From assembly GCA_963757655.1 (NCBI GenBank), contig CAVWSQ010000006.1:293356-357355 (forward strand): a stretch of DNA of 64,000 bases, written 5' to 3'. Shown here piece by piece: positions 1 through 64,000 of the stretch. The stretch's first letter is position 1, and every line of letters starts with the position of its first letter. A model generated the notes under the pieces. It saw only the letters and a list, made by a program, of their open reading frames with translations, searched no databases and had not been told where the DNA came from. A program made the position numbers and the translations under genes. This DNA is from an uncultured Acidobacteriota bacterium (lineage in GTDB: Bacteria; Acidobacteriota; Vicinamibacteria; Vicinamibacterales; CAVVIG01).

Positions 1-2
1 GC

Positions 3-455
3 GTCGTCAACGTCGAGCCCAAGATCGTCACCGCGGTGCCGGGCGTCTGCGAGATCTCGCTGGATCAGCGGGCGCTCAACGCGGATGTCCTCGCGGCCAT
101 GCTGCAAGACGCCCGCGCCGCCGCGGAACGCGCGGCCCAGGCCAACAACGTCGCGGTCGAGTGGCGCCAGCTGTGGCGGATCGAGCCCCGCCCGTTCGAC
201 CCGGCGCTGATCCGCCTGTGCGAAGAGGCGGTGCGCGAGGAAACCGGCGACGCGCCTCGCCTGCCCTCGGGACCGCTCCACGATGCCGCCGAGATGGTGC
301 CGCACATGCCGGTCGTGATGATGTTCGCCTATTCATCCAACGGCCTCTCGCACTGCAAGGAAGAGGACACGCCGGGACCGCACCTCGAGGCCTCCATTCG
401 CGCCTACCTTCGTCTGGTGCAGAAGACCGTCGCGCACGTGGCCGCGCAGCCGTGA
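3..455 (+). CDS. Zn-dependent amidohydrolase (M20; allantoate amidohydrolase/N-carbamoyl-L-amino acid hydrolase family), 5'-partial
   Basis: Frame open from the window start; SGPLHDA and GLSHCKEE match the C-terminal SGAGHDA / GxSHxxxE motifs of this family. Confidence 0.8.
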   Translation, partial: VVNVEPKIVTAVPGVCEISLDQRALNADVLAAMLQDARAAAERAAQANNVAVEWRQLWRIEPRPFDPALIRLCEEAVREETGDAPRLPSGPLHDAAEMVPHMPVVMMFAYSSNGLSHCKEEDTPGPHLEASIRAYLRLVQKTVAHVAAQP

Positions 456-502
456 ACCTTGCCGGGGGCGCCTTCGTATAGACTGTCTACAGGAGGCATC
501 CG

Positions 503-1345
503 ATGATCGCGGTAACGCTCGCGCTTGGCGCGCTTCTCGTTTCACCGGGCTGGGTGGCGGAACAGCAGGCGGCCGGGTCGCCGCTGGTGCTGTTCCAGAT
601 CGGCGATCGCGCCGACTTCGACGCCGGCCACATTCCCAACGCGCAGTTCCTCGCGCTCAGCGACATCTCGGATCCGGACCCCACGCTGCATCTACAGATG
701 GCGTCGATTGACCGCCTGCGGACGCTGTTTGCGTCGCGCGGCGTCAGCGATAGCTCTCGAGTCGTGATCTACTTCGGCACCGATTGGCTCACGCCAAGCG
801 CTCGGGTCATGGTCGCGCTCGACTACCTCGGTCTCGGCGACCGTGCCTTCTATCTCGATGGCGGGCTGCCGGCGTGGAAGGCGGAGGGACGCCCGATCAC
901 CAAGGACGAACCGCAGGTCGCGCCTGGCACGCTCACGCCGCATCCGCAGCCATCGGTGATCGTCGACGCCGCCTGGATTCAGGCGCGCCTGCACGATCCG
1001 GCGGTCGCGATCATCGATGCGCGCGCCACCGGCTTCTACACCGGTGAGCAGTCCGGCCGCTACCCCCGTCAGGGACATATCGCGGGCGCGGCCAGCCTCC
1101 CCTACGATTCGCTCACCGATCCATCAGTCAAGCTGAAATCTGAAGCCGTGCTGCGCGCGGCGTTCGCGGCCGCCGGCGCCAGGCCGGGCGGCGAGGTCGT
1201 CACCTACTGCCACATCGGCCAGCAGGCGAGCGCGCTCTACCTGGCGGCCAGGGCACTCGGCTACCGCGTGCATCTTTACGACGGCTCGTTCGAGGAATGG
1301 TCGGCGCGTCCCGAGCTGCCGGTCGAGAAGGGCGACAAGAAGTAG
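503..1345 (+). CDS. Tandem-rhodanese sulfurtransferase with N-terminal signal peptide
   Basis: GHIPNA, LDGGLPAW, GHIAGA, active-site YCHIGQQA, LYDGSFEEW; SD AGGAGG upstream. Confidence 0.88.
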   Translation: MIAVTLALGALLVSPGWVAEQQAAGSPLVLFQIGDRADFDAGHIPNAQFLALSDISDPDPTLHLQMASIDRLRTLFASRGVSDSSRVVIYFGTDWLTPSARVMVALDYLGLGDRAFYLDGGLPAWKAEGRPITKDEPQVAPGTLTPHPQPSVIVDAAWIQARLHDPAVAIIDARATGFYTGEQSGRYPRQGHIAGAASLPYDSLTDPSVKLKSEAVLRAAFAAAGARPGGEVVTYCHIGQQASALYLAARALGYRVHLYDGSFEEWSARPELPVEKGDKK

Positions 1346-1358
1346 CAACAACGCCGGC

Positions 1359-1364
1359 TATAAT
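1359..1364 (+). promoter_or_regulatory. Candidate -10 box (TATAAT) for the small membrane protein gene at 1385
   Basis: TATAAT followed by a short leader containing AGGAGG. Confidence 0.5.
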
Positions 1365-1384
1365 CACGCGCAGGAGGCGGACCA

Positions 1385-1558
1385 ATGCGCGGAGTGTGCT
1401 GGGCGTTGATCGGAGTTGCGGCGCTCGCGTTCTGTGTCGGCACCTTCGCCGCCTTCACACACCAGGTCATCCTGATCGAGCCGGTCGGCTACTGGCGCGG
1501 CGCTGTCGGATTCCTGCTCTTCGCAATCGCATTCCGGATGATGGAGAGTGGAAGATAG
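1385..1558 (+). CDS. Small 57-aa two-helix membrane protein (absent from the ORF track)
   Basis: AGGAGG SD then ATG; MRGVCWALIGVAALAFCVGTFAAFTHQVILIEPVGYWRGAVGFLLFAIAFRMMESGR; fills the intergenic gap. Confidence 0.7.
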   Translation: MRGVCWALIGVAALAFCVGTFAAFTHQVILIEPVGYWRGAVGFLLFAIAFRMMESGR

Positions 1559-1595
1559 CGCCTCAGCGCTTCGCTTCAGCCCTCAGCCCTAAAGC

Positions 1596-4500
1596 CTATT
1601 CCACTCTCCCTCCCGCCGAGCTCTTGCTGGCGGCCCCGAGTTGTTTCAACAGCTCCGCGACCGCGGCATCGAGCTGCGCATCCTTGCCGGTATAGCTCTC
1701 TCCAACCGGCCGGATTACCGGCACGTCGACTGCGCGCGGGTGCATCTCCATCGGTGTGCCGTCGCTCGCCAGAATCTTCGAGGCGGGCATGCGCAGAACC
1801 GATCCGTCGATCAGCGTGACGCCGCCGGTGAAGATGATCCAGCCGGCGGTCGGTTCGCCGACCACCTTGCCGATTTTCAGCGAGCGATACCCTTCGGTGA
1901 AGTCTTCGGCGTCGGACAACGAATGCTGGTTGGTGACGAGGATCGTCGGCAGCTCCAGCGCGCGCTGTCCCAGCTGCGACCGGGATGACACCGATGGATA
2001 TCCCCGCGATGTCATGGTCATGTAGCCGCGGCGGGCAAAGACGTCGATGGCGTAGACGTTGACGAAGCCGCCGTTGTTGTTGCGGACGTCGACGACCACG
2101 CCCTGGCGCGAGTGGTTGTCGGCGTCGAGATCGATGTGCAGCTGCGCGAGTGCGTTGGCGGACATGTCGAACATGTGAACGTAGCCGAGGCGCCCGCCGC
2201 TCGCCTTCGCCACGTACTCACGCCGCTGGTCGACCCACTGGCGATAGCGCAGCGCCTTTTCCGTCGCCTGATCGATCGGTTTGACGACGACGTCGCGCGG
2301 CGCGGCGGCGGGGGCAGCCGCAATCCCCAGCGTGATGCGCTTGCCGATGGTGTGATCGAGCAGCTGGTCGAGGCTGCTGTGCGCGCCGATCGGACGGCCG
2401 TCGATCTGCACGAGGTAGTCGCCCCGCTTCAGCCCGGCCACCACCGCCGGACCGAGCGGCACCAGCGATGCGATCTTCAGCCGGCCACTGGCGTCGTACT
2501 CGCCGCGATCGAAATCGGCTGCCAGCCGGCCGAGCGTTGTCCGGGTCGCGGACGACGGCGCCGAAATGCCCATGTGCGACGCGTTCAGTTCGCCGAGCAT
2601 CATCGAGATGATCCGGCGCATCTCGTCCGGCGTGCGCGCGCCCGCCACGCGCGGCTCGTAGACGGTGCGCACCGCGTTCCAGTCGACGCCGTTCATGCGC
2701 TCGTCGAAAAACTGATCGCGCAGGTAGGTCCAGGCCTGCCGGAACGCCTCGATCTTCTCACGCGAGAAGTCGACGTCGAGCTCGGCGGCGATGCCAATTG
2801 CCTTCGGCTCGCGCTTCTCGAGCGTCACGCTGAACGGGCGGCCGCGATCGAGATAGTAGATCTCCTTGCTGTCGGCGGTGAACTGCGCGCTGCGTTTGGC
2901 GCCCGGCGTGGAAGTCAGCTGGCGCGCAATCGCCGGTTCCTTCGACAGCTCGTCGATGGGAAACACGTAGAGGTTCTGCTGCCCCACCGCCCTCGCGGTC
3001 AGCAGCAACCACTTGCCGTCGGGGCTGATCTCCTGCCGCGCGACGTCCACGCCGACCGGCAGCGAGGTGGCGCGCCGGCGGATGTCGTCGTACACGATCT
3101 GCAGCGGCCGAAGACGGACCGCATCTGCCGCGGGTGGCGCGGTCGGCGCCGGAGCGCCGGCAGGCCGTCCCGGATCCGGAGCCGGCTTTGGCTGCTCCTC
3201 CTTGAACAGATCGCGGAACTGGTCCTCGCGAAACTTCGGCGTGCGCGGCGTCAGATCGACGCGGACCACATCGCCCGGCTCCGTGCGCTGCGAGGTCGCG
3301 AACGTCAGATAGGTGCCGTCGGGGCTCCAGGCCAGCGATCCGGCATTGCTGTTGGCGAGAAAACTGGCGGCTCGCGGCTCGCCCCCCGCGACGGCCACAA
3401 TCTGCACGTTCTGAAACGCCTTGGTGCCCGCGGTCAGGTAGGCCACGAAGCGGGAGTCGGGCGACCAGACGAAGTCGCGCATGTCGACGAACGGCGGCGA
3501 GTCGAAGATGCCGGTGGCCAGCAGCTTCTCCTGCCTGGACACCGGATCAATCACGCGCAACTCCTTCGAGTTGCGCTCGAACGCGATCCACTTGCCGTCC
3601 GGCGAATATCGCGGCACCTCGTCCCGGCCAGTGCCGCTGGTGAGTTGCGTCTCCGTGCCGGCACCGAAGTCGTAGACGAACAGATGATTGGTGCCGTCAC
3701 GGTCCGACTTGTAGGCCAGCCGCCGGCTGTCGGGAGCCCAGGCGAGCTCACCTTCTTCGCCGGTGGTCTGCGTCACGCGCACGGCGTCGCCGCCGTCCCG
3801 GGCCGAGATCGAGAACACTTCGCCGTGGACGGCGAACGCCGCCTTCTTGCCATCCGGCGACACGGCGAGCTCCTGGAGCTGATCGGTGAAGGTGCGATGC
3901 TCGATGCCGGTGGCCGCCGGCGCACCACGCAGCGTGATCGCCACCTCGTGCGACTGTCCGGTCGCAGTATCGACAGTCCAGATGCCGAAGTCGCGCTCGA
4001 ACGCGATGGTACGGCCATCCCTCGAGATCGACGGCCACAGCACGCGACCGTCCTTGAAGGTGGTGACCGCTTTCGCGCCTGCCTGCGTGTCGCCCTGCAC
4101 GCCGAGGCTCGAGATGGTCCAGATGTTCTGGGCGCCGCTGCGGTCGGACATGAAGTACAGCCCTTTGCCGCCGGCCGCCCACATCGGCCACGCATCTTTG
4201 GCGCCGCCTCTGGTGATCGGCTCGTAGGTCGGGGTCGCGGGCGCGCCCAGGCCGGCGCCGATGCCCTTGACGATCCAGATTTCACTCTCATCGAGGTGGC
4301 TGTGTCCCTTGCGCCACCACTGCGAGCCGGCGTTGGCGCGGGCGGTAATCGCGACCGCGTCGCCGCCCGGCGACGCCGCCGCGAAGTATTCGGTGGTATA
4401 GCGGTCGGCGGCGACGGGCATCGGCGTGCCGCCGTCCACAACGACGCGGTAGACGTCGAGCATGCCGGAGATCTCGTGGCTGTTGGATTGGAACAGCACC

Positions 4501-4898
4501 GACTGTCCATCCGCCGACCACCCGCTCACGAGCTCGGCGGCATCGTCGAAGGTCAGCCGCGCCAGGTCACCGCTCGCGAGCGTCAACACGTAGACGTCGC
4601 CGTTGCCGGTCCGCGTCGACGTGAACGCGAGGCGCGTGCCGTCCGGGGAAAACAGGGGACGTGATTCGGTCGCGGGATGCGACACCAGCAGCCGCGCGTC
4701 ACCGCCGTGAGCCGGCACTTCCCAGATGTCGCCGCCACTCACAAAGGCGATGGTGGCGCCGTCGGGTGAGATGCCGGGTTCGGCCAACGATGGCAGCGGT
4801 GTCGAGCTCCTGGCCGGCGTTTGAGCGACAACGGCTGGCCTGACGGCGGGCGCGGTCAAGGACGCCGCGAGCGCGATGACGAACGCCAACTTCTTCAT
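1596..4898 (-). CDS. Tricorn-like S41 peptidase (PD40 beta-propellers, PDZ, S41 catalytic domain), secreted
   Basis: Signal peptide MKKLAFVIALAAS; repeated SPDG propeller motifs; GELNASH, DVRNNNGG, SLSDAEDF, GEPTAGW. Confidence 0.9.
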   Translation of the reverse strand: MKKLAFVIALAASLTAPAVRPAVVAQTPARSSTPLPSLAEPGISPDGATIAFVSGGDIWEVPAHGGDARLLVSHPATESRPLFSPDGTRLAFTSTRTGNGDVYVLTLASGDLARLTFDDAAELVSGWSADGQSVLFQSNSHEISGMLDVYRVVVDGGTPMPVAADRYTTEYFAAASPGGDAVAITARANAGSQWWRKGHSHLDESEIWIVKGIGAGLGAPATPTYEPITRGGAKDAWPMWAAGGKGLYFMSDRSGAQNIWTISSLGVQGDTQAGAKAVTTFKDGRVLWPSISRDGRTIAFERDFGIWTVDTATGQSHEVAITLRGAPAATGIEHRTFTDQLQELAVSPDGKKAAFAVHGEVFSISARDGGDAVRVTQTTGEEGELAWAPDSRRLAYKSDRDGTNHLFVYDFGAGTETQLTSGTGRDEVPRYSPDGKWIAFERNSKELRVIDPVSRQEKLLATGIFDSPPFVDMRDFVWSPDSRFVAYLTAGTKAFQNVQIVAVAGGEPRAASFLANSNAGSLAWSPDGTYLTFATSQRTEPGDVVRVDLTPRTPKFREDQFRDLFKEEQPKPAPDPGRPAGAPAPTAPPAADAVRLRPLQIVYDDIRRRATSLPVGVDVARQEISPDGKWLLLTARAVGQQNLYVFPIDELSKEPAIARQLTSTPGAKRSAQFTADSKEIYYLDRGRPFSVTLEKREPKAIGIAAELDVDFSREKIEAFRQAWTYLRDQFFDERMNGVDWNAVRTVYEPRVAGARTPDEMRRIISMMLGELNASHMGISAPSSATRTTLGRLAADFDRGEYDASGRLKIASLVPLGPAVVAGLKRGDYLVQIDGRPIGAHSSLDQLLDHTIGKRITLGIAAAPAAAPRDVVVKPIDQATEKALRYRQWVDQRREYVAKASGGRLGYVHMFDMSANALAQLHIDLDADNHSRQGVVVDVRNNNGGFVNVYAIDVFARRGYMTMTSRGYPSVSSRSQLGQRALELPTILVTNQHSLSDAEDFTEGYRSLKIGKVVGEPTAGWIIFTGGVTLIDGSVLRMPASKILASDGTPMEMHPRAVDVPVIRPVGESYTGKDAQLDAAVAELLKQLGAASKSSAGGRVE

Positions 4899-4980
4899 AA
4901 GCCCTCTGGTTCCGTGGCCGGCGATTGCCAACCAGAACGCATCTCCGGTTGTGGCACTTCCCTGCTTCGGCCGTCGCCGG

Positions 4981-5721
4981 TCAGGGCGCGGCGGACGCCG
5001 GCGCGTGCGGCTGGGGATCGCCGACGTGCTGTCCGTTGATGGTCTGGTACTCGTAGGTCATCTTGAAGGTGGAGCGCCCCGCGATCAGCACGTGTGCCAC
5101 CGATTCGATCGCGACCGGGACGCGCACCCCGCCCTTGCGCTCGTATCGCCGCACCACGTCGACGCGGCGGGTCCAGAACGACGGCGTCTTCGATAGCCGT
5201 CCCTCGATGCGCGACAACTCGCCGTCGCTGGGCTGCACGAAGATGGCGCCTTCCACCAGCAGCACATCCTTCCGCTTCGGCTTCACGCCGACTTCGGTCA
5301 GCCCGTCGAGCGACGCCGCGCCATCGTCGAACAGGTAGTTGTCGCGGTTGAGCGACGACTTCTGCGGCTCGCGGGCCGCCCAGATCTTCTGCTCGCCCTC
5401 GAGCGCCGCGCGCAGGACCTTGGAGCGGATGTAGCCGGAGCCGCCTTCATCCACGATCTGAAAGCGGAAGCCGTTGACGTGATCGTATTCGGTCCAGGCG
5501 AGCATCCATGCGCTCTTGTTGAATTTGGGGTTCTCCGCCTCGAGGCGGCGCAGCGCCCGGTACTCGACCGGCGGCTCTTCACCACGGGCGAGAAACCGCT
5601 GCACGACGGCGGGCTGGCTGGGTTGAGCCGACCGGCCCTGGGGACCAGCCGGCGCGGCATGAAGAGTCGACACGGCGCACGCCACGGCGAGGCCGGCGGC
5701 GATCCGGATGAGACGCATCAT
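4981..5721 (-). CDS. Secreted hypothetical protein, paralog of 5788-6513
   Basis: Signal peptide; shares ALRxLEAxNxKFxKSAWM and EGRLxKTPSFWT blocks with its neighbour. Confidence 0.8.
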   Translation of the reverse strand: MMRLIRIAAGLAVACAVSTLHAAPAGPQGRSAQPSQPAVVQRFLARGEEPPVEYRALRRLEAENPKFNKSAWMLAWTEYDHVNGFRFQIVDEGGSGYIRSKVLRAALEGEQKIWAAREPQKSSLNRDNYLFDDGAASLDGLTEVGVKPKRKDVLLVEGAIFVQPSDGELSRIEGRLSKTPSFWTRRVDVVRRYERKGGVRVPVAIESVAHVLIAGRSTFKMTYEYQTINGQHVGDPQPHAPASAAP

Positions 5722-5787
5722 GGGCGAATTATAGGACGAGGCTTCCTGGGCGCGATAACGAAGGTGCGCGGTTTCGCCTGAAAAAAA

Positions 5788-6513
5788 TCAGCGGGAATTG
5801 AGGCGCGCCAAGGCCGGCGGCTGGGGGTTGCCCACATGCTGGCCGTTGATGCTCTCGTAGTCGTAGGTCATGCGGAACGTCGAGACCCCCGCAATCCGCA
5901 CGTTGGCCACCGCATCGAGCGCGGTCGGCATGCGAAAGCCGGCAATACGCTGATACCAGCGTACGATCTCGACCCGTTTCGTCCAGAAGGATGGCGTTTT
6001 CGTAAGCCGTCCCTCCATCCGCACCAGCTCGCCGTCGTCTGGGTTGAGGAAGATCGAACCGTCCACCATCAGCAAACCGCGACGGCGAGGCTTGACCGCC
6101 AGCGATGCGAGGCCGTCCGGCTGCGCACCGCGATCCTGGAACACATAGTTGGCCGGCGTGAGGGCGCTTTCATCCAGCGTGCCCGCCAGCCACATGTCGC
6201 GTTCGTGATCGAGCGAGGCGCGAAACACTTTCGAGCGGATGGAGCCGGCGCCGTCTTCGTCGACGATCTGATAACGGAAGCCCGAGGCGTCGGCCTCGGT
6301 CCAGACGTCCATCCACGCGCTCTTGTCGAACTTTTCGTTGCGCGCCTCGAGATGCCGGAGCGCGCGGAATTGCGTCGGCGTCGGATCGCCGAGCGCAAGG
6401 AAACGCTGGAGCACGGCCGGCGATGCGGTGGTGGGGCCTGCTGCGCCGACATGCGCGGCCAGGAGTGCCGCCACCGAGAGAACCGACAGGCTTGAGCCGA
6501 GCCCCCGCGTCAT
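5788..6513 (-). CDS. Secreted hypothetical protein, paralog of 4981-5721
   Basis: Signal peptide; colinear similarity to the adjacent gene. Confidence 0.8.
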   Translation of the reverse strand: MTRGLGSSLSVLSVAALLAAHVGAAGPTTASPAVLQRFLALGDPTPTQFRALRHLEARNEKFDKSAWMDVWTEADASGFRYQIVDEDGAGSIRSKVFRASLDHERDMWLAGTLDESALTPANYVFQDRGAQPDGLASLAVKPRRRGLLMVDGSIFLNPDDGELVRMEGRLTKTPSFWTKRVEIVRWYQRIAGFRMPTALDAVANVRIAGVSTFRMTYDYESINGQHVGNPQPPALARLNSR

Positions 6514-6598
6514 GCCCGGATCGAAGCAAGTTCCGGGCCCGGATTGCGTTGTGTCCCCAGGCGCAGCCTGCCGCGCTCACTCAACCAGCAAAGGAGTG

Positions 6599-7732
6599 CT
6601 ATGGAAGGCGTCGAAGCGCGTTGCGCGCCTCGAGCACGCGCGCCGTGGCCTCTGCAGGAGTCGACGCGAGCGCCGTGAGGTGGCCCATCTTGCGGCCAGG
6701 TCTGGGCGAGGACTTACCGTACAGGTGCAGCTTGACATCGGACAGACCGAGGGCGGCCGACCAGTCGGGCTCGCCGCTTTCCCAGATGTCACCCAAGATG
6801 TTGGCCATCGCCGCCGCGGGGCGCAACATTTCCGCCGAACCGAGCGGCAGGCCGCAGACCGCGCGCAACTGTTGTTCGAACTGGCTCGTGCGGCAGGCGT
6901 CGAACGTCAGATGACCAGAATTGTGCGGCCGGGGCGCCAGCTCGTTGACGAGCAGGCGACCGCCAGTCACGAAGAACTCGACGCACAGCACGCCGACGAA
7001 ATCGAGCGCCTCCATCACCTGGCGCGTCACCTCCACAGCCTGTGCGGCTGTCGTCTCCGGCACACTCGCCGGCGAGACCGAGACATCGAGGATGTGCCGT
7101 GCGTGGGTGTTCTCGATCGGCCCGAAGTGCGACCATTCGCCATCGACTCCACGCGCGCCAATCACCGAAATCTCGCACTCGAGATCGACAAACGCTTCGA
7201 GCACGGCTTCGCGCCGGCCGAGCGCGTCCCACGCCGGCGACAGATCCTCGACGCGGTCGATCCGCACCTGGCCCTTTCCGTCGTAGCCCGACGTCGCGGT
7301 CTTGAGCACCGCCGGACAACCCACCGCGAGCATCGCCGCCCCACGGTCCGCGTCGCTTCGAATGGCGGCGAACGGCGCGACTGGCAGGCCATGGGACGCG
7401 AGGAACGACTTCTCCTGCAGGCGATGCTGGGCGATCGCCAGCGAACGGCCGTTGGGACGCACGATAGCGTGCTTCTCCGCCTCGGCGACCGCCGCGGCCG
7501 AGACGTTCTCGAACTCGAACGTGACGACGTCTACAGCCTGCGCAAATGCGCGGACGGCCGCGAGGTCGTCGTACGGCGCGTTGATCTCGACGTCGGCGAT
7601 TTGTCCGGTCGGAGTGTCATTGGCCGGGGCCAGCGTGTGAACGCGGTAGCCGAGACGGCGCGCCGCCATCGCGAACATGCGTCCGAGCTGACCGCCGCCC
7701 AGGACGCCGACCGCAGAGCCGGGAAGGATCAT
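6599..7732 (-). CDS. purK: N5-carboxyaminoimidazole ribonucleotide synthase
   Basis: GGGQLGRM, TFEFENV, GYDGKGQ, NELAPRPHNSGH, LHLYGK...RKMGH; next to purE. Confidence 0.97.
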   Translation of the reverse strand: MILPGSAVGVLGGGQLGRMFAMAARRLGYRVHTLAPANDTPTGQIADVEINAPYDDLAAVRAFAQAVDVVTFEFENVSAAAVAEAEKHAIVRPNGRSLAIAQHRLQEKSFLASHGLPVAPFAAIRSDADRGAAMLAVGCPAVLKTATSGYDGKGQVRIDRVEDLSPAWDALGRREAVLEAFVDLECEISVIGARGVDGEWSHFGPIENTHARHILDVSVSPASVPETTAAQAVEVTRQVMEALDFVGVLCVEFFVTGGRLLVNELAPRPHNSGHLTFDACRTSQFEQQLRAVCGLPLGSAEMLRPAAAMANILGDIWESGEPDWSAALGLSDVKLHLYGKSSPRPGRKMGHLTALASTPAEATARVLEARNALRRLP

Positions 7733-7790
7733 GAATAGTGCGGACCGGTCATTCCGGACCGCGGACTCGAGGGCGGATGCGATATCCCAT

Positions 7791-7897
7791 CAATCTGCCA
7801 ACTGCAATCCGCAATCTGCAATCCGCAATCTGCAATCCGCAATCTGCAATCCGAAATCCGCAATCCGCAATCTGCAATCTGCAATCTGCAATCCCAA
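7791..7897. repeat. Heptamer tandem repeat CAATC(C/T)G, about 13-15 copies
   Basis: Directly visible array between purE and purK. Confidence 0.95.
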
Positions 7898-7902
7898 CTC
7901 TC

Positions 7903-8424
7903 TCATACCGTCTGCCGTCTCACGTCCGCGGCGAGCGTCTCGCGATAGCCGACCAGTCGGGCGCGCAGCTCGGGCCGCGAGGTTGCCAGAATCGCGATCG
8001 CCAGGAGGCCGGCGTTGGCGGCGCCGGAGGGCCCGATCGCGACCGTCGCCACCGGCACGCCCTTCGGCATCTGTACGATCGAGAGCAGCGAGTCGAGACC
8101 GCTGAGCGCGGCGCTCTGCACCGGCACGCCGATCACGGGCAGCACGGTCTGGGCCGCGACCATGCCGGGCAGATGCGCGGCGCCGCCCGCACCGGCGACG
8201 ATCACCTCCAGCCCGCGGCCTGCCGCGGTCGTCGCGTATTCGGCCATCCACGCCGGGGTCCGATGTGCCGAGACGACCAGGCATTCGTGCGGAATCCCGA
8301 ATTCGGTCAGGATCGCCGCCGCTGCGCTCATCGTGTCCCAATCGGACTTGCTGCCCATGATCACGCCGACCAGGCAGCGTGGCTGGCCCAGGGCCGAGGA
8401 GGTTTCCGAGGATGTGCCGGACAC
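7903..8424 (-). CDS. purE: N5-CAIR mutase
   Basis: [36 protein letters not shown]. Confidence 0.97.
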
Positions 8425-8523
8425 GCGGGTAGTTTAGCCGTTCCTCTGCTGGCTCTGCTCGCCGCACCTTGCCTCGTGACCGGTGATCCATCTCTGCCGG
8501 CCTCCGAGGGGTAGAATCGCGAG

Positions 8524-9876
8524 ATGAAGCGCGCTGCCCTTCTCGTCATCCTCGCGCTCGCGCTCGCGGCGCCGGCCGCCGCGCAGACGCCCGCGGCTCC
8601 GCAGAAAATCGAGCTGGCCTACTCCCAGTTCACCCTCGCCAACGGGCTGCGCGTGATTCTCCATGAGGATCACAGCGTACCGATGGTCACCGTCAACATG
8701 TGGTATCACGTCGGGTCCGCTCGCGAGCTGCCCAAACGCACCGGGTTCGCGCACCTGTTCGAGCACCTGATGTTCATGGGCTCGGGTCACGTCAAGCCGG
8801 GCCAGTTCGACGAATGGCTGGAAGCCGCCGGCGGCGACAACAACGGCTCGACCGAAAACGACCGCACCAACTACTGGATCAACGTGCCGTCGAATTCGCT
8901 CGAGCTCGCGCTGTTTCTCGAATCGGATCGAATGGGCTATCTGCTCGACGCGATGACGCCGAAATCGGTCGACGCGCAGCGCGACGTGGTCAAGAACGAG
9001 CGGCGGCAATCCTACGAGAACCGCCCCTACGGGATGGCCGACATCCTGCTCGGCGAGATGCTCTACCCCGCGGGACACCCCTACCACTGGCCGGTCATCG
9101 GCTACATGGACGACCTCTCCGCCGCGAGCTACGACGATGTGGTGGCGTTCTTCAAGAAATACTACGCGGCGTCGAACGCCAGCCTCGTCGTCGCCGGCGA
9201 TCTCGAGACCGCCACTGCGCGGAAGCTGATCGAGAAATGGTTCGGTGACGTGAAGCCGGGACCGGCCCCCGAGCCGATGACGATCCCTGGCGTCGTCCTC
9301 ACCGGCGTACAGAAGAGGACGATCACCGACCGTGTGCAGCTCCCTCGCCTCTATCTCGCATGGTTGACGCCGCGTCATTTCGAGCCTGGCGACGCCGCAC
9401 TCGACATGGTGGCCGACGTGCTCGCCGGCGGCAAGAACTCGCGGTTGTTCAAGCGGCTCGTCTACGACATGCAGATCGCGCAAGACGTCAGCGCGTCCCA
9501 GCAGTCGCAGGCGTTGTCGTCGTCTTTCCAGATCGTGGCCACGCCGCGGCCCGGGCACACTGTGGCCGAGCTGCAGAAGGTGATCGACGAGGAAATCGAG
9601 AAGCTGCAACGAGAGCCGCCGACCGCGCACGAGTTGGAGCGGTCGGTCAATCAGATCGAGGCGTCGTTCTACAACCGGATGGAGCGCGTCGGCGGCTTCG
9701 GCGGCAAGGCCGATCAGCTGAACGCGTACTACACCGCGACCGGCGATCCCGACTGGTTCAACGAGGATCTCGCGCGCTATCGCGCGCTCTCGGTCGGCGA
9801 CATCAGCGCCGCCGCCGTTCAGTTCCTGCCGCTCGATCGGCGGGTGGAGTTGGTCGTCGAACCTCAAAAACCGTAA
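8524..9876 (+). CDS. M16 (insulinase/pitrilysin family) zinc peptidase, catalytic subunit, secreted
   Basis: GFAHLFEHLMF (HxxEH), KNERRQ; signal peptide. Confidence 0.93.
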   Translation: MKRAALLVILALALAAPAAAQTPAAPQKIELAYSQFTLANGLRVILHEDHSVPMVTVNMWYHVGSARELPKRTGFAHLFEHLMFMGSGHVKPGQFDEWLEAAGGDNNGSTENDRTNYWINVPSNSLELALFLESDRMGYLLDAMTPKSVDAQRDVVKNERRQSYENRPYGMADILLGEMLYPAGHPYHWPVIGYMDDLSAASYDDVVAFFKKYYAASNASLVVAGDLETATARKLIEKWFGDVKPGPAPEPMTIPGVVLTGVQKRTITDRVQLPRLYLAWLTPRHFEPGDAALDMVADVLAGGKNSRLFKRLVYDMQIAQDVSASQQSQALSSSFQIVATPRPGHTVAELQKVIDEEIEKLQREPPTAHELERSVNQIEASFYNRMERVGGFGGKADQLNAYYTATGDPDWFNEDLARYRALSVGDISAAAVQFLPLDRRVELVVEPQKP

Positions 9877-9923
9877 GGGTCTGAGGACTCGGTTCGGGCT
9901 CGGAGTCCACGTCGGAGTTCAAT

Positions 9924-11369
9924 GTGAAAAAGCAGGTGTTGTCCGGAATTGCCATCGCGGCTTGCGCGTCGATTGCAGTTTTCGCCCAGCAGGCGCCCGA
10001 TCGCTCGCACCCGCCGCAGCCGGGACCACCCGCGCCGCTGCGCCTGCCGACGATTCAGAAGCAGAAGCTCTCCAACGGCCTCCCCGTCTGGATCGTGGAG
10101 CTCCACGAAGTGCCGGTCGCCCAAGTCAACCTGGTCGTGCTCAGCGGCACGGCCAACGACCCGCCCGGCAAGTACGGCGTCGCGAGCCTCGCCTCGGCCA
10201 TGCTCGAAGAAGGGGCCGGCGCGCGAACCGCGCTCGAAGTCGCCGACGCGGTCGACTATCTCGGTGCCGATCTCGGCGCCGGGTCGACGTCGGATCTGTC
10301 AACCGTGCGGCTGCATGTGCCCGTCGCCCGCCTGGCCGACGCTCTGTCGATCATGGCCGACGTCGCAATCCGGCCGACGTTCCCAAACGACGAGCTCGAT
10401 CGGCAGCGCCAGCAGAGGCTGACCAGCCTGCTGCAAGGTCGCGACGACCCGCCGACGATTTCTTCCGTCGCCTTCTCACGAATCCTCTACGGAAAAGGCC
10501 ATCGCTACGGCACGCCGCAGATGGGCACGGCAGAAACCATCAAGACGCTGACCTCCGATGACTTACGCGGCTTCTACGCGAGCGCGTTCCGCCCGGAGAA
10601 TGCGGTACTGCTCGCGGTCGGCGACATCACACCGGACAAGGCGATGCCGCTGTTCGAGAAGAATTTTGGGGCGTGGAACGCATCGGGCGCCGCGGCGGCG
10701 GAGAAACTGCCGGCGACCGGAGAGCCGCCGGCGCGCCAGGTGTTTCTCATCGACAAGCCGGGCGCGGCGCAATCGCAGATCCGGATCGGTCGCATCGGCG
10801 TGCCTCGGTCGACGGCAGACTTCTTTCCGATTCAGGTCTTGAACACGGTGCTGGGCGGATCGTTCTCGTCGCGCCTGAACAACAACCTGCGCGAGGTTCA
10901 CGGCTACACCTATGGTGCCGGCTCGGTCTTCGACATGCGCGGCAGCGCCGGCCCCTTCTATGCTACCGCCGGCGTCCAGACCGACAAGACGGCCGACGCG
11001 CTCAAGGAATTCTTCGTCGAGCTCAACGCGATTCTCAAGCCGGTACCGGCCGACGAGCTCGGGCGCGCCAAGAACTACGTGGCCCTGCGGTTCCCAAGCG
11101 CGTTCGAAACCACCGGAGACATCTCGCGGCGGCTGGAAGACCTGCTCGCCTATAAGCTGCCCGATGACTATTTCGCCAGGTACGTCCAGAACATCCAGGC
11201 GGTCTCCGCCACTGACGTGCAACGTGTCGCCCAGAAGTACATCACGCCGGACCACCTCACCGTGGTCGTCGTCGGCGACCTGAAGGTGATCGAGCCGGGC
11301 ATCCGCGCGCTCAACCTCGGCCCGATCAAGGTGATGACAATCGACGAGGTGTTCGGGCCGAAGCCGTAG
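9924..11369 (+). CDS. M16 peptidase partner subunit (no HxxEH), secreted
   Basis: LSNGL start, LGGSFSSRLNNNLRE.HGYTYG; lacks the zinc motif; tandem with the catalytic subunit. Confidence 0.9.
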   Translation: MKKQVLSGIAIAACASIAVFAQQAPDRSHPPQPGPPAPLRLPTIQKQKLSNGLPVWIVELHEVPVAQVNLVVLSGTANDPPGKYGVASLASAMLEEGAGARTALEVADAVDYLGADLGAGSTSDLSTVRLHVPVARLADALSIMADVAIRPTFPNDELDRQRQQRLTSLLQGRDDPPTISSVAFSRILYGKGHRYGTPQMGTAETIKTLTSDDLRGFYASAFRPENAVLLAVGDITPDKAMPLFEKNFGAWNASGAAAAEKLPATGEPPARQVFLIDKPGAAQSQIRIGRIGVPRSTADFFPIQVLNTVLGGSFSSRLNNNLREVHGYTYGAGSVFDMRGSAGPFYATAGVQTDKTADALKEFFVELNAILKPVPADELGRAKNYVALRFPSAFETTGDISRRLEDLLAYKLPDDYFARYVQNIQAVSATDVQRVAQKYITPDHLTVVVVGDLKVIEPGIRALNLGPIKVMTIDEVFGPKP

Positions 11370-11382
11370 GGAGCCGAGGACT

Positions 11383-11598
11383 CTACGCGCCGGTCTTGGC
11401 TCCGACCATCACCAGCGCGATACCGCCGATCAGCGCGCCCACGCCGGCGATCGGAGCGATCGGCAGGCTATGCTGCTTGTCGGCGTCCACCTTCACCGGT
11501 CCGAGATCGACCACCCGGTCCCGCGTGGTGTAACTGAACCCGCCAAACGCCAGCGCCAGGATTCCGACGACGATCAGGCAAATGCCGATGAGCTTCAT
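11383..11598 (-). CDS. Small membrane protein, DUF3185-like
   Basis: MKLIGICLIVVGILALAFGGFSYT...VVDLGP...; GGAGG SD ahead of the ATG at 11598. Confidence 0.75.
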   Translation of the reverse strand: MKLIGICLIVVGILALAFGGFSYTTRDRVVDLGPVKVDADKQHSLPIAPIAGVGALIGGIALVMVGAKTGA

Positions 11599-11904
11599 TG
11601 AGCCCTCCACAGTGGGCTCATGCACGAGCGAGGCCGATCTCCCCGATCGTGACGCGTCCAGGATTTGAACGATTTTCAAGGCGTCTGGGGTACCGCGACC
11701 GCTGTGGCCGGTCGAATGGAAGGCCGCCGGCATCCTTCAGGGTATCGCCCTTGCTCTTCCGATGACGCCCACGCATGAACCTGGTCGCCGCCAGTTGCTT
11801 TGGAATCGGTGAGGCGGCCCGACCACGGCGTTGGACGACTTTCGACCAGGTTGATCGAAGTCGAGCGCCGCAAACATCGGGCGTGCGATACTCGCGTCGC
11901 CGCT

Positions 11905-12621
11905 GTGCCGCCGCAGGACGTTGACGTCTGGTTTCGCGCCACCGACGCCCTCGATAAGGAGGCGATCACGGCAGCGGTTTCGCTACTGTCGGAGGAGGAG
12001 CGCGCGCAGTACGCGCGCTTTCATTTTGCGCGCGACGCGCGCGACTACGCCGCCGCGCACGCGCTGCTGCGCACGGTGCTCTCACGCGACGGCGATCGCG
12101 GCCCCGGCGACTGGCGTTTCGACAAGACGCCCCACGGCAAGCCGTACCTGATCGATCCCGGCGAGTTCCGCGGCTCGTTCAGCCTGTCGCATACGCACGG
12201 AATGGTCGCCTGCGCGGTGACGGAGGAAGGAGACATCGGCGTGGACGTCGAGCGCGTCGATCGCGAGCTGAACCTCGAGGACATTGCGGGGCGTTTCTTC
12301 GCGCCCGCTGAAGCCCGGCTGCTGGCACAGCTCGACCCCGACGCGCGGCGGAGCCGCTTCTTCGAGTTCTGGACCTTGAAAGAAGCGCTGGTCAAGGCGC
12401 TGGGAGTCGGCATCGCCACCTCGCTCGCGTCGTTTGCCTTCACCGTCGACGTCGACGGTGAAGGCGGCGTCGCCCTCGACGCGCCCGAAGCGATAGCAGC
12501 CCGCGACTGGCAATTCGGCCTGTTTACCCCGAGCCCCAGGCATCGCCTCGCCGTCGCCGTCCGCCGTCCGCCCTCGCGCCGAACCCGGCTCATCTTGCGA
12601 TCTCTCGCGTCCGAGCCCTGA
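11905..12621 (+). CDS. Sfp-type 4'-phosphopantetheinyl transferase (start uncertain)
   Basis: HGKPYL, FSLSHT, IGVDVE, FWTLKEALVKALGVG. Confidence 0.9.
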   Translation: MPPQDVDVWFRATDALDKEAITAAVSLLSEEERAQYARFHFARDARDYAAAHALLRTVLSRDGDRGPGDWRFDKTPHGKPYLIDPGEFRGSFSLSHTHGMVACAVTEEGDIGVDVERVDRELNLEDIAGRFFAPAEARLLAQLDPDARRSRFFEFWTLKEALVKALGVGIATSLASFAFTVDVDGEGGVALDAPEAIAARDWQFGLFTPSPRHRLAVAVRRPPSRRTRLILRSLASEP

Positions 12622-12655
12622 CGCGAGGGTTACAATCCGCGGTCAGGAGCCACTC

Positions 12656-15172
12656 ATGTCCAGCAGCCGCATCACCCGCGTCCTCTTGCATGCCCTCGCC
12701 CTTGCTGCCGTGATCGTTGGGCCGGTGGCGCTCGATCTCGGACCGAGGGTGTCCGGACAGGTGCCCGGCGCGTCCGACTCGCCCAGGTATGTCCTGCCGC
12801 CAAAGGCCATCGTCGATGCCTTCGACGCCGAGCCGTTGCCGCAGACGCTGCTCAGCCCCAACAAGCAGGTGGTGGCGCTCACCAAAGCGCGGACCTATCC
12901 GACGATCGCCGAGCTGTCGCAGCCGATGTACCGGCTCGCGGGCACCCGCGTGAACCCGAAGACCAACGGTCCGCACCGCGTCTCGGGCCTGCCCGGCACG
13001 GGTATCTACGCCATCGCGCTGAAGAGGATTTCCGACGGCGTCGAGACCGCGGTGAAAATGCCGCCGCAGGCGCGCATCTCGCACGTGAAATTCTCTCCCG
13101 ACGGCGCGCATCTCGCTTTTCTCCAGTCCAGGGATGATGCCATCGAGTTGTGGATCGCCGACGGCATGACCGGCGCCGCCAAGGCCGTCGTGGCCGGCGC
13201 CGACCGCATCAACGCCACGGCCGGCGACCCGTGCGACTGGCTGAAGGACAACGTCACGATGCTGTGCACGCTGGTCCCCGCCGGTCGCGGGCCGGCGCCA
13301 GTCGAGCCGCTGGTGCCCTCGGGACCGCACGTCGAAGAAAACTACGGCAAGGCGGCGCCGGCGCCGACTTACGAAGATCTCCTGAAGACCGCCCACGACG
13401 ATGCGTTGTTCGAGTACTACTTCGCGAGCCAGCTGACGGCGATCAACGTGACCACCGGCGCCAAGACGACGATCGGCAAGCCCGCCGTGTTCGCGACTGT
13501 CGCGCCCGCCCCGGGCGGCCAGCACGTCCTGGTGGCCAGAGTAAAGAAGCCGTTCTCGCACACGGTTCCGATGAACGGCTTCGCGCAGGATGTCGAAATC
13601 TGGACGCGCACGGGTGAGGTGGCCAGGAAGATCGCCGACCAGCCGTCGCGTGAAGGAACGCCCCTCACCGGGGTCGAGCCCGGGCCGCGCGCTTACCGCT
13701 GGCGCGCCGATCAGCCGGCCACAATCCTCTGGGTCGAGGCGCTCGACGGCGGCGACCTGAAGAACATGGTGCCGTTCCGGGACAAAGTGATGTCACTCAC
13801 GGCGCCGTTCTCCGGACAGCCGGTCGAGATCGCAAAGACGGAGTGGCGCTACGGCGGCATCAACTACACCGACGCCGGCGTCGCGCTGCTCGCGGAAAAC
13901 GACCGCGCCACCCGCCGCACGCGCAGCTGGATCCTGGAGCCGGGTGCCGCGCCGCGCAAGGTGTGGGAGCGCAAGCAGGACGCGGCCTATGACGATCCGG
14001 GATCCCCGGTCACGCGGCGCGCCACGACCGCGGGCGGTGGACGCGGGGCCCCCCCTGGCTCGATCATCCAGAACGGCGATTTCATCTACGTGGCCGGCGT
14101 CGGCGCCTCGAAGGAAGGCGATCGCCCGTTTCTCGACAAGCTGAATGTCAAGACGCTGAAAACGGAGCGGATCTTCCGCTCATCGGCTGAATCGCTCGAG
14201 TCGTTCGTGGCGCCGCTCAACGACGAGATGACGAAATTCCTGACGCGCTACGAAACGCAAAAGGAGACGCCGAACTACTATTGGCGCGACGCCGGCGCCG
14301 ACTCCAAGCACGCGGTCACGCAGTTCAAGGATCCACAGCCGCAGGTGCGCGACATCCTGCGCCAGTACGTCACCTACAAGCGCAACGACGGCGTCACGCT
14401 GTCTGGTACGCTCTACCTGCCGCCGGGCTACAAGCAGGGGACCCGGGTGCCGGTCGTCATGTGGGCGTACCCGCGCGAGTTCGGCGACGCCGACTCGGCC
14501 AGCCAGGTCTCGGGCTCGCCCAACCAGTTCACGACCATCCGCGGCGGCTCGCACATGTTCCTGCTGCTGTCCGGCTACGCCATCTTCGACAACCCGACGA
14601 TGCCGATCATCGGGCCGGGGGAAACCGCCAACGACACCTACGTCGAGCAGCTGGTGGCCAGCGCGCAGGCGGCGATCGACAAGGTGGTCGAGATGGGCGT
14701 CGCCGATCGCGACCGCATCGGCGTCGGCGGGCACAGCTACGGCGCCTTCATGACGGCCAATCTGCTGGCGCACTCGCGGCTGTTCCGCGCCGGCTTCGCC
14801 GAGAGCGGCGCCTACAACCGCTCGCTGACGCCGTTCGGCTTCCAGAGCGAGCGGCGTACCTTCTGGGAAGTGCCTGACCTCTACGCCAGGATGTCGCCGT
14901 TCTGGTACGCAAACCAGATCAAGGATCCGATCGAGCTGGTGCACGGCGAAGTGGACGACAACACCGGCACGTTCCCGATCAATTCCGAGCGTCTCTACCA
15001 GGCGCTCAAGGGGCACGGCGCGACGGTTCGCTACGTGACGCTGCCGAACGAGGCTCACGGCTACGCCGCGCGTGAGACGCTGCTGCACGTCATCGCCGAG
15101 CGACTGAACTGGTTCGACAAGTACGTGAAGAACGGCGGCGCGCGCGCGACGACCGACGCTCGGGCACGATGA
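12656..15172 (+). CDS. S9 prolyl-oligopeptidase-family peptidase (glutamyl endopeptidase-like), secreted
   Basis: WAYPREF, GGHSYGAFM, SGAYNRSLTPFGFQ, DDNTGTF, EAHGY. Confidence 0.9.
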   Translation: MSSSRITRVLLHALALAAVIVGPVALDLGPRVSGQVPGASDSPRYVLPPKAIVDAFDAEPLPQTLLSPNKQVVALTKARTYPTIAELSQPMYRLAGTRVNPKTNGPHRVSGLPGTGIYAIALKRISDGVETAVKMPPQARISHVKFSPDGAHLAFLQSRDDAIELWIADGMTGAAKAVVAGADRINATAGDPCDWLKDNVTMLCTLVPAGRGPAPVEPLVPSGPHVEENYGKAAPAPTYEDLLKTAHDDALFEYYFASQLTAINVTTGAKTTIGKPAVFATVAPAPGGQHVLVARVKKPFSHTVPMNGFAQDVEIWTRTGEVARKIADQPSREGTPLTGVEPGPRAYRWRADQPATILWVEALDGGDLKNMVPFRDKVMSLTAPFSGQPVEIAKTEWRYGGINYTDAGVALLAENDRATRRTRSWILEPGAAPRKVWERKQDAAYDDPGSPVTRRATTAGGGRGAPPGSIIQNGDFIYVAGVGASKEGDRPFLDKLNVKTLKTERIFRSSAESLESFVAPLNDEMTKFLTRYETQKETPNYYWRDAGADSKHAVTQFKDPQPQVRDILRQYVTYKRNDGVTLSGTLYLPPGYKQGTRVPVVMWAYPREFGDADSASQVSGSPNQFTTIRGGSHMFLLLSGYAIFDNPTMPIIGPGETANDTYVEQLVASAQAAIDKVVEMGVADRDRIGVGGHSYGAFMTANLLAHSRLFRAGFAESGAYNRSLTPFGFQSERRTFWEVPDLYARMSPFWYANQIKDPIELVHGEVDDNTGTFPINSERLYQALKGHGATVRYVTLPNEAHGYAARETLLHVIAERLNWFDKYVKNGGARATTDARAR

Positions 15173-15771
15173 TCTTCGGCATCGAGCTGCCCACCGCGAT
15201 CGACGTCTCGTCGGTCGTCGGCCTGACCGCGCTCGGCATGTTCACGGCGCAGATCCTGATGGGACTGCTGCTCTCGGTTGGCTACAACCCGATCCGGCAG
15301 TGGCCGCGTCAGCGCTGGATCAAACTGTTCACGTTGCACAACTGGCTGGGCTACATCGGCCTCGCTACGGCGCTGACCCATCCGCTCATCCTGCTCGCCT
15401 CGTCAGAGGCGGGCTTCCGGTTGTTCGACGTCGTCATGCCGATCTGGTCGCCGACGCAACCGATTCCCAGCACCCTGGGCGCAATCGCGCTCTACCTGAT
15501 TGCGTTCGTCGTGCTGACGTCCTACTTCCGCCGCGTCTTCGGACGGCATCGCTGGAAGCAGCTCCACTACACCGCCTACGCCGCCGCCGCGGTGTTCTAC
15601 GTGCACGGCGTGTGGGCGGACCCGCTGTTGAAGAATCGGCCGGTGGACTGGATCGACGCCGAGAAGGTGTACGTGGAAGGGTGCGCGCTGCTGGTGGTCG
15701 CGGCGACGATCTGGCGGTTCAACTACGGCAGGCGAACCGCGCGCTTCGGCCGCGGGCGTCTCGCGCCTTGA
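15169..15771 (+). CDS. Ferric-reductase-like transmembrane (heme b) protein
   Basis: TM helices with LHNWLG, THP, WKQLHY, VHG histidines; start overlaps the upstream stop. Confidence 0.75.
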   Translation: MIFGIELPTAIDVSSVVGLTALGMFTAQILMGLLLSVGYNPIRQWPRQRWIKLFTLHNWLGYIGLATALTHPLILLASSEAGFRLFDVVMPIWSPTQPIPSTLGAIALYLIAFVVLTSYFRRVFGRHRWKQLHYTAYAAAAVFYVHGVWADPLLKNRPVDWIDAEKVYVEGCALLVVAATIWRFNYGRRTARFGRGRLAP

Positions 15772-15883
15772 CCACGAAACGCGCGAACACTCGAAGATGC
15801 ACGAACAGCAGCAGTGGCCGAGCGTCTACAGCGAATTGAATGGTCTTCTTCGTGCGTCTTCGTGTCTTCGAGCCTTCGTCGTC
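15771..15883. repeat. Degenerate 9-nt-period inverted repeat (CACGAA-rich arm / TTCGTG-rich arm) between convergent genes
   Basis: ACCACGAAACGCGCGAACACTCGAAGATGCACGAA ... CTTCTTCGTGCGTCTTCGTGTCTTCGAGCCTTCGT. Confidence 0.7.
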
Positions 15884-15894
15884 AGGCACCGAGC

Positions 15895-18800
15895 CTAGAA
15901 GCTGAACCGCGCCTGCAGCTGGAACATCCTCGGCGGATCGATGTTCGCCAGCGATGGCAGGGCATTCGACGCCGTGCCCACGCTGACCAGCTGACCGAAG
16001 GTCGGATTCACCGTCGCGGTGTCGCCATACGTCGTCTGCGCACGGCCGAGCAGGTTGGCATGGTTGAGGAGGTTGAACCCTTCCAGCCGGAGCAGCACCG
16101 ACCGCGTGCTCAGCTTGATGCGACCCTCGACGAACAGCGACACATCCTGCGTTCCGGTCCCGCGAAACGCCGACTTGGAGATGACGGCGCCGTTGATGAT
16201 GGGCCGGTCGTTGTTCGAGCCGTCGCCGTTGTTGTCGACACCGGTGGTGGAGTTGAACGGACGGGCGGACGCAAGCTGCGTGACCGTCCCCGCGGTGATG
16301 TTGTACGGCAGCTGATAGCTGGCCGTGATCACGGCGCGGTGCCGCTGGTCGAGCACGCTCGGCCCGCGTTCGGTCTCGTCCAGCCGCGAGATGTTGCTCT
16401 CGTTCGGCCCGATGCCGTTGCCGTCGGGCTCGAAGGTGTTGGTCGCCTTCGACAGCGTGTAGCTGACGTTGGCGTAGAACTTCGAGTGGCCGCGAAAACT
16501 GACCTGGGTCTGCAGGCCGTCGTAGTCGGCAACGCCGAGGTTCATCAGCACGTTGACCGATCGGACACCGCCGTTGACCGGCAGGATCGGACGGGTGGCG
16601 TTGGCCGCCGCCACGCTCCTGACCTGACCCGGAGCCGTCCGGTCGAACACCGATGGCGCATTGAGATCGACGCTGCGATCGAGGTTCGTCCAGTGCTGGT
16701 GCACGTAGTCGGCTCCGGCGAACAAGCCTGTCAGGATCTCGCGCTCCGCGCCGATCGACACCACCTGGCTGCGCGGGCTCACCAGTTTGTCCGGGTAGTT
16801 CGGCAGCAGATCGAAGTTCAGCCCGAATTGCGCGAACTGGCTCCGGTAGAAGTCGGCCTGGCCCGCTCGGATCGTAATGTTGCGCGCCGGCAGCTGTGAC
16901 GCCGGCAGCGTCTTCGGATCGAACGCGAGCGGCAGGCACGAGCCCGTGAGACAGGTCGGAAAGCCAAGCTGTCCGGGCGTCGCGGTGTAGGTCGTGTATC
17001 CGTCCAGACCGCTGGTCAGGAAGTCGGCGGCCAGGTTGGATTGAATCTGCGTGTAGTACATGCCGTAGCCGCCGCGAATCGCCGTACGCGAGTCGCCGTT
17101 GGGATGCCAGCCGAAGCCGAGCCGCGGCGCGAAGTCCTTCTTCGCGTCGGTCAGGGTCTGCACGTCGTAGCGAAGGCCAAGGTCGAGCGTGAGATCGTTG
17201 TTCACGCGGAGGCTGTCCTGCGCGAACCCGGCGACCAGCCACTGATTGAGGTTGTAGTTGGTAATCCCGTAGCTGATCGGCTGGGTGTAGTTCTGCACGT
17301 CGGACAGCTCGAGTTGGTCGAACGGCGCCGTCGTCGTATTGAGGAACGTAAAGGTGCCGAGCACGGCGAAACCCGGTTCGTTGCCGAAGCCGCCAGATGA
17401 GTGGCGGGCGATGCTGCCGCCGAGGCGGATGGTCTGGTTGCCGCGCGCCCATGACAGCGTGTCTGACAACTGCGGCTGCCGGCTGAACGTGTCGGTGCGG
17501 CGCGACTGCCCAATCGTGAACGGCACCGATCCGCTGCGCGTGTAGGCCGTCGACAGCGTCTGCGCTTCCCAGCGCGTGACCGGATCGCCGTCCAGGTAGG
17601 CAAACCGCGCCTCATTGACGACATGCGAACTCACAATCGTGGTGAGGTTGGCCTGCGCGGTCACCGCGCCCCGCGTATAACGGCGCGCGACGTTTGGCGC
17701 GCTCGTGCCGCCAACCGCGTCGTTCGGATTGGTGTCGTAGAACCGATCGACGCTCGTGCGCACCATCAGCGTCTGGCTGGGCGAGAGCTTTTGGTCCACC
17801 CGCGCGTTGAACAGCCCCTGGCGGTAGTTGCCGACGTAGGCGAGATTGCCGTCGGCCGGCAGGAGAAACGCCGGCAGAGCACTCGAAAGGAACGACGTGC
17901 GATCCTGACGCGTGTAGTCTCCGGTGGCAAAGAAAAAGGTCTTGTCCTTGACGATGGCCGTGCCGACCGAACCGGAAACCTGATTCAGCACGTCGGGTAC
18001 GTCCGCCGGATTGATCGCGGTCAGGGTTGCCGGCGTCACGCAGGTCGACACCGACGGGGCGCAGAAACCGTCGGTGCCGAACGTCTTCGCCTGCCAGGCT
18101 CCGGGGCGGGCCATGTACAGCCCCTCGCCGTGCAGCTGATTGGTGCCCGACTTGGTGACGATGCTGACGGCCGGTCCGGCGGTGAAGCCGAACTCGGCGG
18201 AGAACGCGTTGGACAACGCGGTCATTTCCTGCACGGCGCCGAGCGGCACGGTGGCCAGCATCGTCTGGCGGCCCCAGCCTTCGTCGTTGTTCACGCCGTC
18301 GATGGTGAAGGTCGTGGTGCGTCGGCTGCCGGCGCCGGTCACGAAGTAGGTGGCGTTGACGAACAGGTCGCCGGTGCCCTTGGCCTGGCGAAACGCCGAG
18401 TTGAACAGCGGCAGCGTACTGATCTTGCGGCCGAGGATCGGCGTTTCATCGGCGGTCGCGCTGTCGAGCCGGCGTCCGATCTGCGGGTCGGCCCGGACTC
18501 CTGTCGCCGTGCCATACACGGTGACTTCGGACTTTTCCGATCCGACGAGCAGCTTGACCCTGAGCGTTGCCGTTTCGCCCGCGCGCAGCGTGACGTCGTT
18601 GCGCTCTTCGCTGCCGAAGCCCTGCTTCGACACGTCGACGGTATAGGTACCGGTGAGCGACAGCGCCGGCATCGTCGCGGCGCCATCGCTGCCTGACGTC
18701 GCCTCGCGCGACGCGCCGGTCTGGTTGTTGGTGACGGAGACCTTCGCGTCGGCGACGACCGCACCCGACTGGTCGGTGACGAGGACGAGAATCGTCGACG

Positions 18801-18954
18801 TGTTGGGTGACTGCGCCATTAGGGGCTGGACGGACAGGAAAGGCAGGGCAGGCAGGACAGTCAGAAGGAGCATCCAGCCACGCCACGTCATCCATCCGCG
18901 TCCGATCATGCCGTTCACGCCCATCCCGCGTCCGTTGCCTGTGTTCATGCTCAA
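15895..18954 (-). CDS. TonB-dependent receptor (Oar-like, with N-terminal carboxypeptidase regulatory-like domain)
   Basis: VTDQSGAVV, NAFSAEFG...TKSGTN, LTLDLGLRYD, FAPRLGF, C-terminal PRMFQLQARFSF; start TTG 18954 or ATG 18948. Confidence 0.93.
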   Translation of the reverse strand: MSMNTGNGRGMGVNGMIGRGWMTWRGWMLLLTVLPALPFLSVQPLMAQSPNTSTILVLVTDQSGAVVADAKVSVTNNQTGASREATSGSDGAATMPALSLTGTYTVDVSKQGFGSEERNDVTLRAGETATLRVKLLVGSEKSEVTVYGTATGVRADPQIGRRLDSATADETPILGRKISTLPLFNSAFRQAKGTGDLFVNATYFVTGAGSRRTTTFTIDGVNNDEGWGRQTMLATVPLGAVQEMTALSNAFSAEFGFTAGPAVSIVTKSGTNQLHGEGLYMARPGAWQAKTFGTDGFCAPSVSTCVTPATLTAINPADVPDVLNQVSGSVGTAIVKDKTFFFATGDYTRQDRTSFLSSALPAFLLPADGNLAYVGNYRQGLFNARVDQKLSPSQTLMVRTSVDRFYDTNPNDAVGGTSAPNVARRYTRGAVTAQANLTTIVSSHVVNEARFAYLDGDPVTRWEAQTLSTAYTRSGSVPFTIGQSRRTDTFSRQPQLSDTLSWARGNQTIRLGGSIARHSSGGFGNEPGFAVLGTFTFLNTTTAPFDQLELSDVQNYTQPISYGITNYNLNQWLVAGFAQDSLRVNNDLTLDLGLRYDVQTLTDAKKDFAPRLGFGWHPNGDSRTAIRGGYGMYYTQIQSNLAADFLTSGLDGYTTYTATPGQLGFPTCLTGSCLPLAFDPKTLPASQLPARNITIRAGQADFYRSQFAQFGLNFDLLPNYPDKLVSPRSQVVSIGAEREILTGLFAGADYVHQHWTNLDRSVDLNAPSVFDRTAPGQVRSVAAANATRPILPVNGGVRSVNVLMNLGVADYDGLQTQVSFRGHSKFYANVSYTLSKATNTFEPDGNGIGPNESNISRLDETERGPSVLDQRHRAVITASYQLPYNITAGTVTQLASARPFNSTTGVDNNGDGSNNDRPIINGAVISKSAFRGTGTQDVSLFVEGRIKLSTRSVLLRLEGFNLLNHANLLGRAQTTYGDTATVNPTFGQLVSVGTASNALPSLANIDPPRMFQLQARFSF

Positions 18955-18959
18955 TTCGG

Positions 18960-19112
18960 GCTCACCACATGGTCTTTGAAGTAGCTGGTTGAGCGCGTCA
19001 GTCGTCCATGGCGCTTGCTGAGATTCCGGGCCTGGAACAAGCTTTCGTTTCTAGCAGATGGACGCTTGTTACTACCAGCTGCCGTAGGCATCCCCAAAAC
19101 GCCAAGACCGCC
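18960..19112 (-). ncRNA. Candidate structured cis-regulatory leader RNA of the TonB receptor gene
   Basis: Nested complementary segments 18971-76/19104-09, 18983-89/19074-80, 19003-09/19058-64, 19016-19/19053-56, 19024-27/19034-37; no riboswitch consensus recognised. Confidence 0.45.
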
Positions 19113-19117
19113 GGGAA

Positions 19118-20821
19118 CTATCTTTTTTTGTCCGCGATCTCAGCGGTCTCAGAGGATCCCTGCCGAACGGCCTGTGAGGCAGGCCGCTGGGTATAACTGA
19201 TCGCCATCCCGACAACAACCACCACAACTGCGCCAATCAGGTTGTGCCAGAGGAATGCGATCCACGGCAGCTGCGTGGCGACGGTGAGCACGGCGACCAT
19301 GCCGGCAATGAGCCCGAAAAACGCGCCTAGTGCGGTCGCCCGCTTGGTCATGATCGCCAGGATGAAGACGCCGAGCAGCGATCCGTAGACGAACGACCCG
19401 TAGCGATTGACGACCTCGATCAGCGATCCCTGGTTCGCCGCGCGCGTCGCGACGTAGCACGCAAACAGGCCCCAGGCAAACGTGGCCAGCTTGGACACCA
19501 CCACGTAGTGCGAGTCGGGTGCGTCTTTCACGAAGTGGCGGCGGTAGAAATCGATCACGGTTGCCGTCGCCAGCGCGTTCAGTTCGCCGCCGCTGGCCGA
19601 CATCGCCGCCGCAAAGATCGCCGCGATCATCAGGCCGACCAGTCCAATCGGCATCTGCGTGGTGATGAACGTCGGGAACACATAGTTGACGTCGCTGTAT
19701 TCCCGGTCGCCAGTTGTGTCTTTGACGACGTCCGACGCCCTGGCGCGGATCGCCTTCAGGCGGGCGTCGCTGGCCACGAAGGCGGCACGATCCGCGCGCA
19801 CTGCCGCGCCGCGACGGGTCATGACCTCGGCATCGAACTGCTGCTGCAGCCCGGCGTATTCGGCAGCGTGCGAGCTGGCCGCGACTTGCGCGTCGTAGAC
19901 GTGGTTGAACAGCATCGGCGGCGTGTTGACCAGATAGAACACGAACACCAGCACGCCAGTGGTCAGAATCAACAGCTGCAACGGGATCTTGACCCACGCG
20001 CTCATCATCAGCGACTGGCGCGCCTCGTCAATTGACTTGGCCGTCAGGTAGCGCTGCACCTGGCTCTGATCGCATCCAAAGTACGACAGCATCAGGAACG
20101 TGCCGCCGAGCATCGCCGACCAGAACGTATAGGTCTCGCTCAGGTTGAAGCTGAAGTCCACCGCCTGCAATCGGCCGGTCGCCCCCGCCAGATCGAGCGC
20201 CTGGCTGAAGCCGACATGCTGCAGGATCCCATAGAGCAGGATGACCGCCGCCGCCGACATGCCGAAGACCACGATGAACATCTGCTTCACGTCGGTCCAC
20301 GCCACCGCCTGCACGCCGCCAATCGTGGTATAGGCGATCATCGGGATGCAGATCACCAGCACGGTGACCGGCAGCGACCAGCCCAGAATCACCGACATGA
20401 CGACCGATGGCGCCGCCAGCGTGACGCCGAGCGAGGCGGCGCGCCCGACCAGGAACAGGAAGCTCGCCAGCGATCGGACGCGCACGTCGAAGCGGCGCTC
20501 GAGATACTCGTAGGCGGTGTACACGCGCGCACGGGTGAAGAACGGCACCACCGTCAGCGACAGAATCACCATCGCCAGCGGCAGCGGGAAATAGTTCTGG
20601 ATGAACCGCAGGCCGGTGGAGTACGCCAGGCCGGTGGTCCCGACGATGGTGACGGCGCTCATCTGCGTGGCCATCACAGAAAGGCCGACGGCCCACCACG
20701 GCAGCGACCGGTTGGCCAGCAGATAGCCGTCCACCTTGTCGGTCCCCTTCGATCGACGCAAGCCGTCGATGATGATCCAGCCGACATAGGCGACGACGAC
20801 GATCCAGTCGAAGGAACGCAT
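19118..20821 (-). CDS. Sodium:solute symporter (SSS family)
   Basis: YLLANRSLPWWAVGLSVMATQMS, TAYEYLERRF, GGVQAVAWTD, DQSQVQRYL. Confidence 0.93.
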   Translation of the reverse strand: MRSFDWIVVVAYVGWIIIDGLRRSKGTDKVDGYLLANRSLPWWAVGLSVMATQMSAVTIVGTTGLAYSTGLRFIQNYFPLPLAMVILSLTVVPFFTRARVYTAYEYLERRFDVRVRSLASFLFLVGRAASLGVTLAAPSVVMSVILGWSLPVTVLVICIPMIAYTTIGGVQAVAWTDVKQMFIVVFGMSAAAVILLYGILQHVGFSQALDLAGATGRLQAVDFSFNLSETYTFWSAMLGGTFLMLSYFGCDQSQVQRYLTAKSIDEARQSLMMSAWVKIPLQLLILTTGVLVFVFYLVNTPPMLFNHVYDAQVAASSHAAEYAGLQQQFDAEVMTRRGAAVRADRAAFVASDARLKAIRARASDVVKDTTGDREYSDVNYVFPTFITTQMPIGLVGLMIAAIFAAAMSASGGELNALATATVIDFYRRHFVKDAPDSHYVVVSKLATFAWGLFACYVATRAANQGSLIEVVNRYGSFVYGSLLGVFILAIMTKRATALGAFFGLIAGMVAVLTVATQLPWIAFLWHNLIGAVVVVVVGMAISYTQRPASQAVRQGSSETAEIADKKR

Positions 20822-20835
20822 TCGGGTGGTTATGG

Positions 20836-20898
20836 ATGGCTGATGGCTGATGGCTAATGGCTAATGGCTAATGGCTAATGGCTAATGGTCAATGGCTG
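20836..20898. repeat. Heptamer tandem repeat ATGGCT(A/G), 9 copies
   Basis: Directly visible, immediately upstream of the symporter start. Confidence 0.95.
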
Positions 20899-20908
20899 AG
20901 GGGGGGAC

Positions 20909-20992
20909 TCATGAAAACATCCGGCCGAATATCCAGAGCGCGACGATGATGACCGCCTCCAGTGCCAGGACCTGCACGTAGGTCGACGTCAT
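20909..20992 (-). CDS. 27-aa single-TM small protein, candidate symporter accessory subunit
   Basis: MTSTYVQVLALEAVIIVALWIFGRMFS; AGAGAG purine tract upstream; directly precedes the SSS gene. Confidence 0.55.
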   Translation of the reverse strand: MTSTYVQVLALEAVIIVALWIFGRMFS

Positions 20993-21027
20993 CCGCGTGT
21001 CGCTCTCTGGCCGGTCGCGGTCCGGCG

Positions 21028-22482
21028 TCACAGCGCGGCGCTCCTGGCGGCGAGCGTCAGCTCCGCGCTGGCCAGCGCGTCGGTCTCGGCGGTCCACCAG
21101 GCCTCGTCGGCCTCGAGCTGCTGGTGCGACACCTGTGCGGCGCGCGTCGTTTCCTCCGGGGCCGGTCCGCCGTAGGTCCTGCGGATTTCGACGAAATGCC
21201 GGGGACTGAGTATCCGCTGCAGTGCCGACTCGGTGTAGGCGAGGCTCTTCCCCAGCACGTCGGTCGACGCGTCGGCGAGCAACGCGGCGAACGGGCGATC
21301 GGGCTGGCGCTGGCGTCCTCCGACGAAATGCGCGGCGACGGCGTGGGCCTGGCGAAACGGCAGGCCGTGCTCGCGCGCCAGGGTGTCGGCCAGTTCGGTC
21401 AGCGTCGTCCAGCCGTCACCGGCACGGGCCTCGAGCGCGGGTGGGTCGAACTGCGCCGATGACATCGCGGCGGCCACCAGCTGCACTGCCCGCGTGGCAT
21501 CGCGGAACATCGCGAAGACGAGCGGCTGCAAATCGTCTTCGGTGTCGACAATGTCGCCAAACGGCGTGTTGTGCGCGGTCAGCACAATCGCCTGCGCCTG
21601 CCCCAGCGCCTTGCTGCCGATCGCCCGCGCGTGTTCGAGGGCGACCGGATTGCGCTTCTGCGGCATGATGCTGCTGCCCTGCACGTAGCCGTCGCCGAGC
21701 CGGAGGTACCCGAACTCGGCCGTGCTCCACAGCAGCATGTCCTGCACGAAGCGGCCATGCCCTGTCAGCAGCACACTCGTGGCTGACGTGCTCTCCAGCA
21801 GGTAATCGACCGTCGCGATGCTGCCGTAGGTATTGCCGGTCGGTCCGCTGAACCCGAGCAGCGACGAGGTGAGGCTGCGATCGATGGGAAAGCCGGTGCC
21901 GGTAATCGCGCAGGCGCCGAGCGGGTTGCGATTGGTGCTGGCGAAAGCAGCCTTCAGCCGGACGCCGTCCCGCTCGAGCTGTTCGACCACGGCCAGAAGG
22001 TAGTGGGCGACGGTGCTGGGCTGCGCCCGCTGCGTGTGCGTATGGAGCGCCAGGATGGTGTCGCGGTTGCGGTCCGCCAGTTCGAGCAGCGACCGGCGCA
22101 GCGAGAAGGTTCCCGCCAGCAGGCCGAGAATCAGCTCGCGCTGCCGCATGCGGTACATCGTCATGTCGATGTCGTTGCGCGAGCGCGCCGTGTGCAGCCG
22201 CCCCGCGACGTCGTCGCCGCAACCCTGGATGACCAGGCGCTCGACGTAGAAAAACAGGTCCTCGTAGGTGCCGTCATACGTGACGCAGCGGATCTCGTCC
22301 TGCGACACGCGGTCGAGCGCTTGGCGCAGCGTATGTGCGTCGGCGGCCGACACGATGCCCTGGGCTGCCAGCATGACCAGGTGGGCGTAGTTGATCGCCA
22401 TCATCGGCGAGAGCAGGAGGGCCTTGGCGTCTTCGAAATTCTCGTTGAGGACGTAGGTGATGTATTCCGGCGCAAACCTCAT
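21028..22482 (-). CDS. argH: Argininosuccinate lyase
   Basis: LHTARSRND, THTQRAQP, GSSIMPQKRNP, ELADTL...PFRQAH. Confidence 0.88.
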   Translation of the reverse strand: MRFAPEYITYVLNENFEDAKALLLSPMMAINYAHLVMLAAQGIVSAADAHTLRQALDRVSQDEIRCVTYDGTYEDLFFYVERLVIQGCGDDVAGRLHTARSRNDIDMTMYRMRQRELILGLLAGTFSLRRSLLELADRNRDTILALHTHTQRAQPSTVAHYLLAVVEQLERDGVRLKAAFASTNRNPLGACAITGTGFPIDRSLTSSLLGFSGPTGNTYGSIATVDYLLESTSATSVLLTGHGRFVQDMLLWSTAEFGYLRLGDGYVQGSSIMPQKRNPVALEHARAIGSKALGQAQAIVLTAHNTPFGDIVDTEDDLQPLVFAMFRDATRAVQLVAAAMSSAQFDPPALEARAGDGWTTLTELADTLAREHGLPFRQAHAVAAHFVGGRQRQPDRPFAALLADASTDVLGKSLAYTESALQRILSPRHFVEIRRTYGGPAPEETTRAAQVSHQQLEADEAWWTAETDALASAELTLAARSAAL

Positions 22483-22635
22483 CGCTGGAAGTATATCGAG
22501 TTCCCTCTGCGGACGCGGATCGGGCGCCGTGGCGTCAACGGGGAACGGGTCCGATTCAAAAGGGGCTTGACAAGCCAGCCGGTGCGGCCATGATCAGCGC
22601 TGCTGTTCGTCCACTTCTTTCGCAAAGGAGCTTCC

Positions 22636-23346
22636 ATGGTTCTCACAACCAAAACACACCGTCGCGGCTTCCTCGGCCGCCTCGTCGGCGCCGCGGCCGC
22701 ACTCGGCGTCGCCGGCGATGGACAGCGCGCCGAGGCGCAAACGCCCGGTCCCGAAGACTGGATCAAGAACGTCACGGGAACCCACCGCTGCCTGTTCGAT
22801 TTCCCGCAGCACAAGAACGGGCTGCCGCTCCTCCACATCGTCAACTACCTCAACACCTATGCGACGGCTTACAAGACCGCGCCCGGACAAGTCGCCGCGG
22901 TGGGAACCTTCTACGGCATCGGCGGGCAGTCCAGCATCCCACTGGCCTTCAACGACGCGATGTGGGCGAAATACGGGCTCAGCGAGTACACCGGCTTGAA
23001 GGACGCCTCGGGCAAGCCTTACATGCGGAACGTCTTTCACAAGCCGACCGGAGACGATCTGCATTTGCTCATGCAGGTAGTTCAGTCCCCGAGGATTCCG
23101 ATGTTGGCCGGTGCGATGCCGGCGCTCGGCATCGAGAGCCTGCAGAAGATGGGAACCACGTTTCTGCTCTGCAACAACGCCTTCGGCGGATGGTGCGCCG
23201 AGCTCGAAGCGAGAGGCAAGGGCAAGATGGCGGACCTCGAAACCGAGCTCAGGGCCAACTTGCTGCCGGGCGTGATCACCGTGCCGGCAATGGTCATCGC
23301 GATCGAATCGGCTCAGCGCGCAGGCATCACCTACAACAGACAGTAG
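22636..23346 (+). CDS. Tat-exported hypothetical protein, possibly DsrE-like fold
   Basis: HRRGFLG twin-arginine signal; FLLCNNA; VPAMVIAI..AQ..G; AAGGAG SD. Confidence 0.75.
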   Translation: MVLTTKTHRRGFLGRLVGAAAALGVAGDGQRAEAQTPGPEDWIKNVTGTHRCLFDFPQHKNGLPLLHIVNYLNTYATAYKTAPGQVAAVGTFYGIGGQSSIPLAFNDAMWAKYGLSEYTGLKDASGKPYMRNVFHKPTGDDLHLLMQVVQSPRIPMLAGAMPALGIESLQKMGTTFLLCNNAFGGWCAELEARGKGKMADLETELRANLLPGVITVPAMVIAIESAQRAGITYNRQ

Positions 23347-23429
23347 GAAAGGAGACGGTCTTCGGGCCGTCCCTCGAAGCGCGGCTTCAGGCGGGGCAGA
23401 GGTCGGCCTTTCACGCCTATAATCGCGGG

Positions 23430-24813
23430 ATGAAGTACTCCGTCCTGGCCGTGCTATTGGCCGGCTCCGTCGTCTCCGCGCAGACCGGTCCGAACGATCC
23501 GCGTGCGCGGGAGATCTACAAAGAGCTTGTCGAGATCAACACCACCGACACTCCGGCAGGCAACGTCACCAAGGCGGCCGAAGCCGTCGCGACGCGCCTC
23601 AAGGCGGCGGGGTTCCCCGCCGCCGACATGCAGATCCTGGGACCCGATCCGCGCAAGGGCAACCTGATCTTCAGATATCGCGGGACCGGCGCCCGCAAAC
23701 CGCTGCTGCTCCTGGCGCATCTCGACGTGGTCGAGGCCAAGCGCGAGGACTGGTCGATGGATCCGTTTGCATTCGTCGAGAAGGACGGTTTCTTCTACGG
23801 TCGCGGCACCAGCGACGACAAGGCGATGGCGTCGCAGTTCATCGCCAACCTGATCCGGTTGAAGGAGGAGAACTTCAAGCCGGACCGCGACCTGATTCTC
23901 GTGCTCACAGCCGACGAAGAAGGCGGCAATTTCAACGGCGCCGAGTGGCTCGTGAAGAACCACAAGGATCTGATCGACGCCGAGTTCGCGATCAACGAAG
24001 GCGGCGGCGGCACCATGCGCAAGGGGAAGTACCTCACCAACGAGGTGCAGGCCAGCGAGAAGGTGTACCAGGACTTTCACCTCGAGGTCACCAATCACGG
24101 CGGCCACAGCTCCCTGCCAGTCAAGGACAACGCGATCTACCACCTCGCCGGCGGCCTGGCCAGACTGGCGGCCTACGAGTTTCCGGTCGAGCTGAACGAA
24201 GTGACGCGCGCGTACTTCGCGCGCTCGGCGGACGTGGAGACGGATGCCAAGCTGGCGGCCGACATGCGCGCCGTCGCGAAGGCAACGCCGGATCTCGCCG
24301 CCGCCGCACGGCTGTCGGCGTCGCTGCCGTACTACAACGCGATGATGCGGACGACCTGCGTCGCCACCAAGCTGCTGGGCGGACACGCCACCAACGCGCT
24401 GCCACAGATGGCGAGCGCGAACGTCAACTGCCGCATCCTGCCTGGTGTCTCCCCCGCCTCGGTGAAGGCCAAGCTGGTGGAGGTGCTTGCCGACCCGAAG
24501 ATTTCCGTCGCATTCGTCGACGAGGCGCATCCGAGCAAGCCGTCGCCGCTTCGTCCCGACGTCATGACACTGGTCGAATCGCTCACCAAGCAGATGTACC
24601 CAGGGGTCGTTGTCGTGCCGGTGATGAGCACCGGCGCCACCGACGGTCTCTACCTGCGCAACGGCGAAATTCCGACCTACGGCATCGACGGCACCTTCGG
24701 CGACATGGACGATGTGCGCGCACACGGCAAGGACGAGCGCGTCGGCGTGAAGCAGTATTTCGAAGGGCTGGAGTTTCAGGTACCGGCTGATCAAAGCGCT
24801 GGCGACGAAGTAG
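23430..24813 (+). CDS. Secreted M20/M25/M40 metallopeptidase, apparent 1-nt frameshift near 24780
   Basis: LAHLDVV, GRGTSDDK, ADEEGG, GGHSS, GATDG, RAHGKDER; removing one G at 24779-24780 gives the C-terminus EFQYRLIKALATK* ending 24813. Confidence 0.85.
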
Positions 24814-24831
24814 CGCGTTGCGTCACAAGCT

Positions 24832-26469
24832 GTGGCCCGCGCCGACACCGTGACGATTGCCGCCACCCACGTGATCCAGGCGCAGCGGCCGGCGGCGGGC
24901 GCGGCCGCCGCGCCGGCGATCGGACACGATCCGGACGTCCTCGCGTCGTTTCTCGAGGATGCGGCGCACTTTCCCGGAGGATTCGCCGCCGGCCTCTGCA
25001 CGCCGGCGTCGGCAGCGGAGGTCGCCGCGCTGCTGCAATCGGCTTCGTCCGTGCTCGCCGTTGGCGCGCAGTCGTCACTGACCGGCGGCGCCACCCCGCG
25101 CGGCGAGATCGTGCTGAACACGTCGCACCTCAATCGCATTCTCGCGACCGGTGACGACTGGATCCGGGTCGAAGCCGGTGTCACCCTCGTCGATCTCGAT
25201 GCGGCGCTGGCGAACATCGGCAGGCACTATCCGCCAGTGCCGACTTTCACCGGCGCCTTCGCCGGCGGCATCGTCGCCACCAACGCCGCTGGTGCGGCGA
25301 CGTTCAAGTACGGGACGACCCGCGACTGGGTGCGGGGACTGACGGTCGTGCTGGCCAACGGCGATGTTCTCGACATCGTGCGCGGACACACGCGCGCCCA
25401 CCCTGACGGCTTCTTCGAATTCGTGCTGTCGGACCGGACCGTGCGCGTCGCAGTGCCGCGCTACCGGATGCCGGACGTGCCCAAGACCTCGGCCGGATAC
25501 TTCGCCGCCACCGGCATGGATGTGATCGATCTCTTCATTGGATCGGAGGGGACGCTCGGCGTGATCACGGAGGTGACGCTTCGCATCCTTCCGGAGCGGC
25601 CGGGCATGTGCCTGGCGTTCGTGCCGTTCGGCGACAGGAGCGATGCCCTGGCATTGGTGGCGCGGCTGCGCGACGCGGCGCGCGAAACCTGGCGGACGCG
25701 CGATCCGCGTGGGATGGACGTGTCGGCGATCGAACACATGGATGCGCGCTGCCTTGCGCTGCTGCGCGAGGACGGCGCCGATCGCGCCAACGGCGTCGCC
25801 ATACCCGATGGGACCGAGATGGCGCTGCTGGTGACGCTGGAGCTGCCAGCCGGCACCACGCCGGCGGCCGCGTTCGATGAAATCGGCCGCGCGCACGATC
25901 TGAACCCACCCGACACGGCTCTGGTCCGCTTTTGCAGGGTCCTCAGCGAAGCCGGCGTGCTGGACGACGTCGAGATCGCGGTGCCCGGGGATACGGCGCG
26001 CGAGCGGCAGCTGCTGGCGTTGCGCGAGGCGGTGCCGGCCGGCGTCAACGCGCGGGTGGGGCGGGCGAAACAGCATGACCCGCGCATCGCGAAGACGGCG
26101 GCGGACATGATCGTCCCGTTCGACCGGCTCGGCGAGCTGTTGAAGATTTACGACCGGGAATTTCGCAGCCGCGGGCTCGACGCGGCCGTGTGGGGACACA
26201 TCTCGGACGGCAACCTGCACCCCAACGTGATCCCGCGCTCGATGGACGAGTGCGAATCAGGCAAGGCCGCAATTCTCGTGTTCGGGCGTGAGGTGATTGG
26301 ATTGGGCGGCTCGCCGCTGGCCGAACACGGCGTCGGACGCAATCCGGTGAAGCAGCAACTGCTGCTCGAGCTCTACGGCAGGGACGGGGTGAATCAGATG
26401 CGCGCGGTCAAGCGAAGCCTGGATCCGGACTGCAAGCTTGCTCCCGGTGTACTCTTTAGCGAGAGATGA
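24832..26469 (+). CDS. FAD-binding oxidoreductase (GlcD/D-lactate dehydrogenase family)
   Basis: SSLTGGA, GGIVATNAAG..KYG, GSEGTLGVIT, GHISDGNLH, AEHGVG. Confidence 0.88.
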   Translation: MARADTVTIAATHVIQAQRPAAGAAAAPAIGHDPDVLASFLEDAAHFPGGFAAGLCTPASAAEVAALLQSASSVLAVGAQSSLTGGATPRGEIVLNTSHLNRILATGDDWIRVEAGVTLVDLDAALANIGRHYPPVPTFTGAFAGGIVATNAAGAATFKYGTTRDWVRGLTVVLANGDVLDIVRGHTRAHPDGFFEFVLSDRTVRVAVPRYRMPDVPKTSAGYFAATGMDVIDLFIGSEGTLGVITEVTLRILPERPGMCLAFVPFGDRSDALALVARLRDAARETWRTRDPRGMDVSAIEHMDARCLALLREDGADRANGVAIPDGTEMALLVTLELPAGTTPAAAFDEIGRAHDLNPPDTALVRFCRVLSEAGVLDDVEIAVPGDTARERQLLALREAVPAGVNARVGRAKQHDPRIAKTAADMIVPFDRLGELLKIYDREFRSRGLDAAVWGHISDGNLHPNVIPRSMDECESGKAAILVFGREVIGLGGSPLAEHGVGRNPVKQQLLLELYGRDGVNQMRAVKRSLDPDCKLAPGVLFSER

Positions 26470-26789
26470 AGCGGCTGTTGTTGTGGCTCATCGCGGTCGT
26501 CATCGCCGGGGTACCGACGATCACCGATGGGTGTCGACTCGCATGTGCGAAGGACCGTCCGGCGGAGTGCCCACTGCATCAGCCCACGCCGCAGCCCTGC
26601 TCGCACGATCAATCAGTCAGCGCCGCCGATCTGACCCGTCCGACCGTCGACCTGTTGCGGACGGCGGTGGTCGCCATCGTCAGCGCGCCGGCGTGCCTCG
26701 TGAATTTCCCTCACGCAATCGATGTGGTGGCCATCGACCGCCAACACGCGCCTCCACTGCGGTCGCGCCACGACATTCTCCGAATCTGA
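26466..26789 (+). CDS. Small Cys/His-rich exported protein, DUF2946/CruR-like leader candidate
   Basis: Hydrophobic N-terminus; CRLAC, CPLH, PCSH; C-terminal HAPP...LRI. Confidence 0.65.
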   Translation: MKRLLLWLIAVVIAGVPTITDGCRLACAKDRPAECPLHQPTPQPCSHDQSVSAADLTRPTVDLLRTAVVAIVSAPACLVNFPHAIDVVAIDRQHAPPLRSRHDILRI

Positions 26790-26879
26790 TCCGTTCCGGG
26801 CTCTCCCGACTCCACTCGTCGCGTGGACCTCTGTTCGCGCAAATGCATTGTGCAGACCTGGGGTCTGCCCGGAGATCAG

Positions 26880-28082
26880 ATGCACCCTCGTGTCGTTGTG
26901 TTGTTGTCGATCTGTACCGTGCTCTGGCCGCCTGTGGCGCGCGCGCAGGACGAGCCTTCGCCCTGGATGCTGATGTCCGATGGTGTGCTGTTTGCGACCG
27001 TCAATCACCAGGGCGGACCCAGAGGCGGCGATGAATTCCTCTCGACCAACTGGTGGATGGGCATGGCGAGCCGCTCGGCGGGCGGGGGCCAGCTGACGCT
27101 GACCGGCATGCTCAGCCTCGATCCGGCCACCGCAACGGCGCGCGGCTACCGCGAGATCTTCCAGGCGGGCGAATCGTACCAGGGGCTGCCCATCGTCGAT
27201 CGCCAGCATCCGCACGATCTGATCATGCAGGCGGCGGTGCTGTGGCGCGTGCCGATCGACTACGAAACCGGACTCACGATCGCGGCGGCGCCGATTGGAG
27301 AGCCGGCGCTGGGGCCAACCGCGTTCATGCACCGGCCGTCCGCGGCCGAAAATCCGGCGGCGCCGCTCGGTCACCATACGCTCGATTCGACCCACATTGC
27401 GATGGGCGTGATCAGCGTCGCGCTCGACCACGGCCCGTTCACGCTGGAAACGTCGCTGTTCAACGGACGCGAGCCGGACGACAACCGGTGGGACGTGATG
27501 GATCCGGGTGCGCTGGACTCGTGGTCGGTACGGGAATGGTACGAGCCGTCACCGGCGTGGCAGTTCCAGGTGTCGCATGGATTGCTCAAGCAGCCCGAAG
27601 CGGGCGAGCCTGGCGACATCAGGCGGACCACCGCCTCGGCGGCCTGGCTCGGACGCCGAGCGGACGGGTTCATGTCGGCCACAATCGCGGTCGGCCGTAA
27701 CGACACCAGCCACGGCGCCTTCCACGCGCTGCTCGCCGAGGGGACCGCCAAACGCGGCCGCATGTCCCTGTACGGCCGGCTTGAACTGGCGCAGAAGGAA
27801 ACCGCGTTGCTGGCCGACCAGGGTACTGCGGCCATCGGGATAGCGCTCGACGCCCGCAGCGGCGTGACCGCGCTGACCCTCGGAACGGTGCGGGATGTCG
27901 CGCGTTGGCGAGGCTTCGAGATTGGTGTCGGTGGTGACGTGACCGGCTATTGGGTGCCGGACACGCTGCAACCGTCGTACGGCAGCCACCCGACGTCGTT
28001 CCATCTGTTTCTGCGAGTGCGACCACCGGCGGGCCACATGGGGCGGATGTGGAATATGCGGATGACCAGGCCGATGCAGTGA
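26880..28082 (+). CDS. Hypothetical secreted protein, probable outer-membrane beta-barrel
   Basis: Signal peptide; amphipathic beta-strands; DRQHPHD, PALGPTAFMHRPSA, PLGHHTLDSTHI, FNGREPD. Confidence 0.75.
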   Translation: MHPRVVVLLSICTVLWPPVARAQDEPSPWMLMSDGVLFATVNHQGGPRGGDEFLSTNWWMGMASRSAGGGQLTLTGMLSLDPATATARGYREIFQAGESYQGLPIVDRQHPHDLIMQAAVLWRVPIDYETGLTIAAAPIGEPALGPTAFMHRPSAAENPAAPLGHHTLDSTHIAMGVISVALDHGPFTLETSLFNGREPDDNRWDVMDPGALDSWSVREWYEPSPAWQFQVSHGLLKQPEAGEPGDIRRTTASAAWLGRRADGFMSATIAVGRNDTSHGAFHALLAEGTAKRGRMSLYGRLELAQKETALLADQGTAAIGIALDARSGVTALTLGTVRDVARWRGFEIGVGGDVTGYWVPDTLQPSYGSHPTSFHLFLRVRPPAGHMGRMWNMRMTRPMQ

Positions 28083-28094
28083 CCGCGCGCGGTA

Positions 28095-28694
28095 TCAGGC
28101 GATCAGCGCGGCGACGCCGACGCTGAGGAGGCCGCCGATCAGCAGCCACAGTGGCAGCGCACCGGCGGTGCTCGAGCCGATCGCGCCGGCCTCGACGCCG
28201 GTGTCGATCGTCAATCCTTCGACCGCCGCCGCCGCGCGTGACTGCGCGACGAATGACGCCGCGATGGCGCTGAGGAGAAACAACCAGCCAATCCCGAGCG
28301 CCGCCCGCGCGCCGACGCCGCCGGCCACCAGCCGCGCCGACAATACCAGCGTCGCAATCCAGGCCGTGACCGCAACACCCGCGATCAGACGCAGCCTGCC
28401 GATCTCACGATCGGCGGCCTGACGCAGCCGTTCGAGGCGCATCGCCCGCTCGGCGCGCTGGCGTTCGGCGGCGAGCTGTTCGCGCTCGAGTTCGAGCCGA
28501 CGCGAATCGCGGTCGAACGCTTCCTTCAGCGCAGCGACCACGACCCCGGCGAGACGGGCTTCGAGGCCGGCCGGCGCCCGATCGCTGGATTGGAGCTGCC
28601 GATCCGGCGCGGCCTCCGCCGGCGGCTGGCGGCCGCGCGCGAAGTTGGCCAGGCCGAGGGCGGCGTCGATGAGTTGCAGCCAGGGGACCGGCAT
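28095..28694 (-). CDS. Hypothetical membrane protein (coiled coil plus 3 TM helices)
   Basis: Abuts the M61 gene; charged helical region followed by hydrophobic segments. Confidence 0.75.
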   Translation of the reverse strand: MPVPWLQLIDAALGLANFARGRQPPAEAAPDRQLQSSDRAPAGLEARLAGVVVAALKEAFDRDSRRLELEREQLAAERQRAERAMRLERLRQAADREIGRLRLIAGVAVTAWIATLVLSARLVAGGVGARAALGIGWLFLLSAIAASFVAQSRAAAAVEGLTIDTGVEAGAIGSSTAGALPLWLLIGGLLSVGVAALIA

Positions 28695-30530
28695 CTACTT
28701 CGCTCCCAGCCAGGAATCGCGGAAGGCGCGCTGCGCGGCGGTGACCGCGGCTCCCTCGACCGGTACCACTTCGGTGTGCGGGTCCTCGGCCAGGGTCACG
28801 CTCGCCGTTTTCGCAGCGCCGCGGCGATCGACGAAAACGACAGCGACCGTGTCACCCGGTTTGTGCCGCTGCATCACCGCGGCGATGTCGTCCGCGCCGG
28901 CGATCCGCTGACCGTCCACCTGCCGCAGCTCATCGTCTTGGTCGAGGCCCGTGGCGTAAATCGGCCAGGTGGGAGGGACCAGCGCCGCCACCCGCAAGCC
29001 GTCCCGCGATTCGAGGCGCAGGTCGCCCAGCCACGCCCGGCCGGGGTGACGCTTGCGCACGGCGAAGCCGGCCCGCGACAGCAGCCGCGGATAGTCGGCG
29101 ACGTCATGGCCCTGAATGTAGCGGGCGAAGAAGTCGCGCGCGAAGGCAGGGTCGCCGCTGACCGAAGCCAGCGTCGCTTCGGCATCGCCAATGGCATAGG
29201 GATGATCGACGTAACCTTCGCGGCTGCCGCCCGGCTTGCCGTACCTCTTCCACATCGCCCGCATGAAATCGTCGAGCGACAGCCGGCCATCACTGCGTTC
29301 GCGCAAGGTCAGGTCGAGCGCCAGCGCGATCGCGCCGCCGTAGGGATAGTAGGAGATGACCGTCGTCGACCAGTTGGTGCGATCGACGGTGCGGCCGCCG
29401 TCGGTGAACGGCGCCATGCGACTCATCTCTTCGGCCGAGCGCACGAGATGACCGGGCCCCTGCGACACGCTCTCGATCAGGCGCCCGAATGTCAGGGCGG
29501 TCGACGACAGATCCACGAGCTGTGCGCGCTGCATCGCCAGCGGCCCGTAGTACTGGGTGAAGCCCTCGGCGAGCCAGAGCTCACCCGACAGGTTGGCGCG
29601 ATCGAAATCGAACGGCTCGAGACCCCGCGGACGGATCCGTTCGACATTCCAGCCGTGGAAGAACTCGTGCGCGACCGTATCGAGCAGATCGCCGCGCGAC
29701 GCGGCGATCGAGCCGGCGGCCGTGATCACCGTGCTGTTGCGATGTTCCATGCCGTCGCCGTTGGCGTAGGGCAGGTAGTCGGCGAGGAACGTGTAGTAGC
29801 CCGGCTCGTAGTCCGGGTACTCGCCGAAGATGGCGCCTTCCTGCCGGACGATCTTCTCGACGTCCTTCACGTAGTCATCGAGCTCGGCGGCGGTTCCGGT
29901 GTGGTGCAGCGAGAAACGGAACGTGCGCGCGCCGACCGTGAACTGGCGCAGATTCACGGGACCGAACTGCGAGGGGCTGTCCATGAGGTACTGCAGGTTG
30001 GGGGCGGTGAACTCGAGCGGCGACGCTCCCGGATGCAGCTGAGTCGCCACCTGCCAGCGCATGCCGGCCGGCTCTTCGAAGGCAATGGTGACCGGCCGAT
30101 CGTCCAGACCACGGGCCCACATGATCGCCGCCGGCATGTTGATATGCGCATGCGTCGTGTCGACGGCGAGGTAGGTGCCGTCGACACGATCGCCGAACAC
30201 CTTGTACTTCACCGTCACGCCGCCGCCGTGCCCGGCGACATTCCATCCGTACGGATCGGGCCGCGCTGTCGCGAGCTCACGGCCGTCGGCCCCGAAGGCG
30301 TGCACGTCGTAGACGTTCTTCGCGAAATCGTGCAGCGAATAGCGGCCCGGAGAGGAGCGGCTCATGCGCAGCTCCAGCGTGCCGGTGCCGAGGTCGGTGA
30401 AGGAGGCTTCGACCTGCATCCACCGGTGCTGCGGCTCTGGAAAGGTCAGTCGATAGCGGATCGGCGCCGCCGCGTGAAAGGACAGCGTGGACGAGACGAG
30501 AAAGGCGGCGACGAGAAAGCGACGCATCAC
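28695..30530 (-). CDS. M61 glycyl aminopeptidase family metallopeptidase with PDZ domain
   Basis: GMEHRNS, AHEFFHGWNVERIRP, LWLAEGFTQYY, ISYY. Confidence 0.92.
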   Translation of the reverse strand: MMRRFLVAAFLVSSTLSFHAAAPIRYRLTFPEPQHRWMQVEASFTDLGTGTLELRMSRSSPGRYSLHDFAKNVYDVHAFGADGRELATARPDPYGWNVAGHGGGVTVKYKVFGDRVDGTYLAVDTTHAHINMPAAIMWARGLDDRPVTIAFEEPAGMRWQVATQLHPGASPLEFTAPNLQYLMDSPSQFGPVNLRQFTVGARTFRFSLHHTGTAAELDDYVKDVEKIVRQEGAIFGEYPDYEPGYYTFLADYLPYANGDGMEHRNSTVITAAGSIAASRGDLLDTVAHEFFHGWNVERIRPRGLEPFDFDRANLSGELWLAEGFTQYYGPLAMQRAQLVDLSSTALTFGRLIESVSQGPGHLVRSAEEMSRMAPFTDGGRTVDRTNWSTTVISYYPYGGAIALALDLTLRERSDGRLSLDDFMRAMWKRYGKPGGSREGYVDHPYAIGDAEATLASVSGDPAFARDFFARYIQGHDVADYPRLLSRAGFAVRKRHPGRAWLGDLRLESRDGLRVAALVPPTWPIYATGLDQDDELRQVDGQRIAGADDIAAVMQRHKPGDTVAVVFVDRRGAAKTASVTLAEDPHTEVVPVEGAAVTAAQRAFRDSWLGAK

Positions 30531-30557
30531 GAGGCGATGCTAGCACGCAGCCAGAAT

Positions 30558-31118
30558 TTAGTTTTGAAAACCGGCGGCGAGGATGCGCTCGAGATGCGGC
30601 CAGATGACGTCGGCGATCGCGCGGGCGCCTTCGGCGTTGGGATGCGCATGATCGGCCTGCATCAGCCGCGGGTTGCCGACGATCCCGAGCAGGATGAACG
30701 GGACGAGCGGCACCTGATACTTCGCGGCGAGATCGATGTACGCACCATGGAATGCCGCGGTATACGCCCAGCCATGAATCGGCAGCGCCTCCATGCCGCA
30801 GAGCAGCACGGTGATTCCCCGCTTCTGACCGGCCTCGATGATGTGGCCCAGATTCGCGGCGAGCTGGGCCACCGGCACGCCGCGAAGGCCGTCGTTGGCG
30901 CCGAGCGCGACGAGGAGCACACGGGCGTCGCCCTCGAGCGCGCGGTCGAGCCTGGCGCGCGCGTCGGCCGAGGTCGATCGCGACACTCCAGCGTTGACGA
31001 CTTCATAGGGAAAGCCGGCGCGGCGGACTCGCTGGTGCAGCAGCGCGGGAAACGCCGCGGCGGATCCGATGCCGTGACCCGATGTGAGGCTGTCACCCAG
31101 ACAGACGATTCGGCGCAT
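30558..31118 (-). CDS. GDSL/SGNH arylesterase (TesA-like)
   Basis: LGDSLT, NAGVS, LGANDGLRG, DHAHPN. Confidence 0.9.
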   Translation of the reverse strand: MRRIVCLGDSLTSGHGIGSAAAFPALLHQRVRRAGFPYEVVNAGVSRSTSADARARLDRALEGDARVLLVALGANDGLRGVPVAQLAANLGHIIEAGQKRGITVLLCGMEALPIHGWAYTAAFHGAYIDLAAKYQVPLVPFILLGIVGNPRLMQADHAHPNAEGARAIADVIWPHLERILAAGFQN

Positions 31119-31151
31119 TCTTCAATGGTAGCTGGCGGCCCACTCGCGTAG

Positions 31152-31855
31152 TCGGCGAAACGCCCCGGCACGCCGCAAATCGTCTGGGCGCCCGAGCGGG
31201 CGCCCGTTCGCGGCCACCCGTGAGCGGCGCCGCTCGGACAAAGCGCACGGCTGTGGCGCCATGCGACCGTTTACGTCGCACCGCAGCAGTGTCCGCCTTT
31301 CTTGTCCCGCCAAAATCCGCCGCGGCGAAGGTGGAAGCCGGACCAACGGCGTGACGTGATCCGAGCGCCGAGGCGGGGCCTGTCCGCGAACAGCCCGCTC
31401 CGATGCTCGGCGAACGCCCCCGCACCTCCGCTAAATCGCCTTCGCGTCGGAGCGGGCGCCCGTTCGCGGCCACCCGTGAGCGGCGCCGCTCGGACAAAGC
31501 GCACGGCCATGCGACCGTTTACGTCGCACCGCAGTAGTGTCCGGCTTTCTTGTCACGCCAAAATCCGCCGCGGCCAAGGCGGAAGCCGGACCAACGGCGT
31601 GACGTGATCCGAGCGCCGAGGCGGGGCCTGTCCGCGAACAGCCCGCTCCGATGCTCGGCGAAACGCCCCCGCACCTCCGCTAAGTCGCCTGCGCGTCGGA
31701 GCGGGCGCCCGTTCGCGGCCACCCGCGAGCGGCGCCGCTCGGACAAGGCGCACGGCTGTGGCGCCATGCGACCGTTTACGTCGCCACCGCGGTAGTGTCC
31801 GGCTTCTTGTCCCGACAAAGCCGCCGCGGCCAAGGTGGAAGCCGGACCAATGGCA
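31152..31855. repeat. ~250-bp tandem repeat (~2.8 copies), palindrome-rich, each unit carrying an interrupted REP
   Basis: GAGCGGGCGCCCGTTCGCGGCCACCCG recurs at 31194, 31450 and 31699. Confidence 0.92.
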
Positions 31856-32163
31856 TGACTGATCGCATTCCAGCCTCACGTCGGCAACGCGTGCCCGGAA
31901 CATCGCCCTTCCTGGCGTGCGTCGCCTGGGCCTCGGACGCATCCGCTACGATCTCTACTATCGCCTCGTCGAAACGCCAAGGCGGCTGGAGATACTTGCG
32001 TCATGTCACACCGGCCGCGAAGGCCGACCTCCAATCTGACGAATCGCCGAATCCCGAGATAGGACGTGCGGCGGCCGAATGAACGTCGCGGCTGCGCGAA
32101 GCGCGGCGATCGGAACGACGCACGCGGTTGATGCGTCATGAGGGCGATTGTATAGTGGGCCTC

Positions 32164-32652
32164 GTGACACGCGCGGCGGCTGTTCCGATCCTGCTGATTC
32201 TGCTCGCCGCGCCACCGGTCAGGGCGCAGGAAGCCGTCTACATCGTCCGCCATGCCGAGCGGGTCGACCAGTCGCCTGACTCGGCGCTCTCGACGGACGG
32301 AATCGGCCGATCGTACAAGCTGCGCGATGTGCTGCGCGATGCTGGAATCACCCGGATCTTTACCTCGGAGTTGCGGCGAACGATCGAAACTGCGGCGCCA
32401 CTCGCCGCCGCGATCAAGGTCACGCCGCTACCAGTGCCGGCCGCCGACGCAGCCGACTTGGCGGCAAAGGTGGGCGCCTCCGGCGCTCACGATCGCGTCC
32501 TGGTGGTTGGCCACTCGAACACGATCCCGTCGCTGCTGCAGGCACTCCACGTCGACGCGACGATCCGAATCGGCGACGACGACTACGACAACCTGTTCAT
32601 CGTCGTTCCCCAGAAAGATGGCGCGCCTGTGCTGCTGCTGCTGAAGTACTGA
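32164..32652 (+). CDS. Histidine phosphatase (phosphoglycerate mutase superfamily), secreted
   Basis: IVRHAE, RTIETA, VVGHSNT; signal peptide. Confidence 0.87.
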   Translation: MTRAAAVPILLILLAAPPVRAQEAVYIVRHAERVDQSPDSALSTDGIGRSYKLRDVLRDAGITRIFTSELRRTIETAAPLAAAIKVTPLPVPAADAADLAAKVGASGAHDRVLVVGHSNTIPSLLQALHVDATIRIGDDDYDNLFIVVPQKDGAPVLLLLKY

Positions 32653-34007
32653 TGGCGCGCGAACGCCTGCACGGCAGCCTCAGCAGCGTCGAGTACTTCA
32701 CGTTCGGCTTCGGCACGATGATCGGCGTCGGCTGGCTCGTGCTGATGGACGACTGGCTGATGCGCGGTGGACCCGCCGGCGGTGTCCTCGGTTTTCTGCT
32801 CGGCGGCATGCTGCTGTTTCCAATCGCGCACACCTATGGCAGGCTGGTGCAGCGCATTCAGGATGCGGGCGCCGAGATCGCCTACACCGAGGGCGTGATG
32901 GCGCCGCCAATCAGCTTCGCCGCCGGCTGGACCATGGTGCTGTCGTACGCGATCGTGTGTCCCTGGGAAGCGGTCGCCACCGGCAACCTGCTGGCGCGCG
33001 TCTTTCCCGGGCTGAACAGCCACCAGTTGTACGCCATCGGCGGCAGTCCGATCTACGCGCCGCGCCTGGCGGTCGGCCTGGCGCTGACCGCGCTGGTCAC
33101 CGGCGTCAACTACCGCGGCATCAAACCGAGTGGCATCTTCCAGAATGTGATGACGTTCGGGTTGATCGCGACCTTCGCGATCTTCACGCTGCTTGGCTTC
33201 GCCAAAGGGTCGCCGTCGAACCTGCAGCCGCTGTTTGCGGTCGGACAGTCGCCGTGGCTGTCGGTCTTCCTCGTCCTTCAGATCGTGCCCTACTTCATGA
33301 CCGGGTTCGAATCGGTGGCAAAGGGATCGGAAGAAGCCAGGGCCGGATTCGATCCACGCAACTTCACGCGCGCGATCTACGCTGCCCTGATCGCCGGGTT
33401 CGTGTTCTATGTCCTGATCATCGCGGTCGTGACCTTCGTCTACCCGTGGCAAGAGATCGTGGCGGGCCACGTCCGCACCGAAGTCGCCTTCGAGCGCACG
33501 TTCGGCTCGCATCGGATCGCACAGCTGATTCTGTTCGGCGCCTTCCTGTCGCTGCTGAAGATCTTCAACGGCAACTTCGTCGCCTCGACGCGCATGCTCT
33601 ACGCGATGGGCCGGCGCAACCTCGTGCATCCGGCGCTCGGACGGGTGCATGCGGTCCACGGCACGCCGGTGGTGGCGATTGCCCTGATGGCGGTGCTGAC
33701 GGCGGCCGCGGCGATGTTCGGCGACGCCATCCTCGTACCGGTGACCGAGGTCGGCTCGCTCGCGGTCGGGATTGGCTGGCTGTCGGCGTGCGTGGCCTAC
33801 CTCCTCCGCCGCAGCCGGGAGCGGCGGCAGGACGAGTCGCCGATCATGGCCTGCCTTGGCGCGGCGGTCAGCGTCGCGATTGTGCTGATGAAGGTCGTGC
33901 CCTCAGTTCCGGGCAGCTTCACGCAGCCTGAATGGATCGCGTTCGCGGCGTGGTCGGTCATGGGGTTGGTGTTCTGGTTGGCTCGCCCCAGGCTGGCGGT
34001 CACTTGA
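32652..34007 (+). CDS. APC-family amino acid permease
   Basis: FGTMIGVGW, GFES, about 12 TM segments, TRMLYAMGR. Confidence 0.9.
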   Translation: MARERLHGSLSSVEYFTFGFGTMIGVGWLVLMDDWLMRGGPAGGVLGFLLGGMLLFPIAHTYGRLVQRIQDAGAEIAYTEGVMAPPISFAAGWTMVLSYAIVCPWEAVATGNLLARVFPGLNSHQLYAIGGSPIYAPRLAVGLALTALVTGVNYRGIKPSGIFQNVMTFGLIATFAIFTLLGFAKGSPSNLQPLFAVGQSPWLSVFLVLQIVPYFMTGFESVAKGSEEARAGFDPRNFTRAIYAALIAGFVFYVLIIAVVTFVYPWQEIVAGHVRTEVAFERTFGSHRIAQLILFGAFLSLLKIFNGNFVASTRMLYAMGRRNLVHPALGRVHAVHGTPVVAIALMAVLTAAAAMFGDAILVPVTEVGSLAVGIGWLSACVAYLLRRSRERRQDESPIMACLGAAVSVAIVLMKVVPSVPGSFTQPEWIAFAAWSVMGLVFWLARPRLAVT

Positions 34008-34023
34008 CAAGTGCGAAATCTAC

Positions 34024-34268
34024 AATTGACAAAGCGAGCGAGGTCGGTAGCAACTGCGACGATTGACGCTCGTCTGCGTCGAGCGTTGTCAGCTTGGACA
34101 AGCTAGCAACAGCGCAAGGCTGGCGACGGAAGCGGGCGAACTCGCTGCCATCGTCGGCGCGATCGTCAGAAATGCGAGACGCAATCTTGCTTTTGGAACT
34201 CGACCGGAACTCGCTTCAGAACGTGCTCGGTTAACTTGCGTCGGAACTTGCTTTGGAGCTTGTCAATT
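34024..34268 (+). pseudogene. Remnant of a four-helix-bundle (23S IVP-like) gene bounded by 9-bp inverted repeats
   Basis: Fragments SEVGSN (one frame, then stop) and EAGELAAIVGAIVRNARRN (another frame); AATTGACAA at 34024-32 and TTGTCAATT at 34260-68. Confidence 0.5.
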
Positions 34269-34930
34269 CAGCCTTGTAAATTGCCCACCGCCTGCTGGAT
34301 GAATTGATCCTGGGGAATGCCTCCGAGGATCTCGATCTGATCGTTGATCACCGTCTTCGGGACGCCGGTGACGCGGTACTTCCTGGCCAGATCCGGAAAC
34401 TCCGTCGCTTCCACCGCGTAGGCGGTGATGTGCTCGTTGGCGAACGCCATTTCATGCGCGAGGCTGACCGCCCGCGGACAATGCGGTCAAGTCGGTGTCG
34501 AAAACACGTGGATCGTCATCGGCGCTGTGACCGCCACCACACTGGCACGATTTTCCGGTGTCAGCTGGGAGTCGTGGCCGCCGACCAGCAGCACCGCCTG
34601 GACCAGCGAGACGAACTCGTAGCCGGCTGGCGCACCGAGAAACCGGATCCGTGTGTCCCGCGTCTGGCCGTCCGCGCCCTCACTGAGCAGCGCGACGGCC
34701 GGGACGCGATCGATTCCGTACTGCGCGGCCTTGTCTTTCTCGAGAATGAAGTTCACTTCCTCGATCGCGATCTTGTCGGACAGCGCCGGCAGCTCATCGA
34801 GGATCTGCCGCGTCGGAAGGCATTGTTCGCAGTCGAGCGTCTGGGTAAAGAACAGGACGCGGACGCGGCTGGTCATCTCATCGAACGATTCGCGCAGTTT
34901 CTCCTGGTCGGTAGGGGCGAGAAGGGACAT
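34268..34930 (-). CDS. Protein-disulfide oxidoreductase (two thioredoxin folds, AhpF-NTD/PDO-like), predicted selenoprotein with Sec at TGA 34487-34489
   Basis: ORFs 34487..34930 and 34268..34450 are in one frame; CEQC in domain 1; FSTPT-U-PHCPRAV in domain 2; GVPKTVIND cis-Pro motif. Confidence 0.88.
34457..34476 (-). promoter_or_regulatory. Bacterial SECIS-like hairpin
   Basis: mRNA CGCG-GGC-[GGUCA]-GCC-U-CGCG starting 10 nt after UGA; loop begins with G about 17 nt from UGA; bulged U. Confidence 0.7.
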
Positions 34931-35007
34931 TACAGGGATTATGACAGGGTCGGGGGTCAGCGGTCAGTGGTTAGGGCTTCGGACTCAGGGCTTACCAGCC
35001 CCAGCCC

Positions 35008-35490
35008 CTATTTGAACAGATCGTCGAACGCGCGGCGGGCGCTGCTGGTCGAGCCGGCGGGTGAGGTGCCGGCGTCACGGCTCTGCGTCGTGGTGGTCTG
35101 CCGTTCGATCGTCGTGCGCGGTGAAAACAGCGCACAGGGGTTGCGCTGATCCTTGGGTGACACCCGCGCCGGCAGCTTGTCGCTCTGCGTGCACTCCCAC
35201 CGCGCGCTGGTGTCGAACGAGACGCACTGGACGCAGCTGTGTAGACCGACGCCGCATTTGGCACAGCGACTGTCGTCACCGATCGGCAGCGAGAGCAGAT
35301 GGCCACAGCGTGCGCACCGGCAGACTTCGTGCGCCGCCATCAGGTTGGGCGTCTTCGGACCGGCCGCGTCCTGCAGCTGCCGCCCGGGCGCGCGATCCTG
35401 CTTGGGCGGGCGCGGCCCCTGGGGGCCCTTCGGCCCTCGGGGCTTGTTCTCGTCCTGGTAGCCGCGTTGGCGGTATTTTCGATCGCTCAT
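35008..35490 (-). CDS. Hypothetical Cys-rich (zinc-finger-like) protein
   Basis: MSDRKYRQRGYQD; CARC, CAKC, CVQC plus further Cys; ends AFDDLFK. Confidence 0.78.
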   Translation of the reverse strand: MSDRKYRQRGYQDENKPRGPKGPQGPRPPKQDRAPGRQLQDAAGPKTPNLMAAHEVCRCARCGHLLSLPIGDDSRCAKCGVGLHSCVQCVSFDTSARWECTQSDKLPARVSPKDQRNPCALFSPRTTIERQTTTTQSRDAGTSPAGSTSSARRAFDDLFK

Positions 35491-35517
35491 TGTGCTTTCG
35501 TCGCCGCCGTCCTCTTC

Positions 35518-35586
35518 GTAGGGCACGGCCTTTAGGCCGTGCGGCCGTTCCTCTTCGTAGGGCACGGCCTTAAGGCCGTGCCCTAC
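35518..35586. repeat. Two GTAG-type REP palindromes
   Basis: GTAGGGCACGGCCTTTAGGCCGTGC and a perfect 30-bp palindrome GTAGGGCACGGCCTTAAGGCCGTGCCCTAC. Confidence 0.88.
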
Positions 35587-35607
35587 GGCGACCATTTGTG
35601 AGTGCGA

Positions 35608-36702
35608 CTATTGTGACATCGCAGGCGCGAGCTCTCTGATGAACTGGTCGAGATACTTCCCCCAGATGGCCGGCAGCGAGTGCGTGCCGTGCCCGCGAGT
35701 CTGCGCCGTCGTCGGCAGCAGCACGTAGCGTCCATGCTTCACGCGCGGCATCAGCTTTTCCATGATCCCCAGCTCCGGCGGGTTCACCACATCGTCGGCC
35801 GAATTGATGGCGAGCAGATGCGCGGTGATCTTCTCCAAGTTTGGCGACGGATCATAATCGCGCGACGAGTTGAACTGATACAGCATGTCGTTGGCGTCAT
35901 TGGCCGCGAGACGCGTCTTCAGCTGGGACTCGTACCAGGTGTCCGCCGCGTCGCGCGTCGGGCCCGATTTGTGCCAGCCGATCGGGCTGCTGGTCATCAT
36001 CATCAGCAGGTTGACGGCGCCGACCATGCCGGCGTGTGGCTGCTCCGTGTACTCGCCGCTCATGTAGGCCGGATCCCGCGTGATGCTGTCCATGATCATC
36101 GTGCGCATGATGCGGTTGCGTCCGGCGATCTGCGTCGGCGCGCTGGCCAGCGGCACCAGGCCGTCGACGAACTCGGGATAGGTCTCACCCCAGATCCAGC
36201 AATGCATCGCACCCATCGAGGTGCCGAGGACGAGGCGGAGGTGATTCACTTTCAGACCCTCGATCAGCATCGCGTGCTGCGCCCGGACCATGTCGTCGTA
36301 CGTGTATTTCGGAAAACGAGCGTGCAACCCGTCGCTCGGCTTGCTCGACTTTCCGTGACCGATGCCGTCGGGGAGGATGATGAAGTAACGCGTCGCGTCG
36401 AGAATCTGCCCGGCGGCGAACAGCTGTCCGCCGAAGGTCTGCGACAGGAACGAGGAGCCGCTGCCGCCGGTACCGTGCAGGATCATCACCGCGTTGCGGA
36501 CGACGCCAGAACCGTCGCGCTGCGGCGTGCCGATGGTCCGGTAGTGCAGGCGCAACGACGGCAGCGTTTCGCCCGATGCGAATGTGAAATCGCGGACGAC
36601 ATAGTCGCCCTCGACCGCCGCGGGGAACTCGGCCGCGCGAACCGCCGGCACCGCGGCGAGGATGACCAGGACGAGGACGACCGACCGCTGAAAAACCTTC
36701 AT
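35608..36702 (-). CDS. Secreted alpha/beta hydrolase (homoserine O-acetyltransferase-like fold)
   Basis: LHGTGGSG, GTSMGAM nucleophile elbow, NSADD, GHGTH; signal peptide. Confidence 0.85.
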   Translation of the reverse strand: MKVFQRSVVLVLVILAAVPAVRAAEFPAAVEGDYVVRDFTFASGETLPSLRLHYRTIGTPQRDGSGVVRNAVMILHGTGGSGSSFLSQTFGGQLFAAGQILDATRYFIILPDGIGHGKSSKPSDGLHARFPKYTYDDMVRAQHAMLIEGLKVNHLRLVLGTSMGAMHCWIWGETYPEFVDGLVPLASAPTQIAGRNRIMRTMIMDSITRDPAYMSGEYTEQPHAGMVGAVNLLMMMTSSPIGWHKSGPTRDAADTWYESQLKTRLAANDANDMLYQFNSSRDYDPSPNLEKITAHLLAINSADDVVNPPELGIMEKLMPRVKHGRYVLLPTTAQTRGHGTHSLPAIWGKYLDQFIRELAPAMSQ

Positions 36703-36736
36703 TCGGACGCTCCTTGATTCGGTTCTAATATCTCAC

Positions 36737-38806
36737 ATGACTACTTCCAGCTGCCGCCTTCCGCTCGCGGTCACGCTCGTGCTTCTGGCCGCCCCGGCCC
36801 TGGTTCGCACCCAGACGCCGCGGCCAATGGGGATCATCGATCTGCTGAACCTCCCGCGTCTGAGCGAACCGCAGCTGTCGCCGGCCGGCAGGGACGTGCT
36901 CTATACCCGCGCCGATGCCGACTGGAAGAGTGACCGCCGCGTCTCGCATATCTGGCGGGCGCCGACCGATGGCGGCCAGCCGATCCAGCTCACCAGCGGC
37001 GCCGAGGGCGAGACCGGTCCGCGCTGGTCGCCCGACGGCAAGAACATCGCGTTTACTGCGAAGCGCGGCGACAACGAGTTCGCGCAGATCTACCTGCTGC
37101 CGGCCGACGGCGGCGAGGCGCGTCAGCTGTCCACGCACGCCAGCGCCGTCTCGGAGCTGACGTGGGCTCCCGATGGCGCAGCCATCTTCTTCAAGGCGGC
37201 CGAGCCCAAGACCGCCGAGGAGAAGGCACGCGAGAAGGCGCGAGACGACGTCTACCTCTACGACGAGAACTACAAGCAGACGCACATCTGGCAGCTGACG
37301 GTTGCGTCGAAGGCTGAGACGCGGATCACCGACGGCGATTTCTCGGTCACGGACTACGAGCTTTCGAACGACGGCCGGAAGATGACCTACCTGCGCGCGC
37401 CGACGCCGCTGCTCGGCGACGGCGACAAGAGCGAGGTGTGGGTCTCCAACGCCGACGGCACCGGCGCCGTCCAGGTGACGAAAAACACGGTGCAGGAAAC
37501 CGCGCCGGCGATTGCGCCCGACAACGCCAACGTGCTGTTCGTCTCTGGGTCGAACGCGAAGTTCGAGACCTACTACAACGGCCGGTTGTTCGTCGCCCCG
37601 GCCGGCGGCGGCGCGGCGCACGTGGTGGTCGGCGAGAAGGAGCCGCTCGACGTCGACCGCGCGACCTGGTCACACGACGGCAAGGCGATTTTCTTCCTCG
37701 CCAATCTCGGCGTCCACGAGGAGCTCTTCGTCGTGCCCGCGGCCGGCGGCACGCCACGGCAACTCACCAACGGGAAACACAACCTGAGCGGCTTCTCGGA
37801 CGCCGGCATGCAGTCCGACCCCGAGGCCGACGTCTTCACGTTCATCGCCGCCGACTCTCACAGCGGCGGCGAGGTGTGGACGATGACGGCGCGCGACCCG
37901 GCACCCAGGCAGGTGACCCACGTGTTCGACTACCTGGGGCGCGACATCGCACTCGGTCGGCAGGAAGCGATCCAGTGGCAAGGCGCCGACGGCGTCACCG
38001 TGGAAGGCATCGTAACCTATCCGGTCAACTACACGCCCGGTCAAAAATACCCGCTCGCGGTGATGACCCACGGCGGCCCGCAGGCCGCCGACAAGTACGG
38101 CGTGGGATCGATGGCCTACGAAATCCAGGTGCTCGCCGGCAAAGGCTATGCCTCCCTGCAGCCAAACTACCGCGGCAGCACCGGCTATGGCGACGCGTTC
38201 CTGCGCGACATGGTCGGACACTACTTTCAGAACGCCCATCTCGACGTGATGGCCGGCGTCGACGAGCTGATCCGGCGCGGCGTCGCCGATCCCGATCGCC
38301 TGGTGAAAATGGGATGGAGCGCCGGCGGCCACATGACCAACAAGCTGATCACCTTCACCGACCGGTTCAAGGCCGCGTCGACCGGCGCCGGCGTGGCCCA
38401 GTGGATGTCGATGTACGCACAGAGTGACATCCGCTCGTACCGCACGCCCTGGTTCGGCGGCACGCCGTGGCAGAAGGACGCGCCGATCGAGGCCTACTGG
38501 AACAATTCGCCGCTCAAGGACGTTGCGAACGTGAAGACGCCAACGCTGTTCTTCGTCGGCGAGAAGGACCCGCGCGTGCCGATGCCGCAGTCGCTTGAGA
38601 TGTACCGCGCGCTCAAGAGCAACGGCATCCCGACCCACCTCTACGTCGCGCCGCGCGAGCCGCACGGCTGGGGCGAGCTCCGGCATCAGTTGTCGAAATT
38701 GAATGCCGAGATCGCGTGGTTCGAGCACTACGCGACCAAGCGCCCATTCACGCCCGAGCGGGCGCCGGGAGACGACACGAAGTCCAGCACCGATCAGCAC
38801 GACTGA
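36737..38806 (+). CDS. S9C acylaminoacyl-peptidase-like serine peptidase, secreted
   Basis: HGGP, PNYRGSTGYG, GWSAGG, DPRVP, EPHG. Confidence 0.92.
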   Translation: MTTSSCRLPLAVTLVLLAAPALVRTQTPRPMGIIDLLNLPRLSEPQLSPAGRDVLYTRADADWKSDRRVSHIWRAPTDGGQPIQLTSGAEGETGPRWSPDGKNIAFTAKRGDNEFAQIYLLPADGGEARQLSTHASAVSELTWAPDGAAIFFKAAEPKTAEEKAREKARDDVYLYDENYKQTHIWQLTVASKAETRITDGDFSVTDYELSNDGRKMTYLRAPTPLLGDGDKSEVWVSNADGTGAVQVTKNTVQETAPAIAPDNANVLFVSGSNAKFETYYNGRLFVAPAGGGAAHVVVGEKEPLDVDRATWSHDGKAIFFLANLGVHEELFVVPAAGGTPRQLTNGKHNLSGFSDAGMQSDPEADVFTFIAADSHSGGEVWTMTARDPAPRQVTHVFDYLGRDIALGRQEAIQWQGADGVTVEGIVTYPVNYTPGQKYPLAVMTHGGPQAADKYGVGSMAYEIQVLAGKGYASLQPNYRGSTGYGDAFLRDMVGHYFQNAHLDVMAGVDELIRRGVADPDRLVKMGWSAGGHMTNKLITFTDRFKAASTGAGVAQWMSMYAQSDIRSYRTPWFGGTPWQKDAPIEAYWNNSPLKDVANVKTPTLFFVGEKDPRVPMPQSLEMYRALKSNGIPTHLYVAPREPHGWGELRHQLSKLNAEIAWFEHYATKRPFTPERAPGDDTKSSTDQHD

Positions 38807-38841
38807 CAGCCCCGTGGGGTACGATGCGCGGGGACGCCTTC

Positions 38842-40917
38842 ATGCGCAGCGCTGACCGACCACACCTGAGGACAAGGACACGACCGGGAAGGGCCGTGGC
38901 TCTTCTGTTTGGTGTCCTTGGTGTTGTTGCTGCCCAGTCGATGCAGCCACGAGCGCAAACGTCCGCGCCCGGGAAGCCGATGTCGCTGACCGATCTCGCG
39001 GCGCTGCCGCGGATTGCCGGCGCGCCGCCGCAGCTGTCGCCCGACGGAAAATGGGTCGCCTACCTGCTCACGAAAACCGACTGGAAGGCCGGTCGCCTGA
39101 TCTTCCAGCTGTGGCGCCAGGAAGTTGGCGGCGGCGTCCCCGAGCAGCTCACCTTCGGCGACGGCGGCGTCCAGCCGGGCGCGCTCCTCTGGTCCCCCGA
39201 CGGCAAGACCGTGCTGTTCCAGCGCGACGGCCAGATCGTGCTCCTCCCGGTCGACGGCGGCGAGGCGCGCCCGCTCACCAAACACGCCACGAACGTGAGC
39301 GCGCCGAAGTGGTCGCCCGACGGCAACGCCGTCTACTTCATCGCCGCCGATCCTGCCACCGCCGACGAGCGCGAACGCGCACGTCTCAAAGACGATGTCT
39401 ACGCGATGGACGAGAACTACCGCGAGCGTCAGCTCTGGAAGATCGTGGTTTCAACTGGCGAGGAGACGCAGCTGACGAGGGGCGACTCGACGGTCAAGGA
39501 ATACGCGATCTCAGCCGATGGTCGATCGATTGTGCTGCAACGCGCCCCGACGCCGGCTGACATGGACGCCTTTCGCGGTGAAGTGTGGGTGATGGAGGCA
39601 AGTGGCGACAACCCCCGGGCGCTGACCAGCAACTCGATCGAAGAGAAAACGCTCGACCTTTCACCCGATGGCGCGCAGGTGCTGTTCCTGGCGGATACCA
39701 ACGAACGCTTCGAGCCGAACTATCCGACCAACCTCTTCATCGTCAGCGCCGCCGGCGGCAGGCCGCGTCCCGCCCTGGCGGATTTCAAGTACACCTTCGA
39801 TCAGGCGGCATGGACGCCGGACGGCAAGGCGATCGTCGCAACCGTGAACATGGGCGTGCACGAGGAGTTCTTCCGCATCGACGTCGCGGCCGGACGCGCG
39901 CAACAGATCACGGATGGCCCTCACTTCATCCCGCCGGTGTGGAGCGTCGTGCCGAGTGCGGAGAAGATCGTGTTCCAGGTCGACGAGCCGACACGATTCG
40001 GCGAGATCTGGACGCTGCCGATCTCGGGCGCGCAGCCACCGACCCGCGTGACACATCAATTCGACACGCTCGATCGCGACTTCGCGATTCCGCGCCAGGA
40101 AAAGGCGGAGTGGAAGGGTGCGGACGGTGCGGCCATCGAGGGGGTGCTGTTCTATCCGGCCGGGTATCGCTCAGGGCAGCGCTATCCCCTCGTGGTGCAG
40201 CTGCACGGCGGTCCGATGGAGTCAGACAAGTTCGGCATCGGCGCCGGCTCGACGCTGCACTTTGTGCCGGTGTTGACCGGCAAGGGCTACTTCGTGCTGC
40301 GCCCCAACTATCGCGGCAGCCTCGGCTACGGCCCCGGATTCGTCCGCGACGTCGTCGACGGCTACTTTCATCAGATGGCGACCGACGTGCTGCGCGGCGT
40401 GGATGCGCTGATTGCGCGCGGCCTGGTGGACCGCGATCGGCTCGTCCTGATGGGGTGGAGCGCCGGCGGCACCCTGGTCAACAAGCTGGTGACGATGACC
40501 GATCGGTTCAAGGTCGCTTCGTCTGGCGCCGGCATCGCCGACTGGATCTCGCTCTACGGCCAGACCGACAACACGTCGTTCCGTCGCACCTGGTTCGGCG
40601 GCACCCCGTGGCGCCCCGGCGCGCGGTTCGATCTGTTCTGGGACAACTCGCCGATCAAGGACGTGGCGAACGTGAAGACGCCGACGCTGTTCTTCGTCGG
40701 GGAGTCGGATACTCGGGTGGGGCTGGCGCAGTCGCTCGAGATGTATCGCGCGGTCAAGAGCCTCAACGTGCCGACGGCGCTGGTGGTGGCGCCGAACGAA
40801 GGGCATCAATGGGGAGCGGTCGCGCACCTGCTGCGCAAGGCGAATATCGAGCTCGAGTGGTTCGAAAGGTACGCGAATCATCGCAGCTACGTCTGGGAGA
40901 AGGCGCCGGCGTCCTAG
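38842..40917 (+). CDS. S9C serine peptidase, tandem paralog of 36737-38806 (start 38842 or 38824)
   Basis: HGGP, PNYRGSLGYG, GWSAGG, DTRV, EGHQ. Confidence 0.92.
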   Translation: MRSADRPHLRTRTRPGRAVALLFGVLGVVAAQSMQPRAQTSAPGKPMSLTDLAALPRIAGAPPQLSPDGKWVAYLLTKTDWKAGRLIFQLWRQEVGGGVPEQLTFGDGGVQPGALLWSPDGKTVLFQRDGQIVLLPVDGGEARPLTKHATNVSAPKWSPDGNAVYFIAADPATADERERARLKDDVYAMDENYRERQLWKIVVSTGEETQLTRGDSTVKEYAISADGRSIVLQRAPTPADMDAFRGEVWVMEASGDNPRALTSNSIEEKTLDLSPDGAQVLFLADTNERFEPNYPTNLFIVSAAGGRPRPALADFKYTFDQAAWTPDGKAIVATVNMGVHEEFFRIDVAAGRAQQITDGPHFIPPVWSVVPSAEKIVFQVDEPTRFGEIWTLPISGAQPPTRVTHQFDTLDRDFAIPRQEKAEWKGADGAAIEGVLFYPAGYRSGQRYPLVVQLHGGPMESDKFGIGAGSTLHFVPVLTGKGYFVLRPNYRGSLGYGPGFVRDVVDGYFHQMATDVLRGVDALIARGLVDRDRLVLMGWSAGGTLVNKLVTMTDRFKVASSGAGIADWISLYGQTDNTSFRRTWFGGTPWRPGARFDLFWDNSPIKDVANVKTPTLFFVGESDTRVGLAQSLEMYRAVKSLNVPTALVVAPNEGHQWGAVAHLLRKANIELEWFERYANHRSYVWEKAPAS

Positions 40918-40948
40918 CGGCGGTGCCAACTGAGCCGTTGGCGTCAGT

Positions 40949-40982
40949 TTGACGCTACGTGAAAGATTTCACAAAATAGAAT
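40949..40982 (+). promoter_or_regulatory. Sigma70-like promoter of the act-cta operon with overlapping Rex/CRP-like operator (40957-40974)
   Basis: TTGACG-17 nt-CAAAAT (TAGAAT follows); ACGTGAAagatTTCACAA versus the Rex consensus TTGTGAA-N4-TTCACAA. Confidence 0.65.
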
Positions 40983-41025
40983 CTCTACATCGGCAGCCGG
41001 TTCGTCCCAGTCGCCAGACCGTTCG

Positions 41026-41676
41026 ATGTCGCAAATCTTTCACCGCAGCGCCAACACGATTGCTCGGGTCAGCATCTTCGGCGCGGTCTTCTTCATCGCC
41101 GGACTGCTGGGACTGTTCGCTCAGGTCAATCGCTCGCCGTGGGTCACCGATGCCCGCGTCGCGCGCGAGCAGCCGATCCAGTTCAGCCACGAGCGCCACG
41201 TCGCCGGCAACGGCATCGACTGCCGCTATTGCCACACCTCGGTCGAGGATTCGTCCTTCGCCGGCATCCCGCCCACCAAGACCTGCATGAACTGCCACTC
41301 GCAGATTTTTTCCAACAGCCCCTTCCTCGAGCCGGTGCGCGCCAGCTTCCGGACCGGGCGGTCGATCGAGTGGACGCGCGTGCACGATCTACCCGACTTC
41401 GTCTACTTCAACCACAGCATTCACGTGAACAAGGGCGTTGGCTGCACCACCTGCCACGGCCAGGTCGATCGCATGCCGCTGATGTGGCAGGAGAAGTCGC
41501 TGCAGATGGAATGGTGCCTCGACTGCCACCGCAACCCGGAACAGTACGTGCGCCCGCGCGCCGCGGTGTTCCGCATCGACTACGTCGCGCCGTCCGATCA
41601 GGCGGAACTGGGCAAGCGCCTGGTCGCCGAGTACCAGATCCAGAAGCTCACGAGTTGCTCAACGTGCCACCGATGA
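41026..41676 (+). CDS. actA: Alternative complex III pentaheme cytochrome c subunit
   Basis: Five CxxCH motifs (CRYCH, CMNCH, CTTCH, CLDCH, CSTCH); N-terminal TM. Confidence 0.93.
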   Translation: MSQIFHRSANTIARVSIFGAVFFIAGLLGLFAQVNRSPWVTDARVAREQPIQFSHERHVAGNGIDCRYCHTSVEDSSFAGIPPTKTCMNCHSQIFSNSPFLEPVRASFRTGRSIEWTRVHDLPDFVYFNHSIHVNKGVGCTTCHGQVDRMPLMWQEKSLQMEWCLDCHRNPEQYVRPRAAVFRIDYVAPSDQAELGKRLVAEYQIQKLTSCSTCHR

Positions 41677-44600
41677 AGGACGAAACACGACAGCACTTGG
41701 AGTTCTGGCGAAGCCTCGAAGAACAGGCCGGCGAACCGGCGTTCCAGGACCTGCTCTACAACGAGTTTCCGTCGCAAATCGAGGCGATTGCCGATCCGGT
41801 CCAGCGGCGGACGTTCCTCAAGCTGATGGGCGCTTCGCTCGCCCTCGCCGGCGTCACCGCCTGCACGAAGCAGCCGCCGGAAAAGATCGTTCCGTACGTG
41901 CGCCAGCCGGAGGAGCTGATCCCTGGCAAGCCGCTCTTTTACGCCACCGCCATGGCGCTGGGTGGCGTCGCCACCGGCCTGCTGGTCGAAAGCCACGAAG
42001 GCCGTCCGACCAAGATCGAAGGCAATCCGCTGCACCCTGGCAGTCTGGGTGCCACTGACGTCTTCCAACAAGCCGCCATTCTCGGTCTCTACGATCCCGA
42101 TCGATCCCAGACGCTGCGCAACCTCGGCGAGATTCGCCCCTGGTCGGCGTTCCTCGGCGCGATCAATGCGGCGTTGACCGCGCAGAAGCCGCTCAAAGGC
42201 GCCGGCGTTCGCATTCTCACCGAATCGGTCAGCTCGCCGACGCTCGCCGCGCAGATCCGCGATCTGCTGTCGCGTTTTCCGTCGGCGAAGTGGCACCAGT
42301 GGGATCCGGCGAGCCGCGACAACGCCCGCAACGGTGCCAAGCTCGCCTTCGGCGAATACGTCGATGCGCAGTACAACTTCGAGATCGCGGACGTGATCCT
42401 CTCGCTCGACGCCGACTTCCTCGGCAGCGGTCCCGGCGCGCTGCGCCACGCGCGCCAGTTCGCGAAGCGGCGACGGCCCGAAAACGCCGAGCAGATGAAC
42501 CGCCTCTACGCGATCGAGAGCATGCCGACCAGTACGGGCGCACGCGCGGACCATCGCCTGCCGGCGAGGCCCAGCGAGGTAGGCCTGGTCGCGCGCGCGA
42601 TCGCAGCCGCTGCCGGCGCCGGTGGTGAGCGGGGAACCTACGTTGCTGGCTATCAGGACTTCGTCCGGAATTCCGGCGCCGCGATCGAGAAATGGATTGC
42701 CGCGGTTGCGAAAGACTTGCGTTCGCACCGCGGAAAGAGCCTCATCATCGCCGGCGACAGCCAGCCGCCCGCGGTCCACGCGCTCGCGCATTTGATGAAT
42801 GCGACTCTCGGTAACGTCGGCGAGACGGTCGTGTATACCGGGACGGCGGAAGCGGAGCCGGTGAACCAGCTCGAGTCGATCCGCGATCTCGTGGCCGACA
42901 TGAACGGCGGCAAGGTCGATCTCCTCGTGATCCTCGGCGGCAATCCGGTCTACAACGCGCCGGTCGATTTGAAGTTCGCCGATGCGTTAGGCAAGGTTCA
43001 GCTTCGCGCGCACCTCAGCCTCTACGACGATGAGACATCGGCGCTGTGCCAGTGGCACATTCCGGAAGCGCATTTCCTCGAGGCGTGGAGCGACGCCCGC
43101 GCCTGCGACGGCACCGCCTCTATCGTCCAGCCGCTGATCGCGCCGCTCTACGGCGGCAGGTCGGCGCACGACGTGCTCGCCGCGATGAGCGACCGGCCCG
43201 AGCGATCCGGGCACGACATCGTGCGTGAGTTCTGGTCCGGCTCAAGCCGGACACGACCGACGACGGAGTTCGATGCGACTTGGCGGCGGTGGCTGCACGA
43301 CGGCGTGATGCCGGATACAGCGTTTGCGCCGAAGGCGGTGACACTCGCCCTTTCAGCCCGCAGCCCTCAGCCCTCAACCCTGCCGCCGGGCGGCCTGGAG
43401 ATCTCCTTCAGGAATGATCCATCCGTGTTGGATGGACGCTTCGCCAACAACGGCTGGCTGCAGGAGCTGCCCAAGCCGATCACTCGGCTGACGTGGGACA
43501 ACGCCGTTCTCACCAGCCCGGCGACCGCGGACAAATTGAAAGCGACGCAATCGCCGTCATTCCAGGGCGGGGAGCACGGACAGATCATCACCGACGTCGT
43601 CGAGCTGAAATTCCAGGGGCGGTCAGTGAAGGGCGCGCTGTTCGCCGTCGTCGGCCACCCGGACGACTGCCTCACCGTGCACCTGGGCTACGGCCGCACG
43701 CGCGGCGGCCGCGTCGCGGCCGGCGCCGGCTTCAACGCCGGTGCGCTCCGCACCAGCGACGCGCTCTGGTTCGGTAGCGGCGTCGAGATCGCGCTGACCG
43801 GCGAGAAGTTCTCGCTCGCCTGCACCCAGTATCACCACCTGATGGAAGGCCGCGGCATGGTGCGCGCGGTCACCCGCGAGGAGTACCTCCGCGATCCCAC
43901 GTCGGTGCAGGAGGGCCCGGGAATCGAACCGCCGCCGCCCAAGACACTGACCCTGTATCCCGAGGTGAAGTACGACGGCTACAAGTGGGGCATGGCGATC
44001 GACGTCAACTCCTGCATCGGCTGCAACGCCTGCGTCGTCGGCTGCCAGTCGGAGAACAACATTCCGGTGATCGGCAAGGATCAGGTGCTGCGCGGGCGGG
44101 AGATGCACTGGCTGCGCGTGGACACCTACTACCGTGGCAGCGTCGAGAACCCCGAAACCTATTTCCAGCCCGTGCCCTGCATGCAGTGCGAGAACGCGCC
44201 GTGCGAAGTGGTCTGCCCCGTCGGCGCGACGTCGCACAGCCAGGAAGGGCTGAACGACATGGTGTACAACCGCTGCGTCGGCACCCGTTACTGCTCGGAC
44301 AACTGTCCCTACAAGGTCCGCCGCTTCAACTTCCTGCTCTACCAGGACTTCGACACGCCGGTGCTCAAGCTCGGTCGCAATCCCGACGTCAGCGTGCGCA
44401 GCCGCGGCGTGATGGAAAAGTGCACCTACTGCGTGCAGCGGATCAACGCCGCCAAGATCGACTCGGAGAAGGGGGATCGCGCGGTGCGCGACGGCGAAAT
44501 CAAGACCGCCTGCGAGCAGGCCTGCCCGGCGGAGGCGATCGTGTTCGGGAACCTGAACGATCCCAACAGCCGCGTCGCCCGGCTGAAGGCCGAGGTCCGC

Positions 44601-44690
44601 AACTACGCGCTGCTCGCCGAGCTCAACACCCGGCCGCGGACGACCTATCTCGCGGCGGTGCGGAACGTGAACCCGGAATTGGGTGAGTAA
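41673..44690 (+). CDS. actB: Alternative complex III molybdopterin-oxidoreductase-like / Fe-S subunit
   Basis: FWRSLEE, RRTFLKLMGAS Tat-variant signal, GRPTKIEGNP, CIGCNACVVGC, CMQCENAPC, CVGTRYC, CTYC. Confidence 0.95.
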   Translation: MKDETRQHLEFWRSLEEQAGEPAFQDLLYNEFPSQIEAIADPVQRRTFLKLMGASLALAGVTACTKQPPEKIVPYVRQPEELIPGKPLFYATAMALGGVATGLLVESHEGRPTKIEGNPLHPGSLGATDVFQQAAILGLYDPDRSQTLRNLGEIRPWSAFLGAINAALTAQKPLKGAGVRILTESVSSPTLAAQIRDLLSRFPSAKWHQWDPASRDNARNGAKLAFGEYVDAQYNFEIADVILSLDADFLGSGPGALRHARQFAKRRRPENAEQMNRLYAIESMPTSTGARADHRLPARPSEVGLVARAIAAAAGAGGERGTYVAGYQDFVRNSGAAIEKWIAAVAKDLRSHRGKSLIIAGDSQPPAVHALAHLMNATLGNVGETVVYTGTAEAEPVNQLESIRDLVADMNGGKVDLLVILGGNPVYNAPVDLKFADALGKVQLRAHLSLYDDETSALCQWHIPEAHFLEAWSDARACDGTASIVQPLIAPLYGGRSAHDVLAAMSDRPERSGHDIVREFWSGSSRTRPTTEFDATWRRWLHDGVMPDTAFAPKAVTLALSARSPQPSTLPPGGLEISFRNDPSVLDGRFANNGWLQELPKPITRLTWDNAVLTSPATADKLKATQSPSFQGGEHGQIITDVVELKFQGRSVKGALFAVVGHPDDCLTVHLGYGRTRGGRVAAGAGFNAGALRTSDALWFGSGVEIALTGEKFSLACTQYHHLMEGRGMVRAVTREEYLRDPTSVQEGPGIEPPPPKTLTLYPEVKYDGYKWGMAIDVNSCIGCNACVVGCQSENNIPVIGKDQVLRGREMHWLRVDTYYRGSVENPETYFQPVPCMQCENAPCEVVCPVGATSHSQEGLNDMVYNRCVGTRYCSDNCPYKVRRFNFLLYQDFDTPVLKLGRNPDVSVRSRGVMEKCTYCVQRINAAKIDSEKGDRAVRDGEIKTACEQACPAEAIVFGNLNDPNSRVARLKAEVRNYALLAELNTRPRTTYLAAVRNVNPELGE
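43234..43257. repeat. REP-like palindrome embedded in actB
   Basis: GGTCCGGCTCAAGCCGGACACGAC, same family as copies at 54493-54653 and 63973-63996. Confidence 0.75.
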
Positions 44691-44741
44691 CGGGACGCCG
44701 AGCATGCAGAAAACGCAGAGCCGGGTCGTGATCGGTCACCG

Positions 44742-46139
44742 ATGAGCGAGAGCCTCCAACCGATCGACGACCCGAACCAGGCCGTAGTCGGCGCCGGACG
44801 GCCGCCGGTGATCGCACCGGGCCATACCTTCGGCAGCGTCACCGACACGATCAGCTCGATCGTGCTGACCCGCAAGACCCCGCTCGGGTGGTACCTCGGC
44901 TTCGGCGCGGCGATGTCGTTGACGCTGCTGCTGCTCGTGTCGCTGACCTATCTGGTGCTGAAAGGGGTCGGCATCTGGGGCATCAACATCCCGGTCGGCT
45001 GGGGCTTCGCCATCGTCAATTTCGTGTGGTGGATCGGCATCGGCCACGCCGGCACGCTGATCTCGGCCATTCTGCTGCTGCTGAAGCAGACCTGGCGCAC
45101 CTCGATCAACCGCTTCGCGGAGGCGATGACGCTGTTCGCCGTGGCGTGCGCCGGCATCTTCCCGGTGGTGCACACCGGCCGGCCGTGGCTCGCCTACTGG
45201 CTGTTCCCGTACCCGAACACGATGAACATCTGGCCGCAGTTCCGCAGCCCGCTGATTTGGGACGTGTTCGCGGTCTCGACCTATGCGATGGTGTCGTTGT
45301 TGTTCTGGTTCGTCGGCCTGATTCCCGACCTGGCAACGCTGCGCGATCGATCGCAATCGCCGGTCGGACGCGTCATCTACGGCATGCTGGCGATGGGCTG
45401 GCGCGGTTCGGCGCACCACTGGCACCGCTACGAGACGGCGTATCTGCTGCTCGCCGGCCTGGCGACGCCGCTGGTGGTGTCGGTGCACACCGTGGTCAGC
45501 TTCGACTTCGCCATCGGCATCGTGCCCGGCTGGCACACCACTATCTTCCCGCCCTACTTCGTCGCCGGCGCCATCTACTCCGGCTTCGCGATGGTGATGA
45601 CGCTGGCCATCCCGATCCGTGCTGTCTACAAGCTCGGAGACTTCATCACCATGCGCCACCTGCAGAACATGGCCAAGGTGATGCTGGTGACCGGCCTGAT
45701 CGTCGCGTATGGCTATGCCACCGAAGCCTTCATCTCCTGGTACAGCGGCGACACCTACGAGGGCTTCGTCCCGATGAACCGCATGTTCGGCCCGTATGCG
45801 GTCTACTACTGGGCCCTGATTCTCTGCAACATCGTGATTCCTCAGGCGCTGTGGTTCCGACGGATTCGCAGCAACGTGCCGGTGCTGTTCATCATTGCCC
45901 TGATCGTCAACGTCGGCATGTGGCTCGAGCGCTTCATCATCGTCGTCACCAGCCTCCACCGCGATTTCCTGCCCTCGTCGTGGGGCAACTACGCACCGAC
46001 GTTCTGGGACTGGTCGACCTTCATCGGCACGATCGGACTGTTCGTGTCGCTGCTGTTCCTGTTCGTGCGCTTCCTGCCGATGATCTCGATCGCCGAAATG
46101 CGGACGATCCTGCCGGAAGCCAAGGTGAGTGAAGAATGA
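44742..46139 (+). CDS. actC: Alternative complex III NrfD/PsrC-like quinol-binding subunit
   Basis: [38 protein letters not shown]. Confidence 0.95.
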
Positions 46140-46672
46140 AGCCGACGGTGATCTACGGCCTGATGGCCGAGTTCGAGGATCCGACGGCGCTGGTGGCGGC
46201 GACCGAGCGGGCGCACCGCGAAGGCTACCGCTGCATGGACGCCTACTCGCCGTTCCCGATTGAGGAGCTGCACGAGGCGCTCGGCTCGCGCCGCACACGG
46301 CTGCCGCTGATCGTGCTGATTGGCGGAATACTCGGCTGCATCGGCGGCTACGCGCTCGAGTATTGGGTTTCGGTGATCGCCTACCCGCTCAACATCGGCG
46401 GCAAGCCGTTCCACAGCTGGCCGGCATTCATCCCGGTCACCTTCGAGTGCACCATCCTGGCGGCGGCGCTGTCTTGCGTACTCGGCATGCTGGCGCTCAA
46501 CGGCCTGCCGATGCCGTATCACCCCGTGTTCAACCTGCCCCGCTTCGCCCTCGCCAGCCGCAACCGGTTCTTCCTCTGCATCGAGTCGAAGGATCCCAGG
46601 TTCGACCTCGAAGCGACACGGCGGTTCCTCGAGACGCTGGAACCGAGAGAGGTGTCGACCGTTGCCGATTAG
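46136..46672 (+). CDS. actD: Alternative complex III subunit D (DUF3341)
   Basis: [13 protein letters not shown]...PAFIPVTFE. Confidence 0.92.
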
Positions 46673-47303
46673 GAACAAGGATACCAAGGGAACAACGGGC
46701 GCAAACGCTGGCCGCGACCGGGCCCGCCGTGTTGCCTTTGCGCCTTTCGTAACCTTGGTGTCCTTGGTGTCGGCAGCACTGCTTCTTTCTGGCTGCCGCC
46801 AGGACATGCACGACCAGCCGAAATACATCCCGCTGCGGGAATCGACGTTCTTCAGCGACGCCCGTTCCGCGCGGCCGGTGATTGAAGGCACGGTCGCGCG
46901 CGGCCAGTTGCACGACGACGAGCTGATGTACACGGGCAAGGTCGGAGGCGAGGACGCGACGCTGTTTCCGATGCGCGTGGACGAGCGGGTGATGACGCGT
47001 GGCCAGGAGCGCTTCAACATCTACTGCTCGCCGTGCCACGGGCGCACCGGCCAGGGCGACGGCATGGTGGTCCGGCGCGGCTATCGCCGGCCGCCGTCGT
47101 TCCATCAGGATCGGCTGCGTGCGGCGCCGGCCGGCCATTTCTTCGACGTCATGACCAACGGCTTCGGCGCGATGCCGGACTACGCCGCCCAGATCAAGGT
47201 CGAGGATCGCTGGGCCATCATCGCCTACATCCGCGCGCTGCAGTTGAGCGAGCATGCGACGCTGGCCGACGTGCCGGCGGCGGATCGGAGCCGGATCCAG
47301 TGA
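46662..47303 (+). CDS. actE: Alternative complex III monoheme cytochrome c lipoprotein
   Basis: Lipobox LSGC-RQDMHDQPK; CSPCHG; GAMP. Confidence 0.92.
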   Translation: MPIRNKDTKGTTGANAGRDRARRVAFAPFVTLVSLVSAALLLSGCRQDMHDQPKYIPLRESTFFSDARSARPVIEGTVARGQLHDDELMYTGKVGGEDATLFPMRVDERVMTRGQERFNIYCSPCHGRTGQGDGMVVRRGYRRPPSFHQDRLRAAPAGHFFDVMTNGFGAMPDYAAQIKVEDRWAIIAYIRALQLSEHATLADVPAADRSRIQ

Positions 47304-48517
47304 CGCCGCTCACGCAGACGGCAGACCTCGCTATCCCGGAACTGGCCGGCCTGCAGCGGCGCGTCCTGCTGGCTGGCGCGGCTGGCGCGGCCGTGGCCGT
47401 GGTCGGCCTGTTCACGAACATCCAGCAGTTCATGCAGTCGTACCTGATGGCCTACATGTTCTGCCTCGGCCTGACGCTGGGCTGTCTGGCGCTCGGCATG
47501 GTCCATCAACTCTCGGGTGGCGCCTGGGGCGTCGTCATCCGCCGGCCGATCGGCGCGGCCTCGCGCACGCTGCCGGTGATGACGATCCTGTTCCTGCCGC
47601 TCGCATTCGGCATGCGCTATCTCTACGTGTGGACCAACGCCGACCTGGTCGCGCACGACGCCGTACTGCAGCACAAGCAGCTCTACCTCAATACACCGTT
47701 CTTCCTCATCCGGGCCGCCATCTACTTCGCGGTCTGGAACACGCTCGCCTACTTCCTCAACAGCTGGTCGCTGCGACAGGACCGGACAGCGGAGAAAAGC
47801 CTCGCCCGTCGCATGCAGATGCTCAGCGGCGGCGGCCTGGTCGCCTACGGCCTCACCATCACCTTCGCGTCGTTCGACTGGCTGATGTCGCTGGAGCCGC
47901 ACTGGTTCTCGACCATCTTCGGCGTGTTGATCCTGGGCGGCCAGGGTCTCTCGGCGCTGGCCTTCCTCATCATCGTGCTGGTGTGGCTCAGTCGCCGCGC
48001 TCCGCTCGATCGGATTGTCGTGCCGGCGCACTTCCACGACCTCGGCAACCTGATGCTCGCGTTCGTGATGCTGTGGGCGTACTTCTCGTTCTCGCAGTAC
48101 CTGATCATCTGGTCGGGCAACCTGCCGGCCGAAATCGCCTGGTACGTGCACCGGCTCCAGACCGGGTGGCGGTGGGTTGGCATTGCGCTGATCCTCGGTC
48201 ATTTTGTCGTGCCTTTCGTGGTGCTGCTCTCGCGCCAGGTCAAGCGCCAACCCGATCTGCTGCTCAAGGTTGCGGTGTTCGTGCTGCTGGCGCGTCTGAT
48301 CGATCTGTTCTGGTTGATCGCTCCCGAATTCCATCAGCACGGCATTGTCGTCAGCTGGCTCGACGTCGTGCTGCCGTTGTCGCTCGGCGCGATCTGGGTC
48401 GGCTGCTTCATCTGGCAGCTCCGCGGCCGGGCGATCCTGCCGCTCCACGATCCCGAGTTCGACGAGGCGCTCGGACGCATCATCGAGCGCGACGCGCCGC
48501 CGAGGACCGCGCACTAG
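47300..48517 (+). CDS. actF: Alternative complex III membrane subunit F
   Basis: DWLMSLEPHWFST, HDLG, FSQYLIIW.GNLP.E; GTG overlaps the actE stop. Confidence 0.9.
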   Translation: MTPLTQTADLAIPELAGLQRRVLLAGAAGAAVAVVGLFTNIQQFMQSYLMAYMFCLGLTLGCLALGMVHQLSGGAWGVVIRRPIGAASRTLPVMTILFLPLAFGMRYLYVWTNADLVAHDAVLQHKQLYLNTPFFLIRAAIYFAVWNTLAYFLNSWSLRQDRTAEKSLARRMQMLSGGGLVAYGLTITFASFDWLMSLEPHWFSTIFGVLILGGQGLSALAFLIIVLVWLSRRAPLDRIVVPAHFHDLGNLMLAFVMLWAYFSFSQYLIIWSGNLPAEIAWYVHRLQTGWRWVGIALILGHFVVPFVVLLSRQVKRQPDLLLKVAVFVLLARLIDLFWLIAPEFHQHGIVVSWLDVVLPLSLGAIWVGCFIWQLRGRAILPLHDPEFDEALGRIIERDAPPRTAH

Positions 48518-48519
48518 CC

Positions 48520-48915
48520 ATGGCGCATGAGGAACCGGTGCCCCCCGAGAGTCATCACGAGCACAGCGATGTCAACATCGTGGCCATCCTCGGCTTCGGC
48601 GCCGCGCTGTTCGTCGTGGCAGCGGTGGTCCACCTGCTCATCTACGTGCTGTTCGGCTACTTCAACAGTCGCGAGAACGCGAGAGTGCCGCCCGAGTACC
48701 CGTTGGCTGCGTCGCAGGGTCGCCGCGAGCCGCCGGAGCCGCGGCTGCAGATCGACCCACGCCAGGACCTGGCCGATCTGCGCGCCAAGGAAGACCAGCA
48801 GCTCAGCTCGTACGGCTGGGTGGACCGGAACGCCGGTATCGTTCGCATCCCGATTGAAGCGGCCATGAAACTGACGCTGGAGCGCGGTCTGCCCGCGCGG
48901 CAGGAGAGCAAGTGA
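48520..48915 (+). CDS. ActG-like single-TM subunit
   Basis: PPEPRLQ, LSSYGWVD...RIPIEAAM; position between actF and sco. Confidence 0.78.
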   Translation: MAHEEPVPPESHHEHSDVNIVAILGFGAALFVVAAVVHLLIYVLFGYFNSRENARVPPEYPLAASQGRREPPEPRLQIDPRQDLADLRAKEDQQLSSYGWVDRNAGIVRIPIEAAMKLTLERGLPARQESK

Positions 48916-49901
48916 CCACCGTCGCATCGACACAGAGGACGCAAAGGACACCAAGGTCCGTCAGCTGTTTTTGGGTTCTTGCCCTCGTGTCCCTCGTGTC
49001 CTTTGTATTGGGCCCCCCGCAGGCGGTGCACGCGCAGATGGCCGGCGGCCCAGCCAGCGCCGGGTACAAGCGGGAGCCGGGCATTTCCTCCTCCGCGCTG
49101 CCGGCGCCGCTGCGCGAGATCGGATTCGATCAGAACATCGACCAGCGACTGCCGCTCGACACCACGTTCCGCGACGAATCTGGCACGACCGTGCGGCTCG
49201 GCGACTACTTCGGGAAGAGGCCAGTGGTTCTGGTGTTCGCCTACTTCGACTGCCCGATGCTGTGCACGCAGGTGATCAACGGCTTGTCGAGTGCCCTCGG
49301 CGTGCTGTCGCTGAACCCCGGCCAGGACTTCGAGATCGTGACCGTGAGCTTCAACCCGCGCGACACACCGGCATCGGCGACCGCGAAAAAGGCCGTTTAT
49401 CTCGAGCGCTACCGGCGGCCGGGCGCCGCAGCGGCGTGGCACTTCCTGACCGGCGATCAGCCGCAGATCGATCGTCTGACCAGGGCCGCAGGCTTCCGCT
49501 ACGTCTGGGACGAGGAGACCAAGCAGTTCGCTCATCCCAGCGGCGTGATCGTCGTCACGCCGGACGGCCGATTGTCGAAGTACCTGTTCGGGATCGAGTA
49601 CGGGCCGCGCGATCTGCGCTTCGGGCTGGTCGAGGCGTCGGCCGGCAAGGTTGGCAACGTCGCCGATGCGCTGCTCCTCTATTGCTATCACTACGACCCG
49701 ACGACCGGACGCTACGGCCTCGCGATCATGCGCGCGGTGCGGCTGGCCGGTGCCGGCACCGTCCTTGCCCTCGGCGCCTTCATCGTCATCATGGTTCGGC
49801 GGGAGCGCAAACCTGGGAACCGGAATCGCGGATCCGGATCGCTGAACCGTGAGGGCCGAACCCTGAACCCCGAACGCCAGTCCCTGAGCCCCAAGCCCTG
49901 A
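48912..49901 (+). CDS. SCO1/SenC copper chaperone
   Basis: CPMLC (CxxxC), QFAH, CYHYDP. Confidence 0.92.
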   Translation: MTTVASTQRTQRTPRSVSCFWVLALVSLVSFVLGPPQAVHAQMAGGPASAGYKREPGISSSALPAPLREIGFDQNIDQRLPLDTTFRDESGTTVRLGDYFGKRPVVLVFAYFDCPMLCTQVINGLSSALGVLSLNPGQDFEIVTVSFNPRDTPASATAKKAVYLERYRRPGAAAAWHFLTGDQPQIDRLTRAAGFRYVWDEETKQFAHPSGVIVVTPDGRLSKYLFGIEYGPRDLRFGLVEASAGKVGNVADALLLYCYHYDPTTGRYGLAIMRAVRLAGAGTVLALGAFIVIMVRRERKPGNRNRGSGSLNREGRTLNPERQSLSPKP

Positions 49902-49902
49902 T

Positions 49903-50853
49903 ATGTGGTCCGGTACTCCACTGTTTCCCGAGCAGGCGTCGACGATGGCGAGTCGCGTCGACGCGCTGTATTTCTTCCTGCTCGCGGTCGCTACGTTTTT
50001 CTCGCTGCTGATCGCCGGCCTGATTGTCTACTACGCGATCCGCTACCGCCGTCGCGATCCGCTCGGCGTCGGCGAGGTGCTGCACGGCATGATGGCGCTC
50101 GAGATCGGCTGGACGGTGATCCCGTTCATCATCTCGATGGTGATCTTCGTCTGGAGCGCCAGCGTCTTCTTCGCGATCTCGCGGCCGCCCGACGAGACGA
50201 TGAATGTCTATGTGGTCGGCAAGCAGTGGATGTGGAAGTTCCAGCATCTCGACGGCCAGCGCGAGATCAACGAGCTGCACGTGCCGGTGGGGCGACCGGT
50301 CAAGCTGATCATGACCTCCGAGGACGTCATCCACGACGTGTTCGTCCCGGCGTTCCGCGTCAAGGCGGACGTCATCCCGGGCCGCTACACCAACCTCTGG
50401 TTCCAGCCGACCAAACCAGGCCGCTACCACCTGTTCTGCGCCGAGTATTGCGGCACGCGCCATTCCGGAATGACTGGCGAGGTGATCGTCATGGAACCGA
50501 GCGAGTTCCAGACCTGGCTGAGCGGCGGGGCACCCGAAGGATCGCTGGCCTCGGCCGGCGCCAAGCTGTTCCAGGATCTCGCGTGCAACACCTGCCACCG
50601 CCCCGACGCCCAGGGGCGAGGACCTGTGCTGGAGGGACTGTTCGGCAACACCGTCCATCTGCAGAGCGGCGAGACGGCGACCGTCGACGAAGCCTACGTG
50701 CGCGAATCCATTCTCAATCCGGCGGCGAAAGTCACCGCCGGCTTCCAGCCGATCATGCCGACCTTCCAGGGCCTGGTCAGCGAAGAGCAGCTGCTGGAGC
50801 TGATCGAATACGTCAAGTCGCTGAAGGCGCTGCCGCAAGTGCAGACAAGGTAG
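49903..50853 (+). CDS. ctaC: Cytochrome c oxidase subunit II with fused cytochrome c (caa3 type)
   Basis: [16 protein letters not shown] CuA motif; CNTCH. Confidence 0.96.
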
Positions 50854-50855
50854 TC

Positions 50856-52478
50856 ATGGCCAGTCCGACGGTTTTCATGCCCCCACGGCACTATCTCAAC
50901 GACGGCTACGGCATCCGTTCGTGGCTGCTGACCCGCGACCATAAACGCATCGGGCTGCTCTACCTCGCCGCGATCACCGTCTTCTTCTTCATCGGCGGCG
51001 CCTTCGCCGTGCTGATCCGGCTCGAGCTCGCCACCCCGGTCGGCGATCTGGTCTCGGACGAAACCTACAACAAGCTGTTCACCATGCACGGCGTGATGAT
51101 GGTGTTCTTCTTCCTCATCCCGTCGATTCCGGCCACGCTGGGCAACTTTCTCGTGCCGCTGATGATCGGGGCCAAGGATCTCGCGTTCCCGAAGCTGAAC
51201 CTGGCGAGCTGGTACATTTACATCATCGGCGGCAGCTTCACCCTCTACGCCCTGGTATCGGGCGGCGTCGACACCGGCTGGACCTTCTACACGCCGTTCA
51301 GCACGGTGTCGTCGACCACCAACGTGATTCCGGTGGCGCTCGGCGTGTTCATCACCGGGTTCTCATCCATTCTCACTGGTCTCAATTTCATCGTCACGAT
51401 CCACCGGATGCGCGCGCCCGGAATGACCTGGTTCCGGATGCCCCTGTTCCTCTGGTCGATATACGCCACCAGCCTGATCTTCGTCCTCGGCACGCCGGTG
51501 ATCGCCATCACCCTCCTGCTGGTCGCGGCCGAGCGCATTTTCCATTTCGGCTTTTTCGATCCGCGGCTCGGCGGAGACCCGGTGCTGTTCCAGCATCTGT
51601 TCTGGTTCTACTCGCACCCGGCGGTCTACATCATGATCCTGCCGGCGATGGGGGTGGTCAGCGAGCTGGTGGCGGCGTTCTGCCGCAAACAGGTCTTCGG
51701 CTACAAGTTCGTGGCGTTTGCGAGCGTGGCGATCGCGGTGCTCGGCTTCCTGGTGTGGGGCCACCACATGTTCGTGGCTGGCATCTCGGTTTACTCGGCG
51801 CTGATCTTCTCGATCCTCAGCTTCCTGGTCGCCGTGCCGTCGGCCGTGAAAGTCTTCAACTGGACGGCGACGATGTACAAAGGATCGATCTCGTGGCAGA
51901 CGCCGATGCTCTACGCCATCGGTTTCATCGGGCTGTTCACGATCGGCGGGCTGACCGGCCTCTTCCTGGCCGCGGTCGGCCTCGACGTGCACGTGACCGA
52001 CACCTATTTCATCATCGCCCACTTCCACTACATCATGGTCGGCGGCGCGCTGATGGGCTACCTGGGCGGGCTGCACTACTGGTGGCCGAAAATCAGCGGC
52101 CGACTCTACAACGAGTTCCTCGCAAAAATCAGCGCGGCGATCATCTTTCTCGGTTTCAACCTGACGTTCTTTCCCCAGTTCATCCTCGGCTACCTCGGGA
52201 TGCCGCGCCGCTATCACGCCTATCCGCCCGAGTTCCAGGTGCTGAACGTGCTGTCGTCGGCGGGCGCGTCCATCCTCGGCGTCGGCTACCTGATTCCGAT
52301 GCTCTATCTGATGTGGTCGCTGCGCTACGGCCGGATCGCAGGCGCCAACCCGTGGGGCGCGGTGGGCCTGGAGTGGACGACGACGTCGCCGCCGCCGACG
52401 GAGAATTTCGTGGAGACGCCGATCGTCACCTGGGAGGCCTACGACTACAAAGCGCCGGTGGAGCACCATGTCGCATGA
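50856..52478 (+). CDS. ctaD: Cytochrome c oxidase subunit I, type A2
   Basis: [25 protein letters not shown] (YS motif), WGHHM, AHFHY, MPRRY. Confidence 0.97.
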
Positions 52479-53142
52479 CGTCGCGGGCCACCCGGCCGAG
52501 CATCCCGCGCTCGCCCATCATTTCGACAGCATGGCGCAGCAGACCGAAGCGACCACCCTCGGCATGTGGGTGTTCCTGGTCACCGAAGTGTTGTTCTTCG
52601 GCGGCCTGTTCGCGACCTATATGATCTACCGCACCTGGTATCCGGAGGCGTTTACAGCCGCCAGCCGCGAGCTGGTGGTCTGGGCCGGCACCACTAACAC
52701 CGCCGTCCTCATCACCAGCAGCCTGACGATGGCGCTGGCGGTGCGCGCCGCGCAGATGGGCCAGCGCCGCATGTTGATGGCCCTGCTGATCGCGACCATG
52801 GCGCTCGGTTGCGTGTTCCTCGGCATCAAGGCCTTCGAGTACTACACCGAGTACATCGAGCATCACGTGCCGGGAGCCGAGTTCCAGTTCGAAGCGGAAC
52901 ACGCCCGCCACGCGCAGATCTTCTTCTCGCTCTATTTCGTGATGACCGGCTTGCACGCGCTGCACATGATTATCGGGCTCGGGATCATGTCGGTGATGTT
53001 CTGGTGGTCGTGGAACGGCACCATCACCGCGGAGTACTCCAGCCCGATCGAGATCAGCGGTCTCTACTGGCATTTCGTCGACATCGTCTGGATTTTCCTA
53101 TTCCCGCTTTTGTATCTGATCGGGCGGCACGTGCATGGCTGA
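52468..53142 (+). CDS. ctaE: Cytochrome c oxidase subunit III
   Basis: [24 protein letters not shown]. Confidence 0.95.
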
Positions 53143-53428
53143 ACACATCACGCCGACGCGAACCTACTACAGCATCTTCGCGATCCTCATGTTCTGCACC
53201 TATCTCACGTGGCAGGTCGCGTATTTCGATCTTGGGCCGTTCAACACGGTCGCGGCGCTCGGCATCGCCATCTTCAAGGCGACACTGGTCGTGCTCTTCT
53301 TCATGCACGTGAAGGACAGCTCGCGGCTGACGTGGGCCGTCGTCATCGGCAGCATCTTCTGGCTGGGCATCCTGCTGGCACTCACGCTCAGCGACTATCT
53401 GACACGGGTGTGGAGGACGTACGGATAG
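53135..53428 (+). CDS. ctaF: Cytochrome c oxidase subunit IV (caa3-type)
   Basis: Three TMs; [13 protein letters not shown]; last gene of the operon. Confidence 0.88.
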
Positions 53429-53447
53429 GGTCTGGAAGGGCAGCAGG

Positions 53448-54458
53448 ATGGGCGGGAAAGGCAGGAGGGGCAGGAGCGCCGAGAGGGACTGGAGAGGAAC
53501 GCGCTCAGCCGATGGATGCCGTCCTGCCCGTCATGTCGTTTCCACCTTCCTCGTTCTCTGCTCGCTTTCCCTCTTTGCCGCGGATCACCTCTCCTGGGGC
53601 CTGGACCGGATCGATCAACGCGCGCTGCCGCTCGACGAGCGTTTCACGCCTCCCGGCGACGGCGCCGGCGTTCACGCCTATGTGATCGATACCGGAGTCC
53701 GCCGCACCCATCACGAGTTCGGCGGCCGGGTCGACTGGATCGGTGACTTCACCACCGGCTCCGGCGACACGTTGGGCACCACCGACGCAGACGACTGCGA
53801 TCCGCCGCCGTCGCCTGAACGCGGCCACGGCACGCACGTCGCCAGCATCCTGGGCGGACGAACATTCGGCGTCGCGCGCGCGGTGCGCATCCACGCGCTG
53901 CGGATCCTGCCGTGCACGGGTACGACGCGCACCGACTTCAGCGCGGCAGTCCGTGCCGTCGAGTGGATCACGGCGCACGGATCGAAGCCGGCGGTCGTCA
54001 ACATCAGCCCGGCGAGATTCGAAACCGCCGATCACGCACTCGACGAAGCGATCAGACGTTCGATCCGGGCGGGATTCCTCTATGTGTTGTCCGCCGGCGG
54101 GATGACGAACCTTGACTCTTACTCCCCGCAGCGCGTGGCAGAGGCGATTACCGTGGGAGCCACGGATGCGTCCGACGTCGCCCGGCAGAGCGGCTATGGC
54201 CCGCACCTGACGCTGTTCGCGCCCGGCATCGGGATTCAGGGCGCTGGCAGCGCGAGCGATAGCGCCGCCTTTTCCGGCGACGGCGATTCGTATGCGGCGC
54301 CGCTGGCAGCGGGCGTCGCCGCGTTGTATCTGCAGACGCACCCACAGGCTACGCCGGCCGACGTCAAGGCCGCAATCCTCGCTGCCGCCACTCGCGATGT
54401 GGTCAAGCACGCCGGCGCGGCGCCGGCGCGGCTGCTCCACGTGGTTGATCGCTCGTAG
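53448..54458 (+). CDS. S8 subtilisin/aqualysin-like serine peptidase with atypical active-site context (start uncertain)
   Basis: WGLDRIDQR, YVIDTG, GHGTHVA, GDSYAAP. Confidence 0.82.
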   Translation: MGGKGRRGRSAERDWRGTRSADGCRPARHVVSTFLVLCSLSLFAADHLSWGLDRIDQRALPLDERFTPPGDGAGVHAYVIDTGVRRTHHEFGGRVDWIGDFTTGSGDTLGTTDADDCDPPPSPERGHGTHVASILGGRTFGVARAVRIHALRILPCTGTTRTDFSAAVRAVEWITAHGSKPAVVNISPARFETADHALDEAIRRSIRAGFLYVLSAGGMTNLDSYSPQRVAEAITVGATDASDVARQSGYGPHLTLFAPGIGIQGAGSASDSAAFSGDGDSYAAPLAAGVAALYLQTHPQATPADVKAAILAAATRDVVKHAGAAPARLLHVVDRS

Positions 54459-54492
54459 GATGTCCAGCGAACGCCGACACCCGCCGACGTAG

Positions 54493-54653
54493 GTAGTGTC
54501 CGGCTTTAGCCGGACTGCTCAGAGGTCCGTCTGAAGACGGACACTACACGGTCCGTCTGAAGACGGACACTACACGGTCCGCCTGAAGACGGACACTACA
54601 CGGTCCGCCTGAACACGGACACTACACGGTCCGCCTGAAGACGGACACTACAC
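54493..54653. repeat. REP cluster: one GTAGTGTCCGGCTTTAGCCGGAC plus five tandem inverted 26-bp copies
   Basis: GGTCCG(T/C)CTGAA(G/C)ACGGACACTACAC at 54524, 54550, 54576, 54602 and 54628, between convergent genes. Confidence 0.93.
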
Positions 54654-54656
54654 CTG

Positions 54657-55985
54657 TCAGCGGGCGACGCACGCCGGCCCAGGCCCGAGCAATTCAGCCT
54701 GCGGATTGGCGGTGCCCATCTGCGACAAGCGCACCCGCACCGCGCCGCAGTTGTTGGTTCGATCGCTCTCGATGAGGCGATCGGTGGGATCGACGGTGGT
54801 ATCGAGGATGTAGTCGCCGTCGGGAACGCCCGTCACCTCCACGTACTGGCCGGGCAGGAACCAGTTGTACTCGTCGGTCCAACCCACCGACATCCCCTGC
54901 TTGAAGTGATCGAGACCGGCGCTGGTCGTATCGGGTTCGAGGCAGTTGGGCGCCGGATAGGCATCGGCACCGAACGCACGCTGTGCCCAGTAGTCGGGAT
55001 CGATGTTGGTGGTGGCGATGCAGAACGACACCTTGTTGCCGGTCGCGACGGGAGCATTGCCGGCGCGCCGGCCGCGCGAGTTCGTCCGCCACAGATTCGA
55101 CTGCGCAAAGCCATCGAAGTGATAGTGCTGGTGGATGGCGTGCCAGTGCACGTTGCCCGCCGGCACGTCCGAGAACGTGCCGTTCGAGCGATAGATCCGC
55201 TGCACGGTCGGAACTTCCTGATCGTCGACCGGCGGCACGCCGGCAGGTTGGCTGAAACGGATGTCGAGCGCACCCTTGCCGATGTTGCCAAGCACCTGAT
55301 CGAACCGCAGACAGGTGTGGGCGTGATCCTCGTCGATCTCGCTCTGATGGCAGGTCGATCCCGCCGGCGCCGGATCGTTGAAGATGTCGAACGGCGGCCC
55401 GAACGTCACGTTCTGCTGCGGCAGCGCGACCAGATCGGGCAGCAGATCGCGGATCGGATGCTTGATCGGGTCGTACATCACCTGGGCGAGGCCTTCGTAG
55501 CCGATCGACGGTGTCGGCTCGGGATTGCCGAAGGCGATGCCGTCGACCACATAGACCTGGTAGATGCCGTTGGCGGCTGCCGGAAGCAACACTGACTGTG
55601 CGGTACCGACCTGGGCGGTCGACGTGGCAATCCGCTGCCCGTCGCGATACACCGCCAGCGCGAGATTGTCGTCCGGTGTGCCGGCGATGAACCGGATTGC
55701 GATTTGCACTCCGCCGGAGCGCAGTTGCCAGAGGTGGCGGGGCAGATCGATCTTGACCTGGACGCGCTCGCAGCTCACGGCCACGCATTCAGCCACCTCG
55801 GGTGCACGCGGACCGTCGCGCAGCACCGTACCGGTCCAGAGTTCGGGCCTGCCCGCACGCGGCTGCCCGGCGATGGAATCGACGACGATTCGAGTGTGCG
55901 ACGGAGAAGGCGATGCATCGGCGACTCGCGCGACAGGAAGCGCGAGCAGCAGCGTGGCGATCGAACAGGCGCGGCATCCGGACAT
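54657..55985 (-). CDS. Secreted lysyl-oxidase-domain protein
   Basis: WHAIHQHYH copper motif, GNKVSFC, QGMSVGWTDEY...GQYVEVTGVPDGDY, ESDRTNN; GGAGG SD; signal peptide. Confidence 0.82.
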   Translation of the reverse strand: MSGCRACSIATLLLALPVARVADASPSPSHTRIVVDSIAGQPRAGRPELWTGTVLRDGPRAPEVAECVAVSCERVQVKIDLPRHLWQLRSGGVQIAIRFIAGTPDDNLALAVYRDGQRIATSTAQVGTAQSVLLPAAANGIYQVYVVDGIAFGNPEPTPSIGYEGLAQVMYDPIKHPIRDLLPDLVALPQQNVTFGPPFDIFNDPAPAGSTCHQSEIDEDHAHTCLRFDQVLGNIGKGALDIRFSQPAGVPPVDDQEVPTVQRIYRSNGTFSDVPAGNVHWHAIHQHYHFDGFAQSNLWRTNSRGRRAGNAPVATGNKVSFCIATTNIDPDYWAQRAFGADAYPAPNCLEPDTTSAGLDHFKQGMSVGWTDEYNWFLPGQYVEVTGVPDGDYILDTTVDPTDRLIESDRTNNCGAVRVRLSQMGTANPQAELLGPGPACVAR

Positions 55986-56070
55986 GGCAACCCTCCGTCG
56001 GATATGGATGGGCGCCAATTTATCTTGAAATCACAAAGACGGGCAAGGCCTGTGGATATAATTTCCACGC

Positions 56071-57483
56071 GTGCGAATCGGCGCAACGGCCTTGGCACTC
56101 CTGATGGGCGTCGGTGCGCCGAGCACCCAGTCGCCGGACAGCCGCGTGCTGACGGTTCATCTCGAAGCCGGCGGACCGCGCTACGAGTACGTGCCGTTTG
56201 AGGTGACCGCGAACGCCGAGTCGGTCACCATCACCTACCGCTACAGCCCCGACGATGGGTCATCGGTCATCGACCTCGGTGTTTTCGAGCCGGGGCCGTT
56301 GACGCTCGGAACGCCCGCCTTCCGCGGATACAGCGGCGGCGCTCAGAGAACTGTCACCATCGGGCGACGTCACGCGTCGCCGGGATACCGGACGGGCGCG
56401 CTTCCGGCGGGGCAATGGCACGTGATGCTCGGCATGTACAAAGTCGCGGCGGCCGGTGTCGATGTGGAAATCACGATCACCGAATCGCGCCAAGATGCCA
56501 CCGAGCCGTCCACTGCCGCCAGCGTGCCCGAACCCCGGCCGGTGAAGACGGGCAGGACGAGCGGCCCGCAATGGTACGCTGGTGGTCTGCATCTGCACAC
56601 GGTGCACAGCGACGGCTCCCAGTCGCCCGAAGCGCTGGCTGGCGCCGCTCGCGCCGCCGGTCTCGACTTCATCGTCGTCACCGATCACAACAACACGGTG
56701 CACTCCCGGGAGCAGATGCCGGCCGTTCCATTGGCGATCGTCGGCGAAGAGGTCACCACGCCAAGCGGGCATGCGGATGTCTGGGGCCTGAAGCGCGGTG
56801 CGTGGATCGACTTTCGAATCGGGTCAGCCGATGTGCAGGCGGCGGCAGCCATCAACGGGCTGGTGGCCGAAGCGCACCGCGCCGGCGCCTTGTTCGCAAT
56901 TGCTCACCCGGTCGACACCTGCGCAGGCTGTTCGTGGGATCATGCGGTTCCCGAGGGCATCGACGCTTGCGAAATTTGGCAGAACGAGAGGGCGCCGCGC
57001 GATGCGGAAATCGCGATCTGGGACCGCCTGCTGCGAGCGGGCCGCCACGTGACGGCCGTCGGCGTGAGCGACTGGCATCGACCTCCTGCCCCGATCGACA
57101 GGGCTGCGGTCCGCGTGCTCGCCGACGCGCTCACTGAAACGGCGGTGCTGGATGGCATCCGCCGCGGACACGTGATCGTGATGCGCGATGCGACAACCGC
57201 ACCGCCGGTGGCGGCCGCCTCATGCGGGTCGCAGACGGCGGGCATCGGCGACGCGCTGGTCTGCGCTGGGGACGACACCCTGACCATGAGGATCGAGGCG
57301 CACGACTTTCGAGACGGCTACGTGGATTTCATCTGGAATGCGGCGCGGATGACATCGAAGCCGATCGGGCGTGGCGCCGTGTTCAGCATGCCGGCATCTT
57401 CCGGCTACCTGCGGGCTCACCTCTACGCCGCCGACGGCAGTCCGGTCGCCATCACCAATCCGATCTATGTCACGGTGCGATAG
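56071..57483 (+). CDS. PHP-domain metallohydrolase (CehA/McbA-like), secreted
   Basis: LHLHTVHSDG, TDHN, GEEVTT..GH, AHP, SDWH, TNPIY. Confidence 0.85.
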   Translation: MRIGATALALLMGVGAPSTQSPDSRVLTVHLEAGGPRYEYVPFEVTANAESVTITYRYSPDDGSSVIDLGVFEPGPLTLGTPAFRGYSGGAQRTVTIGRRHASPGYRTGALPAGQWHVMLGMYKVAAAGVDVEITITESRQDATEPSTAASVPEPRPVKTGRTSGPQWYAGGLHLHTVHSDGSQSPEALAGAARAAGLDFIVVTDHNNTVHSREQMPAVPLAIVGEEVTTPSGHADVWGLKRGAWIDFRIGSADVQAAAAINGLVAEAHRAGALFAIAHPVDTCAGCSWDHAVPEGIDACEIWQNERAPRDAEIAIWDRLLRAGRHVTAVGVSDWHRPPAPIDRAAVRVLADALTETAVLDGIRRGHVIVMRDATTAPPVAAASCGSQTAGIGDALVCAGDDTLTMRIEAHDFRDGYVDFIWNAARMTSKPIGRGAVFSMPASSGYLRAHLYAADGSPVAITNPIYVTVR

Positions 57484-59782
57484 TGCAGCGTGCCTCCTCG
57501 CCGTAGTGACGCTGCTGGCGGCCGCGGGGCCGGCCGCAGCGCAGGACGACGATCTGGTCACGCCGGTGCGTGTCGGCCGCGCCGACGCGCCGCTGACGTT
57601 GAGCGTCTGGGCGCAGCCCGACTATTTCCACCTCGCCGCCCGCCCTGCCATCGCCAACGCCTTCACGATCGTGCTCGACGACTGGGCGCGTTCCCATCCG
57701 GCGGTCCAGCTGCGCGTCTCGGTGATGCCGGGGCTCGAGCTGCACAAGACCAAGTTGCAGCTCGCGGCCGCCGCCGGACGGCTGCCCGATATCGCTTCGA
57801 TCGACAGCTACTGGCTGCCGCTGTTCGTCAACGACGTGCAGCCTCTCGATCCCAACTGGCCGGCCGAGGATCGCGCCGACTTCCTGCCGTTCACCATCCA
57901 GACGCTGTCGGACAAGGCCGGCCACGTGCTCGGCATGTGGCACGAGACCGATTGCCGTGTGCTCTTCTACCGCAAGGATCTCGTCCCCACGCCGCCGCGC
58001 ACCTGGGATCAGCTGCTCGAAACGGCGAGCCGCGTCGCGCGCGATCAGAAGATGTCGGGCTATCTCTACAACGCGGGCCGATGGGAAGCGACCGTCTTCG
58101 ATCACCTCGCCATGTTCTGGGCGCAAGGTGGGGAGCTCGTGGACCGCGACGGCCGGCCGATTCTCGGGGAAGAGCCGAACCGAGGCGCCATGCTTCGGGT
58201 GCTGGGCTTCCTGCGCGACACGATTCAGCGCGGTGCGTCGCCGCGATCCGTCCTCAGCATCACCGACTACCAGCAGATGACCGGCGCGGCGGTCGCCGGC
58301 GACGCCGCGATGTTCCTCGGCGGCAACTGGCAGCTGAAGGATCTGCAGACCGGGCTCTCGCCGGCCGACTTCGCAAAGTGGGACATCGCGCCGATCCCGC
58401 AGGCCGACGCCAACACGAGGTCAACCGGCACCGGAGGCTGGGTGTGGGTAGTGTTCGCAAAGGACCCCGAGCGCCGGCGCGCCGCGGTCGAGTTCATCCG
58501 CGACGTCGAGTCGCCGGCCCATGCCGCGCGCATCAGCGAGGCGACCGGCCATCTGCCCGTGCGCCGCAGCGTCTACCGCGACTTTCCCATCTTCAGCCAG
58601 GATTCCTGGTACCGGCGGTTCGGCGCGATGCTGGTGCACGGCCACGCCCGCCCGACCGCGTTGATCTATCCGGAGATGTCGCAGCAGCTTCAGCTTGCAA
58701 TCGGGGCGGTCGTCTCCGGCGAGAAGTCGCCCGAGCAGGCGCTCGACGCGGCGGTGACCGCGATCGATGTCGAATACGGTCGGCAGCGCTCGTCGCAGAC
58801 TGCGAACCGGACCGGCGTCGATTTGCTGGCCTGGATCCCGATGGTGCTGGCCGCCGCCGTCCCACTCGCCGTGTTCTGGCGCGGGCGCCGCGACAGCGCC
58901 GGCGCCGCGCGGTGGGCGCTGCCGGCGACCGCGCTCGTCACGATCCTCCTGTTCTATCCGATGCTCGACCTGCTGCGCCTCTCCATGACCAACGCGACGG
59001 TCGCCGGCAGCCGCTACGCCTACACGCTCACGAGTTACCGCGCGCTGCTCACCGACACCTCGTTCTACGGCATGGTCGTCGTCACGGTGATCTTCGTGAC
59101 CGCGTCGGTGATGCTGCAGCTGGTGATCGGCTTCGCGATCGCGTGGCTGATCGACGCGGCCCGCCGCCGGCGTGCGCCCGGCACGCTGATGGCACGCGTC
59201 GCCGTCGTCAGCGCCTGGGTGATTCCGGGCGTGCTGGCGGGAGTGTTGTGGAAGATCCTGCTGATCGAGAACCGGTCCGGTATCGTCAACTACTACCTCG
59301 GCCGGGTGGGCATCGGGCCGTTGCCGCTGATCTCGTCACCCATTCTCGCGCTCGTCTCGGTGGTCGTTGCCAACGTCTGGCGCGGTTGTGCTTTCAGCAT
59401 GATCCTGATCTACGCCGGCCTGCAGCGCGTCCCCCGCGAGCTGCACGAGGCGGCCGATCTCGAAGGGGTGTCGGCGTGGCAGCGTCTGCGCTGGCTGCTC
59501 ATCCCGCAGCTGGCGCCGGTGATCGCGCTGAACCTGGTGCTGATCACGATCGCGTCGTTCAACACGTTCGATCTGATCATCCCGCTCACCGGCGGCGGAC
59601 CGGCGCGCCGCACCGAAGTGATCTCCCTGTTCATGTACCGGCTCGGATTCTTCGATCTGCAGGCCGGGCGCGCCGCGGCGGTCGCGGTGGTCATGCTCGT
59701 GGTCAACCTGATGCTGGCGTGGGTGGCCGGACGGCTCATCATGCGCGACGATCCCGTCGGGCGGGGAGTGTCGGCGCCGTGA
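57467..59782 (+). CDS. Carbohydrate ABC transporter substrate-binding protein fused to a permease
   Basis: Signal peptide; SBP motifs (GRLPD, LFYRKD, PRTWD, GGW) then TMs with ELHEAADLEG EAA loop. Confidence 0.88.
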   Translation: MSRCDSAACLLAVVTLLAAAGPAAAQDDDLVTPVRVGRADAPLTLSVWAQPDYFHLAARPAIANAFTIVLDDWARSHPAVQLRVSVMPGLELHKTKLQLAAAAGRLPDIASIDSYWLPLFVNDVQPLDPNWPAEDRADFLPFTIQTLSDKAGHVLGMWHETDCRVLFYRKDLVPTPPRTWDQLLETASRVARDQKMSGYLYNAGRWEATVFDHLAMFWAQGGELVDRDGRPILGEEPNRGAMLRVLGFLRDTIQRGASPRSVLSITDYQQMTGAAVAGDAAMFLGGNWQLKDLQTGLSPADFAKWDIAPIPQADANTRSTGTGGWVWVVFAKDPERRRAAVEFIRDVESPAHAARISEATGHLPVRRSVYRDFPIFSQDSWYRRFGAMLVHGHARPTALIYPEMSQQLQLAIGAVVSGEKSPEQALDAAVTAIDVEYGRQRSSQTANRTGVDLLAWIPMVLAAAVPLAVFWRGRRDSAGAARWALPATALVTILLFYPMLDLLRLSMTNATVAGSRYAYTLTSYRALLTDTSFYGMVVVTVIFVTASVMLQLVIGFAIAWLIDAARRRRAPGTLMARVAVVSAWVIPGVLAGVLWKILLIENRSGIVNYYLGRVGIGPLPLISSPILALVSVVVANVWRGCAFSMILIYAGLQRVPRELHEAADLEGVSAWQRLRWLLIPQLAPVIALNLVLITIASFNTFDLIIPLTGGGPARRTEVISLFMYRLGFFDLQAGRAAAVAVVMLVVNLMLAWVAGRLIMRDDPVGRGVSAP

Positions 59783-60609
59783 TCGCCACGATTCGCCGGC
59801 GCACGCTGTTCGTCGTCGGGCTGGCGGCGACGGCGGCCGCGTTTCTGCTGCCGCAGCTGTGGCTGTTCTCGCTGTCGTTGAAGAACAAGGCCGGCCTGTT
59901 CGAGTATCCGCCGACATGGATTCCGAAAGGCGGATCGCTGGCCAACTACCGCTTCGTGCTGACGCATTCCCAGGTGCCGTGGTACCTGTGGAACAGCCTG
60001 GTCGTCGCCGTGTTGGCATCGGCGGCCACGCTGGCCGCCGCCGTGCCCGCAGCCTACGTGCTGTCGCGCGATCGCTTCCGCGGACGACGGCCGCTGCTGG
60101 CAGCGCTGCTGGTCGTGCAGATGGTGTCGCCGGTCATCCTGCTCGTGCCGATCTACGGCATCATCGAGCGGCTGGGCCTGATCGACACCCGAGCCGGACT
60201 GATTCTGGTCTACGCCGCGATGCAGGTGCCGTTCACGGTGTGGGTGATGAAGAACTTCTTCGATGCCGTGCCGGCGTCAATCTTCGAGGCCGCGCGCCTC
60301 GACGGCGCCACGCGGGCGCGGACGTTCTGGACCATCGTGCTGCCGATCGTCGTGCCCGGACTCGGCGCGACCGCGGTGTTCAACCTGGCGACCTACTGGT
60401 CGGAGTTCTGTCTCGCGCTGGTCCTGCTCGACTCCCAGGCCCGCTACACGATGCCGCTCGGGCTCTTCAGTTTTCAGAGCGGCTACGACACCGACTGGCA
60501 CCTGCTCGCGGCCGCCAGCTTCATCGCGCTGGTACCGGTGATCGCCGTCTTCGTCCTCCTCCAACGCTACTTCGTAGCCGGCCTCACGGCGGGAGCCGTC
60601 AAAGGATGA
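59779..60609 (+). CDS. Carbohydrate ABC transporter permease (MalG-like)
   Basis: EAARLDGA, LQRYFVAGLTAGAVKG; GTG overlaps the upstream stop. Confidence 0.92.
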   Translation: MIATIRRRTLFVVGLAATAAAFLLPQLWLFSLSLKNKAGLFEYPPTWIPKGGSLANYRFVLTHSQVPWYLWNSLVVAVLASAATLAAAVPAAYVLSRDRFRGRRPLLAALLVVQMVSPVILLVPIYGIIERLGLIDTRAGLILVYAAMQVPFTVWVMKNFFDAVPASIFEAARLDGATRARTFWTIVLPIVVPGLGATAVFNLATYWSEFCLALVLLDSQARYTMPLGLFSFQSGYDTDWHLLAAASFIALVPVIAVFVLLQRYFVAGLTAGAVKG

Positions 60610-60666
60610 CGTTCGACGAACCTCGTACCGAACGGGAACGGAGAACGTCGAACCACGAACGGCGCC

Positions 60667-63435
60667 ATGTCTAGCACACTGAAAATTCACGTCATCTCTC
60701 ATACCCACTGGGACCGCGAGTGGTACCTGACCTACGAGCAGTTCCGCTTCAGGCTCGTCGCGCTCATCGATCGACTGCTCGATCTGCTCGACGCCGATCC
60801 GGCATACAAGCACTTTCATCTCGACGGCCAGACCATCGTGCTCGAGGACTATCTCGAGATCCGGCCGGAGCAGGAGGCCCGGCTGCGACACCTCATCGAG
60901 AGCGGCCGCATCCTGATCGGGCCGTGGTACGTGATGCCGGACGAATTTCTCGTCAGCGGCGAATCGCTGGTGCGCAACCTGCTGCGAGGCCACCGCATTG
61001 CGCGCGAGTTCGGCACGCCAATGCCGGTGGGCTACCTGCCGGATCTCTTCGGTCACGTCGGTCAGATGCCGCAGATCTGGCGGCAGTTCGGCCTCGACAA
61101 CACGATTCTCTGGCGCGGTTTCGGCGGGCCGGCGGCCGAATACTGGTGGGAAGGCCCCGACGGATCGCGGCTGCTGATGATGCATTTGCCGCCGGAGGGC
61201 TACTGCAATGCGACGCGGATCGTGCTCGACCCTGATGCGATGATGACGCGGGCGCAGGAGAAGATCGACTTCGAAAAACAGCGCACGCGAACCGGCCAGG
61301 CGCTGCTGATGAACGGCGTCGATCATGTCGAGCCGCACCCTGGGATTCCGGCGCTGATCGAGCGGCTGTCGACGGTCCCGGGCCAGCGGGCGAAACACTC
61401 GACGCTGCCCGACTACGTCGCCGCCGTGAGAAATTCGGTAGCGACCGAACAGCCGGCACTCGAGACGATCGCCGGCGAACTGCGCGGTGGAACCGACTAC
61501 GCCAACCTGCTCCCTGGCGTCCTCTCTGCGCGCGTCTACCTGAAGCAGCAGAATGCGCACGTGCAGACTCTGCTCGAGTCGTATGCCGAGCCGTTGTCGG
61601 TGATGGCGTCCCGCACGGGGCGGAACCAGGCCAAGGCCGCGGACGCCGATCGGCACGGCGGACACTACCGCTATCCTGCCGGCCCGCTTCGACACGCCTG
61701 GAAGACCCTGCTTCAGAATCACCCGCATGACAGCATCTGCGGCTGCAGCATCGACGCGGTTCACGACGAGAACATGACCAGGTTCGCACGCGCCCGGCAG
61801 GTTGGCGCCGCCGTCGTCGAGGCCGCGCTCGACGCCATCGCCGACTCGGTGCCGGCGCCTTCAGCCCACGGCGTGATCCGAGCCGTCGTGGTGAACACCG
61901 ACGCGGTCGAACGGGCTCAGGTCGTCGACGCATTCATCGATCTGCCGGTGGAGAGCGCCGAGCCGTGGCGGAAGCTGGACGCGCAGGCACTCGATCGACC
62001 GGTCGCATTCTGGCCCCGCGAGGCGACGATCAACAGCGTGATCTCGCCGGACGGACGGCCGGTCGAGTTCCAGATTCTCGGCGAGGAGCCGCTCGTCACG
62101 CACGCAATGAGCCGTTACGAAACGCCGTGGGCACTGCACGTCCGGCGCCTCCACCTGCTGTGGTGGGCGCCGTGGTTGCCGCCCTGCGGCTACGCCGCCT
62201 TCGATCTCACCATCGGCGCCGCCGACGCGAGCGTCCCGGCTGGCCGCCGGCTCGTCAACGGCGGCGACACATATGCCGAGAACGAGCGGATCAAGCTGTC
62301 GGTCAACCACGACGGCACGTTCGAGGTGAGCGACAAGGCGACCGGCGTCACCTATCACGGCGTCGGCTCGATCGAAGACGGCGGCGATGTCGGCGACGAA
62401 TACAACTATTCGCCGCCCGCATCCGATCGCCGCCTCACCAGCGCCGATGCCCGCGTCGTTGCCGTCTCCCGCATCGGCGGCGGTCCGCTGCGCGCGGGTC
62501 TTCGCGTCGAGCTGGAGCTGCCCCTGCCACGATCCGCGAGCACCGATCGAGCCGGCCGCACGGCCGAAACGGTGACGATTCCGATCGCCATCGACGCGAC
62601 GCTCGACGCGGGATCGCCGCGGGTCGCCTTTGCGGTGTCAGTCGACAATCGGGCTAGCGACCATCGTCTGCGGCTGCTGTTCCCCACTGGCGCGACATCC
62701 GTCGAAACGGCGCGCGCAGACACGGCGTTCGACGTCATCACGCGGCCGGCGCGCATCCCGGTCCCCGAGAAGATCCGGAACGAGTCGCCGGTCAGCAGCC
62801 TGCCGATGATCTCGATGGTCGACGCCGGCGATGCGGAGATCGGCGCGACGGTGATCGGCAAGGGGTTGATGGAATACGAGATCGTCGGCGACCAACCGGC
62901 GATCGCCATCACGCTGATTCGAGCGGTCGGCGATCTGTCACGCAACGATCTCGCGACGCGTCCGTCAGGCCACGCCGGTCCTCCGGTCGCTACCCCGGGC
63001 GCACAGTGCCTCGGCCCGCATCGTTTCGAGCTGGCGTTCGAGCCGCACGGGCCGGCGCCGCGCGCCGGCGAACTCATGGCGGCAGCACGCGCGCACAACA
63101 TCCCGCCGCGCGTCACCATCGCACGCCTCTCCGACGGAACCGCAGCGCTGACCCGATCGTTTCTGCGAATCCACCGCCAGGCCGGCGACGTCGTGTTGAG
63201 TGCGTTCAAGCAGGCGGAGGATGGGTCCTCCGTCATCGTCCGCCTGTTCAACCCGGGGGACGTGGAGACGCAGGCTGTTCTCGCCCTCGATGCTCCAGTC
63301 GCCGGCGCATTCGCTGTCAATTTTCTGGAGGAGCGCCAGTCACCGCTGCCGGTTCAGGACGGAGGCATTGCGGTGAGGCTGCGACCTCGGCGGGTCCAGA
63401 CGATCGAGATCCGCTGGCCGCTGGAGCCTGTGTGA
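60667..63435 (+). CDS. GH38 alpha-mannosidase (MngB-like)
   Basis: SHTHWDREWY, FHLDGQT, YLPDLFGH, QNHPHDSICGCSID, GDVGDEYNY. Confidence 0.93.
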   Translation: MSSTLKIHVISHTHWDREWYLTYEQFRFRLVALIDRLLDLLDADPAYKHFHLDGQTIVLEDYLEIRPEQEARLRHLIESGRILIGPWYVMPDEFLVSGESLVRNLLRGHRIAREFGTPMPVGYLPDLFGHVGQMPQIWRQFGLDNTILWRGFGGPAAEYWWEGPDGSRLLMMHLPPEGYCNATRIVLDPDAMMTRAQEKIDFEKQRTRTGQALLMNGVDHVEPHPGIPALIERLSTVPGQRAKHSTLPDYVAAVRNSVATEQPALETIAGELRGGTDYANLLPGVLSARVYLKQQNAHVQTLLESYAEPLSVMASRTGRNQAKAADADRHGGHYRYPAGPLRHAWKTLLQNHPHDSICGCSIDAVHDENMTRFARARQVGAAVVEAALDAIADSVPAPSAHGVIRAVVVNTDAVERAQVVDAFIDLPVESAEPWRKLDAQALDRPVAFWPREATINSVISPDGRPVEFQILGEEPLVTHAMSRYETPWALHVRRLHLLWWAPWLPPCGYAAFDLTIGAADASVPAGRRLVNGGDTYAENERIKLSVNHDGTFEVSDKATGVTYHGVGSIEDGGDVGDEYNYSPPASDRRLTSADARVVAVSRIGGGPLRAGLRVELELPLPRSASTDRAGRTAETVTIPIAIDATLDAGSPRVAFAVSVDNRASDHRLRLLFPTGATSVETARADTAFDVITRPARIPVPEKIRNESPVSSLPMISMVDAGDAEIGATVIGKGLMEYEIVGDQPAIAITLIRAVGDLSRNDLATRPSGHAGPPVATPGAQCLGPHRFELAFEPHGPAPRAGELMAAARAHNIPPRVTIARLSDGTAALTRSFLRIHRQAGDVVLSAFKQAEDGSSVIVRLFNPGDVETQAVLALDAPVAGAFAVNFLEERQSPLPVQDGGIAVRLRPRRVQTIEIRWPLEPV

Positions 63436-63516
63436 AAGGCGGATTACGGGAACAGCACCACGATGAAGCTCCATGTCAGGTAACCTCCTGTTCAATCAGG
63501 TCACGAGGAGGAATGA

Positions 63517-63903
63517 ATGGAGAGATCTATCGAAGTCCTGGCCACTATTCTGTTTGGAGTCATGGGTCTCTCGCACATCCTGCAACCTCGGGCCTGGGCC
63601 GAGTTTTTCATCCTCCTGCGGAACAAGGGCGAACCCGGGGCCTTCGTGGACGGATTCCTGAATCTGCCAATCGGAGGCGTCATCGTCGCGTTTCACAACA
63701 CATGGTCGGGGATTCCTGCCGTGCTGACACTGATCGGCTGGTGCCTCCTGATCAAGGGCTCTATTCGTTTCTGCGCACCGAAACAGGCACTGAGAATGAT
63801 CGCGCGAGTTTCAGTGGAGCGATCGTGGGAGTTCCAGGCCGCGGGCGCCGCCCTGGTCGCTCTCGCCGGCCTCCTCGGCTATGGGTCTACGCTGGCAAGG
63901 TGA
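63517..63903 (+). CDS. Hypothetical 4-TM membrane protein
   Basis: GAGGAGG SD; four hydrophobic segments. Confidence 0.75.
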   Translation: MERSIEVLATILFGVMGLSHILQPRAWAEFFILLRNKGEPGAFVDGFLNLPIGGVIVAFHNTWSGIPAVLTLIGWCLLIKGSIRFCAPKQALRMIARVSVERSWEFQAAGAALVALAGLLGYGSTLAR

Positions 63904-63972
63904 CATAGCGCTTTGGCGAAGACGCATTCGGTGTGCGGTCCGTTCACCGCCAGTTGCGAGTGGCGAGTCGTT

Positions 63973-63996
63973 GGTCCGGCTGAAGCCGGACACTGC
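63973..63996. repeat. REP palindrome, same family as the 54493 cluster
   Basis: GGTCCGGCTGAAGCCGGACACTGC. Confidence 0.8.
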
Positions 63997-64000
63997 CGCA

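Follow-up and report, generated by a model that had tools for sequence, protein, structure and literature searches.

A UGA-interrupted frame of a soil acidobacterium very probably encodes a selenocysteine-containing PDO of the TIGR02187 family, read through a SECIS hairpin with a competing fold

Standard ORF calling on the minus strand of the window (the whole stretch of 64,000 nucleotides analysed here, in whose numbering all coordinates are given) yields two separate ORFs, 34487..34930 (147 aa) and 34268..34450 (60 aa), which raises the question of whether they are two parts of one selenoprotein gene and, if so, whether a helix that can bury the intervening UGA tunes its recoding. The host, an uncultured acidobacterium from soil, is related to Vicinamibacterales. 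A sequence-only reading of the locus had joined the two ORFs, without stating the strand, into a single 220-aa frame interrupted by a UGA. Translation with TGA as U bears this out: the minus strand carries one 220-codon frame at 34930..34268 with a single internal TGA (34489-34487) and a terminal stop that is also TGA (34270-34268); a plus-strand reading of the same positions gives no sensible protein and was rejected. Both redox sites that had been proposed are present in the translation, namely, CEQC (C34-E-Q-C37, 34820..34831) in the first thioredoxin-fold unit and UPHC (residues 148-151) in the context STPT-U-PHCPRA. The latter begins with U148 (34487..34489) and ends with Cys151 (TGT, 34478..34480), the putative resolving cysteine of the UxxC motif, whose column is invariant (T16 and G17 in alignment A1).

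The coding sequence (34268..34930) specifies a homolog of PDO and of the N-terminal domain of AhpF. The model TIGR02187.2 (PDO_seleno_TRX) matches residues 7-214 over profile positions 3-206 of 209 with 247.9 bits against a curated cut-off of 185 (E 5.8e-74), and the Pyrococcus furiosus PDO (PDB 1a8l) aligns end to end (residues 1-216 on 1-223, E 6.9e-34), with CEQC on CQYC and UPHC on CPYC, U148 falling on the first Cys of the latter. Pfam thioredoxin-type domains are recognised in the C-terminal unit only (residues 121-215). The two CxxC-bearing units, predicted from the alignment, are shared with 1a8l and with 1j08, 2ywm, 2ayt and 2hls; however, these solved PDO-type proteins have Cys where the window protein has Sec and PY where it has PH, and its fold is predicted from sequence whereas theirs are known. 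The predicted double thioredoxin fold is likewise homologous to that of the AhpF N-terminal domain (1zyn, E 5.9e-12; 1hyu, E 9.8e-11), but the window protein is free-standing at 220 residues, without the flavoprotein reductase part; it reaches 68.7 bits (residues 90-205) with the AhpF model TIGR03140, whose cut-off is 502.9, and 92.9 bits with TIGR03143, whose cut-off is 687.65. Neither ahpC nor ahpF lies near the gene. Judged by its sequence, the protein is homologous to AhpF in the N-terminal domain only, and is not itself an AhpF.

That selenoproteins of the PDO and AhpF N-terminal domain type are already known, as had been remarked, is confirmed by the TIGR02187 match and by the available parts of two sources, one of which tabulates this selenoprotein family for Carboxydothermus hydrogenoformans and Symbiobacterium thermophilum (PMC1794560), while the table of the other, a 2026 review, lists TIGR02187 as a UxxC selenoprotein family 'predicted with high confidence' (PMC13188914). 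The string 'acidobacteri' has 0 occurrences in the available part of that review. The window gene shares with the catalogued members the HMM family, the position of Sec in UxxC, one Sec per protein and the existence of Cys homologs; it differs from them in its hosts, which are soil Acidobacteriota / Vicinamibacterales MAGs, in the wide spread of the Sec form within the order, and in SECIS registers that are specific to lineages. We conclude that the gene very probably encodes a selenocysteine-containing PDO of the TIGR02187 family (AhpF N-terminal domain homolog, or glutaredoxin-like domain protein), recoded at its UGA via a SECIS.

The placement of the TGA exactly at the first Cys position of the C-terminal CxxC motif is confirmed by the homologs from related genomes and from the phylum, 48 of which have TGA at the position of codon 148 while 31 others have TGT or TGC. 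Close orthologs are among them, since the 25 matches in 31 related genomes comprise 15 with TGA and 10 with TGT or TGC at the Sec codon. A search of 401 genomes of the phylum gave a match in 72; a single in-frame TGA is present in 39 of the 78 match rows, and at the Sec codon in 38 of these. When one-TGA rows were fetched, 33 of 34 had TGA at the Sec codon (33 further genomes of the phylum). The ortholog set leaves out 15 of the 38 'no stop' rows (G123, G279, G202, G158, G299, G099, G309, G088, G269, G388, G313 and the second matches of G054, G071, G171 and G056) as well as the row of G059, which contains TAG and TAA. Another collection consists of 79 named loci, 77 of them with the motif and 38 of these with TGA, including Chloroflexota, Bacillota and Desulfatiglandales records; its loci partly overlap the genomes above (e.g. 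L115 is G011), and the two samples are not independent. Each of the 79 examined orthologs and paralogs retains the C-terminal motif, as UxxC or CxxC, and the N-terminal CxxC has been lost in some orthologs (GEAC in G015, no Cys in G019).

The sequence-only reading had also proposed that the UGA is closely followed by a SECIS of the bacterial type, with a G early in its apical loop. In the minus-strand RNA the UGA is followed by 10 nt (CCGCAUUGUC) and by CGCGGGC-GGUCA-GCCUCGCG, and ViennaRNA folds alignment columns 18-42 into a SECIS hairpin of -11.7 kcal/mol (apical hairpin 34457..34476, GGUCA loop at 34469-34465), with the stem pairs C20-G39, G21-C38, C22-G37, G23-C36, G24-C34, G25-C33 and C26-G32 and a bulged U35. 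A published SECIS model, in the part of the source available (PMC13188914, Fig. 2 legend), specifies a loop of 3-9 nt, an upper stem of 4-16 bp, a G in the first two loop positions, a distance of 16-37 nt from UGA to loop, and an energy of -7.5 kcal/mol or lower. The window hairpin agrees with these constraints, having a 5-nt loop that begins G-G-U, 17 nt between UGA and loop, and seven pairs with one bulged U, and its fold and this agreement together support the proposed element. When only contiguous, bulge-free stems are scored, the best hairpin of the window reaches -7.0, just short of -7.5; the value of -11.7 needs the bulge. Compared with the bSECISearch consensus (same source, available part), the element is alike in being a stem-loop that follows the UGA within the coding region and has a 5-nt G-G-U loop, but its bulged base is a U in the 3' strand of the stem, its contiguous upper stem has only 3-4 bp before the bulge, and its SelB site is predicted. 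A permissive Rfam scan of 34200-35000 returned no SECIS family, only a chance-level nhaA-II match (19.9 bits, gathering threshold 70.4, E 1.9), which is uninformative since bacterial SECIS elements are poorly covered there. The energy of the local fold is not out of the ordinary (z = 0.39), being equalled or bettered by 130 of 200 shuffles.

The orthologs lend the hairpin further support. A hairpin with G28-U29 in the apical loop is predicted in 47 of 48 TGA forms (mean -10.5) versus 12 of 31 Cys forms (mean -5.9), a difference with a Mann-Whitney p of 1.5e-10, for relatives that are not independent; in the bulge-free test of the published constraints, all 77 distinct TGA sequences pass versus 32 of 67 Cys sequences. 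A simple flag for 'GU in hairpin loop' separates the forms poorly in the second sample (26/38 TGA vs 25/39 Cys). In the Cys forms of the near clade, CGC replaces CGG as an Arg codon, so that the SECIS stem is broken. Compensating changes are seen in the stem, where columns 22/36 occur as C-G, G-C, A-U and U-G, and columns 23/36 as G-C in 19 sequences and C-G in 8. With the register held fixed, only 67.4% of cells are paired, because the registers of the lineages have shifted by one base, and therefore we folded each sequence separately. The hairpin can be extended by a distal segment, GCGUUC (34442..34447), which pairs with GA.CGC of 34488-34483 in the MFE fold of the 50 nt that start at the UGA. 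This extended, SECIS-compatible hairpin with the UGA at its base has 77.9% of cells paired across 48 sequences, and its covariation score exceeds that of all 500 shuffles. In relatives, the selD mRNAs likewise carry GGU-loop hairpins 3' of their UGA. The SECIS of Escherichia coli fdhF has a lower helix that reaches the UGA itself, as is possible in the window.

The same letters next to the UGA can pair in another way. The perfect complementarity of UGACCGC and GCGGUCA noticed in the sequence is confirmed: the 5' arm (34483..34489) starts with the UGA and alternatively pairs with 34442-34447 as the base of the extended SECIS, and the 3' arm (34465..34471) overlaps the top two stem pairs of the SECIS and its whole apical loop. 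The resulting 7-bp helix is part of the MFE fold in both 71- and 81-nt contexts, and it is predicted to be competitive in naked RNA, with an ensemble fraction of 0.79 versus 0.11 for the SECIS hairpin in the 81-nt RNA. The further suggestion that this helix is a selected switch, which limits or times the formation of the SECIS and thereby tunes Sec insertion versus termination, can draw on more than the perfect helix and its place in the MFE fold. Among the 48 TGA orthologs 83.9% of the cells of the helix are paired, versus 25-52% when the partner is slid along; the helix is predicted to be dominant in 18 of them; the Pro wobble base is the pairing G in 54 of 75 TGA forms versus 30 of 59 Cys forms (Fisher p 0.019, uncorrected for relatedness); and helices that contain the UGA and use one arm of the GGU-loop hairpin are also predicted in three of six selD mRNAs of relatives.

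However, the tuning role is unsupported by the comparison of orthologs, since the helix is complete in only 22 of the 48 TGA orthologs and lacks compensatory changes, and its pairing is matched by every one of 500 shuffles, so that column make-up alone explains it. Covariation is in fact impossible in this helix, because its 5' arm consists of the UGA plus letters fixed by codons (CC, N and C, set by Sec-Pro-His); in its 3' arm, G25, C26, G28 and U29 are set by Ala-Val, and G27, C30 and A31 are free to vary. At most five of the seven pairs are kept in 18 of the 48 orthologs, yet the SECIS is kept in all but one. The enrichment of the wobble G shrinks when GC is matched (38/49 vs 25/39), and the letters next to the UGA pair about equally well with the distal segment in the extended hairpin described above. 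Moreover, 24% of 300 random triplets of the genome are predicted to be as paired as the UGA, buried triplets being frequent in a genome this rich in GC. Finally, with the UGA in the A site, the adjoining 5' arm is within the ribosome and the helix cannot form, so it could not compete while the codon is being decoded. On the ribosome, according to the available part of one source (PMC13188914), the lower helix of the SECIS is itself unwound. We therefore consider a selected switch unlikely; most likely, the 7-bp helix arises incidentally from the fixed Sec-Pro-His codons and a GGUC-type SECIS loop, and is not a tuning device.

A related idea is that the closed fold of the naked mRNA conceals the stop codon together with the SelB site until a ribosome opens it, acting as a kinetic gate on Sec insertion. 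If this were true, the loading of SelB would be co-translational and rate-limiting, and the predicted helices in the selD mRNAs would make the arrangement a recurrent design and not an accident. We think it unlikely that the closed fold serves in this way; an experimental demonstration of the competing fold would be of moderate interest.

We then come back to the preferred reading, a selenocysteine-containing PDO, and to the Sec machinery, whose presence in the genome the sequence-only reading had named as a check. This check was answered in part: selA, selB and tRNA-Sec are present, but selD was not found in the assembly, which is 97.8% complete in 8 contigs. The host has selA (541 bits; 474-aa open frame) and selB (339.8 bits; 671-aa open frame), both without internal stops, and its sole tRNA(UCA), with an 8-bp acceptor stem, a 5-bp T stem, a long variable arm and a G discriminator, is by these sequence features a canonical bacterial tRNA-Sec (selC). 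It also has a second, intact selenoprotein gene, which is SelW-like (CKV-U); the FdhA model TIGR01553 gave no match over its cut-off in the host genome, and none with an internal TGA. As for selD, the best match of TIGR00476 in the host assembly has 60.8 bits, below the cut-off of 125, NF002098 gave nothing over its cut-off, and tblastn and blastn searches of the assembly with the genes of six relatives matched only the thiL region, in tblastn. The four AIR-synthase-type ORFs of the host are ThiL, two HypE and PurM. Among the genomes searched, 24 of 31 (G000 counted) have selD. For the 20 kb that surround selD in the two relatives closest to the host, the host genome has no orthologs, and the selD of the closest relative belongs to a region of about 216 kb without colinearity to the host, which proves neither a gap nor a loss.

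The missing selD allows for a reading in which the UGA and SECIS are kept but are not read as Sec, Ser or Cys being delivered for want of selenophosphate synthetase, or the gene being in decay. In its favor, selD escaped two family models and tblastn, three other related genomes (G005, G009 and G016) also have selA and tRNA-Sec without a selD match over the cut-off, and the available part of one source describes opal-suppressing, Cys-carrying look-alikes of tRNA-Sec from other phyla, along with odd suppressor-like tRNAs from Acidobacteria (PMC5389517). However, the selA and selB frames are uninterrupted, the tRNA(UCA) has 8/5 arms and a G discriminator and not the U73 of the Cys look-alikes in that source, and a second UGA selenoprotein gene has been retained intact. 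The SECIS (columns 18-42) is also identical to those of the selD-bearing G004, G011 and G006; that of G002, which has selD, differs only at column 18, outside the stem. With 97.8% completeness and the non-colinear 216 kb, a missing or unbinned piece of the assembly is the simpler explanation of the absence, and we hold a non-Sec reading to be improbable. A bolder and unlikely reading would be that G000, G005, G009 and G016 truly lack selD and activate selenium via another route.

Two remaining readings were rejected. That the TGA is a nonsense mutation or a sequencing error, and the locus a pseudogene or two small genes, has in its favor the two ORFs of standard ORF calling, but is extremely unlikely given that TGA stands at the same codon in 48 independently assembled orthologs, that the 68-72 residues after the TGA are closer to the window protein than the roughly 141-147 before it in 14 of 14 TGA orthologs, that the 60-aa ORF would have no redox motif, and that the codon is reproduced in a contig of public run X2, which matches the window without any difference over 34473-34623. 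In run X4 no alternative letter is listed at the Sec codon; the four sequencing runs were available as contigs with thin cover, parts of the gene being uncovered, and none of the runs listed for the stretch is of RNA. Reading of the TGA as Trp or Gly was rejected on the gene's own TGA stop, the Cys of homologs at the site and the canonical tRNA-Sec.

Under the preferred reading, the UGA at 34489-34487 would be read as selenocysteine, with SelB carrying Sec-tRNA(Sec) bound to the predicted hairpin (34476-34457), which would be positioned at the mRNA entrance while the UGA occupies the A site. The product should have two thioredoxin-fold units, of which the C-terminal U148-P-H-C151 would form the main redox centre and C34-E-Q-C37 a second site, lost by some orthologs. 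We infer that the selenolate of U148 attacks substrate disulfides and that Cys151 resolves the selenenylsulfide. In archaeal PDO systems, thioredoxin reductase is the reductant, and by analogy it is probably the reductant here.

A promoter-like site (CTGACC, 18 nt, TG-CATAAT; 34938..34967, minus strand), recognised by its consensus match, ends 7 nt before the ATG; one site was found versus a shuffle mean of 0.2. We found no Shine-Dalgarno motif between this site and the ATG, and the transcript is possibly leaderless. Upstream lies a Cys-rich hypothetical ORF (35008..35595, minus strand); 20 of 23 related loci have it beside the PDO gene. Since its conserved part begins at about residue 34-36, its start is probably at 35490. 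It has no Pfam family and no meaningful NCBIfam match; in the Atlas it falls into hypothetical-protein clusters whose commonest phylum is Acidobacteriota.

Since the literature and NCBIfam already record the family, including its UxxC site and its status as a selenoprotein, the gene adds a member to a known selenoprotein family and opens no new biology. Its significance is mainly a matter of annotation: a widespread selenoprotein will be under-reported in soil Acidobacteriota MAGs, because ordinary gene callers split the gene into two ORFs. Beyond this, the orthologs provide a well-sampled natural series for Sec/Cys exchange, with both forms inside one genus, and for the drift of SECIS register within a constrained coding sequence.

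Translating the minus strand with TGA read as selenocysteine (U), we found that the two ORFs listed separately at 34487..34930 (147 aa) and 34268..34450 (60 aa) are a single frame broken by one TGA, as the sequence-only reading had proposed with correct coordinates for the gene: 34930..34268 gives one uninterrupted frame of 220 residues. The lone internal TGA (34489-34487) is residue 148, in the context VFSTPT-U-PHCPRA, residues 34-37 are CEQC, and the real stop is also a TGA (34270-34268). The protein scores 247.9 bits against NCBIfam TIGR02187.2 'PDO_seleno_TRX' (protein disulfide oxidoreductase, PDO; curated cut-off 185), covering nearly the whole profile, and Pfam places thioredoxin/glutaredoxin-type domains in its C-terminal unit. 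Among solved structures it matches the PDO of Pyrococcus furiosus (1a8l) best, at E 6.9e-34 with residues 1-216 on 1-223; the CQYC and CPYC of 1a8l align with the CEQC and U148-PHC of the window protein, respectively. AhpF N-terminal domains are the next structure matches (E about 1e-11). Since the protein scores far under the cut-off of the AhpF family models, it is a free-standing homolog of the AhpF N-terminal domain, and an identity as AhpF itself is ruled out. Among the PDO orthologs the C-terminal U/CxxC never varies, which is also the case in AhpF N-terminal domains. The N-terminal CxxC is missing in some PDO orthologs, being GEAC in one related genome (G015, locus L040) and having no Cys in another (G019, L048).

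We identified a PDO match in 23 of 31 related genomes (the near set), and 15 of the 25 match rows carry one in-frame TGA, in all 15 at the window's Sec codon, with TGT or TGC in the remaining 10. In a phylum sample, 72 of 401 genomes have a match at E <= 1e-30, with one TGA in 39 of 78 rows; the sequences examined were the 34 TGA rows beyond the near set, together with 20 of 38 stop-free rows. The TGA lies at the window's Sec codon in 33 of these 34, the exception (G389) having TGT there. Combined, the two samples hold 48 TGA forms and 31 Cys forms (TGT or TGC at this codon; two are paralogs), so that the cysteine expected at this position in homologs is indeed found, in these 31 forms and in the CPYC of 1a8l, and close orthologs do share the TGA. 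A scan of named genome records, which overlaps the first sample, returned 79 PDO loci, with TGA in 38 of the 77 having the motif; by record title, the window's close relatives are Acidobacteriota/Vicinamibacterales, and TGA forms also occur in Chloroflexota, Bacillota and Desulfatiglandales records. In 14 of 14 near-set TGA orthologs the similarity to the window protein is higher after the TGA than before it (for example, 91.2% versus 82.3% in G004); the residues downstream of the codon are therefore subject to selection at the protein level. Sequencing data gave no sign of TGC or TGT: a public-run contig spans 34473-34623 with zero differences (thin cover, and the run may be the source sample), and a second run, from another study, records no alternative letter at the Sec codon, again with thin cover. 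The window's own genome also has a Cys paralog with a CPYC site and 36% identity (C1:1824899-1825519, minus strand, L054); G016 also carries both forms, one TGA and one Cys.

The assembly of the window's genome (8 contigs, 6.43 Mb, 97.8% complete) contains most of the selenocysteine machinery, namely, selA (C2:438751-440121; 541 bits, a 474-aa open frame), selB (C3:749256-751220; 339.8 bits, 671 aa) and tRNA-Sec (selC; C4:159527-159623), which has the sole UCA anticodon among 50 tRNAs. This tRNA combines acceptor, T and D stems of 8, 5 and 6 bp with a long variable arm and a G discriminator, which is the ordinary bacterial tRNA-Sec form and unlike the U73 Cys look-alike described in PMC5389517. 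However, selD was not found in the assembly with two family models or with tblastn/blastn searches using the genes of six relatives; the four AIR-synthase-like ORFs were identified as ThiL, two HypE and PurM. Counting the window's genome among those searched, selD is present in 24 of 31 genomes, mostly with its own in-frame TGA, and G005, G009 and G016 share the pattern of selA and tRNA-Sec without selD. In the closest relative, selD lies within about 216 kb that are non-colinear with the window's genome, where no orthologs of its 20-kb selD neighbourhood were found. The absence reflects either an unassembled or unbinned piece or a true loss, and we favour the former since selA, selB and selC are intact, the SECIS is unchanged and a second UGA gene is present. 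This second UGA gene is SelW-like (Rdx, PF10262; C2:254553-254759, minus strand, L114) with an in-frame TGA at C-K-V-U, followed by a hairpin with a CGUGU loop.

The minus-strand letters 3' of the UGA are CCGCAUUGUC, then CGCGGGC GGUCA GCCUCGCG, confirming that a hairpin starts 10 nt downstream. The published bacterial SECIS model (PMC13188914, Fig. 2 legend) calls for an apical loop of 3-9 nt, an upper stem of 4-16 bp, a G among the first two loop nucleotides, after which G or U is usual, a UGA-to-loop distance of 16-37 nt and a free energy <= -7.5 kcal/mol. The window hairpin (34476-34457, minus strand) has a GGUCA loop 17 nt from the UGA, seven pairs with one bulged U, and -11.7 kcal/mol. 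In the alignment of TGA orthologs around the codon (A1; numbers on letters are its columns), a hairpin with G28-U29 in the apical loop forms in 47 of 48 TGA forms (mean -10.5 kcal/mol) versus 12 of 31 Cys forms (mean -5.9), a comparison of relatives that are not independent and whose p-values thus overstate the difference; at matched GC the difference remains, with energies of -10.8 (n=45) and -6.6 (n=15). The position and the GU-containing loop are constant (loops include GGUCA, GUG, CGGUCG and CGUGUU), while the register shifts between lineages, with partner sums of 57, 58 or 59 in columns 20-39, and one fixed register pairs just 67.4% of cells. Stem changes fall mostly on synonymous sites, and within these columns upkeep is largely via those of Pro, Arg and Leu codons: lineage-specific Arg CGG/AGG/GGG pair with Leu CUG/CUU/CUC, and the family whose loop is GUC-GUC pairs Pro CCG or CCC with CUC or CUG. 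In near-clade Cys forms, the same Arg is CGC and the stem is broken. Against 500 shuffles, the extended structure has the highest covariation score and the most cells with double changes. On the other side, the loop flag in the named records was true in 26 of 38 TGA and 25 of 39 Cys forms, which weakens the case, as does the 67.4% fit to a fixed register, and Rfam has no match at the locus. On geometry alone, a bulge-free version of the published model passed 77 of 77 TGA and 32 of 67 Cys sequences; with the energy threshold added, it passed only 36 of 77 and 8 of 67, the window's own sequence scoring -7.0. On balance, the SECIS just 3' of the PDO UGA is well supported.

The sequence-only reading had further suggested that a competing helix may tune recoding, which we consider very unlikely. 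UGACCGC, including the UGA, is the exact complement of GCGGUCA, and structures with this helix make up 0.79 of the predicted ensemble in an 81-nt context versus 0.11 for the SECIS apical hairpin, although the gap of about 1.2 kcal/mol is inside the energy-model error. In the 48 TGA orthologs its cells are paired at a rate of 83.9%, but no pair has changes on both sides, and 500 of 500 shuffles reach equal pairing. Its 5' arm consists of the UGA followed by CC-N-C from the Pro-His codons, and G25, C26, G28 and U29 of the 3' arm are fixed by Ala-Val, so that covariation cannot arise and pairing follows column make-up. The helix is whole in only 22 of 48 orthologs and keeps at most five pairs in 18, most of them lineages having GCC-GUG instead of GCG-GUC. 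The only free test site, the Pro wobble, is G in 54 of 75 TGA versus 30 of 59 Cys forms (p 0.019, with no correction for relatedness) and, at matched GC, in 38 of 49 versus 25 of 39, a weak hint at most. Moreover, the UGA-proximal letters find partners about equally often (77.9%) in a distal segment, and the resulting extended hairpin retains the SECIS; in this GC-rich genome bases are paired by default (random triplets average 0.59 in predicted pairing, with 24% of them reaching the burial of the UGA, 0.87); and local fold stability is no better than in shuffles (z 0.39). A ribosome whose A site holds the UGA encloses the 5' arm, and hence the helix could act only before ribosome arrival. The idea is kept alive by the selD mRNAs of relatives, 3 of 6 of which have predicted UGA-containing competing helices (L022, L026, L027), the Sec UGA pairing with the 5' arm of a downstream GGU-loop hairpin; the base rate of such burial is high in the window's genome, and GC content may explain these equally well. 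Among the papers listed by a literature search for rival folds at bacterial SECIS elements, none was on point. A regulatory role for this helix is unsupported.

An amino-acid permease gene (32652-34007, plus strand) is convergent with the PDO gene, which is preceded on the minus strand by an alpha/beta hydrolase gene (36702..35608) and a Cys-rich hypothetical ORF (35595/35490..35008, conserved from about 35490) with several CxxC pairs. A sigma-70-like promoter-like site with an extended -10 (TG-CATAAT; 34938-34967, minus strand) ends 7 nt before the ATG with no Shine-Dalgarno motif between them, and the PDO mRNA may be leaderless. As for earlier work, PMC1794560 tabulates this PDO family for Carboxydothermus and Symbiobacterium, and the review PMC13188914 has it among its high-confidence predicted selenoproteins; the string 'acidobacteri' does not occur in the available text of that review, and a search on the selenoproteome and selenocysteine in Acidobacteria listed no title on this family, though we make no claim of the acidobacterial members being unpublished. 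Neither Pfam nor NCBIfam has a family for the Cys-rich ORF. In 20 of 23 related loci it immediately precedes the PDO gene, irrespective of Sec or Cys in the PDO, and its product is a possible partner or substrate. Frame, TIGR02187.2 match, 48 TGA orthologs and SECIS together bear out the hidden UGA-recoded disulfide oxidoreductase, a selenoprotein gene that adds one more member to a family already known.
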